Shown here: piece by piece, positions 1 through 64,000 of the stretch
Position numbering within the stretch: the first letter of the stretch is position 1
Layout of the letters: each line of letters starts with the position of its first letter
DNA from: Microbotryum violaceum
Taxonomy: Eukaryota
Length of the DNA: 64,000 bases
Assembly: GCA_001244265.2 (NCBI GenBank)
Contig: CDLV01000013.1
Location: forward strand, 682,001-746,000
Direction of reading: 5' to 3'
The notes under the pieces: generated by a model
What the model was told of the DNA's origin: nothing
Database searches by the model: none
The model's input: the letters and a program-made list of their open reading frames with translations, nothing else
Translations under genes and position numbers: made by a program

Positions 1-696
1 GGCTGACTTGAGCCATTTCCCTTCAAGCGCAAACGACTGAGACAATAGCACGAGGACGAGAGACCCCGTCTCGGTATAATAGAGGTACCCGAAGAACCAA
101 GCGATCGGGAATGTGGCTATGAAGATTGCTTCTGAGCTGAGGCTTAGACCGCGTAGTTTTGTTGTCTTGACAGCCTTTTCATGTCCTTTGATCTTTTGTG
201 GCGTCGGTGTATTTTCTTGAAGTGTTTCAAGGAGTCCGGATACTACGTAGGGTAGATAGCTGAGGAAGAGAAAATTGACCGCACGTAGGCCGGCGGTCGA
301 GCAGAGGTATGGCCGCAGCGGAGCGATGAGGTAGGCTGGAATGGCCGATATGAGGTATCTTGAGCATGCGTTGAAGAGCCAAAAGTCAGCAAGTTTGAAC
401 ATCTCCCCTTTGAGCGAACACCGTGGCCAGTCCTCCGTGGCTCAACCCCCACATACCCCCTTTCAAAATAGAACACACTCCAGTGAAACAGAGGTTACTC
501 ACAACCCGGGCGGAGTCGTCAACGCCGGATCCCAGAAACCAAAATCTCCTCTGCAATATGCCCGAGCTTGAGGTATATGGATCATTTCGTCCATGTACGG
601 CGTGGGACCGACGTTCTTGAGCACCGTGTAGAAGGTGAGGAGGTTGATTGCATGGTAAGCTGCTGTGAGAGCTCCGTTCGTCTTGCGAGACAACAT
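1..696 (-). CDS. ALG10: ALG10/DIE2 alpha-1,2-glucosyltransferase, 5' part; runs off the window start
   Basis: ORF 499-696 encodes [33 protein letters not shown], the N-terminal DIE2/ALG10 motif, followed by a GTGAGT donor. Confidence 0.85.
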
Positions 697-1194
697 GGAT
701 CTAGAAGTACACGGATGACGCTGGTCAGGTGGTTCTGCACCTTGGGACGCGATCGGACGTGAGCTCGGGGTGGGGAAGGGAGAAGAGGCTGAGAGTCACA
801 CCGCGGAAGACACGAGTCTCCGGCCTGAATGGGTCGCTCACAATTTTTCGAAATCGTCCCCCAGCTCTTCCATCAACAAGCAACGCAGCCCAACACCAGC
901 AACGCAGCTCAACAGAATCGGCAATTCACAGACTTACGTGGACCAGACACAGATGACAGATTGATTTGCAAAAGGCAAAGGGTAGGTGAGCTACAGGATG
1001 GCCAAAATTGGCACGAGGGCCACAACGTGCTCGGGGAAGATCACGCTGTTTATATATAGTATACGAAAAAACCGAAGCAGCGGGTGCGAAGAACAGAGAA
1101 TGATTGGAAGAGAAGAAAGGGGAAGGAGGAGGCCTATCACAGACAAAGTAAACGTAAAACAAAGTGTCTTTTGGCCGCACGCGTCGATCCTGCA

Positions 1195-2091
1195 TCATTT
1201 GGATCCAGTTCGGGCCCAATCGAGATGGGCACCGACAGCTTGCAATCGCTCCATAGCTACCTTCCGCAACTGCTCGAACGCGAGCTTTTGTCGTTCCTCA
1301 TCCGAGATCACGGGAATACCATCGAACTGCGTCGGGTCCGTCATACTCGCGGACCCGGCTGTCTCGACGGCGCTGTCGGCAGGTCGCAAGATCTCCTGAC
1401 TCAAGCGTGACAAAGACGATTCGCCTCCCTTACGCATCACCGAAGCACCAACGAGTGACCTCGATCGTCGTTGGTCGATCAATCTCTCGACCAGGACTCT
1501 CCCCGCCGCACTTCTCGAGCTCCTCCTGCCGAGCTTGTTCGTCGACCTCCGGCCTCGGCCCTTGTCGTTCTCGCGAACGTCCTGTTCGTTATCATCAAAG
1601 AGCCCGCGACGACCCTCGCTCCATCGTTGCGGTTTTTTGAAGAGTTGATCAAAGTCCCATCGGTTGTAGCTCGTCGCTTCCATCGTCAGCGGATGAGCTC
1701 CGCTTCCCCCCTCGATCTGCGAGGTCGGTGGCGTCGATGCGACCGAAAAGGCTTCTTCGGCCGTTGGCATGTCGCCCGAGGATGACGAGACGAAGCTCGC
1801 ATTGGCGTTGCGATGCATGTACATTGGGCCCGCCATCGAGGATGAAGGCGTACCTGACCAGTTCGGTGATGAGAAGCCCGACCGGATCGCCGACAGGGTC
1901 TGCTGCTCGGGGCTGAAGAGGGGCGACGCATCTTCTTTCTCGGCATCGAAGGAGGAAAATGACGATGACGACGACGGAAAGGAAGCTGCTCCCGGAAAAG
2001 ATGAAGTCGATGCGTGCGTGGGTGGCATCGCCTCGACCTGGGAGCTCGGACCGGTTGCAAACGCGGCCCAATCAGAATCGAGACTTTGCAT
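1195..2091 (-). CDS. Hypothetical Ser-rich protein, apparently intronless
   Basis: Long ORF 1195-2562; plausible ATG at 2091 (MQSLDSDWAAF); no recognisable domain. Confidence 0.6.
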   Translation of the reverse strand: MQSLDSDWAAFATGPSSQVEAMPPTHASTSSFPGAASFPSSSSSFSSFDAEKEDASPLFSPEQQTLSAIRSGFSSPNWSGTPSSSMAGPMYMHRNANASFVSSSSGDMPTAEEAFSVASTPPTSQIEGGSGAHPLTMEATSYNRWDFDQLFKKPQRWSEGRRGLFDDNEQDVRENDKGRGRRSTNKLGRRSSRSAAGRVLVERLIDQRRSRSLVGASVMRKGGESSLSRLSQEILRPADSAVETAGSASMTDPTQFDGIPVISDEERQKLAFEQLRKVAMERLQAVGAHLDWARTGSK

Positions 2092-3873
2092 CTTGGTCGA
2101 CAGGTTCGACGGGTTGGTCGAGCCCTGATGATGGTTGGTGTTGCCATTGCTGGTGTGATCCAAAGAAACGGTCTTGGCGCCGAGCAGACGAAAGGACGAG
2201 GGCGGGGACGATGACGCCGAGTAGGACGAGGGGCTCCGAGCCGACGGCTGAGGGGGGATGAAGGAAGCCGGCGAGACGTGCTTGGCCAGCTCGTGCAGCG
2301 GACGCGTGGAACAAGCCACTGCAACGGCGTGGGAAGATGGGATCTGCGTCAGAACGGGTTGGGCAATGCGCTCTGGATGGTGTGCAATGGGACGTACTGT
2401 TGACACTGCAACGTTGCTGTGGGCAAGACTGCCACCACCAGCGGGCGAAACGACCTCACCTGCAGCTCCGGTAATCGAATCCGAACTCCGCACGCGGTAC
2501 GGCCGAGTGTGCGTCACGCGACAAGTCGAGTCGATGATCGCACTGTTCGCACACGGCAGCACACAGCAGGGGGTTACTCGCGAGGCTATAAGTCCTGAGG
2601 CGAGTACGGTATTGTCGGATGCATCCCACTCGCAAGAACGAGGCGGTTCGGTCGGTCAGAGGGTCGTGGCAGAGGTTAAGCGCGGTGCCAGGGGCGATCT
2701 ACGCTCGCCGCGATCGAGCCAAGTGCGGCAGAGTGAGGCCAACTTGAAGTGTGGCAGGCGGCTGTGGCCGATAGTTGGCCCTCCGCGCCGAGCTGGGACT
2801 TGTATAGGTGCCCTCACCGGGGGTCCTGGGCATATACGAGGTAATAACTGGCAGTGCATACATCGCACTTGAAGCCCATGTTGGCATTTCTCATATACCG
2901 CGGCCTCCCAGTTTGGGGCGATGACAGCTTTGCAAGCAATAGCTTGGTGCCACAAATGCTTCATTCAGTGCAACAATCCCTGTAGCTCTTTAGAGCTAAA
3001 GGTTTGCTCAAAAAATATAATAATAATAAATGGGCTTTATCGAAGTGTAAGCCCGAGTCTGATCTTTGTGAAAGTTGCAAATTCAGGTCTTAAGTCTCAG
3101 GCGCAGCCTTGTGTGGCCTGAGCGGTGCGACAGAGAAGTCTTTCGTGTTTTAGTCCCAGTTTTGAAACTTATTACAGCCTGATATGACCGGTGATGCCTA
3201 CTAGTGGCTCTCATCGCGACCTTATGTACCGTCGGCAGCACCACGCCGAAAGCGTTGTCGATTCCGGCCGGGAGCTGATTGGCCTTGAGCTGGTTTCCGA
3301 CTCTTTCTGAGGTTTCCAGGTTTTTGGGATCATCAAGCACCGAATCACCAGTACCGGAAGGCTTCAATAAATAGAGCCAAGAGGTTCCAAGCTTGGTGAG
3401 GCCGAGCTTGTGCGTACCCAACTCGAGACAGAGTGATCGACAGGGGCATGTCGCACAGAGAGGATGCGCCTGCTCAGACTATAGCACCGAGCTCCACTAG
3501 TCTCGACAAACGGTGGCATACTCACCTGGGAACACTCGCCCGGTCGGAATAGGGACATGGTTCTTCCAGGTACCCATATTTTGGTGCATCTCAATCGCTG
3601 AATTACCGAAGATGCTTAACGAAGATGCCATGTGCTTCACAGCGGCGTTGGCACGTTCGCAGCTTCCGCCAGCTGCGGCAACCGCCACATTCAGCGGCAG
3701 GTGCAGGGTCCAAATTCTCTGCACCAGCCGACCTTTTGTGTCCACGCCAGACGCGGCTTTAATTTCTGATATGTAGTGCATGCTCTTCCATGCAACTTGA
3801 TACTCGATCGCATCCCGCGACACCCTCTGAGCGACGTTTGCGTAACACAGGCGGCCGCACATCCGCCCGTACT

Positions 3874-5359
3874 CTAGACCCACAACGCGATCCCAGGTCT
3901 TCCTAGCCCATCCAACCTCGCCATTTCTTCCCACGTTCCATCCTCCTCCTTGACCTTACTCAAAACGACCTCATCCGAATCATGAACCGCAATAGCGACC
4001 CAAAGATCCTCCTCCCCATCTCCACCCTTCCTCTCCCTCTTACTCTCAGTAGAAAAAGCGAAATGCCTCGGACCCCTTCCTCCACAATCGATCAACTTCC
4101 TTCCTTTGGGTTCAACCTTGCCCGTATCGATATCGATGGGGAAGATGGCCACGGAATCGTTCTCCCCTTCTTTGGTCCCGTTCAAGGGATCATGATCCTC
4201 GGCTCGGTTCGCGATGTATAACCATTTCCCACTGGGGTGAACTTTGATTTCCGAAGCGTGCCATCGCTCGAAAGGGGATTGAGTACCCTTGGGTGCATCG
4301 GGGAGGGTCGAGATGGAATCTTGCAACAGTTCGAAGGAAGGGGTAGAGGCTTCGTTGTCGGCGTAGGTGACGCGGAAAACGCTGACGGAGTTGCTCAGTT
4401 CGTTCAAGACGTAGAGCGTCGAGCGAGAGACGGTAGGAGGGGAGAAGGCGACGTGACGAGGTCCGGAGGAAGGTGTGAGAGCGACGTCGACGTGGTGCGT
4501 GAGCGTTCCGGAGGGGGAGATGAGGTATACGCGGAGATCGTCGGTACCTGTTCGGCATCGAGAGGCCGAGTTCAGTCATAGGAGACCTTCAGGATCAGTC
4601 ATCCGCCAGGCGAACCCTCATGTCCGAGAATTTTTCCCTCACTTACCGAGATCTGAAACGACCAACACTTTCGCCGTCCGATCGACATGCGCCTCGTGAG
4701 GATGTTGTTGCGTCTGTCTCCACGAATGAGGTCCGGGGGTACCCCTCTCCGCCAGGGAATGGACGACTGTCTCGACCTCGCTATCGAAATCTCCATCCTC
4801 CTTCACTTGATGAACGACAATTGAACTTCCTTTGTAGTTGGTCGAGACAAATTTCCTGGGGTGGGTGTGTTCGAGGAGAGAAGAATGGCACGGCCACATG
4901 CCTAGCGAGGAGACGGTCGAAAGCTTTTTCAGCGCAAGGGTCTTGGGGTCGACTTTGTAGGCTGTGAGTAGGCCTTGAGGTTCGTTCCATTCATCCGTGG
5001 CGTCTGGAGGAGCGATATGTCACGTTTGGTATGAAATTTGGAGGAAAGATTGTCGGGTTTATCAGTCGGCATAGGGGCGTCGGAGATAGGGGTCGGTGGG
5101 CAAGTGGAGTCATGTCAGCACTGGTACAGTCCAGTCCAAACGCTAAGTCCCACTACTCACAAAGATAAGCCCGATCCGAACTCAACGTCAACCAAGTCGG
5201 CGCGGCCCCGGCACTTTTCACTACCGTAGACCCCTCCCCCCCACTTGATGGTCGCGTCTCAGTCAAGGTCGCCTTCTTTCCTTGCGAAGGTGGGGTGAAC
5301 TCCAAGGTGTAGATGCATCCTCCATATCCACCGACAAAGAGATGGTAAGGTTCTGCCAT
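3874..5359 (-). CDS. 7-bladed beta-propeller lactonase (6-phosphogluconolactonase/muconate cycloisomerase-like), multi-exon
   Basis: LFVGGYGGCIY N-terminus, RQTQQHPH, SDLG, ASEIKVHPSGKWLYIANR and GGRGPRHF motifs across ORFs 5153-5359, 4639-4899 and 3874-4407. Confidence 0.85.
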
Positions 5360-5768
5360 GAATCGTGGATGGTGCGCACGGTCTCGGGGTACGGAGAAGA
5401 GAGCTCGTGTGTGGGCTTCGGGGTGGGGGAAGAGGAATGACAGCGGAGCACGCAGTCAGCCGGCTGTGTTCCGTTCCGAAAGCACAGCGGACATTTCATG
5501 CGGAGCTTTACTCATCCTGGCGGAAAGGGCTGCATGTGGGCGCGGAGCACCGGCCCGCCCCCACGTCCCCGCGAGCACGAGCATCGATAAACAAGGAAAG
5601 GGCAGTACCAGCTAAGATACAGTGCAAGAGGTATACAGCAACACATGGAATGGCGACTGTTAAAAAGTACCTTCATCTCCGCCTTCCTTCACCCGATTAG
5701 GTCTCTTTCTACTCGACCTCTTATCAGCGTGAAAACTCCTCGGCACTCTTCGCAATCGATCCCTTACC

Positions 5769-7533
5769 TCAACTTCTCGTACTGCTCTTCTTGACCGTCC
5801 CACAACTGGAACACGTCCAAAAAGCATGTTGGTTCATCGTCGTACACGTACTACAGATCCAACCCTCGTCCAAATCCAATATCGATGGATCAGGAGCTCC
5901 TGCCTCCCGGGCGACCCGATGCGGACGAAACAACATAGTGGGTTTACTGGTATGCGGTCGCTCAGTCACGCACATCTCGCATGTCAAGAAGGGTAAGATG
6001 TTGTCGTAGGTGCAGGTCGGACAAGTCCAGCTGTCGCTCGTTGAAGAGGATGCCAAAGAAACACTCGAGGAAGTACGAGCCCCTGACGCAGGGCGATTCC
6101 TGGATCCATGTGGTTGTTGCGAAGTTGTCGAGGGCGTACTGGACGATGATCTGGTCTTCTTCGCTGAAGCTGCATTCGATGGCGGAGGAGGCTGTCGTTT
6201 CGACGGTACCCCAACGGACAAGATCTCAATCCCGTCCGAGCTCAAATTCGGGTCCGACTCCTGTTTGACCTTGGGAGGGACAAGATCACCGATAGCACGA
6301 GGAACATCTTCGTCTTCGCCATCCGAGTCCAATGTGAGGTCGACGACGTGAACAGTCCCATCGGCTTCAGCTTGGTCGATCTCGGCTTGGATGGCCGGGG
6401 GAAGGTGATGGTCTCCTGAATGATCGGCGCCACAAGCCTTGTTCGCTTGGGCTCGTCGTTCGGCCGCCTGTTATTGAAACCATACACAGTCAGAAACGGA
6501 GTCCGAGCATTGCGTTGCAGATCGACTCACCTCAGCCAGGATTTCCCCTCTTGTCTTCCCCTTGGTGAAGCCGATATCACCTCCCAACCTACCCCCCTTG
6601 CCCATCAATTTGCTCAACCTCATCCTTTCCTCCGCTTTCTTCAACGCCAATTCTCTCGCCTCTCCCATTGAAACATCATGGCTCCTCCCTACCCCAACCC
6701 GTTCCCCACGCCCGTGGAACCCTTCACCTGACCATCCGGTACTGACGAGCGCGTCGAATTCCTTGTTCAGTCCATCGAGAAAGGTGAAGAATTTGGTGTC
6801 GTGCGGTCCGTGGACGTTGTGTGTGAGTTCGTGGAGCATCGTTCCGATCAGCTGTTGGGGGAAGACCGGAAACCACGGGGTCAGCTCGAAGCTGTCGCAT
6901 CGACTTTTTGACATCACGTCCGCTGTCTGGGTTTTACAAATTGGATCAAGAGGGGCTCACATCTTCCAAAGGGTAGAACGAAGTCGGTCGATTGGCCGGC
7001 CTTAACCTCAAACAGATCTTTTCACCCCCATTGTAATTCACACCTGCTCTCGTGACACCCCAAGTCGTTCCACATCACGAGTCAGTTCCTTCAGTTTGCA
7101 CGTGAAAGCCCGGCTCAAAGGCGGTCCACGGACCTAGCAGATTCGATTGTTTGGGGAAGAATTCGACGAGTTTGGGTAAGGTCCAGCGGTGTTTCTTCAT
7201 GATAGGCTTGACGAGCTATAAAGGCCAGCAGTCGGGGGGATGAGTCAGAACGAAGGCGGACTAATTATGACATTGACGAGCGTAGTTCGTCCCAGGGTTG
7301 TGAAAGCGCGAGCTCCTCATACGTACGGAATGTATCTTCCTGAGCAATGTTAAGGCCTCCTAGTCGTTCGGAGGCCGTGAACAGTGCCATGTCAGCGAAA
7401 GCTCTCGCGCCATCCCGAGCAATGACGCGTCGCAACCACCCCTTCGCGCGAAACGAAGCCTCGGACTCACATCGGCTTTCGGTTGACTCTTGAGTACGGT
7501 GAATTCGAGCACCGCGCCCGCTGTCGAATTCAT
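5769..7533 (-). CDS. WSS1: Wss1-like DNA-protein crosslink metalloprotease (WLM domain) with two C-terminal RanBP2-type zinc fingers
   Basis: TMLHELTHNVHGPHD (HExxH), GFHGRGERVG, WTCPTCTYDN...CEMC and WICSTCTTMN...CSSC. Confidence 0.88.
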
Positions 7534-7792
7534 GATGGATAATGAACCGCAAATGATGATGTCGACCCGACACCAGCCACTCGTGCGGGCGGGCGAGCGG
7601 GCGGACGAGTGGGGTGGGCAGTCAAGGAGCGCGCTCACACGAGGAGCGAGACTGGTCTCACTTGCTTTCACAGTCACGTGACGGCGCGATCTTCGGGAAG
7701 CGCCGAGCTTTCCTTCGATTTGCGAGAGAGCCTGAAGTGCAAATTGGTCAGCCTGGTGAGCATGCAATGTAAAGGGTCCTACACACTGCCCA

Positions 7793-10466
7793 TCAAGCCT
7801 CAGACTCGTCCTCCTCTTCACTACCCTCACTGCCCTCGCTGCCTTCACTTCCGCCCTCCTCATCATCCTCCACCTCCAGCGCTGCAAAAGCGCCCAACAC
7901 GGCCCTCGCCGCCTTCTCATCCTCCACCTCCTCACTATCCCCCTCACTCTCCTCGTCCTCGTCCTCCGCACTCTCCTCCGTATCATCCTCACTCCCACTC
8001 TGCTCCTCCTCCCCCTCTTCCTCTCCCACCAACCTCCTCCCCCTCCTCTCCTCCTTCTCACTGCCGACCTTCCCCCCGCCGACAAACCCCTTCAACCAAA
8101 TACCCTCCTCCCCTCCCTCCCCACCCACATCCCCCTCCTTGAAATCAGGTCTAAAACCCCACGGGATCCCACTCGCATGCAACTGCCTCAACACGAACGC
8201 ACCCGCTCGGTATAAATCAGGTCGTCCCGCTTTGGCGGTGATGAAGCCTTGGGAGAGGGCGTATTCGGTCAAGAGGGAATCGGTCGTCCATTCCGGAAGG
8301 GGCTTATCGTCGAATGCATTGGGGTCGTAGGAAGGGTGTTGGATCTTTAAAGGTGTTTCGAGGGGCATGCGTTGCGCGACAAAGTGCAACACGGGCTCGA
8401 CCTTTTGGGACAGAGGAGGATCAGCCGCTGCGCGTGATTGGGTACCTGCTTGGTCCGCAGACTCACGTTCTGAATAGGGAGGATCCCCGAAAGTACTTGA
8501 CGCTCCATTCCCGCGAATGAAGGGCACACAAGACCTGTAGCAAGAACTCAACCCATCAGCTCCCAATGCCCCTTCTCCACCTCCGAACCCATAGCAACTG
8601 ACCAGGACAATCGCACAACCGAATCGTCGAGTTCCAGAAAATTGTCTGCAGCGTCTTGGTCTTGCCCGGGGTCCTCGAAGCCCTGACAACCTTCTTCCCC
8701 AAAAGGGCATTCAACAGACTTGACTTTCCGACGTTGGGTTGTCCGATCAAGCCGATGGTGAGATAAGGGTATTCTTCGTCGTCTTCACCTGCGGTTTCGG
8801 CGTGTTCGGTCTCGGCATCGGGATCACCCTCTTGTTCCTCCTCTTCCTCTTCCTCCTCCGCAGCTTCTCCGATTTCCCCTGTCGGCTTTCTCATCACGAA
8901 CCCGTCGACCTTTTTCGCCCTCCTACTCTTCTTCCCCCCTCGAATACCCGTCCTCACCTCCTTCCCACCCCCTCGTTCCAACCTCTTCCTCTCCTCATCT
9001 CTCTTCCTCACCACCTCCTCATCCTCCACCGTATCCCACTGCACCCCTCTCCTCACCCTCGGCCTCCACCTTGCCACTCTCTCAGGATACCCCCTCGCTC
9101 CCTCAGGAGGTTCCAACAACTCCTTATGCGCCTTCTTCAACGCGCCCAATAAATCCTGTCGATTCGCCAAAGGAGCAGCAGGTACGTAACGCGCTTGAGT
9201 ACCTTGGCTTAAAGCTGAACGTTCAATCTCTCGATAAGCTTGCATTTGAACGACTTGAGCTCCTTCCGGACCTTCCCGTTCTTCAAAGTATTTGGTCCAG
9301 GCTGTGGCGAGGTAAGGCGGTACGAGGTCCGTTTTGGTCAGGACGAGGATCACCTGTGGTAGAGAGGACGCCGAGTTCCCTCTGTGAGCGGGGAATTTTG
9401 GAGGTGCAGAGGGGGGGGGGAGGGGAATTCTTGGGGACGTACCTTTTTCTTGGGTCGAAGAGTCTTGACGTATTGTTCCAAAGCGGGTGGGTAATGGATC
9501 AAAGGGAAGCGAACATCTGTTCAAGTAACGCGCGTGACTCATCAGGTCCGATCAAAGAGAGAGAGAGAGAGCGAGACGGGAGGGCGACTGACCGACGAGA
9601 ATGAGCAAAATCGACGAAACCTCGCTGACTCGCCACAACTGTCGCCAAACTTGGAGATTACGTTCGTAGAAAGAAGGGGAGGTACGAAGGGGTCCAGCCG
9701 CTTGGGCCATTTCGGCATGTTGCGCAAGTAGTTCGTCGGTCGAGTCGAGCCATTTTTTGAACATCTCCTCTGCGGACGAGCGAGGTGTCAGGTCAACGTC
9801 AAGGCAGATTCTTCATCGGGCGAGCTCGCAGCGGACTGACCTTCGTTCTTTTCAACTTCAAGTTTGGTCATGGTATACTTCCATTTCGGTCTCTTTGGAC
9901 AGGTCAGTTGAACCTGCAGATCCTTGAATTCGAGCGGCAACAATTCTTCTTCCCTCAGAATTCCACGTACGGAAGCGACGGGGCGTTCTAGGGGTTCGGT
10001 CGAAGCGACGAGTCGAAAGTGTTGGATGAGGTCGAGGGGGAGTTTGAGGAAACGCGATTCGAGCTTCATCTTGCCGTTCGCTTTGGCCATCTCTTCGGGT
10101 GTTCGACGCGAGGGGAAGGTGTGGCGTTTCCTCACGAGCACGGAGGTCGAGTTGGGGTGGGGGGTCGATGAGGTTGAGGCACGACCACCACCCCCGTTGT
10201 TAGCGTGTCCGGCGAGAACAGAGCGATAGGGTGAGGCTGTGCCGCTGTCGGCGGTGACGAGGGTTGCGGTTGAGGGAGTTGCCTGAGTGAGTTGGTCATG
10301 TTGATCACGTTTGGTCGCTCTGTGGGCTTGTAGCTTTTGCTTCTTGTTCTTGGCCGAGTTGGGTTTCTGGGGGATGAGGAAGTGAAGGTACGAGATGAGG
10401 TCAGATCAGCTCAGGTGTAGCCATAGCGATGCAGTACTATTGCAGCGTGTTTACCCTCCTGGCCAT
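7793..10466 (-). CDS. Circularly permuted GTPase, GNL1/LSG1 family, multi-exon, acidic C-terminal tail
   Basis: YERNLQVWRQLWRVSE, G4 LTKTD before G1 GQPNVGKSSLLN, G3 DCPG, TAKAGRPDLYRAG; N-terminal KKQKLQ segment resembles GNL1. Confidence 0.85.
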
Positions 10467-10698
10467 GTTGAAGATCGGATTGTGGTCGGAGCCGAGCTGT
10501 AATGTCGGACGGTGTGTGTGCAAAGGCGCCAAAGTGGCGCGCCGCGGTGACAATTCACGCTCAGCTTCTCAAATGCGCATTAGTAGCACTTACTAGTACT
10601 GAAACTGACCGCCGTCTCTTCGGGGGCTAGTGATCAGCTAGCTTCGTTCAGCCGTCACACCTCTGCTCGTCCCAACACGAACGACTGTCTCTCTGAAG

Positions 10699-11993
10699 AT
10701 GGTTCGCAGTACGATCATTGCTCGGACAACAGACGGTCAGTCCCCCACTCTTGGTCGCGGTACATACTGATCCAGCTTCAAGCTGACACATCTTGATCCC
10801 CCCATCCCGATCTTGGGTCACTCGACTCGAACACGTGAACGTGCCCCGACTCCAACTCACGACTCGTCGACAGGTCTGCCCTTGGCTGCTTCCAATGACG
10901 ATGATGAACAGGTTCGTCCCGACCGAAAAACATACGTTGCGACCCACAAGATCGAGGGCGGACTGGATTGGACTCGACTCGAGGCGATCGCGCCAAAAGT
11001 GGCCGGTTCAACTTGTCACTGAGCCCCTCATTGCTGCTGCTCGCTCCAGCAGAGCACAGCATGGCTCTCATCCAACACAACACATATATTGTCTGTGCGA
11101 TTTTCAGTCGACGCTGACACGCTGTACACTCCATTTCTTCCCCTTGTTCGGACCTACCTTTCTTCATATTCTTCCTCCTGCAATCGACGCTCCACAAATA
11201 AGGACCCCAAGTTGCCCGAATACAAGCAACAAGCCAAGATGATCTTCCGTCGGGTCACCCCTCAGGCCGAACCGCGTTGCTCGATCGAATCCGGCGCTTG
11301 CACACTCCAGTCAGTCTCCTCGATATATCTCTGCTGAAAGTAGGCGCACCCCAGCCCATCTCAAACCACGTTCAACTTTCCCCCCCATCCCAGCTACTTG
11401 ATCAGCGACTCGATCATCTATCTCGTCATCGCCGACAAGTCGTACCCTCGTAAACTCGCGTTCGCTTATCTCTCCGAGTTATCGACCGAATTCGCTCGCT
11501 CGTACCCTCCTTCCTCCTCTCTCAAACCCGGTCTTCGTCCTTACGCTTTCGTCAAATTCGACACCTTCATCCAAAGGACCAAACGCTTATATCTCGACCC
11601 ACGAGGAGCCGAAGCATTAGGAAAAGGTGCTTCCACAACCAACAATGGTCCCAGTTCAGGACTCGATCAACTCAACGAGGATCTACAAGACGTGACGAGG
11701 ATCATGACCAAGAACATGGAGGATCTCTTATGGAGAGGCGATTCATTGGATCGAATGTCCACAATGAGTTCAAGTTTGAGGGACGAGAGTTTAAAATACC
11801 GCAAGGCCGCGAGGCAAATTAATTTGGATGCGTTGTATAGGAAGTGGGCACCCGTCGGCGTGTTGGGCTTGTTCTTTTTATTCGTCGTTTGGTGGAAATT
11901 TTGTGAGTCAATCGAGTTGGTCGTTCCAACTAATCGAATTGACTGACGCTTTTTCTTTCTGATCTTTGAAATTGCTTCTCCTACAAAGGGTGA
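10699..11993 (+). CDS. SEC22: Longin R-SNARE Sec22
   Basis: MVRSTIIART..GLPLAAS, YPRKLAFAYL, RPYAFVKFD, VTRIMTKNMEDLLWRGDSLD, C-terminal TM helix; about 5 exons. Confidence 0.93.
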
Positions 11994-12452
11994 ATAAAAC
12001 AAAGAATCGACCCTCCAGAGTGCCCGATGAAAGTCTCAAAAACATCGTCACTCGCTTGCTCGCTCGCTCTCTCTTCCCTTTTTCTCAATTCCGCAGGACC
12101 GCTGTACACTCCACTCCCCTTATTTGTTATAATCACATTACGTTCGTTCCGTCCCGCCACACATGGACCGCGCGAGAACAAGTCAACCAGCCAAATAAGA
12201 GAGACACGAGAAAGCGTTGGTCCGAACCCACCCGCACCCAAAAGCACCGTCGAAGGCCCCACCAAAGCAGATATGGACCTTTGCAGCATTTCATTCACTT
12301 AGAGAGGTACACGGGCTAACGTAACAGCCCATACATTGGTGGCTTAAAATCTGGATGCTATTCTCTTAAACTCCCGATCCACTTCTTCATCCTGTGACTC
12401 ATTGCATGTGGAGTGCCAAGGGGGTCGCTTGAGATATGAGATGGAAACTCGC

Positions 12453-14612
12453 CTAATGGAACGTCCCCTCTGTCGAATCCGCTCCTGAAGCGGCAGTCGC
12501 TGAAGAGCCGGCCGAGACAGCTGTGAATGAGCAAAGTACCGGTATAACCCCAAAAAATCAGTACCCCAACTCTTGCGCATTACGACCACCCCCACCCAGA
12601 CGCAGACGCAGTAGTGTACGGACCATTCAAAACGCGATCGATATAACTCGCGCCTGACCACTTCTGATGCGTCAGCACATCACAACCCAACTCCTTCTCC
12701 TTTTTCTGAATCAATTCGACGTAAGCCAACATCCCTTCATCCTTGTACCTCTTGGCCAACTCGTGCGTCACCACCGCAGTTGAATGTAGACCGGCCAAGG
12801 AGATCAGTTGGAGAACGAATCCGGACGAACCGAGATCCCATACGAAGGATTTGAGTTGTTCGGGAGTGAATCCATGGGCTCCCCAATTGAAGGAAGGGGA
12901 GAGGTTGTAGACGAGCCATTTGGAGGGGAAGTGTGAACGGATTTCGGTCGCGAAAGCTTGCGCTTGGGCAAGGTTCGGTTCTTTGGTTTCGAGCCAGAGC
13001 AGATCGGCCAGAGGGGCGTAAGATAGCGTTCGTTTCATCGCCGCCTGTGGAGAAGAGGTGGTGGTCAATCTCTGTAAGACCGACCCGGAAGGCGCTAGAT
13101 AACGTATGGGAACTTACGGGCACACCACCCTGGTAGTGGTAGTAACCCTCTTTGGTACGAGCCAAGCCCCAATCCCACTTGATCTCTTGACCGACGACTT
13201 CCTTGGCGACGCGTCGAGCCTCTCGGTTGGTCAAGTTGGCCTCCCCAACGCGAGACTTGTAGTCGTCAAACTTGGTCTTGGATTCCGAAGCCGACAAGGT
13301 TCGTTCGAGGTGTCGTTGGACAGCTAAGGGAATCGATCATCTCCAAATCAGTCTGGAATTTCCCTTCTTTTTTGGGGGACAAGAGCGCGAAGGGCGATCA
13401 CCGACCTTGATCAAACGTCACCAACTCGACGCCATTCATCCAATTTGCCTCAATCTCATCAATCTCGGCCCCACTCCTCCCCTCCCTCTCCGCTTTAGCA
13501 ATCTCCTCCGCCAACGCATTCCTATCCCCCTCATGGGTTTCGACCCCCAAAATGAACTCATGATCCCTCCCGTCGGCCGTAGACGAAATCAATTTCGCCG
13601 ATTCGGCATCGGTCCGTGCGATCAAGAGCGTTTCCAAACCCATGATGTCCCATTGCATTCGCGCGGCGACCAGGCGGGACATGTGTTCCGAAATGGGGAC
13701 GAGCACCTTTCCGGCTTGGTGACCACACTTCTTACCGCCGTGAAGTTGATCCTCGAAATGAACGGCCGAAACGCCGGATTCACCAAAAACTTTGGCAAGC
13801 TTGAGTACGGAAGAGAGACCACCGTGGCTGTAGAAAGGGGGGAGTTGATGAATTGAGAGACAGTTTCGGTTTTCGATGATAAAAAGACACCCCTTCGGCA
13901 CTTACCCGGTATCACCATCCGCAATGATTGGTCTCAAATAATCGACCCAAGGCGCCTTGTTGCCACTGGTTCTCCTCTCGTCCCACATCTTGCGATCATG
14001 CATCTCCTGCGCCTTCCTCAACCTCTGCACCTGGTTCGGCACAGTCGTATAAGGGTAATCGGCCAAATCGGGTCCGACCTCGTTGTTGCCAGTGGTAAGG
14101 ACCGAACTGGCCGCCCAACCGGATACATAGAGCACTTCCAAATGGGGAGCCATTTGAGTCATTTGAATAGGGTCGATCGCGCCCATAGTATGCAAAGGAC
14201 GTCCCTCCTCGGCCGCCCGTTCCAAAGCGGCGAAAAGTTTCTTCGCCGAAATGTTGGAAGGGTGTAAAGGAGAGATAGGTTGGGTTCCCCTTTTGGAAGC
14301 GACGAGGGAAGCGGAATAAGGTCGTTTGAGGTTCTTGAAACGTGGGGAATCGAACCATTCTTGGATTTGGTCGGTTTGCGCGGCGAAATCGGCTGCTTCT
14401 TCTTCGGCTGTTGGGGGGTCCAAACGGAAGAGAGGGGCAGAGGAAGAGGTGGATTGGTGGCGTGTAGTCATGGAGGTGAGGGAAGGGGCTAATCGGGCGA
14501 CGGTTTGAGGTCGGGCACAGCTGGTGCGGAGAAGGGATAAGGTCCGTTGACGGGTGCTGCTGAGCGTTGTACGGGCCACGTGTCGCGAGGTGGAACTCAA
14601 TGGTCGGATCAT
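12453..14612 (-). CDS. ICL2: Mitochondrial 2-methylisocitrate lyase (isocitrate lyase family)
   Basis: [13 protein letters not shown] active-site loop, [15 protein letters not shown] (Leu/Ser as in methylisocitrate lyases versus FITLAG in ICL), HQKWSGA; Arg/Ser-rich presequence. Confidence 0.82.
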
Positions 14613-15111
14613 GATCTGTTTCAGTGAACATGGTCGGTCAGTACTCGATCTATCGAGCGATGTGGTTGTGCGCCGCTGCTGCGCCAAGACTGATCGCGCC
14701 AGCTTGGTTCTCCCCCCTCGGCTACTTCTGGCAACGCCCGGCTGACCAACAGATGCCCGTCCGAAGCCGTCGAGGAGCGCAGAAATGGGCAGCAACGTAG
14801 GACGACCCGTCACCTCAGCCAACCCATACAGAAGGTGCTCACCTATAGCCTTCAACACAGAGAATCTCTGTACTCGAGGTCAGAAGGCTTTGCGGGTAAG
14901 CGAGACGAGAGAACGAGAGAGAGGAATGGCAACTGAAGCCCGGGGCAAGCGACGGCAAGCTCGAGCTCAATTCACGCGGCAACCATTCGGAGTTCCGTTC
15001 AAGTGACCCGGGTCCATTCCCCTCGCGATATTATACACCGAGGGGCCCCACAGTCCGAAAAAAAGCATGACCTGCAGCGCATCACCATTACAGCACATTT
15101 CTTCCTTGTAA

Positions 15112-17163
15112 TCAACCCTGATAAAATTTCCCGTCCTCCCCCAAATTCAACTGGAACTCCCTCACCCCCGTCCCATCCGCCTCATCGCCCAACACTTGGC
15201 CGAAATCCTCCATCTCCTGAGCCTCCCTCTCCTTCCTCTTCCACCCCTTTCGACCCTTCTCCTTCCAACCTTGTTTATTCGTCCTTGATTCTTTCTTGGC
15301 TTTACCTAGCTTGAGACCGTCGGAATGGATCTGAATAGGAACCGGTCCGTTCTTGGGAGGATGAGGGAAACTGTCCCCCCAGGACGATTTGCGCGCATCA
15401 TAGTAGGCTTGACGACCTTGGGATTTGGGGATGATGTGCTGTTCGATTCGCCCCGAGGAAGAGGATGAAGAACGATCCTGCGCAGAAGGGGGTGAACAGA
15501 CGTCGAGGATGATGTGGCCGGATCTCTTGGATGGGGGGGAGATGATGCGTGGCCAGGTCCAGCGGGTTGATGTGGAGGGCGTAGTGGAGGCAGGGGGGGA
15601 CGAGTCGGCCACGAGGGACGTGGAGAGGAGGTCTTTGGTGAAGAGTGAAGCGGGGGGAGGAGTCGAAGGTCGTGTTCCACGCTTGATGACGACGTAGGAA
15701 AAACGAGCAATCTCTTGTCCTTGGCTCGAATGCTTGGTCGCCCGATGAAAGGCGGGGGATCGGACTGAGAAGGAGGAGACCGCGGGGGGGGGGGGTGAGT
15801 TTCCGCCGACGAGAGGAGTCAAAGAAAACGGATCGCGCGACTGACCTCGTTGAGCAAAGTGACAAAACATGTTGGTCGAACGGTGTAAAGGGCATGCTCC
15901 ATCATGAGCGCACTGTGGAATGAGATCGGGGTCAGGCTTCGAACCAAAGTCAAAGACAAAAATGGTGGACTCACGGGAGCAAGGACAAAGCAGCCCCTGT
16001 CCACGTCCACGTCCACGTCCTTCTCCGATCCCTCCTCACTGACGACCTTCTCCGCATCTCTAGCGCCATACATCAACAACTGTTCCCTCGCATCCTTGAC
16101 GATTCGACTGCCCCTCGGTGTCCCCCTTTCCACAATGACGATCACCTTGGCCCCCGTTTCCCATATCGATCGAACGAATTCTTTTCTCTTTTCCCGGCTG
16201 CTCAAGTCGCCCAGGGAGAAAGAGGAGAGGACCAGTGTCTGGTTCCATGATTTGGAGGATTGGGACTTGGGATTGAGGGGTATACCTAGTCGGGCAAAGG
16301 AAGAGACCGAGGCGGGGATCGCAAGTTGGTGCATCTTGGCCGACATCGTCGTTGGGGAAAGATCCTCGCCACCGTCCGTGACTTCTATCTCGTCCGACCG
16401 CAAATCCAAATCGACCATTCTCTTCGGTAACGCTCCAATGATCCTACTCCCCAACTCGACCATCGACTTATCCTTGTCTAGCCCAATATACTCAACCTCC
16501 ACTTTGGAATCCTTCCAAACCCTTCTCGCCGCCCAAGCCGCACTGCCTGTTCCCGACCCAAACTCCACGACCCGGTCCGGTACCCACTCCCCTTCTTCCC
16601 CCTTTAGCCAACCGATCCTTTGGCGCGTCATTTCGAGGACGTGTACGGTCGCTGCGTAGATAGAGGGCATGAGACCTGAGAGATAGGCGAGGGAGTTTAG
16701 TGGGGTGTAAGAGGGGGAAGGGGTGGTGACGTGGTTCGGGAGAAGGGAAGAAGTCGATCGTAGGTGTTCGTAGAGTTCAAGGGCGGATGTTCGGATCGAA
16801 CTCTTTTCGCCTTCGTACTCTGTAAGGGGTAGGAACCGAGGGCGGCGGCCGCTGCGTCAGCTTTACGAACTCGAGCTCGTTATGGAGCCCGCGCAGATGC
16901 GGTCGAAGCTTACCGTCCACAAGTTGATCGACGGCTCTGACCAATTCGATAGGAAGATCGACATCCCAACGCGTAGCTTGACCGATCGTAGCGGCTTTGG
17001 ATCGAGTGATGGTCTCTTGGTGAGCTGCCTTGGGAGCGTTTGATTCGTCGCGGTAGGCGCCGGCGTTGATGTCGAGATGTAGACGATCGATCGCGGACGA
17101 ACTGGCGTGGCGGAGAGTAGTGTAAATAGATCGTTGCGTTAGACGGCTTTTGACTGCGTTCAT
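15112..17163 (-). CDS. RSM22: Mitochondrial small ribosomal subunit Rsm22 (methyltransferase-like)
   Basis: EFGSGTGSAAWA, IVERGTPRG, APC..HDGACP, FSYVVIKRG, WPRIISPPSKRSGHIILDVC, KSQGRQAYYDARKSSWGD. Confidence 0.9.
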
Positions 17164-17650
17164 GGTAGGCAAGGAGAATGGACGGTTGCGACACGGTCCA
17201 CAGCCGAGATAGGGGCTAAAGCGGAAGCGGAACGGAGCCGAGCCACCCCTGGCTGCGAAGCTGCTGCGCCGAGCCAGCCCGAGTGAGCCCAGGCACTCCA
17301 GTGACACTCCCAGCTGGCAGGCCAGGCCAGGCGAGCGAAGGCCGAGCTGAGCTGAGCCGCCCTTGAGCGCCTGAGCCGAGCTGAGCCGAGCTTCGCAGCT
17401 CGAGAGTCACGCGCAAGGAGACGGCGCTTGTTCCTTTGCTCTACACCCCTTACCCACACCCACCAGTCTCGGCTGGTCGGCGATATCGATCCAGTCTCTT
17501 CAATAGAACCCTCTTTTTCGTCTACGCAACGACTTTGCTGTACCTCGCCGAGCGATCCGACGCCAGCAAACCCCTTCACCCCGATCGCTTCGTGGCCCCA
17601 CCAGTCGACGCTCCCCACTAGATCCCATCCTCGACCACCCTATATCCACC

Positions 17651-20346
17651 ATGCCTCGTGATACCTCCAACAAGGATTCCAAGGCGCGCAATAGCCGTCA
17701 TGCCGCCGCTACAGGGCTCAAAACGGGAAATCTCAAAGTCAAGGGTAGGTGTCTCCCATCTTGCCCATTCATTCCCCAGCCGCCACCGATAGTCGAACGG
17801 GGCAAGCCACAACTGCCGCTGATTCGTATCGCGTCTTTTCCAACTTGCACTCCGTAACAGGTGAAAATTTTTATCGCGATGCCAAGTCAGCTCGGCGAGT
17901 CAACATGCTCTCGGGCAAGACGGGCTCCGCAGTACGTAACGCCCAAGGTCGAGTGATCCAAGAAGCCGCTTTCCAATCCAAGGATGTGACCCTCGGAAGG
18001 GTCCAACCCGATCGCAGGTGGTTCGGTAATACGCGGACGATCAGTCAGACCGCTTTGGAACATTTTAGAACCAGCCTCAAGGACAAGATCGAGGATCCTT
18101 ATGCGGTCGTGTTGAAGAAGAACAAGTTGCCGATGAGTCTTTTGACCGATGCGCCGTCAGGGGTAAGTACATAGCGGCGAGGATCGGTCTGTCGTCGAAA
18201 TCTCTGATAGCATTCCACTCAAGCTCGTCGTCCTCCACGCAGAAAGTCAAGTTGGATTTGACCACGACTGAGCCCTTCAGCGACACGTTTGGTTCCAAAG
18301 CCCAACGCAAGCGACCCCGTCTCGACGTCGGATCCTTTTCCGAACTCGCCGACAAAGTCACCGCGCATCAGAACGCCAAGCGTGATGCCGCCAAAGTCGC
18401 AGCAGCGGATGCGATTCTCGAAGCCGAGGATTACGAAGGGTCGCGTAACCCGGAGGAAATCGCCGCAGAGGTCGCGAACAACATGCTCAACGATGTGCCG
18501 CAGGACTATATCCTTAGCGCCGGAACTTCGAGGCGTATCTGGGGAGAATTGTACAAGGTACGTTGGCCGAGCAAGGCGCAAGGGGCGAGCATCTAAATGA
18601 CAAGGCTGACCTTCTCTTGTGATTCCCGTTCGCACCAGGTCATCGATTCCTCGGATCTTCTCTTGCACGTCCTTGACGCTCGTGACCCGATGGGCACGCG
18701 CTGCGAATCCGTCGAAGCCTACTTGGCCAAGGAGAAGCGCGGTAAAAAAGTCGTCTACATCCTCAACAAGGTCGACCTCGTCCCTGGCTGGGTCGCCGCT
18801 CGATGGGTCAAGATCCTCTCCAAGAAGAATCCGACCATCGCTTTCCACGCTTCGATCAACAACTCGTTCGGTAAGGGATCGTTGATTCAATTGTTGCGAC
18901 AATTCTCGACTCTGTTCTCGGACAAGAAACAGATCTCAGTCGGTTTCATTGGCTATCCCAATGTGGGCAAGTCGAGCATCATCAACACGTTGAAGAAGAA
19001 GGCTGTGTGCAAGACCGCTCCTATTCCGGGTGAGACGAAAGTCTGGCAATACATCACGTTGATGAGGCGCATCTACCTCATCGATTGTCCTGGAATCGTC
19101 CCTCCGTCGGCGAGGGATTCGGAATCGGCCAAGGTCTTGAAAGGTGTAGTGCGAGTCGAGCATCTTTCGAACCCGGCGGATCACATCACGTACCTTTTGG
19201 AAAGGGTTCGTCCGGAGTACTTGAGGAGGACGTATGGGATCAGCGAGTGGACCGATTCGGAGGATTTCCTGGCCAAGTTAGCGAACAAGTACGGCAAGTT
19301 GCACAAGGGTGGTGAGGCCGATCAGAGGACGGTCGCCACCATGGTGTTGAACGTGAGTTCAGGATGTGCAACCCCCCCCCCCCCACCTTCGATTTTGAAC
19401 AAGCGCAGACACTGATAGGTTCTTTGTTGACGCACCATAGGACTGGATCCGAGGCAAGATCCCCTTCTTCGTCGCGCCTCCCGAACCCGATACCCGAGAA
19501 GCCAACGGCAAACCCCTTCCCAAACCTCTCAACCCCTCCACCTCATCTAACAAGCTTACCAAACCGATCAAGTCAACCGCAACGGGTGGCTCAGAGACTT
19601 TGAGCCGTGAGGAAGGGGTTTTGGCTAACGGTTTGGACAAGAATGGGAACACCTTTAAATCGGTCAAGGGGGTTACGCAACCGCTGCATCAGATTGTGCA
19701 TTCGACGAGGTTCTTGGATGATGATGTCAAGGCAATTGAGGTGGACGAGGTCGTTGAGGATGATGGAGAGGAAGAGGAGGAGGAGGAGGATGAAGAGGAG
19801 TGGGGTGGGATCGCCTCGGGCGATGAGGATGAAGAGGAAGAGTTTGAGCCAGGAGAGGAGGACGATCAGATCCCTCTGCAGTGGGACGAGCTGTTCGCCC
19901 AGGCCGTTGGGGAGGAGTCTGACGCTAGTGAAGATGGCGAGGACGTCGACGAAGATGAGGATGATGACGACGAGGACGAGGAGGTCGAACTCATTTCGGC
20001 TGCTGGTGCTTCATCGTCCTCCAAACCTGCATCGAGCAAGAAGCGAGGTGAGCTGCCATGCCATACAGCTTCTACCGATCGCGCGCTCGAACTAATATGT
20101 TTAGCAACGTTAGCTCCAGCCGTCGAAGCCGATTCCGAATCCGACGTGGACGACGACGTGGACGAGGCCACTTCGAAACCGACCAAAGAACCTCGCATGA
20201 AGACGAACAAGACCAAGGCGACCAACTACTACACCACCGCCAATGTCAAGAACAAGTCGAGGCGCGGAAAGCCCGACACCTCCGGTCGAGTCGGGGAGGG
20301 TAAAGGTACAGGCAAGAAGAGGGGCGGGAGAAAGAGCAAGGCTTAG
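17651..20346 (+). CDS. NOG2: Nucleolar GTP-binding protein 2 (Nog2/GNL2)
   Basis: [66 protein letters not shown] near the C-terminus. Confidence 0.95.
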
Positions 20347-20653
20347 ATCTTTGCGCTGCATGGGGTTGGTTTCGTGATTTTACCAGCCTTAAGGTTTGAT
20401 TCTGGGTTCATATTGTAGTGGTCTATGTCTTTTGAAGGGAGATGTAATCTTGACGCGAGCCTGATGCCTGATCGTTGCCAAACAGACAGAGATGTGTTGA
20501 CTTGGAGAGTTGAGATACCACACTTAATAGATACGTTGCGCACTATAGATAAGACGGCGCAAGACAACAAAAATGATAGATGCGAGCTCCGAAAACTTCC
20601 AGAATTTTCCAACATAGCAATAAAATCCCGTTCCAAAAATCCTAAACCACTCC

Positions 20654-23600
20654 TCAACCAGGTCGAGCCGCGAGTCGCCCCTGAGTTCGAGCCGGATCAC
20701 CGAGCATGATGATCTTTACCTCTGCGCCGTAGGTCGAGTTGGAGATGTTCTGAGGGGTAATGAGGATGAACTGGGCTCGTTTGACGTTCTTGGCCGTATC
20801 GACCATCATCTTCATCGCGACTCGTCGGTTGACAGCGTCCTGTGGGGGCACGAGTGAGGGTGTCAGGAATTCGGACTGAACCACAAAGGTGCGAGCCAGT
20901 GCTGACCATGAAGACATCAAACTCGTCTAGACATCGAATATGACACGCCGCGACCTTCCACATGGCCAATAACAAACAAATCGTCGCGAAACTTTTCTCC
21001 CCACCCGACAAGCTCTTCACGTCCTTCCAACGACTGTGGTGCTTGCCATGGTTCTTCACTCCATCTTCCTTGGTCACGATGTGCAGTTTCAATTCTTCTT
21101 CTTTGTGGTTGAACTTGAGTCGACCGGTAAAGCTGCGAGTGGCGAGGTAGCTGAGGAAATGAAGTTCGAGCGAGGCGGGTAGACTTGTGAGCCAACCCTC
21201 CCATTTCTCCATTCGTACTCTCCGGGCTGTCTCGAGTAGCTATATCATACAAACCACGCCGATTACTTCCATGGTCCAATTTTTGAAGCACTGAGAATAG
21301 CATCGAGCTCACCTCGACAAAGTTTTCCAGCGACGACAAGATACTCTTAGCACGCTGAACGACTTGATTTCTCCGTCCGACTTCTTCATTGAGCTCGTCG
21401 AGTGTCGCTCCGAGGTGTCGTTCACGAGCCCGGATCGCGGTTTTGAGCGGCTTGATGTCGTGGTCGAGTTGTTCGGCCGTCCGTGGTCTTCTAGAAGGCG
21501 GTGGCCGCTCACAGATCGTCGAAGCATCTTCGACCATGATCTGAAGTGGATCCACTCGGGTGTCAGTGACAATTTGGTCAAAAACGAGCCAAGCCGTGCA
21601 AACTCACAGTGGCACGCTCCTGCATCTCCTCGACTTGTTCGCGCATTGTATCGACCTCAGCTTGGACCTCATCGAGCTTCTTCTGATGGTTCGCAATTCT
21701 CTTGTCAGCCTCCGATCGTTCCGCCACCGTCGTGTTGATCTTTTTCTGTAAGATACAACGAAGCCCAAATCAGATTCTTGCAGACCTCTGCAACGCCTCT
21801 CGATCGAGCCGGACGTACCATCAGGCTTGACAGTAAATCATCGGCCTCTTTGATCGCGAGACTGGTTTCCTCCTTCTTCCTCACGAACGACGCCACGTCG
21901 CTGGACCCAGTTTCGGCATTATGTCTCTTCAACGCCTCCTCGTACTGCGCTAGCGTACTATCCAACTCGGCCTGTGACTCGTCCCGCAGATCCTCAACTG
22001 CCGAGATATCGGAGGGGGCTTTCTCGAGGAGTTGATGTCGGTCGTTCTCAATCTGTCGACGTAATTGGGTCAAAGATCGTTTCGATTCTTGTCGTCGAAG
22101 ATCAGCCGCATTTCCGCGTCGATGTATAGACGCGAGTTCGTCATCAGCCTCTTGCTTGTCACGGGAGATATTGGAAAGATGAATGTTGACCGAGTTGAGT
22201 TGATTCATGAGTGTAGCGATCTGTCCTGCCATGTCGGGGCTGAGTCGTTTTTGTCCTCGCCACTCGGCCAGGACGGTCGAGCCGGCCTTATTATCTCGGC
22301 TGAAACCGAACAGGGTCCAAAAACGTGTCAGCAGACCGTACGCGGGACTTGTTCTTCGTTCTTCGAACCTGCTCACCTTCGTTTGACGATAAACCAGCCT
22401 CGACTGTACACGACACGAATGTTGCGCCGTCCAGCATCGAAGAGTTGATCTCCCTCGCAGCGCCTCTGGACTAGCACCGCATCTTCACAGCCAGTACCTT
22501 TGATGAAGGCTTGCTCGACAAGTCGATCGGAGATCTGGTAGAGTGTTATCGGAGTATCGCGGCTTCAGTTCGACTTTGTCGAGAAAAGTTGGCTGTGAAT
22601 TTGAGTAAGCGAACTGACTTTAATTGCGCGAAGCACTGTGAGCAGATTCGCATCGGGTTCGCCACCTGAACAGTCGAACGTGTCGTCGTACCTCAGTTTG
22701 ATGATAGAGTGAACAGAGCCACTTTAGAACACAATTCAGTGCTCGCTCAATCAGTGGGGACATGATTCTTCCACGAGGGTATCAAAGTTTACTCACACGC
22801 CGTGCCTGTGCAAGAGCGCGGACAGCTTGATGCGGTCCTGCTCGTTCGAAACGACGAAAGCGTTGAGAATGCGACCACAGAGTGACTCGATCACGTTACT
22901 CCATTGCTGATCGCGCACTTCGATATAACGCCCCACGGGACCAAGCGGCTTTTTCGTCCATCTCATCGCGTCGACGTCCCTCAGGAAAGCGGGCATCTTG
23001 GGGCCATATGCGAGCATGCTGTTGCTGCGCGAGGCTTCGACGTTTTGGATCCTCTTGCGAAGATTCACTGCTTCCTTCTGATATCGGCTGATCAACGGCG
23101 CGGCGACTTCAAGCTTTTGCAATAATGTCGACCTGCCCTCCTCCAACTCGAGTCGTTCTTGATCTACCTCCAAAACGATCTGTTCATGTCGTCGGATCTC
23201 GTCCTCGTTCTTGGCGATTCGATCATGAATCGGACGTTCTTCAGCTTCGATATCACGGGCAAGTCGATCGTGTTCGATCACGAGCTGAGCTTTGAACGCC
23301 TCGATCCCTTGCTTGAGCTTGTCGATCGTGGCGGCCATTTGGCGTTCTTCGTTCTGGATTATACCAAGTGGCGATCTATGAGTACACATACGACCGAACA
23401 AGGTACATGAGACCGCCACGATGAGCTTACCTTGAAGGCCAGCGTTTTGGCTCGCGCAGCCGAGATCCCTTGCTGCACCTCCTCCAATTTGGGCGTCTGC
23501 TCGTCCTTCTGCAACTGTGTTTCCGCCTGCGCCTCTTCAAGATTTGCCAAGTCCGTCATCGCCGCATCCCTCTTGGCCGTCGCCACCACCAAATCATGCC

Positions 23601-25117
23601 TCAACACGACCAGCTTCTGCTCTTCTTCCCTAATCGCCGTCCAGCCCTTCTTGATTTCCGCCTCGACCCACTCAACATCACACCACGCCCTCCTATTCTC
23701 CAACTCTTTTAACCTATCCACCTGTTCCTCCGCCGCCCTCCCAGCTTCAGCCCGTTCCATTGCCCTCCTCAAAGCAAGTTGTAATTCTGGCATGAGTTCA
23801 TTCTTTTTCTCAATAGCGACTTGGATCGATTCGATGTGACGACCCATTTCGGTGTATTCGTCCCGAAGTTGGGAAAGCATCGTTCCGCGGAGAAAGGCTT
23901 TGTATTTGTCTTTACCGGTGGTGGAGGCGATGAAGGCTCGGGATTGGTCTTGAGTTAGTACCGTGATGGGGTTGTCGATTTGAATTTCGAAGTGATCGAC
24001 TGCGAGTGTTGGGAGGAAAGGATCGGAGGCGCAAATTGGGTCAAATCTTGCTGTCCGGCCGGGAAAACGCTGCTGGTTCCGAACGATGTAAAAGGAACGT
24101 ACGGATCGAATCAAGTACCACCTTTGAAGTTTCCACGACCTCCCCCTGATGGTTCATCAATTTGTAACTACTCCCACCATTGCTTCGCAGCGTTCGTTCG
24201 ACCGTAATGGATGCACCAAAGAGTTCCTGCTTGTACGGATCGGATCCGCCATTGGAGAGTCGGACTCGACATTTGGCTGAGGTCGCTCCTTCTTTGACTA
24301 GACCTGCTCCGTTCGTAGCTCGGTTCTGTGAAGTAAAGGGAAGACAGTCAGGCTCACTGGTGACAAAGGCATCGGCGGGAATGATAAACGATCTTCGACT
24401 GACGGTGGCTTTAGCGTTGCCTCCCAAGGCCATCGTGATTCCCGTCAGAATCGCCGACTTGCCCGATCCGTTATGTCCAACGAGAAAATTCATCTGAGGA
24501 CCGAATTTGATCGTGATATAGGTATGACACTGCGAGACTCGAGGAAAGTAATCGGGGCGAAGGTGCACGTGACCTGATCAGCGCCAAATCGTTCCGGCTC
24601 GGCCACGCGACGCGACGCGTTCCAACGACACGGTCAGTTGTTGAGGGCTCACCATGAATTGGTAGAGGTCGACTTGTTCGATGATGCCCGATTGGGCTGT
24701 ATTCTATCATAATAAACGTAGTGAACTTTCAGCTTCGGCATAGCCTGATGCTTCCCAACATGAACTGACCCCGAAGTCGCCGGCGACGTCATCCTGAACC
24801 AATTCGGGCAGCGGAGGCAGTTCACCATCCTCAACCTCCATCTTATCATCACTCCCAAGCTCAGATTCCTGATCCACCGTCCTCGAAGTCGACCTCGTCT
24901 CGTCGCCATCAGGACTCTGCCCTCTCGCCGTCGTAGAACTGTTCGAACGCGTTGACAGCCCGGCAGTCGCGGAGGTCGCTTCCGACGTCGACGCAATGGG
25001 AGGGGGTGTACTAGGTGGTAGGGACGAGTCATCGTAGCGGGGTCGTTTGGCAGCGAGGCCGTAGAGGTCGTCATCGTCCCAGTCGTAGAGAAAGTACGCT
25101 GGTAGCGCTAGGGCCAT
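20654..25117 (-). CDS. SMC6: Structural maintenance of chromosomes protein 6, multi-exon; start codon uncertain
   Basis: Walker A GHNGSGKS, QIDNP..LTQD, coiled coils, hinge PLGPVG, signature LSGGEKSF, Walker B CLDEFDVFMDAVNR, QFILITPQ. Confidence 0.9.
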
Positions 25118-25890
25118 CCCGTCGTCATGGGGGGTCTGCCTGCAGGTGGGGAGAGGTGATAGGGGGGACGACCGGCAACTGAGCGTGCTGAGCACCTATT
25201 TTGGCACGAATGGGATCGAGCGCGGCCGGACTCGGAAGCTCGGAATGCTAAGCAGACCAAGTTCAAGTTGGACCAACCAAAGAGTAGTAACTCAGATCTG
25301 GACGTGCCAGTGGGCAAGAGGATTTATGAGACGTCATTCGTGTCTTCCTTTTTCAGTAGAAAGTTGCTAACCCATAATTGCGCGTGATCCTGACCGCTCG
25401 GACCCTTCGCAACCTCAGATCCCGGGGCCGACGTCACCGACAGACGACAGACGACAGACCCTTCTCAGCTCCAGGAGCGCCTGCACCAGTTGCGAAGCTG
25501 AAGCGAAAAGACGCATTCATCACCCGTTATGTTCATACGTTATATACCCTCCTTCAAATGCATTGGACGAGACATGCTAAGGTAGGCAGGTCGGCGTTCG
25601 GGAATTTCGGGAACTTTCTCCTGAGTCGGTCGTCGCACAACCTCAGCCGCGAGCGCGCGCGAGTCGAGGCCTCGAGCCCGGCCGTTGAAATAGCCGATCT
25701 ATGTCGATCGCCCGGACGGGAAAAACGTGTTGCGGCCGGGTCCCGGTGCGCTTCGCCTCGGCTCAAACTGTTCCGCTTTCTCCCTTCCTCCATCCGAGCC
25801 CTCGCTACAAACACGCACACCTCCCGGCATCCAAAGGTCGCAAAGCCCTTTTTATCCTCAGCCACAAAAACGCCGACCAGCGTTAGTTTC

Positions 25891-28484
25891 ATGCTCGCCG
25901 CTTGTCGCCAACTACTGGCACCTCGTTCCTCCGTGATTCCAGCCTTGACCGCCGCCGCTCGACGACAAACCCTCTCGACCTCGTCCATCTCCAGGATGGC
26001 ACCCACCTCGAACCGAAAGGAAGACGCCAAGGTCGGACCCATGTGTGAGTGTCGAGGTGTGCGGCGAGCTTGCAGCGTTGAGGGCTTGGATGCCTCGGCT
26101 TGATTGGCGACAACTAACCGACCCACCGCGGACTTACACCACCCCACCACTCACAATAGACCGATTCGAAGCTAGCTTGCCTTCATTACCCGTCCCCAAG
26201 ATTGAAGAGACCGCCCAGCGCTACCTCGAATCGATCAAGCCGTTCCACATCGACCCGAACCCGCTGACGTCGACTGAACCGACCGAGTCGTTCCGAGCGA
26301 GCGAGAAGGCCGTCGCCGAGTTCGTCAGTTCGCCGCTCGTCAAGGAGCTGCAGCAACGTCTCGAGCAGCGCGCCGCCGAGCGACCGAGTTGGCTCAGCGA
26401 GTGGTGGAATGAGACCGCTTACTTTGGGTGGCGAGGACCGGTCGTACCTGGTCAGTCATGGCAGCGCAGCGCTTCTCCGGGCTCATCTGTCACCGGGAGC
26501 GATCGGGGTGATGTGATGCGGATTGGATCGCTCCATCCCCACGCGCCGTCTGTAAACCGAAAGCCGCGGCATATTAATTCCCACATGGTCTCGGCAACCG
26601 AGCACGATCGCTGATCATACCCATCCCATCTCACAGGCGTCAACTATTTTTTCACCCACCGAGATGACAAGAAGCGTCGTACTGGACCTGCACGTGCCGC
26701 TGGCCTCGTGAGGGCCCTGCTCTTCTTCCGCAGGCTGACCGAAACGTAAGTCCTCGACGACCCACTATGCGGCAAGTTCGAGTTCGTGCGCTCGTCAAAA
26801 TCTAATCTCCCCGCTGTGTGAATAGACAACAACTTGAACCCGAAATGGCTCGCAAGGCGCCGCTCTGCATGGCCTCGTACAAGTACCTCTTCAACGCGAC
26901 CCGTCTCCCAACCTCCCCCTCGGACAGCGCTCGCAAGTACGACCCCGATACCCACAACCACGTCGTCGTCATCCGTAAAAACAAGTTTTACGAGGTCCCT
27001 GTCGTTGATAGCAAGGGCGAGTTCTTGAGTGAGAAAGAGCTCGAGCTGTGAGTCTTCTCTCGGTTGGAAGACCCCCGGGCTGATTGATATCCTAAGTGCT
27101 GATAACCCCTTTTGGTGACCCTTCGTTCATCTCGCATCAGCCTGTTCAAAAAGGTCGTGGATCTTGCTGGCAAGGACGCCGCGGCACCCCCTGTTGGCGC
27201 CTTGACGACCGCCGATCGAGATGTTTGGACACAAGCACGAAAAGACATCGTTTCGCACGACCCCAAGAACGCCAAGTCGCTCGAGAGGATTGGCTCGGCG
27301 ATCATTATCGTCTCGCTCGACGAGAACAAGCCTGTCACGCGCGAAGAGATCAGTTGGGCTAATTGGGTTGGCGATGGCCAGAACAGGTGGTTTGACAAGC
27401 ATCAATGTGAGCAGCGAGTGATGGTCAGACATGGAGTTCATGCTCTCTTGGACTAGCATATCTGACCGAGGATTTCTCCTTGATAGTGATCGTCTACGAG
27501 AACGGTCGATCCGGGTTCAGCGCCGAGCACTCGTGCATGGACGGCACACCCACCTCGCGACTCAACGACTGGGTCTTGCGCTCGCTCGACAATGACAAGA
27601 TCGATCTCGGCCCGTCCACCCCTCGTGATGCCTCTTCCCTCCCCTCCGTTACCCCGATCGAGTTCTCCCTCCCCGCCAAGGTTCACACCGCGATCAACGA
27701 ATCGATCGCCGCTCACCAAGAGACGATGGCCAAGCACGAACTCGCGGTGATGCAATACGATGGGTTTGGATCGACGACGATCAAGTCGTGGAAGATCTCC
27801 CCCGATGCGGGTGCGCAATTGATTATGGGCTTGGCGCATTACAAGATGAACGGCACCTTCGCACCGACGTATGAGTCCGCCCAAACGCGCAAGTACAAGT
27901 TCGGACGAACGGAAGTCATTCGTTCGTTGACGACTGATGCGATCGCTTTCTACAAGTTGATGGAGAACCCCGAAGCGACGAACGCGCAACGCGTCGATGC
28001 GCTGAGGAAAGCTGCTGCGACGCACATCAAGCGAGCGGGTGAAGCCGCCGATGGTCAGGGTGTTGATCGTCATCTGTTTGGATTGAGGAAGTTGTTGAAG
28101 GAAGGGGAGAAGTTGCCGGCTTTGTACAAGGACCCAACGTTCGCTCAGTCCGGCAACTGGGTTTTGTCGACGTCGCAATTGGCTTCGGAGTACTTTGAAG
28201 GATGGGGTTACGGTGAAGGTGAGTAGTGGGTGGATCGGGAACCCAGCCGCTCGTCACGTGTCTGCTGGATCTGACTGTCCCAATACCACTTTCCCACAGT
28301 CGTTGATGAAGGGTACGGTCTCTCCTACGCCGTCAACGCCAACTCGCTGCGCTTCATCATCACCTCGATGAACAAGGGTGCGCAATCGCCGGCGCACTTG
28401 AGGGCCTACCTCGAAGAAGCCGCCGGTGACGTCCGAACAATGGTCGAGAAGGCCTCGGCTGGAGCAGAACAGGCTAAGTTGTAA
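25891..28484 (+). CDS. CAT2: Carnitine O-acetyltransferase with N-terminal mitochondrial presequence and C-terminal PTS1 (AKL)
   Basis: LPSLPVP, WLSEWW, PLCM, NRWFDK, EHSCMDGTP (catalytic His), TYESAQTRKYKFGRTE, GVDRHLFGL, LSTSQL; ends GCT AAG TTG TAA. Confidence 0.93.
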
Positions 28485-29104
28485 AGGTCAAGGAGAGCGA
28501 GTTATTTTTATGTCTGTTCTTTTCCCCCTTTGTTTCTTTCTAGACAGCCTCCGAAGGGTGTAGAGCTGTACGAGTAATCCCCCCGAACCCTCACTTCGAG
28601 TGGGTATTTAGACCCCCCAAAAAGTAAAGCCCGTGCAGTTTGGCAATAGATAGGCTCCGCACGTCACACAAGTACTACCTCTATATGATACGAGGTTGGT
28701 TGATCAGCAACCTTTCGTCAGCTCCTAGTGGTGGAGTTCCTCATCCAATTCACCGATCGTTCACGCAAAAGCACCCCAAAAGTCTCAGATCATCTGGACG
28801 GTGCAGTGTCGGAGGAGGGTACAGCCGAGGAGTCCTGGTGGGAAGCCTGTAATTTAGAAAGGGGCTGTCCTAGCGGCCACGGAGCGGCTGGCCTGAGGCG
28901 CGTCAGCGTGTTCGCGCTCGCGATCTCAAGCACACACATACGCGTCCATTTTGACCACCGCGCGCGAAACTAACGTGAGACACTGCAAATGGCGGTTCTG
29001 CTCTGGGCGCGCTCTTGACATCGGAACATCACACAAAGCTCTCGAGTCGTTGCTCTTGCTTCGGCTCTGCCCCTTCCATCACTTCGAGTCATATTCCCTC
29101 CAAA

Positions 29105-31150
29105 ATGGCTCCTGCCTCCAAGACCCCACCAACAACGCAGGATGTCTACCTCGATTGCGAATGCGACGCCGCGCTGGACAAGATGACGGCTGCGATCGCA
29201 AAGGCCAAGCGCGTCGTCGTCGCTGTCGGGGCTGGGATTTCGACCTCGGCTGGCGTACCGGTGAGTTGGATGGGTGGTGGAAGTGAAGGAAGACGTTTCT
29301 GAGCTGATTGCGGTCCTTTTGGTGAGTACAGGACTTCCGGACCAAGACTTCGGGGCTGTACGCACGTGCTGGCAACGGCAATGCCGCCGGTGGTGATGAT
29401 CACCAGCCTGATGATGGTCGAGCGCGACGAGCTGCGACTGGCACCGCTACGTCACCGACCAAGACAGCCTCAAAAGCGATCACGAAAAGAGCAGATTCCA
29501 ACTTGCTCAAAGGTCCAGCAATGTTCACTTCCTCGGTGTATATGGCCGTCTCGACGCGCACTGCACATTGGCAATTCATGACTCGGCTCAAGCGTTCAGT
29601 CGATCACATCGCCTCGGCCTCCATTCCGCCGAAATTGACCTCCTCTTCCACTGCTCTCCCCTCCTCACCTTCTCGCTCAACTCGAGCCAGCGCGGAGAAG
29701 CGTGAAAGGGGCGTGACGAAAACGCACGCTTTCTTCGATACGTTGCATCGACGCGGTCAACTTGGACGGGTCTATACCCAGAATATTGATGGGTTCGAAC
29801 TCACCTCGGGTCAACTCGAAGGAGTAGGCATCGAAGGCATTCGCGTCCAGGCCGACCACGTCGATTATTCTGAGAGGAGCTCAAAACCGAAAGGAAAGGG
29901 GAAGGCCAAGGCACAGGAATGGACGGGCGATGTCGTGCAACTGCATGGCTCGTTGGGCAGGGTCAAGTGCTCAAGTTGTGCTTGGGTCGGCGAATGGGAC
30001 GAGAGGCATTCAAACGCGTTCGAAAAGGGGATGAGTGTCGATTGCCCGGCTTGCGTCTCACAAGGTCAGTTGCCGTGTATTGCTTTCCGTTCGCTTAATC
30101 ATTATGGCGTGACTGACTCTGGAGTCGTCGCTGTGCCATCCACCAGCCGAACTGCGCGTGTGCGGCGGCAAACGAGCGCTCGTCCTGCGATCCTTTGTAC
30201 GCCCTTCCATCGTGCTCTACGACGAACGCTCTCCAGCCGAGCAATCAATCGGGTCCATCATCACTTGTGACCTATCCCGCAAACCTGACCTACTGATCGT
30301 CATGGGCACGACGCTCAAGATCCCCGGTTTCAAACGGCTCGTTGTGGACATGTCGAGGGAGGTGCGCAAGAATGGTGGGTTGGCGATTTTCGTCAATCGC
30401 GAGAAGAATGCGGCGGCGATGTGGAAGAAGGTGTTTGATTATCAAGGTACGTTGGGAGTCGAAGTCAAGTAATTATCGGAGTGATCGAGCTGATCCGACT
30501 CGATCCGAGCACGCGCACAGTCATCGGCTCGACGGACGATTTCGTCGATAGGCTCCTGAAACGATGGAAGCAGACTCGTCCGGCGGATTGGCAAAAACAA
30601 GCGACGCTCAACGATACATTCACTGTGGCGAAGCCATCCCAAGTCGTCGTTTCCAAGCCCGTACAGCCCGTGCCACCTATAACCTCGTCATGTGAGTCTG
30701 CTCACCGAGAGGACTCGACTTGCTTGGCCTTGCTGAGTCATCGAAGGTTGTCGTCTCACAGCTTCTAGCACCCGAACGCCTTGGCGCGACCCCAACTTTT
30801 CGCTCGGCGTTCCCGGTCCTGGTACACCGCCTTCCTCACCTCTCAAACGCAGGTCATCATGTAGTGATCGAACCAACTTACCGAGCATGGACAAGCTTCC
30901 GGAAACACCTTCCAAACGTCGATCGCCTCGAAAGCCACGGACCGAACAAGAACAAGAACAAGGACCCGCCTTCGACTTTGACTATGATCACCTCGACCAA
31001 CTCAGCAAGACTCGATACCCACGAATGGACCAAATCAGCGATCCTCCCTCGACGCCCTTCCGAATGCCTGTTTTATGTGTTCCCAAATCGCCTCCGACAC
31101 CGACGAGGAAAGTGTTGCCGAGATCGCCTAGAAGGGCTGTGGCGAGGTGA
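29105..31150 (+). CDS. NAD-dependent deacetylase, sirtuin of Hst3/Hst4 type
   Basis: GAGISTSAGVPDFR, RVYTQNIDG, VVQLHGSL, CxxC...CxxC, RPSIVLYDE, PDLLIVMGTTLKIPG. Confidence 0.88.
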
Positions 31151-31490
31151 AAGCTCTGGGAGAAAGGGTTTTGAGATTGCGAAGTTTTATGAAGCTTTTT
31201 GATTGCGTTTAGGATAATAGTCGGTTTTGCTAAACGTTGTGTGCCTGATGTTATGATGTAGTGGAGTGGTGGCCAGAAGAGTCGGGCGTGAGTCCGAGCT
31301 CAAAGTCGGTCAGCGAGCACCGCAATCAGCCGGATGTCGCGGGACGGCTTGGCCTTTCCGGGCCTTCCCCGTTCGTTCCATCGCACGATCCGGTCCGTCA
31401 TCGTCATCGGAGAGGACTCACGACACCTCGAGTTCGTTGTCGCGAAAACACGCTTTACTAGGACTGGTTACCAAGCTTGAACAAGGGCTC

Positions 31491-34400
31491 ATGGGTCGGG
31501 AAGTACCCGATGTGACGAGCTCAAGCCCGAAGCCACCCATCGCGGTCGCTGGCGCTCGATCATTCTCAACTCCCATTCCGACACCGATCGCCTCAACCTC
31601 GACCCAGTCCAACACGACCGCTGGCCCTTCTCAACGACCCTCTTTGAAGGGTCCACCTCGTCGTTCTTTCTCCGACGGTCCTCATACGGGGACGGAGCGG
31701 AACGGCCGACCAACCACAGAAGCTGCAACCGCCAGCGCATCCACCAACCCTTCTCAGCCAACGTCGATCGCCGCTGCCTCACCCTTCCTGCCCGAACATC
31801 TACGCCCTCACCAATTCATTATCCCCGCCCTGAATTCAGCCTCCCTCAACGCACCCAAAGCCGAAATCTCCAATACGTCGAATCATGGTTCTCCCTTTGA
31901 AGCCAAACATGTCGGTCCGGGTTGCTTGAGAAGGGTCTTTATTGGACCTCATCGAGCGGATGCGATCACGGGTCCTGCAGGGTCGGGTGGGGCCGCCGCG
32001 ATCATTTCTTCCCAAGGCTTGTTTGGCGCGAGAGCGGGCGCACAAGCTAATGGGAAGGGACGGGCCGAAGAGGAGGAGGATTCTTCGAGTAGTTCTTCTT
32101 CGGAAGATGGACTTTTTGATGATGAGGATGAGAGGTTGGAAGCGCGAAGGAGGAGGAAGGAGGAGAGGGCAAAGTGGAAGAAGAGGTTCGTATCAGGGAT
32201 CGAAATCGAGGATCCGACGATGAAGGGCAAGGAACGAATCAAGGGCAAGAGGATACCGACGGGGGAGACGATTAAAGGAGGGACGTTGAAACCGAGTGGA
32301 TCGAGGAAGAGCTCGATACATCAGTGGGTCGGTGGGAGTTTTGAGATTGGCGGGGATGTGAGGGCTGCGGCGAAACGGAGGGAGGAGAATAGGGCTAGGA
32401 CGTCGAGGTCGGTTTCGGCCGCCGTCAATGGGGATGGTGCACAGTCAACGGTACAGGCGGGAGCATCCAGGACTTTCGTTACGGCTAAGACGCACCAACC
32501 GACGACGATTGCGTTGCAGCCGTCTCTCGCGGTTGAAGATACTTTGCCGCCGCAAATCGCCCATGCTCTACTTCGAAGAACTTCGGACGAAGGACCGACC
32601 GAGACAGCGTCTCTTTTGGCCGTTCCAGCACCCGAATTTGAACCCACCGATCTCGGCGCCTCAAGGATCACTGGACCCGACACTAAAAGTATCCTCAAAC
32701 GCAGTCAAGCCCATGCTTCGCTGGGACACGGGCACCCTTCAATGAACGGGCAAACGTACAACGACTCTGCCCCACCCGACGAGTTCGGTCGACCGAGATC
32801 AACGAGATCAATGCCTATTCCTCCACCTGCGACTCGGAATGAGTCGACGATCAAGATCCGCTTTTCGCAGCCTTTGTTGGATCGGTCAGCGGGTCCGGGG
32901 GACGAGCCTCCTAGGCCTGTAGAGGAGGTGCTTGCTCGACCTGATGCTGCGGACCAACCCTCCGTTCAAGACACGGTTAACGAATATCGGGCAAAGCAGA
33001 GTCCCAAGAAACCTGGGAAGAACGACGTCCTTCGCCAAGAACGGATGTTGGTCCGAGTTGAGTGGACTGCAAGGGAGGATCTACCGAACGACTTTGATGA
33101 GAATGCCGCGCGCAAGTTCCCGACAAGTGGGGAGACGTGGGAGGAGTATGGGGTCGTGTGGAGACCGGGGAGGATCGAGTTGTGGAATGAATATGTACGT
33201 ATGTGTATGTGAAGGGGGTGCTAGAGGATTCCCTAATATGTACTGATCATTCCGTCATGATTACCCAGACGCTTAGTGCGACTTCGCTCTTTCTCGGACA
33301 CAAGAAGCTGGCGCACGTCATTCCACTCGCACCGGCACGGACAAAGCTTTCGCTATACTCGTCCGCAGACGTAATTTTCTGTCTGACACATCAACCGGAC
33401 GGATCGGGTCTCCTCGGTGGTGCGACCTCCCACATCATCGGCAAGAACGAAGACGAAGCCGCTCCTTCAGCTTCGAAAGCGACGCGCAATCGTTACATCC
33501 ATCGTCGACACGGGACCTACGTCTTCATCTTCCGAACGCGAGCGATGAGCGTCGCCAAAGAATGGATGTGGTTGCTCTACCGAGGGTTGGGTAAGACCTT
33601 ACCTGATCATCTCGAGATCACCGTCCCCGGGATAGGAGCCAAAATCCGTATGCCCATTCCTGGCGTCCTGCAAGACTCTGCCGAAGGCTCAGGCAAAGGC
33701 GCTCATTCTCGTCAAGCAGGTCTACACCTCATCGACGACGAGACCAAACTGTTGATGCGGCAATTCCAACCCCATCTCATCGTCGAGGCGTGTTTGGAAC
33801 AGTTGAAGAAGGTCAACGAATGGCAGTCCGTTTTGGCGGATCGGGATCCGAAGGACGTGAAGTTGTGTTGGAGACGAGGAAATGTGCTGGATTGGGTGAA
33901 TGTTTTTGGAAAAGGGGATGACGATTGGTCGCTTTTGTGTGGATTCAGTCTTCGACAGGTGAGTCCGCAGAGGAGGATTTGTTTCCTCAAGTTTAGGAGC
34001 TCACCTTGAGGCTCTCTCGGATACCCCTTCCGACAGCCCCACTTCGAGCCGACACTCGAACTCCGAGCCGCTCTTCACTACCCAACGACGGTCCGAGTTC
34101 CCGCGACGCCCGAAACCCCCTCTCATCGGCTAACCGAACCGCCCGCAATCGAAGGCTACGTCGCTCGTCTGCGTAAGAACTCGTCCGCCTCTGAACGCAT
34201 CTACCTCTCTTCGCACGACGGCCACCTCTTCGTCTGTTCCCCCTCTACCTGTCATCCCCCCGATCCCCCCGCCCCACCCGCCACTTTCACCCTCAATCCC
34301 GCCGTCATGGTGCTCGCTCCCTTCGCCCTAGGTTGGAGTTCCATCGCCGTCGGATCGGACAAAAAGCGTGAAAAGATCATCGATCGGGTCTACCATTCGG

Positions 34401-35704
34401 TCAGTGGTGCAAGTGGTGCCAATTTAGCCCACGAACGACGTAAGAAAGAACGAGCCTTACAAACGATCTTCGCGGAGAACGCGGACGAAGATTCGGATGT
34501 TTTGGAAGGGGATTGGGTCGCCAAGATGGAACTTTCCGAACGACGACGAGCGGTGCAACAGATTTTGGACGCTAAGGGGTATGTTAATCTGAGGGACGTG
34601 GAAAGGGTGGGAGGCGTCGATGATGCGGATGAGTACAAGGGGGATGAGTACGAAACGGCTGCGGATGATATAGGAGGGGAAGAGGGGATGGCTCTGGCGA
34701 AAGATCAAACCGTACTGGCCAAGAGAAGGACTTTCGTGATCGAGACGAAAAAGGGCGTCAAATTTTCGTTCGAATGTTATTCGATCGCCGTCAGGGATGA
34801 ATGGATAGGCCGGCTCAACGCTTTGGTGACGTATTGGACACGAAGGGAACGCGTTGACGCGATCGACCAAATGGAACTCCATCCATCATCCCCTTACCGA
34901 AGACAAGAAGTCATCGCTTGTCTAAGGAACAAGATCAAGAATCAAAACGGAGGCGCTGGGCTAGTGAACAAGGCGCCATTCCTCAACCCTTCCGGAAGTC
35001 GAACACTGGGATCGACGACGGCTGATGGGGATGCGACGTTGTTGAACAAGGCGTTCAATTGGTGCATCCTCGAAGGATGTAGATCGATCATCTTTTGTGG
35101 CAAGTTTTACGTCAAGAAAGGGTTGCGGGGTTTGTTCAAAGAACGGTATTTGGTTCTGTTGCCGGGGACGTTGATCGAGTGAGTCTGCACAAGAGGTGGG
35201 GTGAGGCGGTCACCAAAACAACTGAAACGGTCTCTTTGTCGGCTCAGATACCAAGCCCACGACCGTGACTTCCACGGTCAACTCACGGCTTCAAGTTACC
35301 ACTATCGCAAGAACGTCCTCTCCCTGCGCGACTGCTACGTCTACTCGGGTCGTCTGACGTACCCTCTCATGGCCATCTCCGTGGGTGACCCCACCGGTTC
35401 CTGGGATCCCGGAGATATCCAACATCGTTTCCCTCGCGTCTACACGAGTACGGACGGTCTTCGCGTCAATGACGAGGAAGAGGATTGTACGTTGGTCATC
35501 TTCAAACGCTCGACATCGGGGAAAAAGACCTCGTTCGGAAAAAAGGGGACGAGTTATCTGCTGAGGGCTAGGAGTCGGATCGAGAGAGATGAGTGTGTGT
35601 TTGCGTTGAATTCGGCCATTGAGAAGTTGAGGTACGCTGAAAGGGGCAGGGAGGAGAGGATGAAGAGTTTTCCTTGGTTGGATACGATGAAGAAGGGCAA
35701 GTAG
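31491..35704 (+). CDS. Spo71/Mug56-like multi-PH-domain protein
   Basis: ERMLVRVE..LPNDFDE..W.EYGVVWR; LELR...HYP; EP.PIEGY; RDEWIGRLNALVTYW; C-terminal PH-like strands ending RARSRIERD. Confidence 0.65.
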
Positions 35705-35940
35705 GAGCGGGCGGGGTCTTTGGGGTTGTCGAGATGGGCTTTCTCTCGAGGCTTAGTCGTTCGTTGCAAGGTGAATGCTGTAGATTGCCCACAAGATACA
35801 CACAGAGAGAAATGGTCCGATCATGCCTTGGGCTTCTTGGCTGTAAACCGAAGCGGATAAGGGAGGCCCGATCAGTAGTGCTCAGTCGTGCCTCCTGATG
35901 ATGACGGAAAGGCGAGCGGCCAGCAGCGCGCTTCGGTGAC

Positions 35941-36597
35941 TCACTGCCATACTTTGACCGACTGTTCATCCTGCCCGCGACGCCGGTCAAGTCCATCGCG
36001 CCTCGGATGATCTTGTACCTGTGTGTGAGTCGAACGCGGAGCGCTATATATCTCAGTTCGATGCATTCCATAACAGCGCGATGCGGGCCCCTCAACGCAC
36101 TTTGTCCCCGGTAAATCCTGGGTGCGACCCCCCTTGACGAGTACGACACTATGTTCCTGTAAATTATGACCTTCGCCGGGGATATAGGCGATGATGGCCC
36201 TGCCGTTGGATAGTTTGACTTTGGCGACTTTGCGTACGGCCGAGTTCGGCTTCTTGGGTTTGACGGTGTACACTTTCGAACAGACGCCTTTGCGTTGGTA
36301 GGCGCCTTGGAGCGCGGGCGTCGAGGTCGGTCGACGGATCGCTTTCCTTGCTCCGCGGGTGACTTGGTTGAGCGTGGCTTGCGGGGTCGGGGAGGTGGAA
36401 AAGGAGCGGGAAGTGGAGAGGGACCGGTACAGGTACGATGAGGTAGGGCAGGGGCGTCGGGTGGGAACGGGTCGGAGTAGAGAGTGGGAGTGGGAGAGGC
36501 ACTGGGACAGGGACAGGGAGGAAGTAGAGGCTGATGGTGTCGAGTGGAGGGATAGTCGTGTTAGGGAACCGGTCAGTGATCGTAGTACGCCTGCCAT
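35941..36597 (-). CDS. MRPS12: Mitochondrial ribosomal protein S12 (uS12m), two exons
   Basis: [58 protein letters not shown]. Confidence 0.95.
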
Positions 36598-36814
36598 GTT
36601 GCGGTTGGGTCAGAAAGGTGGGGTGAGAACACGAGGCAAGCTGGAGCCTGACGGAGCCGTGACGGAGCGTGATCGTTTCCGCGGTCTCGGGCGTCGGTTT
36701 GAGCTCGGACCGCTTCAACGACGCGCGTCACGCGAGGCGCTTGGACCTCTCTCTCTTAACCCACCCCTCAGACCCCTCACCTCGCCTCACCTCGCTCGCC
36801 TTGAAGGTCTCTTG

Positions 36815-38260
36815 ATGCCCCTCTTTTCGGCCGGCTCTAACTCGCGCGGTCAACTATCGCACCAAAATCTACTCGACGCCCACTCGTTCCAACTCTGTCA
36901 CTTTGCTAACCCCGCGACCAACTCGAACCTGATCGTGCATGATCTCGCGTTAGGCGCGAACCACACCCTTGCTCTATGTGCCTATGCCTCGACTTGCACT
37001 TCCGAGGAGAAAGAGGAGGTGGGAATGGAGCTTTGGGGATCTGGTTCGAATCAGAGAGGACAGTTGGGGCCTGGTGAGAACGGTCATAGGAACCAACCAG
37101 AGCTCACGACGAGCTTCGTTCGGATTTCTCTGGAGGGGTTGTTGGCGAACGTCGAGGAGGAAGAACGGCAAAGGCATGGAATAAGACCCCAACCTCCCCG
37201 GGACGACGAACAAGACGCGATTTGCGAAATCATTTCCATTGCGTGCGCTTGGGAAACCTCTTTCGTCCACATACGACGACGAAGCACAACCGACGAAAAT
37301 GTTGCTTCGTCCGACTTGATTCTCTCCTTCGGTGCGAACGATTGGAACGAAAGAGGAATACCGAGCCGCAGGCAATTCGAATCCGCACCCGTCAATATAA
37401 TCTCGTTCGATAACGAGTCGACGTCGAGTCTTTGCAGAATCACACAGCTTGTCAGTGGTCCTCGACACGTGCTGGCGATCGTCAAAGATTCGTCGACGAA
37501 ATCGAGTCAGAGTAGGATTTTTGGATGGGGTGCGAGTCGTCATGGGCAGTTAGGACGAGGTGGAGCGATTGGATCAGTTGGAGCTTTGACCACCAAACTG
37601 CCGAGTACGTTCGAACGACCTTGCGAGATCCAACTATCCGACCCATCAGACGACCGACCGATTGGCTCGACTCGTCGTCCCGTCGGGCTTGCGATGGGAC
37701 GAGATCATTCCATCATCCTGTTCGAGGAGGAATCTCCTCAAGCTTCCCAATCCGTCGTCTTGTTCGGAAGCAACAAGCAAAAACAACTCCACCTCTCCGA
37801 CGTTCCCTCAGTCGGAGAAAATCTGACCTGGGTATATCCACTCGACAAGGAAGTGACAAAAGTCTGCGCGACTTGGACCAGTTCGTTCTTCCTCTTCAAG
37901 GATGGGACGGTGCAAAGTTTTGGCTCGAATACCAAAGGTCAATTGGGCCGGCCTGATCCTTCGTTACCCGACAAGGAAGCGACTTCTACCTTCGTCAAGT
38001 TCCCCACCCCAAACGTGCCCCCACAAAAAGTCGACATCACTTCCCTCGCGACCGGCTCCGAGCACATCCTTGCAATCGATCGACATACGGGGGATGTCTA
38101 CGGTTGGGGATGGAACGAACATGGCAACTTGGGGCTGTTACATACCGAAGATGTCGGATTACCAGAGGTGGTGTGGTCCGCGCAGGACCGTGGCGAGGTT
38201 GGAAAGGTTTGGTGCGGGAATGCGACCTCCTTCATTTTTGTGGCTGAGGACCACAATTGA
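36815..38260 (+). CDS. RCC1/BLIP-II repeat protein (Ats1/SERGEF-like), intronless
   Basis: Repeated GSNxxGQLG / GWGWNEHGNLG units and GxxH-[ST] motifs. Confidence 0.85.
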   Translation: MPLFSAGSNSRGQLSHQNLLDAHSFQLCHFANPATNSNLIVHDLALGANHTLALCAYASTCTSEEKEEVGMELWGSGSNQRGQLGPGENGHRNQPELTTSFVRISLEGLLANVEEEERQRHGIRPQPPRDDEQDAICEIISIACAWETSFVHIRRRSTTDENVASSDLILSFGANDWNERGIPSRRQFESAPVNIISFDNESTSSLCRITQLVSGPRHVLAIVKDSSTKSSQSRIFGWGASRHGQLGRGGAIGSVGALTTKLPSTFERPCEIQLSDPSDDRPIGSTRRPVGLAMGRDHSIILFEEESPQASQSVVLFGSNKQKQLHLSDVPSVGENLTWVYPLDKEVTKVCATWTSSFFLFKDGTVQSFGSNTKGQLGRPDPSLPDKEATSTFVKFPTPNVPPQKVDITSLATGSEHILAIDRHTGDVYGWGWNEHGNLGLLHTEDVGLPEVVWSAQDRGEVGKVWCGNATSFIFVAEDHN

Positions 38261-38361
38261 CTGGGTGACCTTGATGTCAAGGTGTACAAAATTATAGTAC
38301 TCAAAACAACATGTTGTAAAAACACAAAGAGACAGACACAATCCTGCTCAAAATCCCAAGC

Positions 38362-40257
38362 TCACAACCCAAATACAATCCTCGACCCCGCCCTCCCGAC
38401 TCTATTCCCCTTGATCACCTCATTCGCTTCACACCCTTTAGGCCATCTCCAATTCCCCCCAAACGCCTTCTCCACTTCGGGTAAGAAATCCTGGAAGTAC
38501 CTATACCTTTCTTGATCTTTTTGCGCGGCGAGATTGAAATGTCTTCCTTCTTCATCATCATCCTGGACCATGTCCTCTTTCTTCATCCGCTCCCGCTGCC
38601 CCAGTTCCTGATCCAACAACCTCCCCAACTTCTTCCCCGGCCAATCATCCAAATCCGCTCCTCCCTGCCCTTCCCCCCCTTTCGGCACATGCGTGACCCA
38701 AACGCCCCTCAGGACTCTAAACTCCCACCCCATCGCGTTCAACAACGCGGTCTGACTCTGTTTATCGCCTCCTTGATCGGAGAACCTCTCCTCGAACAAA
38801 GGGTACGAGTTGCGATGAAGGACGTAATAAGGTTCCCATTGGGGTTCGTAACAGACCTTATACGACCAATCGGGTGAGGGTCGGAGCTGGGTTCGTGATG
38901 GGTGCGGGGCTAGAGGTGTGGTGTGAAAGAGGAGGGAGGGAAGGGAAGGGCCGTGACCTGCGTTAGGGTCCGTTAGGTACGCTGAAGGGGGGTTCATCGC
39001 GTAGAGCATCTCGTAAAGTGTGGCAAAGCTTTTAGGGATCTTCTTGACGGAAGGAGCGAGGGCGAAAGCGGAAATGACGAGAGCTTGTCTCGATTGGGTA
39101 GGTGAACCGACGGTTTCCGATCGGTGGGACATGAGTGAAGGGACTCGGACTTGAAGATGATGGTGCATCATAGGCGAAGGGATAAAATCCGCGTCGAGGA
39201 CGAGGAGGTACGAAGTAGGGGCTAGGCGTAAAGCATGGTTTCGTAGTTCGTTGATGGGGTATCGCAGGCGACGGATGAGGGCCTCCCTTGAGGTTGAATA
39301 AGAAGGTCGGACCAAAGTCAGCGACAACTTTGACCAAGCCGCTCGGAGTTCGTCATCGAGGTTCGTGATGAAAGTGGAGAGGATCTCGCCGTCGGAAGGT
39401 TCGGTGAGGTAGATGGTCAAGGAGATGGGAGCATCCCAGATGCGTAGGGTTTGGGTGAAGCGTTCGAGGCGGGTCACGGAGAGTTGGGTCACAAGGGTGA
39501 TATCCTCGAGGCGGGAGGCGAACATGGACGGGAGGCGAACGACCTTCCTTGTAGATGAATCTGCGAAATGAGGAGGGAAAACTTGAAGGTTAGACAGGTG
39601 AAGAGTCCGGAAAAGGACTGAGCGGAACTTGCCGAATTTGCCGAGTTGGCGCAAAGCCAGTAGCTCATCCTGCGTGACTGTGAACCGCCTCAAGCCCTCA
39701 CACGATCCCTCCTCACACCCATCCCCAAGATTGCTTTCAATCGTCTTATTCAAACCCCTCGAGTTGACAAAGGTCATTCGGGTCCCGAACGGCATTTCGA
39801 TCCTCCTGATGGGTCCTCGTTCGCTCCAAGCGAGTTCGGTCCATTCGTTCCATGGTCGGGACGATTTCAACCTTGGGATCACAGGCGGTGGGAATACGAG
39901 TGTTTGAGGTTCACCTCCGTCGTGGTAGTGTAGTGTGATTTTATTGCGTTCTTGTTGACTGGGCACGAATTGGACTAGGCGATCTCGACCCTTTGCTATT
40001 GCTACTTTCGAAGCTGAGGTCGTTGAAGAAGGCCCGTCCGACCCCGGCTCAGCGGCCCGATGAAAGAAATGATGCGTCAGATTTGTCAAAAGGAACCAAG
40101 CTCCCAGGAGAAGCAACAAGATCGCCAGCTTGCGTTGACGCGACGGCGAACTGGTCAATCTTCGAACCAAGCGACGATGCCACGGTGCGTTGTGGAGAAG
40201 GGTACGACTCTTGAGCGTCCCCGACGAACGATGGTTCGCCAACGAGGTCGGTGACAT
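38362..40257 (-). CDS. Type II membrane glycosyltransferase, GT49 (LARGE C-domain/B4GAT1-like), intronless
   Basis: N-terminal TM helix; DITLVTQLS..RL, ISLTIY, YPINELRN, LVLDADFIPS (DxD), WEPYYV, FEERF. Confidence 0.8.
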   Translation of the reverse strand: MSPTSLANHRSSGTLKSRTLLHNAPWHRRLVRRLTSSPSRQRKLAILLLLLGAWFLLTNLTHHFFHRAAEPGSDGPSSTTSASKVAIAKGRDRLVQFVPSQQERNKITLHYHDGGEPQTLVFPPPVIPRLKSSRPWNEWTELAWSERGPIRRIEMPFGTRMTFVNSRGLNKTIESNLGDGCEEGSCEGLRRFTVTQDELLALRQLGKFGKFRSVLFRTLHLSNLQVFPPHFADSSTRKVVRLPSMFASRLEDITLVTQLSVTRLERFTQTLRIWDAPISLTIYLTEPSDGEILSTFITNLDDELRAAWSKLSLTLVRPSYSTSREALIRRLRYPINELRNHALRLAPTSYLLVLDADFIPSPMMHHHLQVRVPSLMSHRSETVGSPTQSRQALVISAFALAPSVKKIPKSFATLYEMLYAMNPPSAYLTDPNAGHGPSLPSLLFHTTPLAPHPSRTQLRPSPDWSYKVCYEPQWEPYYVLHRNSYPLFEERFSDQGGDKQSQTALLNAMGWEFRVLRGVWVTHVPKGGEGQGGADLDDWPGKKLGRLLDQELGQRERMKKEDMVQDDDEEGRHFNLAAQKDQERYRYFQDFLPEVEKAFGGNWRWPKGCEANEVIKGNRVGRAGSRIVFGL

Positions 40258-40476
40258 CGTCGGGCCTCCTTCTAGGTGGTCGCCTTTCGGCTTGCGACGA
40301 GAAAGGGCCGACGACGAACGCGCGTGAAGGTAAGAAAGAACTCGCGGGATGACGTGTGTGGAGACGAACGAAGGATGCGCGTGTAAGAGCGTGTAAGCTC
40401 GTGTAAGCGGCTGCAGCTGGTGCTCAGGCTTGCCCAGGTCTGCCTTCTTCCTGACCTAGTACAAGCTGTCACCCGA

Positions 40477-40988
40477 TGATCATTCGGTCCACTCGCAGAG
40501 TCCTCCAACTACAACGTCGATTTTTCACCCCAAATCACTCTGCCAGAACCTGGATCGCCCCCATGTCGACGAGCTCAACGAGGTCGTTCGTTCCCCCACC
40601 GACCACGCTCAATTCGGCATTGGAACGGATACGAGAGCTCGAGAAGAGGTTGGCGGTGGCGGAACATGCGATAGAACAAACGACGGGGCAGACCCTTTCA
40701 CAACTACTCGGCGAGGATCAGGACGAGACGAGCTCAAATTGGGTTATTGCGAAATCGATACCGACAGTAGCAGCAGAACCGGTCCAGAACTCCACAGAGA
40801 TTGGGACTACGGGAACAGAACCTATCGACATCTCCCCCCTCGTACTGAAAGCGTTGGCGATCAAGAAAGGCGTACACATCGGTTCAATACCCGAAGACGA
40901 AGCATCGAGTCAAGTCGAGAAGTTGTGGAAAGGCTTGAAGCTGACGCACGAGCAAAAGGATCAGTTGAGGGCTTGGGCGGGGCTGTAA
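40477..40988 (+). CDS. Hypothetical small coiled-coil protein, possible mitochondrial presequence
   Basis: 170-aa ORF with ALERIRELEKRLAVAE heptads, divergent from the GT49 gene. Confidence 0.55.
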
Positions 40989-41832
40989 TTGAGTCGCCGT
41001 ATTGAAGCAACGTTTTCTGGGAGACGTGGCAGTTGCACATTGCCCGGTGTGGGGTATCACATGACCGGGATCTGCAACGTCGAGACTCCAACCCCGGCCG
41101 TGCATGCGCATCTCGATGCGTGCACTCAGCACTACAAATCACCGAAATGTCAGTCGGGCCAGCCAGGTCAGATTACAGTCTTACAATTTATGGCCTCTGT
41201 ACGACGGACCCTTGGCGCCACCCCTCATGACCATCCTTCGGCGTTAGAGGTGTGTCTCCGTCGTCGAGATTTTTTTACACCGATCTAAGTCGGCCGCAAT
41301 CATGCAAAGATTGTCCCACATAATTTCTCGGGATTGGCGGTGGTGCTGCCTATCGAGTGGGACTATCGTACCCGGGGTTGTACAGGACTGGTTGCTAGGT
41401 GGTGGGCAGGTACTGAGGACTTGACGGCGATCGCGGAGGGCAGCCGTCGCGGAGTGCAACTTCGTGATCTTGCTCATGCGAAGGATAAACGCGATAAACG
41501 CGGACGCCATTCAAATTTAGGACCGCGCCAGTCCATGAATCAATTCGGAAACTTTAAAAGCGCTTGAGCCCTCACCAGACCTTTCGCCTGTCGGCAACGA
41601 CGGGAAAGGCGGAGCTCGCGCGACAATCGCTTGGGCTTATCCGGCCAGTCGCTTCGCACCTCCCCACCCCCGGCCCCGCGCCGCGGCTCGACTAGCGTGA
41701 ACTCTCGTGAAATCAGATAGTTCGCGATACTGCAGTGCCCCTCTTGTGGATGATCACTATCTCCTTTTGAATTGTCATCCTCTTCACCTCCTTTCATCTC
41801 TTTCACCGCCCCTTAAAGACCAAGCACTATAC

Positions 41833-43957
41833 ATGGACATCATGACTCCCGAAGAACAGTGAGTCCCTCGCTCTCTGAGCCTCTCTCGACGAGGCGAGCC
41901 TAAGAAAGCCGAAAACTCCAAGTTACATGCGAAACTGATCACCACTCACCCGGACACTTCCGTCGTCGAACAATCACCGCACCAACAGAAAAGCTTTCGA
42001 GAAGCGTGTTGTAGGCAAGATTGGTAAGCCCTACGATTACATGTAGTCCCCTTCGCATATGTCGCGGACGAAGTCGACGCGAATCTGAATGTTTGTCCGG
42101 CCTTACGGCTTCGAAAATCCCCTGTACTCTGACACGGCCCGTCCTTTTCTGCTCGCATCACAGACATGCGCATTATGCCTTTGATCATCTTGTCCTACCT
42201 CATCAACTATCTGGGTCAGTACCTTCTTCGCACCGTGTTGCGCCACCGCCACTCTTCCCGCTTTTCATCGCCCCTAACTGACCTATCCCACGATTACCCT
42301 CTGCCAGATCGATCCAACTTGGGAAACGCACGCACCCTGAACAGCGACAAGCCTGGAGAGAGCCTCGTCGAAACGCTCAAACTGAGTGGTATGCGCTACA
42401 ACATCGTCGTTGCCATCTTCTTCATCACATACGTCCTCTTCGAGTTCCCGTCGACTTTTTTGATGAAGAAATTTACGCCGTCGCGATGGCTCAGGTCAGT
42501 TGCGAGCTTTTGACCGGTCATTTCAGAGAATGGTGTACTGAGACATTTGCTGGGGAATATTTAGTCGTATCATGGTCACCTGGGGCATCGTCACGATCTG
42601 CTCGGCCGCGGTCAAGTCTTACACTGGTCTCATTATCGCTCGTTTGGCTCTCGGTGTCGCCGAGGCTGGCTTTTTCCCTTGTTGCCTTTACCTCTTCACT
42701 TTCTGGTGAGCACTAAAGAAATACTGGTGGAAACCCAATGGTCGTCAGTATCTGAAGAAGGTCCTCATTGTCGTTTATTAGGTATAAGGCCGATGAACGA
42801 GCCACAAGGATGGCCTGGTTCGCCGCCTCGGTCGCAGTCAGTGGTGCTTTCGGTGGTGTGATCGCCACCGGTGTGAGCTACTTGTCGGGCGAAGGCAACC
42901 TCTTTGGATGGCAATGGCTCGTAAGTCGCGCGTTATGTTCAGCCACTTCTCCCGCCAGACTTTAAGATTGACTCGAGCTTTCTCCCCTCTCCTTCGCGAC
43001 GGAACAGTTCATCCTCGAAGGCATCCCCGCCGTTATTGTCGGTGTCATCGTCTGGTTCGCCCTCCCCGACTGGCCTGAAACAGCGACATTTTTGAACGAG
43101 GAGGAGCGTGCGTTCGCCATGGCCCGTCTCGGCGATGGCGCCCCTCGCTCGACGGATGCCCACTTCAACCGCGCCGACTTCTTCGCGACGATAAAGTCGT
43201 GGCAGTTCTACGCTTTTGCAGTCGCTTACTTCTTCATGGCAAATTCGCTCAATGCTTTCGGCGTAAGTTCACATACCAAGCACCTGAGAACGCGTTCACG
43301 AGACTAATTTTTCTCTCACATTCGCAATAGTACTTTGGCCCCACGATCATCAAAAACCTCGGCTACCACGGTGCCAAAGCCCAACTCATGACCGTCCCTC
43401 CCAACATCGTCGCCTTCTTCGTGATCCTCGCGAACGCAATGCACTCCGACCGAACGCGCGAACGACCTAAGCACATCATCGCCGGTCTCCTCTTCGTCGG
43501 ACTGGGTTACATCCTCCTCGCGACTGTCAAGACGACAGGTGTGCGATTCTTCGCCGTATGCTGCATCGCTTCGACCAACGCGGCTGTTATGCCTTTCGTA
43601 GCATGGCGTGCATCGACAGTTCAAGGTGCTACTTCGACGGCTATTGCTACGGCCTTCACCGTGGCCTTCTCCAACTCGGCAGGTGCAGTCGCTCCTTTCT
43701 TGTTCATCGCCAAGGATGGACCCGACTACACCAAGGGCAATTGGACATGTTTCGCCATGCTCGGTGCCGCAGTTGTCATCGTGATGGGTCTATGGTACTC
43801 GTACGGCGCTTCGTCGCAGTATCAAACCCACGCCAAGATCGATGATGGCAAGGACGATGTTGCGGATGAGGAGGCTGAAGTTGGGCAGGTTCGGACGGTT
43901 GCTAAGGATCCGAAGACGAGTACGGGAACAGATGAGGAGCAGGACTTGGAGAAGTAG
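41833..43957 (+). CDS. MFS transporter, anion:cation symporter (Dal5/Tna1) family, multi-exon
   Basis: D.RIMP, YLDRSNLGNA, FEFPS, GVAEAGFFP, GWQWLFILEG, LPDWPETATFL, LMTVPP, SDRTRER. Confidence 0.9.
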
Positions 43958-45141
43958 GATCACTTTGTTTGGCAGTTTGAGTTTTCCTAATATTTTCTGT
44001 TGTGGTGCATCAGTCTGGGTCCTGGGTTAGAAATGTATCGTATTTTCTCTTCTTGGAATGATTATATGGTTACCGAGACATAACTTCTTCCTCTCTTCGA
44101 GGACTTGACTGACGTTCACCATTTTCCGGCTACGGCAGAAATTTCTTTTGAGCTGCACGCTACTTGGAAAAGTGTTTGCTTGTGCAATGGTTCATCAACT
44201 CCGACAGCGACGCCGGCGGCGATCACTCTGGACTGACAGGGGCTTGCTGCACTGGCTGCATCGTCCGATCTCGGCAATTTTTGAGATGCTAGATCGTATC
44301 TGCTTGAAATTTATGAAATGCCTCTTCACTTTATCCAAGCGATACCTAGCTTTTGCAGCACCGTTCAAACGCAAGGCCGACGCGGGAGCAGCGCTTCCCG
44401 TGTTTTCCGCCGCGGACGATGCCGAGTTCTCGGCAAGAAAGCGCACGGGCACTGCTGCTGGCTGCATTACTCACCGTCGCGACCGCTGACGTCGTGAATG
44501 CCCTCGAAGCCGATGCTCTCGCAGGAGCGGTGGAGCCAGATATAGCCATGAGCTTTTTAGGTCGGCCTCAAACGTTCTGAGCTGACCCTCTTCGCACACA
44601 CCATTGGCACCAAGTCATTTCAGTGAGTAAAATTCATTCAGGGTCTTGTTGCAGTGGCTTCAAGTTGGCTGGGTTGGGCGGTTGGCCTTCGAATTCGACG
44701 GTCTCCGAGCTCGATGGCAAGCGGCACGAGGCCCAAAGCTTTTAGCTGGCCCGCAACGATGCGAGACGCGAGCGCTGACCGGCAGACCAAGACCGTCCTT
44801 CTCGGGGCACGCATTGCGGTCCGATTGGCAATCGCTGAAATCTTGGTGGTCTCATTCGTCCGAACACCCACCACTGCAGGAGCGAGCACTCACGTCAACT
44901 CTGAAAACACGTCTCTCGACTTTTTGGATCGTACGTCGAGTTCACCGCCAAATCGTCTTCCTTGTAGCCTGTAGCAGCTAGCAAGTCTAAGTTGGAGAGC
45001 AGCTCCCCGGCCAAGCTCCCGAGCCGACCGAACGCTGCTGGGTCGAGCCCCAAGTCCGGACAGTGCACGCCTGTGGGCCGGTCGCATCGATTGCATAATT
45101 GCGCCCCGGCTTCGCTTCCGCCCCAACGTTTCACGCCGGGC

Positions 45142-47889
45142 ATGACAGCCGCTGTAGCGACCATGTCTCCGACCTCCGCGAACAGTTCGGCCACTATGCA
45201 TCATCTGCATGCGGCCGCGAGTCAGGGTCACGACCCTTCGCGGGAGGCCTCACCGGCGTCATCGGTCGGGAGCAGCCACCTGCTGACCCCCACGAGTGTC
45301 GCACCTTCACCGTCGCCGGAACCGCCTGTCCGAGCAGACTCGACCAAGACCGCCGATTCGACCCAGTCGTCGCTGTACAATGGCAGTGCGAGCAGTCGAT
45401 CGCACAGCATCTCGTCGTCGGAAGGTCACTCGAACTCGAGCTCAACTTCGACCACCGGTACAGGGCTCGGCCTCGGGGCGCATGAAGTCGGCGGCGCCCC
45501 TTTGCCGTCGCCGCCTGGGATCCAGATGAGGCATTCTTACCAGATGGAGCGCGTCCCCTCACGCCACATGTCGCTCGAGGTTTCGTCGCGCTCATCTTCG
45601 ACCGAGACGCCCGACCATGGCCCACCGGATCATTCTAAACTCCGAGCCGCCGCGGCGGCGCTCCCCGGTCACGCATCGTCCTCGGCGTACCGAGAAAACG
45701 CCCACGGCTCAAACCATCACGCCCCCTCCGGGGCCCACGGCCACGCCCATGGTCACGGGCACGGTCATGGTCTCTCCTATGGTCATCCAGGCCAACACTC
45801 ACCTTCGAGCAACGCCAGATCGGGCCCCGTTACCCCGGGCGGAACGGCGACCCCTCCGCAGTTCATCTTCTCCAAGGTCGGCGAGCGCCAACGCGCCGCC
45901 TCGTACACGAGTCTTCACAACCACCACGCCGTGCACCACATGCCAATGCCGTCTCGCCAATCGACAAAGACGCACCATTCGGGCCCTTTGCACGACTTGC
46001 GCCGCTTCCTCAATAATCACATCCACCACTCCAACCCGGACAAGCATCTCGACCGCCACGGCCACCGCAGCGACTCGCGCGATACGAGCTCGCGAGTCTC
46101 GACCCGGCAGGGCTCCCCGAGCGCCAAGTCGAGTCCCAGCAACTCCGCACCGGGGACGCCTACGAGTGAACGAGTGCTCGACTACACCTCGACCGCCTCG
46201 CACCCGAGCCACCACCGCCACGGCCGCGACTCGCCCCCACTCGGCGAGGACCATGCCCACTTGACCAAAAAGTACGGCAAGTGGGGCAAAATGCTCGGCT
46301 CCGGTGCCGGCGGAACCGTCCGCCTCATCAAGCGCTCGAGGGACCACAGGGTGTTTGCGGTCAAGGAGTTCCGAGCCCGGAGATCGGGAGAGAGTGAGAA
46401 AGAATATGTGAAGAAAGTTACGGCCGAATTCTGCGTGCGTCCTTTCTGTCCTTTGCTTTCACCCGGCCCGCGAGGGTCATCCTCGTTCCGCTTTCCCCCC
46501 ACTGTTCGGACAGCCGAGCTGACAGTTTTGGGCTCGTACCCGTGGCCCGTTTTCCTTTTCTTGCAGATCGGCTCGACTTTGCACCATACTAACATCATCG
46601 AGACCCTCGACATCATCTCTGACAACGGCCACTACTACGAGGTGATGGAATACGCCGAGTACGACCTCTTCTCGATCGTCATGAGTGGGCGTATGACCCG
46701 CCCCGAAATCTACTGCGTCTTCAAGCAGATCGTCTCGGGTGTTGACTACTTGCATCAGATGGGATTAGCCCATCGGGATCTTAAACTCGATAACTGCGTC
46801 ATGACGGGCAACAACACGGTCAAAATTATCGACTTTGGCACGGCCGTCGTGTTCCACTATCCTGGTCAGAAACCGGTCAAGGCCGGTGGCGTCGTTGGTT
46901 CTGACCCTTACCTCGCCCCCGAGGTCATCAGCAAGAAGGAGTACGACCCGCGATTGACGGACGTGTGGTCTGTAGCCATCATCTTTATGTGCATGATCCT
47001 GCGACGGTTCCCTTGGAAGCTGCCCGACGCCAAGGCCGACGCTTCGTACCGTCTCTACGTCAGCTCTCATCCCGAGCTTTGCGTCGCCCCCTCGGGCCCC
47101 GATGCGACGATTGGTGGCAAGCCATTACCTTGCCGCTCGGTCACGCTCGACCCCGTCTCGCGTGCTACAACCAAGTCGGGGTCCAGTTCGCCCGTCCATG
47201 ACAACTTGTCGCGAAGCAGTTCCTCTGCCGGTGGCCAAGCGGCACCCATCGACAACGCGACCCGACGACGCGATCTTGCTGGACTCAACATCACGGCCTT
47301 GGCCCGCGTCGAGTCGCCCTCGTCGCTCTCGGCGGCTGGTGTCAACGCAGCCTTGTCCCCGTCCGATTTCGAGAGCCACAGCCCACCCACGGCGACCTTC
47401 GCTTCGCTCGGTCTTGAGCACCACGACACAGACGGCGGTGTGGACGGTACGCAGGCGACGCTCAAGGCCACAAACTCGACCGTTCGCCCCGAAGCGACGG
47501 ACTCTCCCCCGATCAAGTCCACGGTCTCGTACGAGAGCGATTCAATCGCGGGAAGTGATTACGCCCCTCTGCGCCGAGGGTTCTCGGTCGCTTCGGACGC
47601 GACCTGGACGACGGGCGCCGCAGACTCGATCTTCCGCCTGTTGCCCCGCGAGACACGGTCTTGCCTGACGCGCATGTTGACGATCGAGCCTTCGATCCGT
47701 TGCACGCTCGCCGACCTCCTGCGAGGTGGTGACGCCGATATCGCCGACCCTTCTCGACAAGACGAATGGTTGCCGACGGTCGAGATGTGCATTCAACACG
47801 GTGGAATTCCCCGAGGTCGCGAGGATGCTCATGACCACGTCAAGATTATGCCCGAAGGTGTCAAATCGCCCAAGAACAAGAAGTTATAG
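45142..47889 (+). CDS. HAL/NPR-family Ser/Thr kinase, Hrk1/Oca2-like
   Basis: [61 protein letters not shown]; one intron 46435-46566. Confidence 0.9.
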
Positions 47890-48425
47890 CATCAATATGC
47901 TACCACACCTGTCGGAACTTCTTTATCAACCGATTTCCATATGCCCTCACTATCTTGTCTGTCCCGTCCTCTGCCGATCGTCTGTCTGTTTTTGTCTGGT
48001 CTCTTCCTGTTCGTCCATCGTCTGTTTATAGTCGCTTTCGTCATTTTTGGAGACTATCCTGGCGTCCGACTTCGACTACTACCTATCGACCTCTCGCTCT
48101 CGGTGTTTTCTTGTAGCCTTCTCGATGCACATATCAGACCTTGGATGAATGGGTCGTCGTCGCGTCGTCACTACACCTACACATACACGCTACACCTAAA
48201 GTGTTGTTTCCTCTTTCTCCTCCACCATTGTTTTAACTGTCTGTTAGCCATGGCTCGGAATCTCTCGTGTATCGATGTGTTCGTCTGCTATCAAAAGACT
48301 CGGAAGAATCGCAATGTGGAAAGTTTGCGCGTTCGGGGGAGATTCTCTTGCTTCTTTTGCTTCATCTTCTCCCACGTCACTGGAAGCGAAATGTCTATCT
48401 CGTATTGTATTGCCCGGGAAGCCCT

Positions 48426-50154
48426 CTACAACAGACGCAGCGCTGCGCCCCCAACTGTGCTCGACACCGTAAAGAAGAGCACGAATACCAACGCGATCCC
48501 AATCCAATCCCTCTGCCTCGCACGAACTTCAATCTCCCTCGACCCCTGTCGTCCTTTGGGGAATTCGCCCTCTCTATAGAACTGCGCCATCAACCCATCC
48601 TTGATTTCCCAACGTTTTCTAATCCACTTATCGAACGCATCCCTATCCTTCTGCGTCAACTCCTGTTCAATCGTCCGCGGTGATTTGCCTTTCTCGATCC
48701 CCGGACCGACGGGACATTCGGCTGCTGCGAGCCGATGAAGATGGAGATGAACGCGGGGAGAAGGTGTGCGGTACCCGAACCAGGAGAAGATGGTATAGTA
48801 CGATTGAGCGTAACCTTTTGGAGGAATGCCTTCGTAGCCTATTGTGAGGTCGTAAAGGGTCAAAGTTGGGAGGACGGATAAAGCGGTGCGCATGCAGTAC
48901 AGTAATCCGGCCGAGCGAGGGAGGACTAGGTTTTCGAGGTCGGGCTGGAGGAATGGCGGACAGCTAAGTTAATACCGAGGCGCCGCAGTCTTGTTTTTGC
49001 TCGACTCTACTCACGACTCCCAGCGTTCGAGCATACGCTTCACTCTTGGGACGAGTCAAAGCGCTGACCAGAGTTCCTTCAGGGTAGAGAAGCAACTGGA
49101 ACGGCAGACCGAGCGCGGTGCTTCGCTGCACATGGTGGTAGATCTCATCCGAATCTTGAAGTCGATGCTTCTTGTCTATAAATACGAATTCGAAGAGTTG
49201 CATCGCCTGGGGGAAGGTGACAAGACATCTCAGGAACGGCCGTGTATATGCAAATCAATGGCTCAACACCCAACCGCTTGAGGATACTCACCGGGCCAAC
49301 GATAGGCGCCCATCGAAGTGAAGCCTTGAGAATTATGACAATACCACCGTCGAGGTGTGCGAGTGCGAACAGGATCCTAGAGATACAAAAAGAAAGTAGA
49401 TTTGACTTGAGTGGGTGTCGGCCTGCTGAAGTCGCGTGGCCTACGTTCACGAACCAAGAGAAAATCCAGTCGCAGTATTGTTGATGGTTCGCAATCCATA
49501 CTGCAAAGGGAACACAACTGTTTAGATCTCTCTTATCCGCCATAAAGGTGACGCACCGAGTCTGCACATAGGAGCCCGGAGTGTCTCAGGTCGTCGCCGA
49601 GGTCGCGCTGATGAATTTTCCACGCCGGCGCAATGACGTCAAGCCACCGTCGACGTCAGCCAATCCAACTCACAACTCTGCTGATCAAACTCGAGCTTTT
49701 TGAACCTCCCCTTCTTATCCAACACGACCACCTGATCCAAATCGACCGTCTCGTCCGCGGTGATGACGAACGTCGTCGATGCGAAAAGGGACGTGATGAC
49801 GAGTAACGCGCTCGAGAACAGGCGTTTACAAAACTGCGCCGCTGAATAATGCCATAATCGAGTTTTCTTGTTGAGGCGCAACAGGTGGAGGGGGGAGAGG
49901 AGGAGCTGGAGCGTATGGATCGATACAAGTTGGAGGCCAAAGACGAGGGTGAAGGCGAGGGCGTGCAACCGCTTCCAGAGTGGAGGGTTCGACCTAGAGC
50001 GAATTGGGATCTCGTGCAGGCGCCCACTGCCACTTTCACGCCCGAGACCGCGCCTCTTGCCGACCGCCGGTGACGGTCGATCTGCTACTGGTAAGTCCTC
50101 TGGGCACTCCGGGAGCGGTTTGGAGTGCCCTACATCGTGTGGTGGAGCCACCAT
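48426..50154 (-). CDS. Lysophospholipid acyltransferase (PlsC family; Cst26/LCLAT1-like), multi-exon
   Basis: IANHQQYCDW, ILKASLRWAPIVG, FVFI, LLYPEGT, LLPRSAG, LYDLTIGY, KRWEIKD. Confidence 0.87.
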
Positions 50155-50469
50155 GGGGAGATCTGGGATGGGAGCAAGCGCAAGAGGGAGACGAAGAGCC
50201 ACGTAGACGCAATTGGCGCCAGCAGGGACTATTTGACTGAGTCGGGCCAGTCGGGGCCTCCTCTTCGGGGCCTCCTCTTCTTATTCATCCCCGGGGAGGT
50301 TCACGTGAGCTGCTCGGCAGGTGCGAGCGCGCTCGCCTCGCGATCGATCGATCGAAATACCGCCGAGATCTCCTTCTCCTCTTCGCAGTGGGCGTTTTAT
50401 CAAGGAATATGCACATTACAGTACCGTAAAGCTAACATCTGAAGGCAAAAATATATATCTAGTCGCAGT

Positions 50470-53400
50470 CTATTCCTCCTCGCCTTCGAGCGGCTCGTAG
50501 GGCGGCTTGCGAGAACGTCGGTAGTAGCGCCAACCTCCCCAGCCGGTCAGCGCGACGAGCGCCGTCCCCAGTACAGCGACGAGGATGATCCATCCAAAGC
50601 GTCGGAACCAGCTGTGAAACATCGCACAAAGACAGTCAGCACAAAGCCACCGAGGAGACACTAGCCAAGTACGGCAAACAAAAGGGAAAAGGCTCACCCA
50701 GGATTGTAGGGCAAAAGCACCGAGTCAATCATCAACACTCCACCCCCTGCAAGTCTTCGACCTTGACCGTCCACGTCGACGAACGACGGGGTCGCTCGAC
50801 CATAGCTGACGATCTTGGCCGAGTCATTCTCGCCTCCCGTACCACGCGCTCCATTAATACCGACAAGCCAGTCATCATCACCCCATCGGCGGAATGCGAT
50901 CGAGCCGTATCGACTCTCGCCGCCTTCACTTCGGTCGAGTAAAGTCGGGAACAACGCATCGTCGGCCAGTGCGAGGGGCCGTCCATCGGGTTTCAGAGGC
51001 ATGAAGGGGTCGACGGGTATTACATGGAGGCGAACGAGTGCTTCGAGCAAGGGTGGATTCGCATGATAATGGCTTGTGTTGAGACGGGAGAAAGCTTTGT
51101 CGGTCGGACAGAGGATGATGTACGCCGAGTACTCGGGCTTGACCTTCGGCTTTTTGTCCTTCTCGCCATTCTTTCCACCATTCAACAGCGATTCGGTCGG
51201 AGGAGGCGACCTTCCCTCGAGCATCCAGGTCATATTGGCGGCCCGAATCAGTTCGAGCATCGTACTCGCCTTGGCTCCTCGCATCAGCTTGACGGCGGTG
51301 ATGTTGAGCGTCGGTGGGAGCTCGACCTGGTCGATGATGTGCACAGCTCCTGTCGCGGTCAAGATGTTGCCTTCGATCACACGAGCGTCCCTCACCTCAC
51401 CGTTGGTAGCGAGACCGCCGGAGGTCGGACCATGCACCAACACCGTCCCGTTGTCGTGACGAACGAGAATTTCGGCCCCAGAGTCGAGCGTCGGATAGCG
51501 AGCGGCAGCTGTGCGGGGGAAGTCTTCGAAGTAAACGATCTCGTCGATCGCATGATAGCGAACGAGGGATCGAAGCTCGGCGCGAGCCGTCGGAAGAAGC
51601 AGGTACGACATGACGAGACCCAGCGAGGTGAAGGCCTCGTTATCAGGGACAAGATACGTCACAGCAGGTTGGTGTCCCAGCGTATGGTCGAGCGAGGCCG
51701 CATAGACCGAGGCGACAAACGTCGACAGGCGCAAGTCCGAGACAGCTTGGTTGATGATGGGCGCCGGGGGCTCCAGAGTCGAGGAGATGAGGTAAATAAC
51801 TGTGTTGCCGACCACCACCGGTTCGCGAATGACGCTGGCACCTCCAAAGCCAACGAGACCGGGCTTGCGTTCGGAGTTGGGGTCCTCCGAACTCCACCAG
51901 CCCCAGCCGATCGATGCGAGGTTTTGTGATGCGACGTTGACGTTGACGGCGAGGCGTTGTCGCGCATCCCGCAAGTTCCGTCCTCTCAGTTCCGTCCCGA
52001 CCAACATTCCGTCCTTGAGGTCTTCGGGCAACCATTTGCCGCTCACAATTGAGTACAGCAAGAACTCTTTGAGCGCATCACTGCCTGCGGGAGGGAGTGA
52101 TGCACCGCTTACAGTCACTGCAGTACTGTATACTGCGTCCTCGTCTTTCAGAAACTTCCGTTCATTCTGTAGCACCGAGTCAGGTGGAGCCAGGATGGTA
52201 TAAGCTGGTGCTCCGTCCAGTGGTGCAGCGAAGGTAGACTGCGAGGTTGACGACGAGTAGCTCGCAGCCATTACTGCAGGGTCGCCCGAAGGGATTTGAA
52301 CGTAGTGCGAGAGGTTGACGGAGCGCAGCAGGGACACGAATCGAGTCGCCTCCAGCGCAATCAGGTACTTTTCAGCCGTCAATGATAGTGACCCTGATGG
52401 CAGGAGCAAGGTAGGTACGGTGTGGATGACCCCTGTGCGTTGCGTGGATACGGGTGGCGTCAGCCTCTCTCAAGTCTTCTGGGTGAATCCCGTACGGCTG
52501 CGCTCACCATTCAAGGCGAGGATGTCGGGTGTTCCTACTCGAGTACCATTGACCGCGACATTGTTCGATTCGTCCATGGCGATCTCGAGGGTGCTGTTCC
52601 AGATTGTTCGCACTGTGCAATTGGACGTGGGGAAAGTGAGCTCCTTGATCCAGCCAATCTGGACGGAACGCCAGCCAAACACGTACTGGCAGTGGTGGTG
52701 TTGGTCGAGTTCTTGCCGAAGAGAGACGAAACGTATCCGACCTTGCCCTTGCCGACACCTTCTTGCGAGGCCCCTGCACCAAATATCTCGATGAGATCCT
52801 TCTCGGCGAATCCAGATTTAAGGTATTTGCTGGAGTGGGGAAGGACGTCTCGGTCAGGCTCAGATACATTTGATTTTCAACACAGGCGATGAACGTACAG
52901 CTCGAGATCAGACAGAGATGCCCAAGCTTCGTTGGTGGGTACAAACAGTGTCAAATGAGGGGCGGTGGCGATGTAGTTCAGAAGCGACTCGGGTAGCAGC
53001 GAGGCAAAGGTCGACAAGTCGGGGTTGATCCGGATGTGTGCGGCTAAAGTCAAGACGGGTAGAGAAAGGACATTCAACACGTCAGGTTCTAGTAGAACTT
53101 TTGAGAGAATGTTCAGACCAACCCAAATCAACGGGCCTGTGCAGAACCGCGGTCAAGGAAACCAGTGCGCCATTCGTGGCATGGAGAACCTTGTTCTCGG
53201 CAGCTGCCCCACCCTCGCCTCGCCAGTCCCCACCAATCCAGACCTCTTCCTTGCTGCCCTTCTTGATTGCTGACTTTCGCACGACTCTGACGCGTTGTCC
53301 TTGGCCCCGGAGCAACCCCTCGACCTTGTGGGGCTTGTCCGGATCGGGGTTGTCGGGAGGTGAGCCGGGCAGGCTCGGTGGGGCGGGGAACGACTTGTTG

Positions 53401-54047
53401 AAGCTCGAGAGAGAAGGGTGGTATAGCGTCTCATGCAGGATGACCCTGTCGAGTGGCAAGTCGTCAAAGGGGCCGGAGCCGTTCGACATGAGGGAGGTCC
53501 GGTTGTCTGACGGCGGAGGCGTGTCATCGTGGGGAGGCGGGAACAAGGTGTAGTTGAACATGTGGTACAGCAACGTGTCCCTCAACTCGAGTTGGAGATT
53601 ATCACGTTCTTCAGAGCGATTACTCGTCATCAGTGCAGAAGAACCATGCACGGCGTAGGACCAAATCGGGGTGTTCGTCGCACGGACAACGTCGCCGCTG
53701 GTGCTGCAGTTGAGGCTGGGCCGATGACGTTCGGCGCTGTGCTGTTCGGCGAGATGGGACGCGTACTGCTTCTCATGTTCGATCTCGGCCTTGATGGCGT
53801 CATTCGTAGGTGCCCAGAGTACGCTCCCGTTGAGCAAATTGACGGTTGGGATTAACCGAGCGCGTTGCAGCGCCGACAGCAGCATCGAGTGCTCGGGTGA
53901 GTCATTGAGGAGATCGACGAGCGAGATCGAGCGGGCCGACGGCGGAAAAAGGGGCGGCGAAGCAGAAGAAGCAGCGAGTACGAACGAAGGGACGAACAAA
54001 AAGGTCACCAGCAGAAGAGACGGAATTGACCCGAACCGGATGATCAT
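50470..54047 (-). CDS. Multi-FAS1 (fasciclin) domain type I membrane protein
   Basis: Signal peptide; repeated H1 (APTNDA, VPTNEA, VPDNEAF, CPTDKAF) and H2 (ATNG, GAVHIIDQV, VLMIDSVL) motifs; C-terminal TM helix and YEPL tail. Confidence 0.88.
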
Positions 54048-54488
54048 GGTGTCGTCCTCTGGCGCGAGGTTGGTCGAGGGATGACGGTCATGAAGAGGAG
54101 CGTCCGCGCGTCGCTCATCGCGGCTCCATCCTCGACCTGCGATGTGGAGCCGAATTGAAAGGGGTGCCGAGGAATGCCAGCAAATTGACTACTGGCGTCT
54201 GGAAAAGGGAGATATCTCCCACCGACCAGATAAATTGCTTCGGGCGAAAATTGGGCACTAGAGGATTCAGCTCAGAAGTAGCCCATAAATTCCGAAAGGC
54301 CGCGTCACCACTGCACTGTTAAAAGGTCCTTCTTGTTCTGTGCCATGTATGTGCGCGCCAAGTGGGACTCACGTAGTATCGAGGTTCGTAGATGCCCAAG
54401 TATACAAGAAGCGACGGAGCAAGGTGGAGCGGCCCCCTATCCGCGAGCGAGGCTCTCGTCCTCGCCGAGGATAAAAAGAAATACTTGG

Positions 54489-54579
54489 CGACATTGACAG
54501 GATTCGAACCTGCGCTCCCGTAGGGAAACAGATACTTGGAATTCAAATCTGTCGCGTTAACCAACTCCGCCACAATGTC
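54489..54579 (-). tRNA. tRNA-Ser(TGA) with ~8-nt intron and long variable arm
   Basis: Reverse complement: acceptor GACATTG/CAATGTC, G73, A-box TGGCGGAGTTGG, ACAGA-TT-TGA-A[ttccaagt]A-TCTGT, variable arm TCCCTACGGGA, GGTTCGAATCC, T-run terminator. Confidence 0.92.
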
Positions 54580-54643
54580 CAAAAGGCACTTCTAAGCCAT
54601 AGAATTTACTCTATAGCAAATCAACGACAAGTCACGTGACCTT

Positions 54644-54715
54644 GGTTGAGTAGCTCAGCGGTCAGAGCAACTCTGATTAATAGAGTGGACCTGAGTTCAA
54701 TTCTCAGTTCAGCCA
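54644..54715 (+). ncRNA. tRNA-like cloverleaf (pseudo-tRNA) with non-canonical anticodon loop GATTAAT
   Basis: Acceptor GGTTGAG/TTCAGCC+A, D arm GCTC-AGCGGTCA-GAGC, anticodon stem ACTCT/AGAGT, T arm CTGAG-TTCAATT-CTCAG; A and B boxes intact. Confidence 0.8.
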
Positions 54716-54722
54716 AACTTTC

Positions 54723-56352
54723 TTGAAGGTGGCGGATCTCTACCGGCGCGAGTTGTATGCGGGTGGGGGGTTTCACCTTTGGACGCCGCCGGCGGATGTG
54801 CTCGGCGACAACAGCGAGTACGATCGACGCGGGCTCCCGCAGCGACTGGCAATCGCGGCCTGGTACCGGTTCACTGTCGATCGACACAAGAACACGCCCT
54901 GGGCGGTGGCGTTGGCGGCAGGACGGCTCAACGTGCCTCCCCGGATCGGCACCAGCGCACCGCTCGAGGCGATTCTCCCCAAGCCCGTGGCCCGCTTCGC
55001 AATGGAGTAGCACCTTCCGGACCCGGTGCTTCCACAGCAGGCGAGCCAGTACAAGCTGCTGAACATGGCTCGACCGTACACCATCCGTCGCATCCGCCGG
55101 GTCCTGAACGCGAAGGCCTTTACCAACACGCTCGGGCTTAAGGGACCACCGCAGCCGGACGACCTCAGGAGCTTTTGGAAGGCGGCCAACTCGAAGGCAC
55201 TGACGGCGAGGGAGAGGGAAGTTTGGTTCAAGCTGATTCTCCGCTTCACCCCGACGCGCAAGCTGCAACATCAACAAAATCACGACACTTCTCCCGCGTG
55301 CCTCGTCTGCGAAGCGCCGGTGGACGACACCGACCACTACTTTTTCGGCTGCGTTGACTCGCGGAATGTCTGGATCGCGGCAAGGGGCGTGCTCTGCCAC
55401 GCACTCGGGTGCGACACGATTGAGGACGCCCAGTACACGACACTGCAACGGCTCTTTGGCCTCCCCAAGCTCAAGGCCAAGCTCAGCGAACAGGAAGGGG
55501 CGGGCTGGACGATCGAGATGTTCACGGGGATGGTTTTGGAGATGATCAGCAGTGGGAGATGGAGGATGCAGAAGCACGGGACGAGGATGGAAAGCGTGGA
55601 GAGGAGGAGGGTGGTACTGGAGGAGAGGATGAAGTTGAGGGCGGGAGGAGCAAGGGGCGGGCGAGGGCAGTAGAGGCTGGGTTCGATTTCCCCCCCACCC
55701 CACCCGACACACACACACCATCACGCTTCATCTTCCAACAAAACACTGTATACTAAATATCTTGCTTTCACTTTTCATCTATTACAGGTCTGCTTTCGTT
55801 GCTCATGGACCGGCTCGCGATTTGGGATTGACTCGACGGTGGCTCGCGCTCTTTGGCTTCGGGGTTCTGAGTCAAGGGAGGGATCAGCAGACACAGGCAG
55901 AAAGTCGGCTTTGAGGGGCCAGGGACTGCTGAGGTGGAGGTTTTGAGGGGCCTCCACCGCGTCTTGTTGTGACCGAGCATAGACTTAGGACTTCGCGGGT
56001 CAGGGTAGCTGCGCAGTCGCTCTCTTGTCTTTGTCTCGACCGAGTTGGGAAGTGACGGCGGGGTGGGTCTCTTGTCGTTAGTCAATTATTTTTGTACTCT
56101 TTCTCTTTCTCTCTCTGTCTTCTTCTCTCTCTCTTCTTCTCTCTCTCATTCGTCTCCTGGGGGGAGCAACCGCTTGGCTCGGGCACTTGAATCCCAAGTA
56201 TCGGATTGGTGGACACCGGCCCGTTTCTCGCATCTTGCGGGCGGTTTGTGTTATCATCGTCGACTTCCATCTAGTTTTTTCCGTAGGCCAAATAGGGGGA
56301 ACATGAATTGGGGGCAATATGATGAACAGTTTCTACAAAAAACAAAAAAAAA
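54723..56352 (+). mobile_element. 5'-truncated non-LTR (L1/Tx1-like) retrotransposon, family A copy 1: ORF2 C-terminus with zf-RVT, ~660-nt 3' UTR, poly(A)
   Basis: FWK..NS...REREVWFKL...PT...CLVC..DDTDHYFFGC (CCHC zf-RVT); in-frame TAG at 55008-55010; ends TTCTAC-A6CA9. Confidence 0.85.
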
Positions 56353-57691
56353 TCCGATCGACCCGCCGCAGCGCCTTCCGAGACCGGCTCTCCCAGACCA
56401 ATCAATACAATACAACTTGCTCAGCATGGATCGGCCATACACCATCCGTCGCGTCCGCCGAGTCTTGAATGCAAAGGCCTTCACCGACACGATCGGTTTC
56501 AGGGACTCGCTACAGCCCGACGATATCAAGGGATTCTGGAAGGGGGTCAACTCGAAGGCATTGACGGCGAGGGAACGCGAGGTGTGGTTCAAGCTCATCA
56601 GAAACTTCACCCCGACTCGGAGTCTGCAGTTTCATCAAAAGCACGACGACTCGCCCGCGTGCCTCGTCTGTGGAGCGCCCAAGGACGATCGGGAGCACTA
56701 CTTCTTCGACTGCGTTGACTCTGGGAACGTTTGGATCGCCGCAAGGAGCGTGCTCTGCGACGCACTGGGGCTCGACACGATCGACAACACGCATTACACG
56801 GCTGTTCAACGCATGTTCGGACTTCCGAAGCTCAAGGCCAGTCTGCGCGATCAAGAAGGAGCGGGGAGGACGATCGAAATATTCACCGGGCTGGTCTTGG
56901 AGATGATCAACAGCGGGAGGTGGGGGATGCAGAAGTGGGGGACGAGGACGGCGGGTGTTGGGAGGAGGAGGATCATCTTGGAGGAGAGGTTGAAACTGAG
57001 GGCGGGAGGAGCTTGGGGAGGAGAGGGCAGTAGAGGCTGGGTTCGACTTTCCCCCCACCACCACCACACACACACACACCAAATTCTCGTGACATCATTT
57101 TCTCTTACTGTACACTAAACAGATCGCTTTAATCTTTCATTTGTTACAGGTTCACCGTTGCGGATCATGGACCATCTCGCGATTTGGCGTCGACTCGGTG
57201 TGGCTCGCGCTCTTCGGCTTCGGGGTTCTGAGTCATGGGAGGGATCAGCGGACACAGGCAGAAAGTCGGCTTTGAGGGGCCAGGGACTGCCGATGGGGGA
57301 GGTTTTGAGGGACCTTCACCGCGTCTTGTTGTGACTGAGCAGAGACTTGGAGCGTCGAGGGTCGTGGTGGTTGCGCAGTCGTGCTCTTGTCTGCGTCTCG
57401 ACCGAGTGGGAAGTGGCTGTGGGGTGGGCCTTCTGTCGTTGGTACATTTCTTTTCTTTCTTTTTTTCTCTTCATCTCTCTTTCTCTCTCTCATTAGTCTC
57501 CTGGGGGGAGCAACCGCTTGGCTAGGGCATTTGAATCCGAATCTCGGATTGGTGGACTTGGCTCGTTTCTCGCACTTTTGCGGGCGGTTTGTGTTATCAT
57601 CGTAGTCTTCCATCTAGTATTTCCGTAGGCCAAAACAGGGGGAACAGGAACTGGGGGCAATATGATGAACGTTTTCTACCAAAAAAAAAAA
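56353..57691 (+). mobile_element. Family A copy 2, shorter 5'-truncated non-LTR fragment
   Basis: Collinear with copy 1 (CLVCGAPKDDREHYFFDC), same 3' UTR, ends TTCTACC-A11. Confidence 0.85.
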
Positions 57692-57802
57692 TCCTACCAA
57701 AAAAAACCCCGGTTCGTCGTTGCTTTATTGCCTCTTTTAGCTCTTTTTGTAGCGATTCTAAACCCGAAGGATCGTAATTTATGAGACCCCCCCCCCCCCC
57801 CC

Positions 57803-57835
<33 letters not shown>

Positions 57836-58032
57836 GGTTGTGGTCATCATCGTGCATACTGGGCAGCATCTCCTTTATTTCCGTAGGGGGTTTTCTCGTC
57901 TTGCAAATTAGCGATGAGTTTCATACAAAAAAATCTCGCATCTTGCGGGCGGTTTGTGTTCTCATCATGGACTTCCATCTAAGTTTTCCGTAGGCCAAAT
58001 AGGGGGAACATGAACTGGGGGCAATATGATGA
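57692..58032 (+). mobile_element. Cluster of very short retroelement 3' ends
   Basis: TCCTACC-A8 (57692-57706); unrelated ~80 nt plus C17-A31 (57707-57834); diverged A-like end ...TTCCGTAGG...GATGAGTTTCATAC-A7 (57835-57933); family A terminal ~100 nt without tail (57934-58032). Confidence 0.7.
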
Positions 58033-58751
58033 GCTCCAGATGCGGGCACATGTTCTGCCCACTGCTTCGCGATGTTCAGAGAGACTGGGGACCTCACCGG
58101 AGTGTGTGATATGTGGAGCAGAGGAAGAAACAGAGAAACACGCGTTTGGAGAGTGCCCATCGGGACAAGAACTTCGTGACAAAATTGGTCAGGAACTGTA
58201 TCGGGCTACGCGAAGCGAACTCGAGGCACGGCAACAAGGATAGACTGACCTGTAGATACAGGAGCTATGTACCTTTGCTGCCAAACTGGTGAGGGCACAT
58301 TTGTGGTGGTTTGCGACGCCAATGATACCAAAACCGGATATCTACTGGACTCTAGACGAGCGATCGCGGACGCGGCTGGACCGGACATGGCATCATGAGC
58401 TGATCAAAGGGGCTGGGAGAATTTGGGGCGGCCGCATGCGAAATTGGTGGACATTCCAACAGAATATCGAGTAGTATACCTCACTGGTGGAGGCGATGGT
58501 GGCAAGCTTGCCCCATCTACCCTCAGGAGCCGGGAGCCGAGGGGGAGGAGGGAAACTGGTGTAAACCCTGAGAAATGGGGGCATCAGTCCTAATCCCAGC
58601 GAGGCAATGGCCCGTATACAATATGGGTGTATGATATGTCATGTTATGGTGGTCCAGCGGATCTAGCGTTTGTTAGATTCTGTCTTTGAATAAGACTAGC
58701 TGGAATTTATGACTTTAAACATTTAAACAAGTTCTACAAAAAAAAAAAAAA
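58033..58751 (+). mobile_element. Second non-LTR family (B), degenerate zf-RVT fragment with poly(A)
   Basis: HVLPT...SPECVICGAEEETEKHAFGECP, downstream IWxxR; stops and frameshift; ends GTTCTAC-A14. Confidence 0.75.
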
Positions 58752-58760
58752 CCCTTTTTT

Positions 58761-59146
58761 GGCTGGGTTCGATTCACGCCCCCTCCTCATGCCCACCCAC
58801 ATACCAGATCAAAAAAAAACTGTATACCAAACTTTTCTTTCATCTTTTACAGGTCCACCCCTTCGCTGCTCACGGACTGTCTCGTGTTTTGGCATCAACT
58901 CGGGGTGGCGCGCGTTCTTCGGCGTCGAGGTTCTGAGTCAAGGGAGGGAGGGACAAAGGCAAGAAGTCGGGCCAGAGACTGCGTTTGAGCCCCCCCCCCC
59001 CCCCCCACCGCGTCTTGTTGCGACCAAGCAGAGACTAGGAGCGTCGTGGGTCGGGGTGGTGTCGGTGTCGCTCTCCTGTCTTTGTCTCAACCAGGTCGGG
59101 AAGTGGGTGCGGGATGGGCGTCCTGTCGTAGTAAGCCGGTCATTTC

Positions 59147-59216
<70 letters not shown>

Positions 59217-59435
59217 CGGGGGGTGAGCAACCGCTTGGCTGGGACACTGCAATCCCAAGTATTGGTTTGGTGGCCATTTCTTGAATATCGCAGGCCGCTT
59301 ATTGTATCACCGTCAATTTCATTTTTCCGTGGGCCAAACAGATATGATGAACAGTTTATACAGTACAACAAACATAATAATAATGTTCATAACGATAATA
59401 ATCATTAAACAATAATTAAACAATAAAAATAAAAA
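58761..59435 (+). mobile_element. Family A copy 3, 3' UTR only, most diverged, decayed A-rich tail
   Basis: Starts GGCTGGGTTCGA; shares GGTTCTGAGTCAAGGGAGGGA, CACCGCGTCTTGTTG, GAGCAACCGCTTGGCT, TTCCGT.GGCCAAA and ATATGATGAACAGTTT with copies 1 and 2. Confidence 0.8.
59153..59213 (+). repeat. (CT)n microsatellite, ~30 units, inside retroelement copy 3
   Basis: Direct read; corresponds to imperfect CT tracts at 56096-56147 and 57446-57491. Confidence 0.95.
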
Positions 59436-60276
59436 CAGGTCAAAAGAGCTTGTTTTATTCTACAGTAACTCAACCTGACATGTGTGAATCTACGGGGATC
59501 CCATACAGCTTACTTGGGCATGCCTCCAAGGTTTATTATATTCTGGAAACCTGACTCTCAGATAGCGACAGACACGTGCATTGCTATCAAACGGCTTTTA
59601 CCTTGACTGCCTTTGCTGTGCGGCGCTCGCATAGCACGTTCATGGCGAACCCACAGGCAGATTTTGTAAAAAGTGAGGCTACTTGAGCAAGGCAATGCTC
59701 CTTCAGTGGGGGCCTGACGTCCCGTCAAGAGGGGTCAAATGCGCTGGTCCCCGCTGCGAGATCGTGACGAGATCAGCGCAGGATCGCCGATCCAAGCTTT
59801 GCACGTGTCGTCCCCGGCCATCGCGCTTCGCGTCGTTCGAAAGTCAAGGAGGTGTTGAAGTTGATGCGATAGTCCCGGTTATGGCGTATGAAGCCGGTAT
59901 CCGATTCAGTAAAATGACTCCTCTTGAGGCAGGGCTCAGGTCCGTCTCCTCCGACTCGGAGGACCGTTCCGGTAACGTGAAACGTGACTCCGTCGTCTTC
60001 CTTTCGAATGGCCGGGGGCTGGTTTTGACTTTGATGACCGACCACCAGTCGACACCGCCGAGTAATGTCGCGCCGCGCACGCCATCGGGAACCGTTGCGT
60101 CAGCGCGCGCGAGCGAACGTTCGCTCAGCTCTACGGTGCTGCTCCCTTTCACTGCTTCTTAACTCTTTCGTACTCGCATCATCTCACACCATCACGAGCA
60201 CTCTACCCATCGGGCTCAGGGGTCCTCTTAAGGCCCAATTGTCGTGTGTACCGCTATCGCCTTCTTGCTGCGTCTT

Positions 60277-61453
60277 ATGCCGCAAGAGACTCCTCGGTCG
60301 CCCTACTATCTCCGCCCTGAACATCAGCCGGGCGCTTCAGCCGAGGCTCGGGCTTTTTTGTGGGTGAGCAGTAGCAGCTTGCGCCCTCGCAGCTCTAGTT
60401 CATCACTCCTGCCGCACAACTTCGCTAACACTTTCTCACTCCCTTCCCTCATGCGTCACCAGCCAGTTCACGGCACTATGCAGGTCTTCTACCTCGACGA
60501 TCCCGAGACATCGCTTTACGCTCAGGCTGAACTTCGACATGTCGGCGAGAAGGCTCCCCCAATCACCGACTCATCCTTGCCCGACGCGAGGTACTTCCCT
60601 CAGCGTACACCCTCGTCCTCCTCGTCATCGTCCTCGGCCTCGTCGTCAGTTTCGTCATGCAGTTCGAGCTCGACCGACTTTTACTCGACTGAACACGACC
60701 AACATCATGCTGCGAAGTTGGCCTCTGCTGCCTCGGCCAACGAGAAACCCCGAACTTGGCACCCGGCTTCGGCCCAACAGGAGCATCCACGTCACACCCC
60801 CACCACCTCCGCCGCTGGCGTCCACGAACCTAGGTCCGGTCGAGCACTTCACCCACTCTTTCCACCCTGGTGCTCTTTCACCAAGATCCTCCCCAGTCCA
60901 ACGACCCCCACCTCTTCCGCCTCGGTGTCCCCAAGGTGAGTCCGACTCCTGCCCCCCCCCCCACCCCCACTGCGAACGATGAGGCAGTTCAGCCGCTAGA
61001 GGCTTTTTGGCCCGGTCGCCTCCATATCCGAGTTGACTAAAAGCTAATGTATCACATGACTCATGTCCGCTTAGAAACGTTATCCAAAACAAAAGTTCAG
61101 ACGTCCCTGACCCATCGTCACCTCGACCTCATGTAGCACCCGCCCCGGCCCCGCTCAAGCGCAGCAAGCCCATGCCCCTGCCTGTACTACCCCTGTCCTC
61201 GGCTACGGGCAGCAGCACCGCCACCCGTCGTCCACCAGCTCCGGGCTCGCGTGAAGCCGCGGAAGAGGCTCGCCGAGGTCGCAACCGCTGGCCACGTCTC
61301 CTCTGGAACTCGCAGCTTGATGCCGAGGCGCTGGACGTGCTGCGCGCGTACCACGAGCGTGCCGTCGGTGGACCTTTGCCCATTCTCCACCCCGACGATA
61401 GTCCCAAGGCAGTCGCCGCGTGGAGTCGTCGTCTCGAATCGGCTGGACTCTGA
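60277..61453 (+). CDS. Hypothetical Ser/Pro-rich protein, about 3 exons
   Basis: ATG 60277, GTGAGC and GTGAGT donors, ordered segments QVFYLDDPETSLYAQ and GRNRWPRLLWNSQLD. Confidence 0.55.
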
Positions 61454-62148
61454 TGCCCGCATATCGCTGTGCGACTTGTACACTCGTTTCCTACAAAGTC
61501 ATCATCTTCGCCTCGTCAGGTCACTCGTTTCCGGGTAGTTGCATCGCCGCCTTTCCATTCGTCATCACGCAGCATTCCAGTCTCTTGTTCGGTTTCTATG
61601 GGGCGCTTGTACAAAGAGGTAGTACCGTCTTTCGTGTGTATATGTTCTGTCCTTTCTCCCCCTTCATTTCTGTACTTTCTCTGTATCCGTTCAAAACAAA
61701 ATCGATCGCATCGCAGCAGCAAACCTAATAATCAAAAAAAATGATGTGAAACCTCAAGAAATGTGCGTAGACTTTCGAAATGCATTCCTTTTGTTCATGT
61801 GATCTGTGACGCGACTTTTTCGCCGAGAGAGCGGGACGTGTAAGGAAACATTGCTGACGATTTGGAGTCCATGACGTGCTCGGGCTTTTTGCCAAGGGGA
61901 GATCACGCCAGTGAGGCTTGACTGAATTGTTTGAGCTCACGCCTTGGCGCATCCTCGGCTGCTCTCGCAACATTTTAGACGAAGACTTTGCTCGAATTCC
62001 CCACAAAAACAAAACTGGTGCTTGAATCCTACCCTACATGTCTAGAACCACGAAGCCCCCAAGTTCGCGGTCTCTCTCGAGTCCACTAGAACTCAGCAAT
62101 CTTCAACCAGATTTTCCGAACCCCTTTTCGCCGATAGCGAGCCACCTT

Positions 62149-64000
62149 TTACAATCCCAATTCCTTCTCACTCCCCGGCGGCGTCTTAATCCCATCCTTA
62201 CTCCCTCGGCTACCCCCACTTCCCACCGACCTTCCCCCCGATTGACTCAACAAAGCCTCCAATTGCTTATTCTCCACCTCCCCACGACCCCACAACGTCA
62301 CGCCGATCTCTTTTACCACGAACCAAGCGGGGACGAGACTGATTCCCCATAGAGCGAAGTTGAGGGAACTTGCACCGATCGTACCGAAGGATTGAACCGA
62401 GTTGAGACCGTAGGATACGGCTTGGGCGGCGGATTCGGTCGCTCGGAGGAGACCACCGATGCGGATGATGTCGGCGGGTTCGGTGACGACTGCGCGCCGG
62501 TGAGGGAGAGGGAGAGGGAGAAGGAGAGGGTGAGTTGGGTTCGGGTTCAAACAGTTTGAACAGAAGGATTTATAAATCATCTTACGATTGCCCACGACAA
62601 AGTAGAGATAAAGATAGTTCAACTGAAACCCGGCAACGAGGAAGATGTAAAGGGCGAACCCACGACCGAAGCCAGGGGAGGACCAATCGAGCATCGTGTT
62701 ATGGGGTTGGTAGTCGGATTGGATGACCGTGGACCAGATCCACCAGATGCCCTGGAGACCGAGGACGACGAAGAAGGAGTAGCGCGCGCGCGATTTGAGA
62801 GAGAACTTTTTGGAGTCGAGTAACCACTGCGAAAGGATGGATTGGGACGATTTGATCAGCTTCACAGGTTCAAGCCACGTACGAGAAATGGGCTAGAGGA
62901 ACAGGAATTACTCCGAGAAGGTTTCCAGCAACGATAGCGACGATGGCAGAAAGGAAAGAACCCAGCGCCCTCGCCCGAACAGAAAAGTGCAACGTCAAAT
63001 ACGTTCCATTAAACGATTCCGGGAACACGGCTTGCACGATCAACGGCACGATAAGCAAAAACTTTTTGGTGAAGAACAGCTTCGCCGAAGCCTTGACTTC
63101 ATGAACCAAACCCGTCGTGACGAACAAACGAACGGGGAGACCGTCGGTACGTTGGACTTTGTTGGGTGGGGGGAGGAGGAAGGCGACGAAGGGGCCGAGG
63201 CATTGAAGGGCGATGAAGACGAGGTATATTTGGGGATTCACTTTGCCGGCGGTATTGCGGTTAACGTTGAGACCCAGGTTGATGGCTCCCCGAGGACACC
63301 TCCCAAGACTCGGAAACTGTGAAGGATTGGGTTTGAAACGATCAGAATCTCCGTACAGGGCACTTGGCACTTGCGAGGCGGGGACAAGGCAAGGCACTCA
63401 CCTCAGCCAAAGACCGAAGAATCGACCCTGGTTCTCGGGTTCAGGGTACGCAAGCGCGACTGCAGACAAGGTTGATCGACTTTGAGTGCAAGTTCGCGTA
63501 AATATTACGCCGGGACGAGTGCTCACTAGCTGCTTCGATAGCCCAGAACGTTCCGGCGCCTGTGAAAGAGGGGGCGGGAAGCACAATCAGTTAGGGGACA
63601 TCATCGCCGGTGCCGCCCGAGACAGAGTCACGTACTGATTCCGCACAATGCCGCGCCAAGCCAGAGGATCCATTCTTTTCCAAATCGGTTGTTCTGTCCA
63701 ACAAAGAGGGGAGAACAAGTCAGTTTGCTATGCGAAGGCAAACGTGAGCTCCTGACCACAGACTCGCTATCCAAACTCTCTTTCTTCAGCATTCGAGGAG
63801 GAAAACCACTAGGCAGTGGAGACCCACTGTGTAAAGCCCAGCAGCATAAGGCGCATAGCCTGCCGCACCGAAAGCGAGTGTCCAAATGACGCCGATGTAG
63901 CGCACCAAGCTCGAGGTGAGGAAAGCGCTCAACACCACCAGACCGTAGGTGAGCGCGTTGGATGCATTGACGAGCAATGGGGCTGGGAGTGAAGATAAAC
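62149..64000 (-). CDS. UNC-93-like (DUF895) MFS membrane protein, 3' part; runs off the window end
   Basis: NASNALTYG, GAAGYAPYAAGLY, GAALCGI, YPEPENQGRF, GAINLGLN, KVQRTDG, FSVRARALGS, ESAAQAVSYG. Confidence 0.85.

What the first reader, a model, noticed from the sequence alone, without database searches (positions are those of the whole stretch)
54489..59435. Pol III-gene-anchored stack of non-LTR retrotransposon insertions (possible tRNA-targeting system)
Seen: the only mobile DNA recognised in 64 kb is piled at one spot. It starts ~8 nt after a tRNA-like gene and ~143 nt upstream of tRNA-Ser. At least 7 fragments lie head-to-tail in one orientation with 5' ends facing the tRNA genes. They come from at least two ORF families, and most end in a TAC(C)-poly(A) motif. 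Copies 1 and 2 differ at many synonymous sites and truncate at different points, so they look like independent insertions rather than tandem duplication. The distal copy is the most decayed. Known: Dictyostelium TRE5/TRE3 non-LTR elements and yeast Ty1/Ty3 target tRNA genes. Inference: an L1/Tx1-like fungal lineage repeatedly inserts at a fixed position relative to Pol III genes and pushes older copies outward. I do not know of this being described for fungal non-LTR elements.
Basis: partly seen in the sequence, partly recalled or inferred. Interest (0 to 1): 0.85.

Follow-up and report, generated by a model that had tools for sequence, protein, structure and literature searches.

The report
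Retrotransposon pile-up beside tRNA genes
In an anther-smut fungus (Microbotryum), cut-down copies of L1-like jumping genes lie head-to-tail about 64 bases in front of a tRNA gene, and they seem to have gone in one after another at that same spot, much as tRNA-seeking elements of social amoebae do, but a whole-genome count is still missing.

Summary
Between 54,725 and about 59,435 lie 7-8 5'-truncated, A-tailed non-LTR fragments, all on the + strand. They are the only repeats in the 64 kb. They start 9 nt after a tRNA-like gene and 145 nt upstream of tRNA-Ser(UGA). The organism is Microbotryum, and the main family (A) is L1-like: APE endonuclease, RT and zf-RVT.

Copies A1 and A2 are independent insertions (dN/dS 0.21, dS 0.90). 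The most distal copy is the most decayed.

In a related species, the flank is joined within 3 nt of the point where the tRNA-like gene starts here. There it meets a differently truncated A copy, and the tRNA-like gene is absent. So the true boundary is probably 64 nt upstream of tRNA-Ser, in head-to-head orientation, as for Dictyostelium TRE5 and NLTR-B.

Two Microbotryum gene models appear to read through an antisense tRNA about 45-64 nt before another A copy.

Against a strict rule: one full-length A copy sits inside a Copia gag gene with no tRNA on its contig. Other A copies follow LTR-element ORFs. Head-to-tail stacks are common in general.

No genome was held, so there is no genome-wide statistic. 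Verdict: tRNA-upstream targeting is likely (about 0.6) but not exclusive. If true it is a new variant of a known kind.

The parts
54489..54579 (-). tRNA-Ser(UGA) gene with an 8-nt intron and a long variable arm. CCA is encoded just after it (54486-54488). Its 5' end faces the stack.
   Evidence: Rfam 53.6 bits; alignment; ARAGORN -i reads it as Phe(gaa) with a 6-nt intron; exact B box at 54500-54510
54580..54643 (.). 64-nt spacer between the tRNA-Ser 5' end and the first inserted base. It is single copy and shared with a related species up to 54640-54643.
   Evidence: the X17 flank contig ends at 54643. X16 contig 17 aligns up to 54640, then has 2 letters, then family A sequence.
54644..54724 (+). 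tRNA-like gene (54644-54715; anticodon loop with A33 and 'UUA') plus a 9-nt trailer. It is multicopy in the genome and is probably the 5' part of the newest insertion (chimera or 5' transduction).
   Evidence: Summed depth at 54682 is about 51x (X17) and about 64x (X11) single copy. Two X17 contigs share the trailer to 54722 and then run into a T-rich stretch.
54725..56352 (+). A1: 5'-truncated family A copy. It holds the last 316 codons of ORF2 (private in-frame TAG at 55008-55010; normal stop at 55671-55673), a 3'UTR of about 660 nt, and the tail TTTCTAC-A6CA9.
   Evidence: tblastn: 93.8% to P0004 residues 1648-1955; zf-RVT E 3.6e-6; loose ends at 54725 in 4 of 4 runs; other copies have C at 55008
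56353..57691 (+). A2: 5'-truncated copy of a second A subfamily. It holds the last ~226 codons, with a 1-nt deletion near 57014 that shifts the last codons, then the 3'UTR and the tail TTTTCTACC-A11.
   Evidence: 79% identical to A1 over 1354 nt; 93.5% to P0001/P0033; dN/dS 0.21 against A1; extra G after 57014 in other copies
57692..57713 (+). Mini-tail TCCTACC-A8 (57692-57706) and a 7-nt filler (57707-57713). The mini-tail may be a doubled end of A2 rather than a separate insertion.
   Evidence: P0004 begins with the translation of a similar doubled tail.
57714..57834 (+). C: the last 121 nt of another LINE family, ending in C17 A31.
   Evidence: Other copies run on 5' of 57714/57715 in 3 runs; depth is about 100x single copy in X17
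57835..57933 (+). D: the last ~99 nt of a further related LINE family, with tail TTTCATAC-A7.
   Evidence: D-like ends followed by A copies are seen at other single-copy-depth loci (joints).
57934..58032 (+). A3: 99 nt from near the 3' end of family A, cut 13 nt before its tail by B. The rest of its tail is read as 58727-58751 (an inference).
   Evidence: 93% identical to A1 56226-56325. The sequence after B resembles the A tail.
58033..58726 (+). B: 5'-truncated, decayed copy of a different LINE-like family with a weak zf-RVT match, nested in A3.
   Evidence: Pfam E 8.7e-5, below the cut-off. An X11 contig of another B copy runs on 5' of 58032; other copies differ from one another after 58720; depth about 7-10x. 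No protein relatives.
58752..59435 (+). A4: 3'UTR-only family A copy, the most diverged. It has a (CT)n expansion at about 59150-59215 and a decayed A-rich tail at about 59363-59435.
   Evidence: 72% identical to A1 over 575 nt; alignment; about single-copy depth in all 4 runs

Best explanation
The stack records repeated, oriented insertion of L1-like (APE-type) non-LTR retrotransposons at one site, about 64 nt upstream of an active Pol III gene, tRNA-Ser(UGA). The element's 5' end faces the tRNA gene, the geometry known from Dictyostelium TRE5-A and Polysphondylium NLTR-B.

Each new copy goes in between the tRNA-side flank and the previous copy. It leaves almost no target duplication, so older copies are pushed outward and may lose 5' sequence.

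The newest event brought in A1 joined at its 5' end to a copy of a multicopy tRNA-like Pol III transcript. That joint arose either by template switching at the end of reverse transcription or by read-through from a source locus.

Shown: the anatomy, the independence of the copies, and the family type. Inferred: the shared boundary in a second species, the order of events, and the antisense tRNAs read in two gene models. Also inferred: that the Pol III machinery (TFIIIB/TFIIIC), rather than the DNA sequence, is what is recognised. The preference is not exclusive.
For: (1) Geometry. All 7-8 fragments lie on the + strand. The first inserted base is 54644, 64 nt from the tRNA-Ser 5' end, in the opposite transcriptional orientation. 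The review table in PMC5911963 gives TRE5 at 40-54 bp and NLTR-B at 39-64 bp upstream of the mature tRNA sequence, with TRE5 in the opposite orientation (passages read).

(2) Growth at the tRNA side. A4, the most distal copy, has a decayed tail and about single-copy depth in 4 of 4 runs, so it has no relative at 85% or more, and its presence in other species is likely. A1 differs from its nearest DNA relative with dN/dS 0.22 and dS 0.21, so little of that difference is post-insertion decay.

(3) Second species. In organism D (X16), the single-copy flank contig runs to 54640, then has 2 letters, then A sequence matching 54958 onward. There is no tRNA-like gene, and the truncation point matches neither A1 nor A2. 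The flank there differs by about 10-14%, which is more than A1's possible age.

(4) Other loci. In P0062, residues 1-24 can encode an antisense type-I tRNA with 21 of 21 stem pairs and a forced anticodon GCC, and A homology starts about 58-61 nt further on. This strict test hit 2 of 162 proteins in antisense reading; the other hit lies inside a Copia gag ORF. P0085 carries the same six-residue T-arm translation as this window's tRNA-Ser. It also shows a 5/5 anticodon stem, a 7/7 acceptor stem, a length of 82 nt and CCA, and A starts about 46-64 nt further on.

(5) Independent insertions. A1 against A2 gives dN/dS 0.21 and dS 0.90.

(6) Blunt insertion. The full-length copy in L001 has a target duplication of at most 1 nt, which explains why the stack shows no duplications.
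Against: L001 is the only outside genomic locus recovered (1 of 1). It holds a near full-length A copy inside a Copia gag ORF, with no tRNA on the 12.4-kb contig and no B box beyond chance.

Gene models place LTR-element ORFs directly before A copies: P0033, P0028, P0045 and P0021/26.

Head-to-tail stacks are common in gene models (at least 15 of 162 start in, or cross, an upstream LINE tail). So a stack alone does not need a tRNA.

The tRNA readings from proteins are indirect. The strict test has about 1 false hit per 127,000 residues on each strand. The type-II test that P0085 passes also hit 5 other proteins in antisense reading and 1 in sense reading. Introns in the gene models could change the spacings.

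The join in organism D rests on 29 nt at a contig end.

Confidence: 0.6

Rival explanations
1. Self-nesting without Pol III targeting. The elements go into A-rich tails, or next to earlier copies, so any first insertion seeds a same-orientation stack. The nearness to tRNA genes is chance, or reflects a gene-free safe haven.
For: Stacks are common elsewhere. Outside the stack, A-runs are almost absent: 1 of 41 A8 matches. So old tails are the main A-rich targets for an L1-type endonuclease. L001 and the LTR fusions show insertion away from tRNAs.
Against: Tail insertion puts new copies to the right of old ones, so the leftmost copy should be the oldest. Here the rightmost copy (A4) is the most decayed, and the leftmost differs between species. 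The L001 target is not A-rich. This reading does not explain the antisense tRNAs read about 45-64 nt before two other copies.
Confidence: 0.2
2. A local hot spot not read by the element itself. Breaks or open chromatin next to a strongly transcribed tRNA gene (a replication-fork barrier or a nucleosome-free region) capture LINE cDNAs, or a particular DNA sequence at 54630-54643 is the endonuclease site.
For: The same boundary was used at least twice. Several unrelated LINE families (A, B?, C, D) sit in one stack, which fits a property of the site as well as a property of the element.
Against: All fragments share one orientation. The chance of 7 further fragments all matching the first at random is about 0.8% (my arithmetic). 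Similar spacing appears at two other, different tRNAs. The flanks of the window and L001 share no motif.
Confidence: 0.12
3. An artefact or a local duplication: the array is an assembly error or a tandem duplication of one insertion.
For: No short-read contig spans the stack.
Against: A1 and A2 are only 79% identical, with dS 0.90 and different truncation points. The fragments belong to at least four families. The flanks and A4 match independent contigs with 0 differences.
Confidence: 0.03

Closest known systems
TRE5-A (DRE) of Dictyostelium discoideum and NLTR-B of Polysphondylium pallidum
   Same: All are L1-type non-LTR elements with APE endonuclease, RT and a zinc finger, and an oligo(A) end. 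They insert tens of bases upstream of tRNA genes: TRE5 at 40-54 bp in the opposite transcriptional orientation, NLTR-B at 39-64 bp (PMC5911963, passages read). Here the distance is 64 nt and the orientation is opposite.
   Different: The host is a basidiomycete fungus. Nothing is known about a partner protein, whereas TRE5-A ORF1 binds TFIIIB. Copies also occur away from tRNA genes (L001). The evidence here is three loci, not a genome-wide pattern.
TRE3 and Skipper-2 of Dictyostelium (insertion downstream of tRNA genes)
   Same: If the tRNA-like gene were the resident target, A1 would lie 9 nt downstream of it in the same orientation. Skipper-2 inserts 8-23 bp downstream and TRE3 40-150 bp downstream, TRE3 in the same orientation as the tRNA gene (PMC5911963).
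   Different: In a related species the tRNA-like gene is absent at this junction. So it is more likely to be cargo than target.
   Same: A complete small Pol III transcript, ending in a short U/T-rich trailer, is fused directly to a 5'-truncated LINE in the same orientation.
   Different: Here the chimera lies at a site already used by earlier LINE insertions. The tRNA-like partner is itself multicopy, at about 50x depth.
Ty3, Ty1, Tj1 and the Yarrowia Ty3/gypsy elements
   Same: They are fungal retrotransposons that use Pol III genes as landmarks (PMC5911963).
   Different: They are LTR elements that use an integrase, not target-primed reverse transcription.
Ylli (Yarrowia lipolytica L1-like LINE)
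   Same: It is a fungal L1-like LINE with many 5'-truncated copies, poly(A) ends and no recognisable target-site duplication (PMC5014426, passages read).
   Different: The passages I read report no link to tRNA genes.

Membership tests
L1-like (APE-type) non-LTR retrotransposon | Reverse transcriptase of the LINE type | tested here: met
   The window copies are truncated before the RT. Full-length relatives (P0004, 93.8% identical to A1) carry RVT_1 at E 7.5e-16. The best solved relative is human L1 ORF2p at E 8e-22; R2 scores 1e-13.
L1-like (APE-type) non-LTR retrotransposon | N-terminal apurinic/apyrimidinic-type endonuclease | tested here: met
   Exo_endo_phos at E 4.5e-9 in P0004 residues 688-914. 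It is absent from the window copies because they are truncated.
L1-like (APE-type) non-LTR retrotransposon | C-terminal zinc-binding domain (zf-RVT) | tested here: met
   A1 scores E 3.6e-6 at 28.0 bits, against a cut-off of 27.5. A2 and B fall below the cut-off.
L1-like (APE-type) non-LTR retrotransposon | Variable 5' truncation and a 3' poly(A) tail | tested here: met
L1-like (APE-type) non-LTR retrotransposon | Target-site duplication of several bases | tested here: not met
   None is seen at any junction of the stack. In L001 the duplication is at most 1 nt. This is not a universal feature of the group; Ylli also lacks one (PMC5014426).
Tx1 clade | Placement within Tx1 in an RT phylogeny | not tested
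   No reference set of LINE clades was at hand, so no tree was built.
tRNA gene-targeted non-LTR retroelement (TRE5 / NLTR-B type) | Insertion at a narrow distance (about 40-65 bp) upstream of the mature tRNA sequence | tested here: inconclusive
   The window gives 64 nt. P0062 gives about 58-61 nt and P0085 about 46-64 nt, both read from proteins. That is three loci only, and L001 has none.
tRNA gene-targeted non-LTR retroelement (TRE5 / NLTR-B type) | Fixed orientation relative to the tRNA gene | tested here: met
   The orientation is opposite (head-to-head) in the window and in both gene models.
tRNA gene-targeted non-LTR retroelement (TRE5 / NLTR-B type) | Most genomic copies are associated with tRNA genes | not testable with these tools
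   No genome is held. Contrary cases are L001 and the LTR-ORF fusions.
tRNA gene-targeted non-LTR retroelement (TRE5 / NLTR-B type) | Dependence on the Pol III complex (B box/TFIIIC; ORF1 binding to TFIIIB) | not testable with these tools
   This needs an experiment.
tRNA-derived SINE (considered for the tRNA-like gene) | tRNA-like head followed by a body and a LINE-derived 3' tail | tested here: not met
   Here the tRNA-like part is followed, after 9 nt, by an ORF fragment of A1, not by a SINE body or tail. Whether the other copies (about 50x depth) are SINEs is unknown.

The most novel reading that the evidence does not exclude
Several related L1-like families of Microbotryum have evolved, independently of the amoebae, tethering to the Pol III pre-initiation complex, so that they land about 60 nt upstream of tRNA genes. 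Working in that Pol III-rich setting, their reverse transcriptase also picks up nascent Pol III transcripts. This spreads a tRNA-like sequence to about 50 copies and creates LINE copies headed by a Pol III promoter. The invariant B-box-like motif at the start of the family A 3'UTR could be part of that link.
Probability: 0.2. Interest if true: 0.8.

Novelty: new variant of a known kind. Interest (0 to 1): 0.6.

Why it matters
tRNA-gene targeting by non-LTR elements is so far documented only in dictyostelid amoebae (table in PMC5911963; PMC5006619). In fungi it is known for LTR elements, which use an integrase. My four full-text searches on this point found no report of it for a fungal LINE.

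A fungal case would be a further independent origin of the same safe-haven strategy in a compact genome. It would rest on target-primed reverse transcription, in an organism with many sequenced species and strains. That would make the order and rate of insertions at single tRNA genes directly measurable.

It also bears on genome annotation. Many Microbotryum gene models are read-throughs of stacked LINE fragments.

Tried and rejected
Tools that were not available:
- Supplementary files of papers were not consulted. Those of PMC4469406 (TE annotation) may bear on copy numbers.

Searches that gave nothing:
- Family B found no protein relatives: 0 hits and 5 weak hits (best E 2.6e-6). It remains LINE-like only through a sub-threshold zf-RVT match and its tail.
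- A grep for translations of the tRNA-like gene in 52 gene models found 0 hits.
- A RIP-like index (TTG+CAA over TCG+CGA) gives no clear age ranking.
- B-box search: near the L001 insertion there is nothing beyond chance (10 matches against 7.4 expected). In the window there are 4 exact matches against 2.0 expected, one of them in tRNA-Ser.

Screens that were too loose:
- My first box-compatibility screen for tRNAs hidden in proteins was useless (72 B-box-compatible and 4,518 A-box-compatible sites).
- A cloverleaf screen that allowed introns and long arms hit nearly every protein.
- A first type-II scan missed P0085. The relaxed one is unspecific: 6 proteins hit in antisense reading (P0085 and 5 others) and 1 in sense reading.

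Candidates dropped:
- P0014 has a T-arm-like motif, but it lies in the 3' end of a C-like LINE just before its tail, so I rejected it as a tRNA.
- P0156 has a perfect antisense T arm but no clean cloverleaf, and its spacing is only a few nt. It is left as doubtful.
- P0081 and P0061 show no tRNA.

Readings considered and left aside:
- I read D plus A3 as possibly one composite unit, because another locus joins a D-like end to an A copy at the same A coordinate. This is unresolved.
- The idea that short C/T/G fillers after three tails are target duplications of the flank end could not be supported.
- Parts of the stretch without cover in X16 (59350-60500) and low cover in X14 (54436-54669) say nothing.

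Full report
**What is there**

Rfam finds two tRNAs in the 64-kb window, and they lie side by side.
- The first is at 54489-54579 on the minus strand. The alignment shows anticodon stem ACAGA/UCUGU, anticodon UGA, 8 extra bases after position 37 and a long variable arm, so it is tRNA-Ser(UGA) with an intron. ARAGORN missed it without introns. With introns it called it Phe(gaa).
- The second is at 54644-54715 on the plus strand. It folds as a cloverleaf, but its anticodon loop is GAUUAAU, with A at position 33 and 'UUA' as the anticodon. It is tRNA-like rather than a normal decoder.

**The stack**

- From 54725 to about 59435, every repeat in the window is packed together. All 6 off-diagonal self-matches lie there.
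- Reading the sequence with the repeat tables and the contigs of four public runs gives this order: A1, A2, a 15-nt mini-tail, C, D, A3 with B nested in it, and A4. All are on the plus strand.
- A1 and A2 carry the C-terminal part of a LINE ORF2 with zf-RVT.
- Apart from C, the fragments end in a TAC or TACC motif followed by an A-run; A4's A-run has decayed. All 5 exact matches to this motif in the window are stack tails, against 0.43 expected.
- A8 runs are almost confined to the stack: 40 of 41 overlapping matches.

**The organism and the family**

- All 52 longer protein relatives of the A1 ORF tail come from four Microbotryum species.
- Full-length relatives such as P0004 (93.8% identical to A1 over 308 residues) carry an APE-type endonuclease, an RT and zf-RVT.
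- The closest solved structure is human L1 ORF2p, at E 8e-22.
- Family A is very abundant. Summed contig depth over A1 and A2 is 100-400 times the single-copy flanks.

**Are the copies independent?**

Yes.
- A1 and A2 are 79% identical.
- Over 225 codons they differ with dN/dS 0.21 and dS 0.90. They therefore come from lineages that diverged under selection. They are not a local duplication.
- Each has one disabling lesion in what it retains. A1 has a private TAG at 55008, where other copies carry C. A2 has a 1-nt deletion near 57014.

**Where is the real boundary?**

- Contigs of other A copies in all four runs continue 5' of 54725, so A1 starts there, 9 nt after the tRNA-like gene.
- The tRNA-like gene is itself multicopy. 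Summed depth at 54682 is about 51 and about 64 times single copy in two organisms.
- Two contigs share the gene's trailer up to 54722 and then run into a T-rich stretch, as a Pol III terminator would.
- In organism D, the 51-kb single-copy flank contig aligns up to 54640. It then has two letters, and then family A sequence matching 54958 onward.
- So in organism D an A copy with another truncation point meets the flank within 3 nt of the place where the tRNA-like gene begins here, and the tRNA-like gene is missing.
- I therefore read 54643/54644, 64 nt upstream of tRNA-Ser, as the insertion site. The tRNA-like piece would be part of the newest insertion, gained by template switching or read-through. 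This is an inference, and the join in organism D rests on 29 nt at a contig end.

**Direction of growth**

- A4, the most distal copy, is 72% identical to A1. It has a decayed tail and about single-copy depth in all four runs, so it has no close relatives and is probably shared between species.
- A1 differs from its nearest DNA relative (L001) with dN/dS 0.22 and dS 0.21. By my estimate at most about 3% of that can be neutral decay.
- The flank of organism D differs by about 10-14%. So A1 is younger than that split, and it lies on the tRNA side of A4.
- Insertion into old tails would put the oldest copy nearest the tRNA, and that is not what is seen.

**Other loci**

No genome was held, so I used what could be reached.

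(a) One metagenome contig, L001, holds a near full-length A element that is 90% identical to A1.
- It splits a Copia-type gag ORF.
- Its target duplication is at most 1 nt.
- The contig holds no tRNA.
- So the family is not bound to tRNA genes.

(b) I examined 162 Microbotryum gene models that contain A sequence.
- At least 15 start in, or cross, the tail of an upstream LINE and then enter a variably truncated A copy, so stacks are common.
- Four kinds have LTR-element ORFs in front.
- P0062: the first 24 residues can encode, on the opposite strand, a type-I tRNA with all 21 stem pairs, and its anticodon is forced to GCC. A homology begins about 58-61 nt beyond the tRNA's 5' end.
- That strict test hit 2 of 162 proteins in antisense reading; the other hit is inside a Copia gag ORF. 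It hit 1 of the 145 proteins scanned in sense reading, inside an RT ORF. So the finding is suggestive, not proof.
- P0085 carries the same six-residue translation of the T arm as this window's tRNA-Ser. It also shows a 5/5 anticodon stem, a 7/7 acceptor stem, a length of 82 nt and CCA, and A starts about 46-64 nt further on.
- The relaxed type-II test that P0085 passes is unspecific.
- One further case (P0156) is doubtful, and one (P0014) was rejected.

**Comparison with known systems**

- The geometry matches TRE5 (40-54 bp upstream, opposite orientation) and NLTR-B (39-64 bp). In the review table I read, these and two other dictyostelid families are the only non-LTR elements listed as tRNA-targeting (PMC5911963, passages).
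- PMC5006619 (passages) counts six origins of tRNA targeting in dictyostelids and two in yeast.
- Four full-text searches gave no report of a fungal LINE with this habit. The Microbotryum genome paper gives LINE counts but does not contain the word tRNA (PMC4469406, passages).

**Verdict**

Repeated, oriented insertion about 64 nt upstream of tRNA-Ser is the best reading of this locus, and two other loci point the same way.
- The preference is not exclusive, and the genome-wide test remains to be done.

Noticed in passing
window 54644-54724: The tRNA-like gene (A33, anticodon 'UUA') is a repeat of its own. Summed contig depth is about 51x and about 64x single copy in two organisms, and about 4x and 10x in two others. 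Two other copies (X17 contigs) share its 3' trailer up to 54722. It may be a SINE head or a frequent partner in LINE chimeras.
   Followed up: partly
window 55680-55691 (also in A2, A4 and L001 8362-8372): The family A 3'UTR starts with GGTTCGATTTCC, a near match to the tRNA B box. Its core is invariant in all four aligned copies.
   Followed up: no
window 55674-56336 against 57032-57680: Parts of the 3'UTR are 85-92% identical between A1 and A2, although synonymous sites in the ORF are near saturation (pS 0.52). So the 3'UTR is under selection, as in LINEs whose RT recognises its own 3' end.
   Followed up: partly
window 54486-54488: CCA is encoded in the genome directly after the discriminator base of tRNA-Ser, even though the gene has an intron. 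The tRNA read from P0085 is also followed by a CCA-compatible codon.
   Followed up: no
window 56353; proteins P0062, P0092, P0088: Several independent copies of the A2 subfamily are cut within about 15 codons of the same place, near the residues ...SILPHPIDPP.... This could be a hot spot for the end of reverse transcription, or a short element that spreads as such.
   Followed up: no
L001 2779-9022: This is a near full-length family A element of about 6.2 kb. It has a 5'UTR of about 190 nt and an ORF1-like part with a zinc knuckle, followed by EN-RT. Its reading frames are broken into pieces.
   Followed up: partly
window 59150-59215 and 56090-56150: A CT-rich stretch in the family A 3'UTR has grown into a pure (CT)n microsatellite of about 33 units in A4.
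   Followed up: no
Microbotryum protein records (e.g. P0001, P0004, P0010, P0059, P0063, P0166): Many deposited gene models of 150-3,100 residues are read-throughs of stacked LINE fragments, LINE tails translated as lysine runs, and LTR-element ORFs. They are not host genes.
   Followed up: partly

What the first reader, a model, noticed from the sequence alone, without database searches (positions are those of the whole stretch)
54644..54724. Well-folded tRNA-like gene with central TTA (ochre-reading) triplet but G32/A33
Seen: all four stems pair and the A and B boxes are intact, which suggests conserved structure. The anticodon loop is GATTAAT: it lacks the invariant U33, and its central triplet TTA would read UAA. 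Only TTTCTT follows before the retroelement, so the terminator is weak or disrupted. Genes here still use TAA as stop (e.g. CAT2), so recoding is unlikely. Inference: a non-decoding tRNA-like Pol III RNA, a SINE head, a TFIIIC-binding decoy that attracts the retroelements, or a weak suppressor.
Basis: partly seen in the sequence, partly recalled or inferred. Interest (0 to 1): 0.72.

Follow-up and report, generated by a model that had tools for sequence, protein, structure and literature searches.

The report
Multicopy tRNA look-alike fused to LINE
This well-folded tRNA look-alike is one copy of a repeated, probably non-decoding tRNA-derived element of an anther-smut fungus, here joined head-to-tail to a broken LINE retrotransposon; it is not a lone stop-codon suppressor gene.

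Summary
Window 54644-54715(+) is a 72-nt cloverleaf (Rfam tRNA 49.9 bits; ARAGORN "tRNA-Stop", anticodon tta) with loop GAUUAAU (G32, A33, U34-U35-A36). Only AACTTTCTT separates it from a retroelement.

New here:
- The window is from Microbotryum, which uses the standard code. TAA ends the isocitrate lyase reading frame.
- The 80-nt core 54643-54724 is not a single gene. In contigs of 4 public runs it sits at about 17-27 times single-copy depth with 0 differences. Single-copy paralogs also exist, with 6-9 differences.
- The odd loop is the family's normal state.
- Other copies share flanks that this copy lacks: a conserved upstream block, and downstream a longer T-rich stretch (TTTCTTTTGTTTT or TTTCCTTTGTTTT).
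- The copy here runs from -1 to inside the first T-run. At 54725 it joins, in the same orientation, a 5'-truncated APE-type LINE (residue 1652 of 1966).
- A close relative's genome carries a different repeat from exactly 54643 on.

Best reading (0.5): a retro-copy of the family's Pol III transcript, fused to the LINE by template switching, 64 bp upstream of tRNA-Ser(UGA). Main rival (0.3): a resident family member whose terminator was cut by a LINE insertion. A working suppressor is unlikely. This would be a new member of known kinds; interest is moderate.

The parts
54643..54724 (+). Repeated core shared with the other family copies: 1 nt leader, tRNA-like body and 9-nt trailer
   Evidence: The single-copy contig of X1 runs from unique DNA to 54672, which is 30 letters (k-1) into the repeat. 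X10 record 11 (83 nt, 0 other letters, depth 84.2 against 4.8) spans 54643-54722. Loose ends of other copies start before 54640 or 54643 and behind 54722 or 54724.
54644..54715 (+). tRNA-like cloverleaf, 72 nt, discriminator A73, 4-nt variable loop, no encoded CCA
54675..54681 (+). Anticodon loop GATTAAT (G32 A33 U34 U35 A36 A37 U38). G32 and U38 can pair, leaving a 5-nt loop
   Evidence: The stem-loop folded alone gives 6 bp and a 5-nt loop. No variant reaching 10% of depth lies in the loop in any of 4 runs; the only such variant in the core is 54682 A>G.
54716..54724 (+). Trailer AACTTTCTT: a T-rich stretch cut after two Ts
   Evidence: Other copies continue TTGTTTTCC... or (from 54723) CTTTGTTTTCC.... 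The next run of four or more Ts on this strand is at 55173-55176.
54725..56353 (+). LINE copy 1, 5'-truncated. ORF2 C-terminus 54726-55673 with an in-frame TAG at 55008-55010, then 3'UTR and an A-rich tail
   Evidence: zf-RVT PF13966 at 27.1 bits against a cut-off of 27.5. 88 of 94 residues identical to residues 1652-1745 of the 1966-aa protein P0125, which carries Exo_endo_phos, RVT_1 and zf-RVT. The family contigs read C where the window has T at 55008.
56354..57696 (+). LINE copy 2, more truncated, 79% identical to copy 1, A-rich tail
57934..59341 (+). Further LINE 3'UTR pieces (57934-58032 and 58810-59341), and between them a fragment of what looks like another LINE's zinc-finger region
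   Evidence: blastn; sequence. The second-family fragment was read by eye only.
54489..54579 (-). Divergent neighbour: tRNA-Ser(UGA)-type gene with a long variable arm, an intron of about 8 nt and a TTTCTTTTT terminator. Its 5' end lies 64 nt from the tRNA-like 5' end
   Evidence: Rfam 53.6 bits. Anticodon, intron and terminator were read by eye. Single-copy depth.

Best explanation
The tRNA-like sequence is one member of a family of roughly 20-35 copies of a tRNA-derived, Pol III-type element in Microbotryum. Its body keeps a full tRNA shape and A/B boxes, but its anticodon loop is fixed in a non-decoding form (G32, A33; G32-U38 can close the loop to 5 nt). Inferred: this copy is not a resident gene. 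It is a DNA copy of the family's Pol III transcript, running from about its 5' end to the first Us of the T-rich stretch. The reverse transcriptase of an APE-type LINE, while copying a LINE RNA at a nicked site 64 bp upstream of a tRNA-Ser gene, stopped at ORF2 residue 1652. It then switched template to the 3' end of the tRNA-like RNA and copied it to its 5' end. This is the mechanism known for U6/L1 chimeras and for the Magnaporthe WEIRD/MGL chimeras. Having lost its T4 run, this copy, if it is transcribed at all, would read about 460 nt into the LINE. It does not act as an ochre suppressor.
For: Shown:
(1) The core is multicopy, and the loop is the family norm. All 4 runs laid hold the core at high depth. 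X10 has an 83-nt contig with 0 differences at depth 84.2 against 4.8 for single copy. X14 has a 140-nt contig (80 nt of other upstream sequence plus 54643-54702) with 0 differences at 588.4 against 21.4. Single-copy paralogs exist with 6-9 differences. The only core variant reaching 10% of depth is 54682 A>G: 427.1 of 2921.1 in X1, 16.5 of 100.6 in X10, 46.1 of 1318.9 in X14, 3.15 of 126.3 in X15.
(2) Copies are dispersed. X14 record 23 (22,675 nt, single copy) starts inside a copy and goes on in unique DNA. X14 record 18 (350 nt) holds a paralog with unique DNA on both sides.
(3) Other copies share flanks that are absent here and absent from the whole window. Upstream they read ...CTATTCC(CAC). 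Downstream they carry a longer T-rich stretch.
(4) The boundaries fit an RNA. Identity starts at -1, or at -4 against one paralog, and ends after 2 Ts of the first T-run.
(5) The join to the LINE is direct and in the same orientation. The LINE is cut at residue 1652 of 1966 and ends in an A-rich tail.
(6) Run X14 is a close relative (5 differences in 1,643 nt). Its single-copy contig leaves the window exactly after 54642 and enters another repeat, so the tRNA-like is not old at this site.
(7) Four of the five features listed for LINE chimeras by Gogvadze et al. 2007 (PMC2104539, Background read) are met.
(8) Head-to-tail poly(A)-to-LINE joins occur elsewhere in the genome (loose end at 54772 in X15) and twice in the window.
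Against: - No target-site duplication was found. No word of 6 nt or more is shared between 54616-54646 and the DNA after any of the five A-rich tails.
- No listed contig bridges 54724|54725. Only 32 of 97 pieces were printed, so that joint rests on the window's assembly.
- A leader of 1-4 nt is short for a primary Pol III transcript.
- The sequence that follows 54642 in X14 is not found in the window. An empty site was therefore not shown, and the history may be more complex.
- Expression of the family was not shown; no RNA holder was listed.
- Depths are sums over overlapping unitigs, so copy numbers are rough. I could not tell whether the bulk of identical copies is dispersed or sits in one repeated unit.
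Confidence: 0.5

Rival explanations
1. Resident family member hit by a LINE. A normal, locally transcribed copy of the tRNA-like family sat head-to-head with tRNA-Ser. A 5'-truncated LINE later inserted into its terminator T-run and removed the rest of it.
For: Divergent tRNA gene pairs are common (recalled). The family trailer AACTTTCTT is kept up to the joint. Family flanks vary between copies (agreement 0.72-0.93 among loose ends), so an unrelated upstream need not mean retro-copying. LINE pieces pile up at this locus.
Against: The close relative X14 lacks the tRNA-like at exactly its 5' edge. Both conserved flanks are missing at once. For a + oriented APE-type LINE, the T-rich top strand lies at the 5' joint and not at the priming end, so the T-run is not an expected target (inference from the TPRT model, recalled).
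Confidence: 0.3
2. DNA-level fragment of a longer repeat. The family is the LTR of a Helenus-type TRIM, or another composite repeat. This copy is a piece left by deletion or recombination within a retroelement pile-up.
For: In other copies the tRNA-like is embedded between conserved upstream sequence (at least 80 nt identical at about 27x in X14) and conserved downstream sequence. Helenus LTRs carry tRNA-like sequences, give spurious tRNA-Sup predictions in rust fungi, and occur in the same subphylum (PMC10886601; sections 12, 15 and 19 read).
Against: Kojima reports that no Helenus was found in Microbotryum. Both breakpoints coincide with RNA ends, which random deletion would not favour. No LTR ends, PBS or PPT could be examined. 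Helenus tRNA-like parts usually do not fold as tRNA (abstract), whereas this one does.
Confidence: 0.12
3. Working ochre suppressor or recoding tRNA: the RNA is charged and reads UAA.
For: The cloverleaf and the tertiary-pair positions (U8-A14, G18/G19 with the T loop, G15-C48, G53-C61) are intact. The triplet at 34-36 is UUA and position 37 is A. Many identical copies exist.
Against: A33 replaces the near-universal U33, and G32 replaces a pyrimidine (recalled rules). G32-U38 can shrink the loop to 5 nt. TAA ends the isocitrate lyase frame. About 20-35 copies of a suppressor would be costly. This copy lacks a terminator.
Confidence: 0.03
4. One-off mutation, sequencing error or assembly error in an ordinary tRNA gene.
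For: None beyond the prior.
Against: The same 80 letters, loop included, appear with 0 differences in high-depth contigs of X10 and X14. The loop shows no variant reaching 10% of depth in any of the 4 runs.
Confidence: 0.02

Closest known systems
LINE template-switch chimeric retrocopies: U6/L1 and tRNA/L1 in mammals; WEIRD/Mg-SINE/MGL in Magnaporthe (PMC2104539; bioRxiv 10.1101/2025.02.02.635956)
   Same: The 5' part is a full-length small RNA copy, the 3' part is a 5'-truncated LINE with an A-rich tail, and the two are joined directly in the same orientation.
   Different: No target-site duplication was found. The mammalian tRNA/L1 chimeras described in the preprint are mostly half tRNAs in antisense orientation (passages), whereas here the whole body is present in sense. 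The captured RNA is itself a repeat-family transcript.
Helenus (TRIMp3): non-autonomous LTR elements with a tRNA-like sequence in the LTR (Kojima 2024, PMC10886601)
   Same: A multicopy tRNA-like sequence with A/B boxes inside a larger conserved repeat, in a Pucciniomycotina fungus. Such elements produce 'suppressor tRNA' predictions.
   Different: Reported as not found in Microbotryum. LTR, PBS, PPT and TSD could not be tested here. This body folds as a full tRNA. The supplementary tables of that paper could not be seen.
tRNA-derived SINEs (SINE2), e.g. Mg-SINE (recalled)
   Same: A tRNA-related head with a Pol III promoter, tens of dispersed copies, and association with a LINE.
   Different: In the copies seen, T-runs follow the tRNA part directly and no LINE-like or A-rich tail is visible. 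The main class has conserved sequence upstream of +1. REPET found 0 SINEs in M. lychnidis-dioicae (PMC4469406, Table 2 passage).
tRNA-gene-targeted non-LTR elements of Dictyostelium (TRE5, about 50 bp upstream of tRNA genes; PMC5006619 passages; PMC3159450 search listing)
   Same: A pile of LINE copies begins 64 bp upstream of a tRNA-Ser gene. A related genome has another repeat at the same nucleotide.
   Different: Only one locus was seen, so no statistics are possible. The LINE has L1-like domains (APE, RT, zf-RVT) and is unrelated to the TREs as far as tested.
Classical ochre suppressor tRNAs (anticodon UUA mutants; recalled)
   Same: UUA at positions 34-36 and A37.
   Different: A33 and G32, a multicopy repeat context, and no terminator in this copy.

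Membership tests
Decoding (elongator) tRNA | Cloverleaf with conserved tertiary positions | tested here: met
   Rfam 49.9 bits, full model length, all stems paired. U8, A14, G18-G19, G53-C61 and T loop UUCAAUU were read.
Decoding (elongator) tRNA | 7-nt anticodon loop with Y32 and U33 (rule recalled) | tested here: not met
   G32 and A33. The Rfam alignment shows no consensus match at these two positions.
Decoding (elongator) tRNA | Pol III terminator (run of four or more Ts) close behind the gene (rule recalled) | tested here: not met
   TTTCTT is followed by the LINE; the next T4 is at 55173. Other family copies do have T4 runs.
Ochre suppressor / recoding tRNA | TAA read as sense in the organism | tested here: not met
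   The isocitrate lyase frame ends in TAA at profile position 505 of 526. Long ORFs are intact under the standard code.
Ochre suppressor / recoding tRNA | RNA made, CCA-tailed and aminoacylated | not testable with these tools
   No RNA holder was listed. The contigs cannot show RNA ends.
LINE template-switch chimera | 5' part is a full-length copy of a cellular RNA | tested here: met
   Identity with the family starts at -1 and ends in the first T-run.
LINE template-switch chimera | 3' part is a 5'-truncated LINE with an A-rich tail, joined directly in the same orientation | tested here: met
   Joint at 54724|54725. The LINE runs from residue 1652 of 1966 and its tail ends at 56353.
LINE template-switch chimera | Flanking target-site duplication | tested here: not met
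   No shared word of 6 nt or more after any of the five A-rich tails. Nesting of later LINE copies may hide it.
tRNA-derived SINE (SINE2) | tRNA-related head with A and B boxes; many dispersed copies | tested here: met
   A box TAGCTCAGCGG matches 10 of 11 and B box AGTTCAATTCT matches 8 of 11 positions of the recalled consensus. About 17-27x identical copies plus single-copy paralogs in unique contexts.
tRNA-derived SINE (SINE2) | Element starts at the tRNA head and ends in a LINE-related or A-rich tail with TSDs | tested here: inconclusive
   The main class has at least 80 nt of conserved upstream sequence and T-runs right after the head. Only 30 letters of each flank were visible.
Helenus / TRIMp3 | tRNA-like sequence lies inside an LTR; two LTRs, PBS, PPT and a 5-bp TSD | not testable with these tools
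   Only 30-letter flanks of other copies were seen and no genome is held. Conserved flanks on both sides are compatible with this family.
tRNA-gene-targeted LINE (TRE5-like behaviour) | Insertions at a fixed distance upstream of many tRNA genes | tested here: inconclusive
   One locus only. All 4 LINE pieces of the 64-kb window lie here, next to its only 2 tRNA-type genes. X14 has another repeat at the same nucleotide.

The most novel reading that the evidence does not exclude
Microbotryum keeps a family of tRNA-shaped Pol III RNAs with an intact L-shape but a fixed non-decoding anticodon loop. These RNAs are repeatedly captured by an APE-type LINE through template switching, at LINE landing sites just upstream of real tRNA genes. 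That would be a SINE being born in a fungus where none is reported, together with the first tRNA-gene-targeted LINE in a basidiomycete.
Probability: 0.15. Interest if true: 0.6.

Novelty: new member of a known kind. Interest (0 to 1): 0.38.

Why it matters
It removes a false lead: a 'suppressor tRNA' call in a fungal genome is really a repeat. The same repeat will inflate and distort tRNA gene counts in Microbotryum assemblies. It points to a tRNA-derived repeat family in a genus where one survey found no SINEs (PMC4469406) and another found no Helenus elements (PMC10886601). If the chimera reading holds, it is a clean fungal example of a LINE reverse transcriptase switching onto a whole Pol III transcript, which is the step thought to create new SINEs. 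It also marks the upstream side of a tRNA gene as a possible LINE landing site.

Tried and rejected
- No whole genome is held for the window, so copies could not be mapped.
- Public collections held no exact match. Metagenome contigs gave 0 hits for an anticodon-arm pattern with a free loop and 0 hits for the T-arm plus acceptor. Prokaryote genome contigs gave 0 hits.
- Earlier findings of this scan: nothing by place or by sequence and nothing for a 7-word query. A 3-word query returned 8 phage or bacterial suppressor cases that do not bear on this one.
- No RNA holder was listed. The 'RNA?' run X15 shows the same depth ratios as the DNA runs, so it says nothing about expression.
- Flanks of other copies, and the X14 continuation, were searched in the window. 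There were 0 matches at up to 3 mismatches and only chance words of 8-14 nt.
- A protein-level hunt for called ORFs spanning the core found nothing. The first query was too short. There were no hits among longer proteins. The one hit in the representative library is a 4,978-aa repeat protein with 10 of 27 identities per repeat, which is spurious. The 173 proteins held contain none of the six-frame 7-mers of the core.
- No tRNA-like fold lies in the LINE 3'UTRs. The Rfam scan at E up to 10 over 53500-59800 found only the two tRNAs plus sub-threshold noise.
- A 15-of-16 match between the tRNA-Ser anticodon/intron region and LINE copy 1's 3'UTR is marginal: 1 of 200 shuffles reach it, it is weaker in copy 4, and it is absent in copy 2.
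- I could not assign an isotype. No isotype models were available, and comparison with remembered tRNAs gave nothing firm.
- My first guess of the genus (Ustilago) was wrong, so searches were aimed at the wrong organism.
- The differences between LINE copies 1 and 2 are not dominated by transitions (150 transitions, 129 transversions). The copies are diverged lineages and not RIP-mutated twins.

Full report
**The observation**

The stretch 54644-54715(+) matches the Rfam tRNA model over its full length at 49.9 bits (gathering score 29; E=1.1e-7 for the 64-kb window against 4,227 families). ARAGORN reports 'tRNA-Stop, anticodon tta'.

All four stems pair: 7, 4, 5 and 5 bp, with two G-U pairs in the acceptor. 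The positions that build the tRNA L-shape are in place: U8, A14, G18-G19, G15/C48, G53-C61 and T loop UUCAAUU. The cloverleaf costs -22.0 kcal/mol, against -23.8 for the minimum-energy fold. That fold pairs GGUCAGAG with CUCUGAUU.

The anticodon loop is G32 A33 U34 U35 A36 A37 U38, so U33 and the pyrimidine at 32 are missing. Folded alone, the arm forms a sixth pair (G32-U38) and a 5-nt loop. After discriminator A73 come AACTTTCTT, and then at 54725 a retroelement.

**The surroundings**

A second tRNA-type gene lies on the other strand, with its 5' end 64 nt away (54489-54579, 53.6 bits). Read by eye, it is a Ser(UGA) type with a long variable arm, an intron of about 8 nt and a TTTCTTTTT terminator.

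From 54726 one reading frame, broken once by TAG at 55008, encodes the C-terminal 315 residues of a LINE ORF2:
- zf-RVT scores 27.1 bits, just under the 27.5 cut-off.
- 88 of 94 residues are identical to residues 1652-1745 of a 1,966-aa Microbotryum protein. That protein carries Exo_endo_phos (688-914), RVT_1 (1210-1377) and zf-RVT (1801-1867).

The copy ends in an A-rich tail at 56353. A second, more truncated copy follows directly (56354-57696, 79% identical), and then further 3'UTR pieces reach about 59341. These are the only pieces of this LINE in the window.

**The organism**

An RCC1-type protein of the window is 100% identical to one named from Microbotryum silenes-dioicae and 88% identical to one from M. 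saponariae. All 52 LINE hits are also from Microbotryum.

The code is standard as far as tested. Long ORFs are intact, and the isocitrate lyase frame ends in TAA at profile position 505 of 526.

**It is a repeat family**

Contigs of four public runs were laid on 53000-55300. Unique DNA sits at depth 57 in X1, 4.8 in X10 and 21.4 in X14. From 54643 the depth jumps.

- X10 has an 83-nt contig covering 54643-54722 with 0 differences at depth 84.2, about 17x.
- X14 has a 140-nt contig at 588.4, about 27x. It consists of 80 nt of a different upstream sequence plus 54643-54702, with 0 differences.
- Single-copy contigs carry paralogs with 6-9 differences. Some of these are embedded in unique DNA, for example a 22,675-nt contig that starts inside a copy.
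- The only variant in the core that reaches 10% of depth is A>G at 54682 (position 39). It accounts for 427.1 of 2921.1 (7 contigs) in X1, 16.5 of 100.6 (3) in X10, 46.1 of 1318.9 (2) in X14 and 3.15 of 126.3 (1) in X15.

The GAUUAAU loop is therefore the family's normal state. It is neither an error nor a private mutation.

Summed depths probably count overlapping unitigs twice (my inference), so I put the family at roughly 20-35 copies. Only 32 of 97 laid pieces were printed.

**The boundaries of this copy**

Other copies share flanks with each other:
- Upstream they read ...GGGTGCACCG...CTATTCC(CAC).
- Downstream they read either AACTTTCTT+TTGTTTTCCAATT... or AACTTTC+CTTTGTTTTCC.... Both contain runs of four Ts that could stop Pol III.

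Neither flank occurs anywhere in the window.

The window copy shares the family sequence only from -1 (from -4 against one paralog) to the second T of the first T-run. That is what a Pol III transcript of a family member would contain. It is then joined directly, in the same orientation, to a LINE cut at a position inside ORF2.

Four of the five hallmarks listed for LINE template-switch chimeras are met (PMC2104539, Background). The fifth, a target-site duplication, was not found.

For a + oriented APE-type LINE, the T-rich top strand lies at the 5' joint. This fits an RNA U-tail better than an endonuclease target. That argument rests on the recalled TPRT model.

**A close relative differs exactly here**

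In X14 (5 differences in 1,643 nt) the single-copy contig follows the window up to 54642. It then carries 30 other letters, the signature of a repeat boundary in a unitig graph. These letters are not in the window.

So in that genome another repeat starts at the very nucleotide where the tRNA-like starts here. This argues that the tRNA-like arrived at this site recently, as part of an insertion. It also argues that the site, 64 bp upstream of tRNA-Ser, has been hit more than once. It argues against the idea that the tRNA-like drew the retroelements here. An empty site was not seen, so the order of events remains open.

**What the family is**

I cannot decide among three options: a SINE-like retroposon, the LTR of a Helenus-type TRIM, or a cluster of Pol III genes.

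Kojima (PMC10886601; abstract and sections 12, 15 and 19 read) describes tRNA-like sequences inside TRIM LTRs of rust fungi. In those genomes every 'tRNA-Sup-CTA' prediction comes from such elements. He states that none was found in Microbotryum. His supplementary tables could not be seen.

The M. lychnidis-dioicae genome paper lists 392 LINE copies, 0 SINEs and 134 tRNAs (PMC4469406, passages).

Two searches did not turn up a description of this family. One search found 33 papers, of which 20 were listed. One search found 719 papers holding at least 4 of the 5 terms, of which 12 were listed. Beyond the listings, I read passages of two Microbotryum papers and sections of the Kojima paper.

**Mechanism and function**

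Shown:
- the fold;
- the non-canonical loop;
- the multicopy state;
- the family flanks;
- the truncated T-rich trailer in this copy;
- the LINE joint;
- the difference from the close relative.

Inferred:
- Pol III transcription of family members;
- template switching by the LINE reverse transcriptase;
- lack of decoding.

With A33, G32 and a loop that can close to 5 nt, the RNA is unlikely to read codons. I could not test charging or expression. If this copy is transcribed at all, the transcript would run to the next T4 at 55173.

**Verdict**

The feature is a new member of known kinds: a tRNA-derived repeat and a LINE chimera. Interest is moderate.

Noticed in passing
54489-54579 (-): A tRNA-Ser(UGA)-type gene with a long variable arm and an intron of about 8 nt after position 37. 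ARAGORN missed it (1 gene reported) but Rfam found it (53.6 bits). It is single copy in all DNA runs.
   Followed up: partly
54642|54643: In coded run X14, a close relative, the unique contig leaves the window exactly here and enters another repeat. The same nucleotide is thus the edge of two different insertions in two genomes, which may mark a retroelement landing spot 64 bp upstream of the tRNA-Ser gene.
   Followed up: partly
56187-56207, also about 59246-59264: The LINE 3'UTR carries a 15-of-16 match (15 of 18 in another copy) to the sense strand of the tRNA-Ser anticodon arm plus intron. It is marginal against shuffles (1 of 200 and 9 of 200) and absent in copy 2.
   Followed up: partly
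55008-55010: The only in-frame stop of LINE copy 1 (TAG) is private to this copy. All laid family contigs read C at 55008, giving CAG. Five more private differences lie in 54901-55186.
   Followed up: no
58033-58480: A LINE 3'UTR piece (57934-58032) runs, without an A-tail, straight into a fragment that reads like the Cys/His zinc-finger region of a different LINE family. This is another direct retroelement-to-retroelement joint (read by eye only).
   Followed up: no
55675-55696, 57035-57056, 58761-58782: Just after the ORF2 stop, each LINE copy has GGCTGGGTTCGATT..., which resembles a tRNA B box (consensus recalled). No tRNA-like fold was found there.
   Followed up: partly
12583-14879 (-): An isocitrate lyase gene in at least two exons (Pfam ICL, 166 and 173 bits). 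Its last exon ends in TAA.
   Followed up: no
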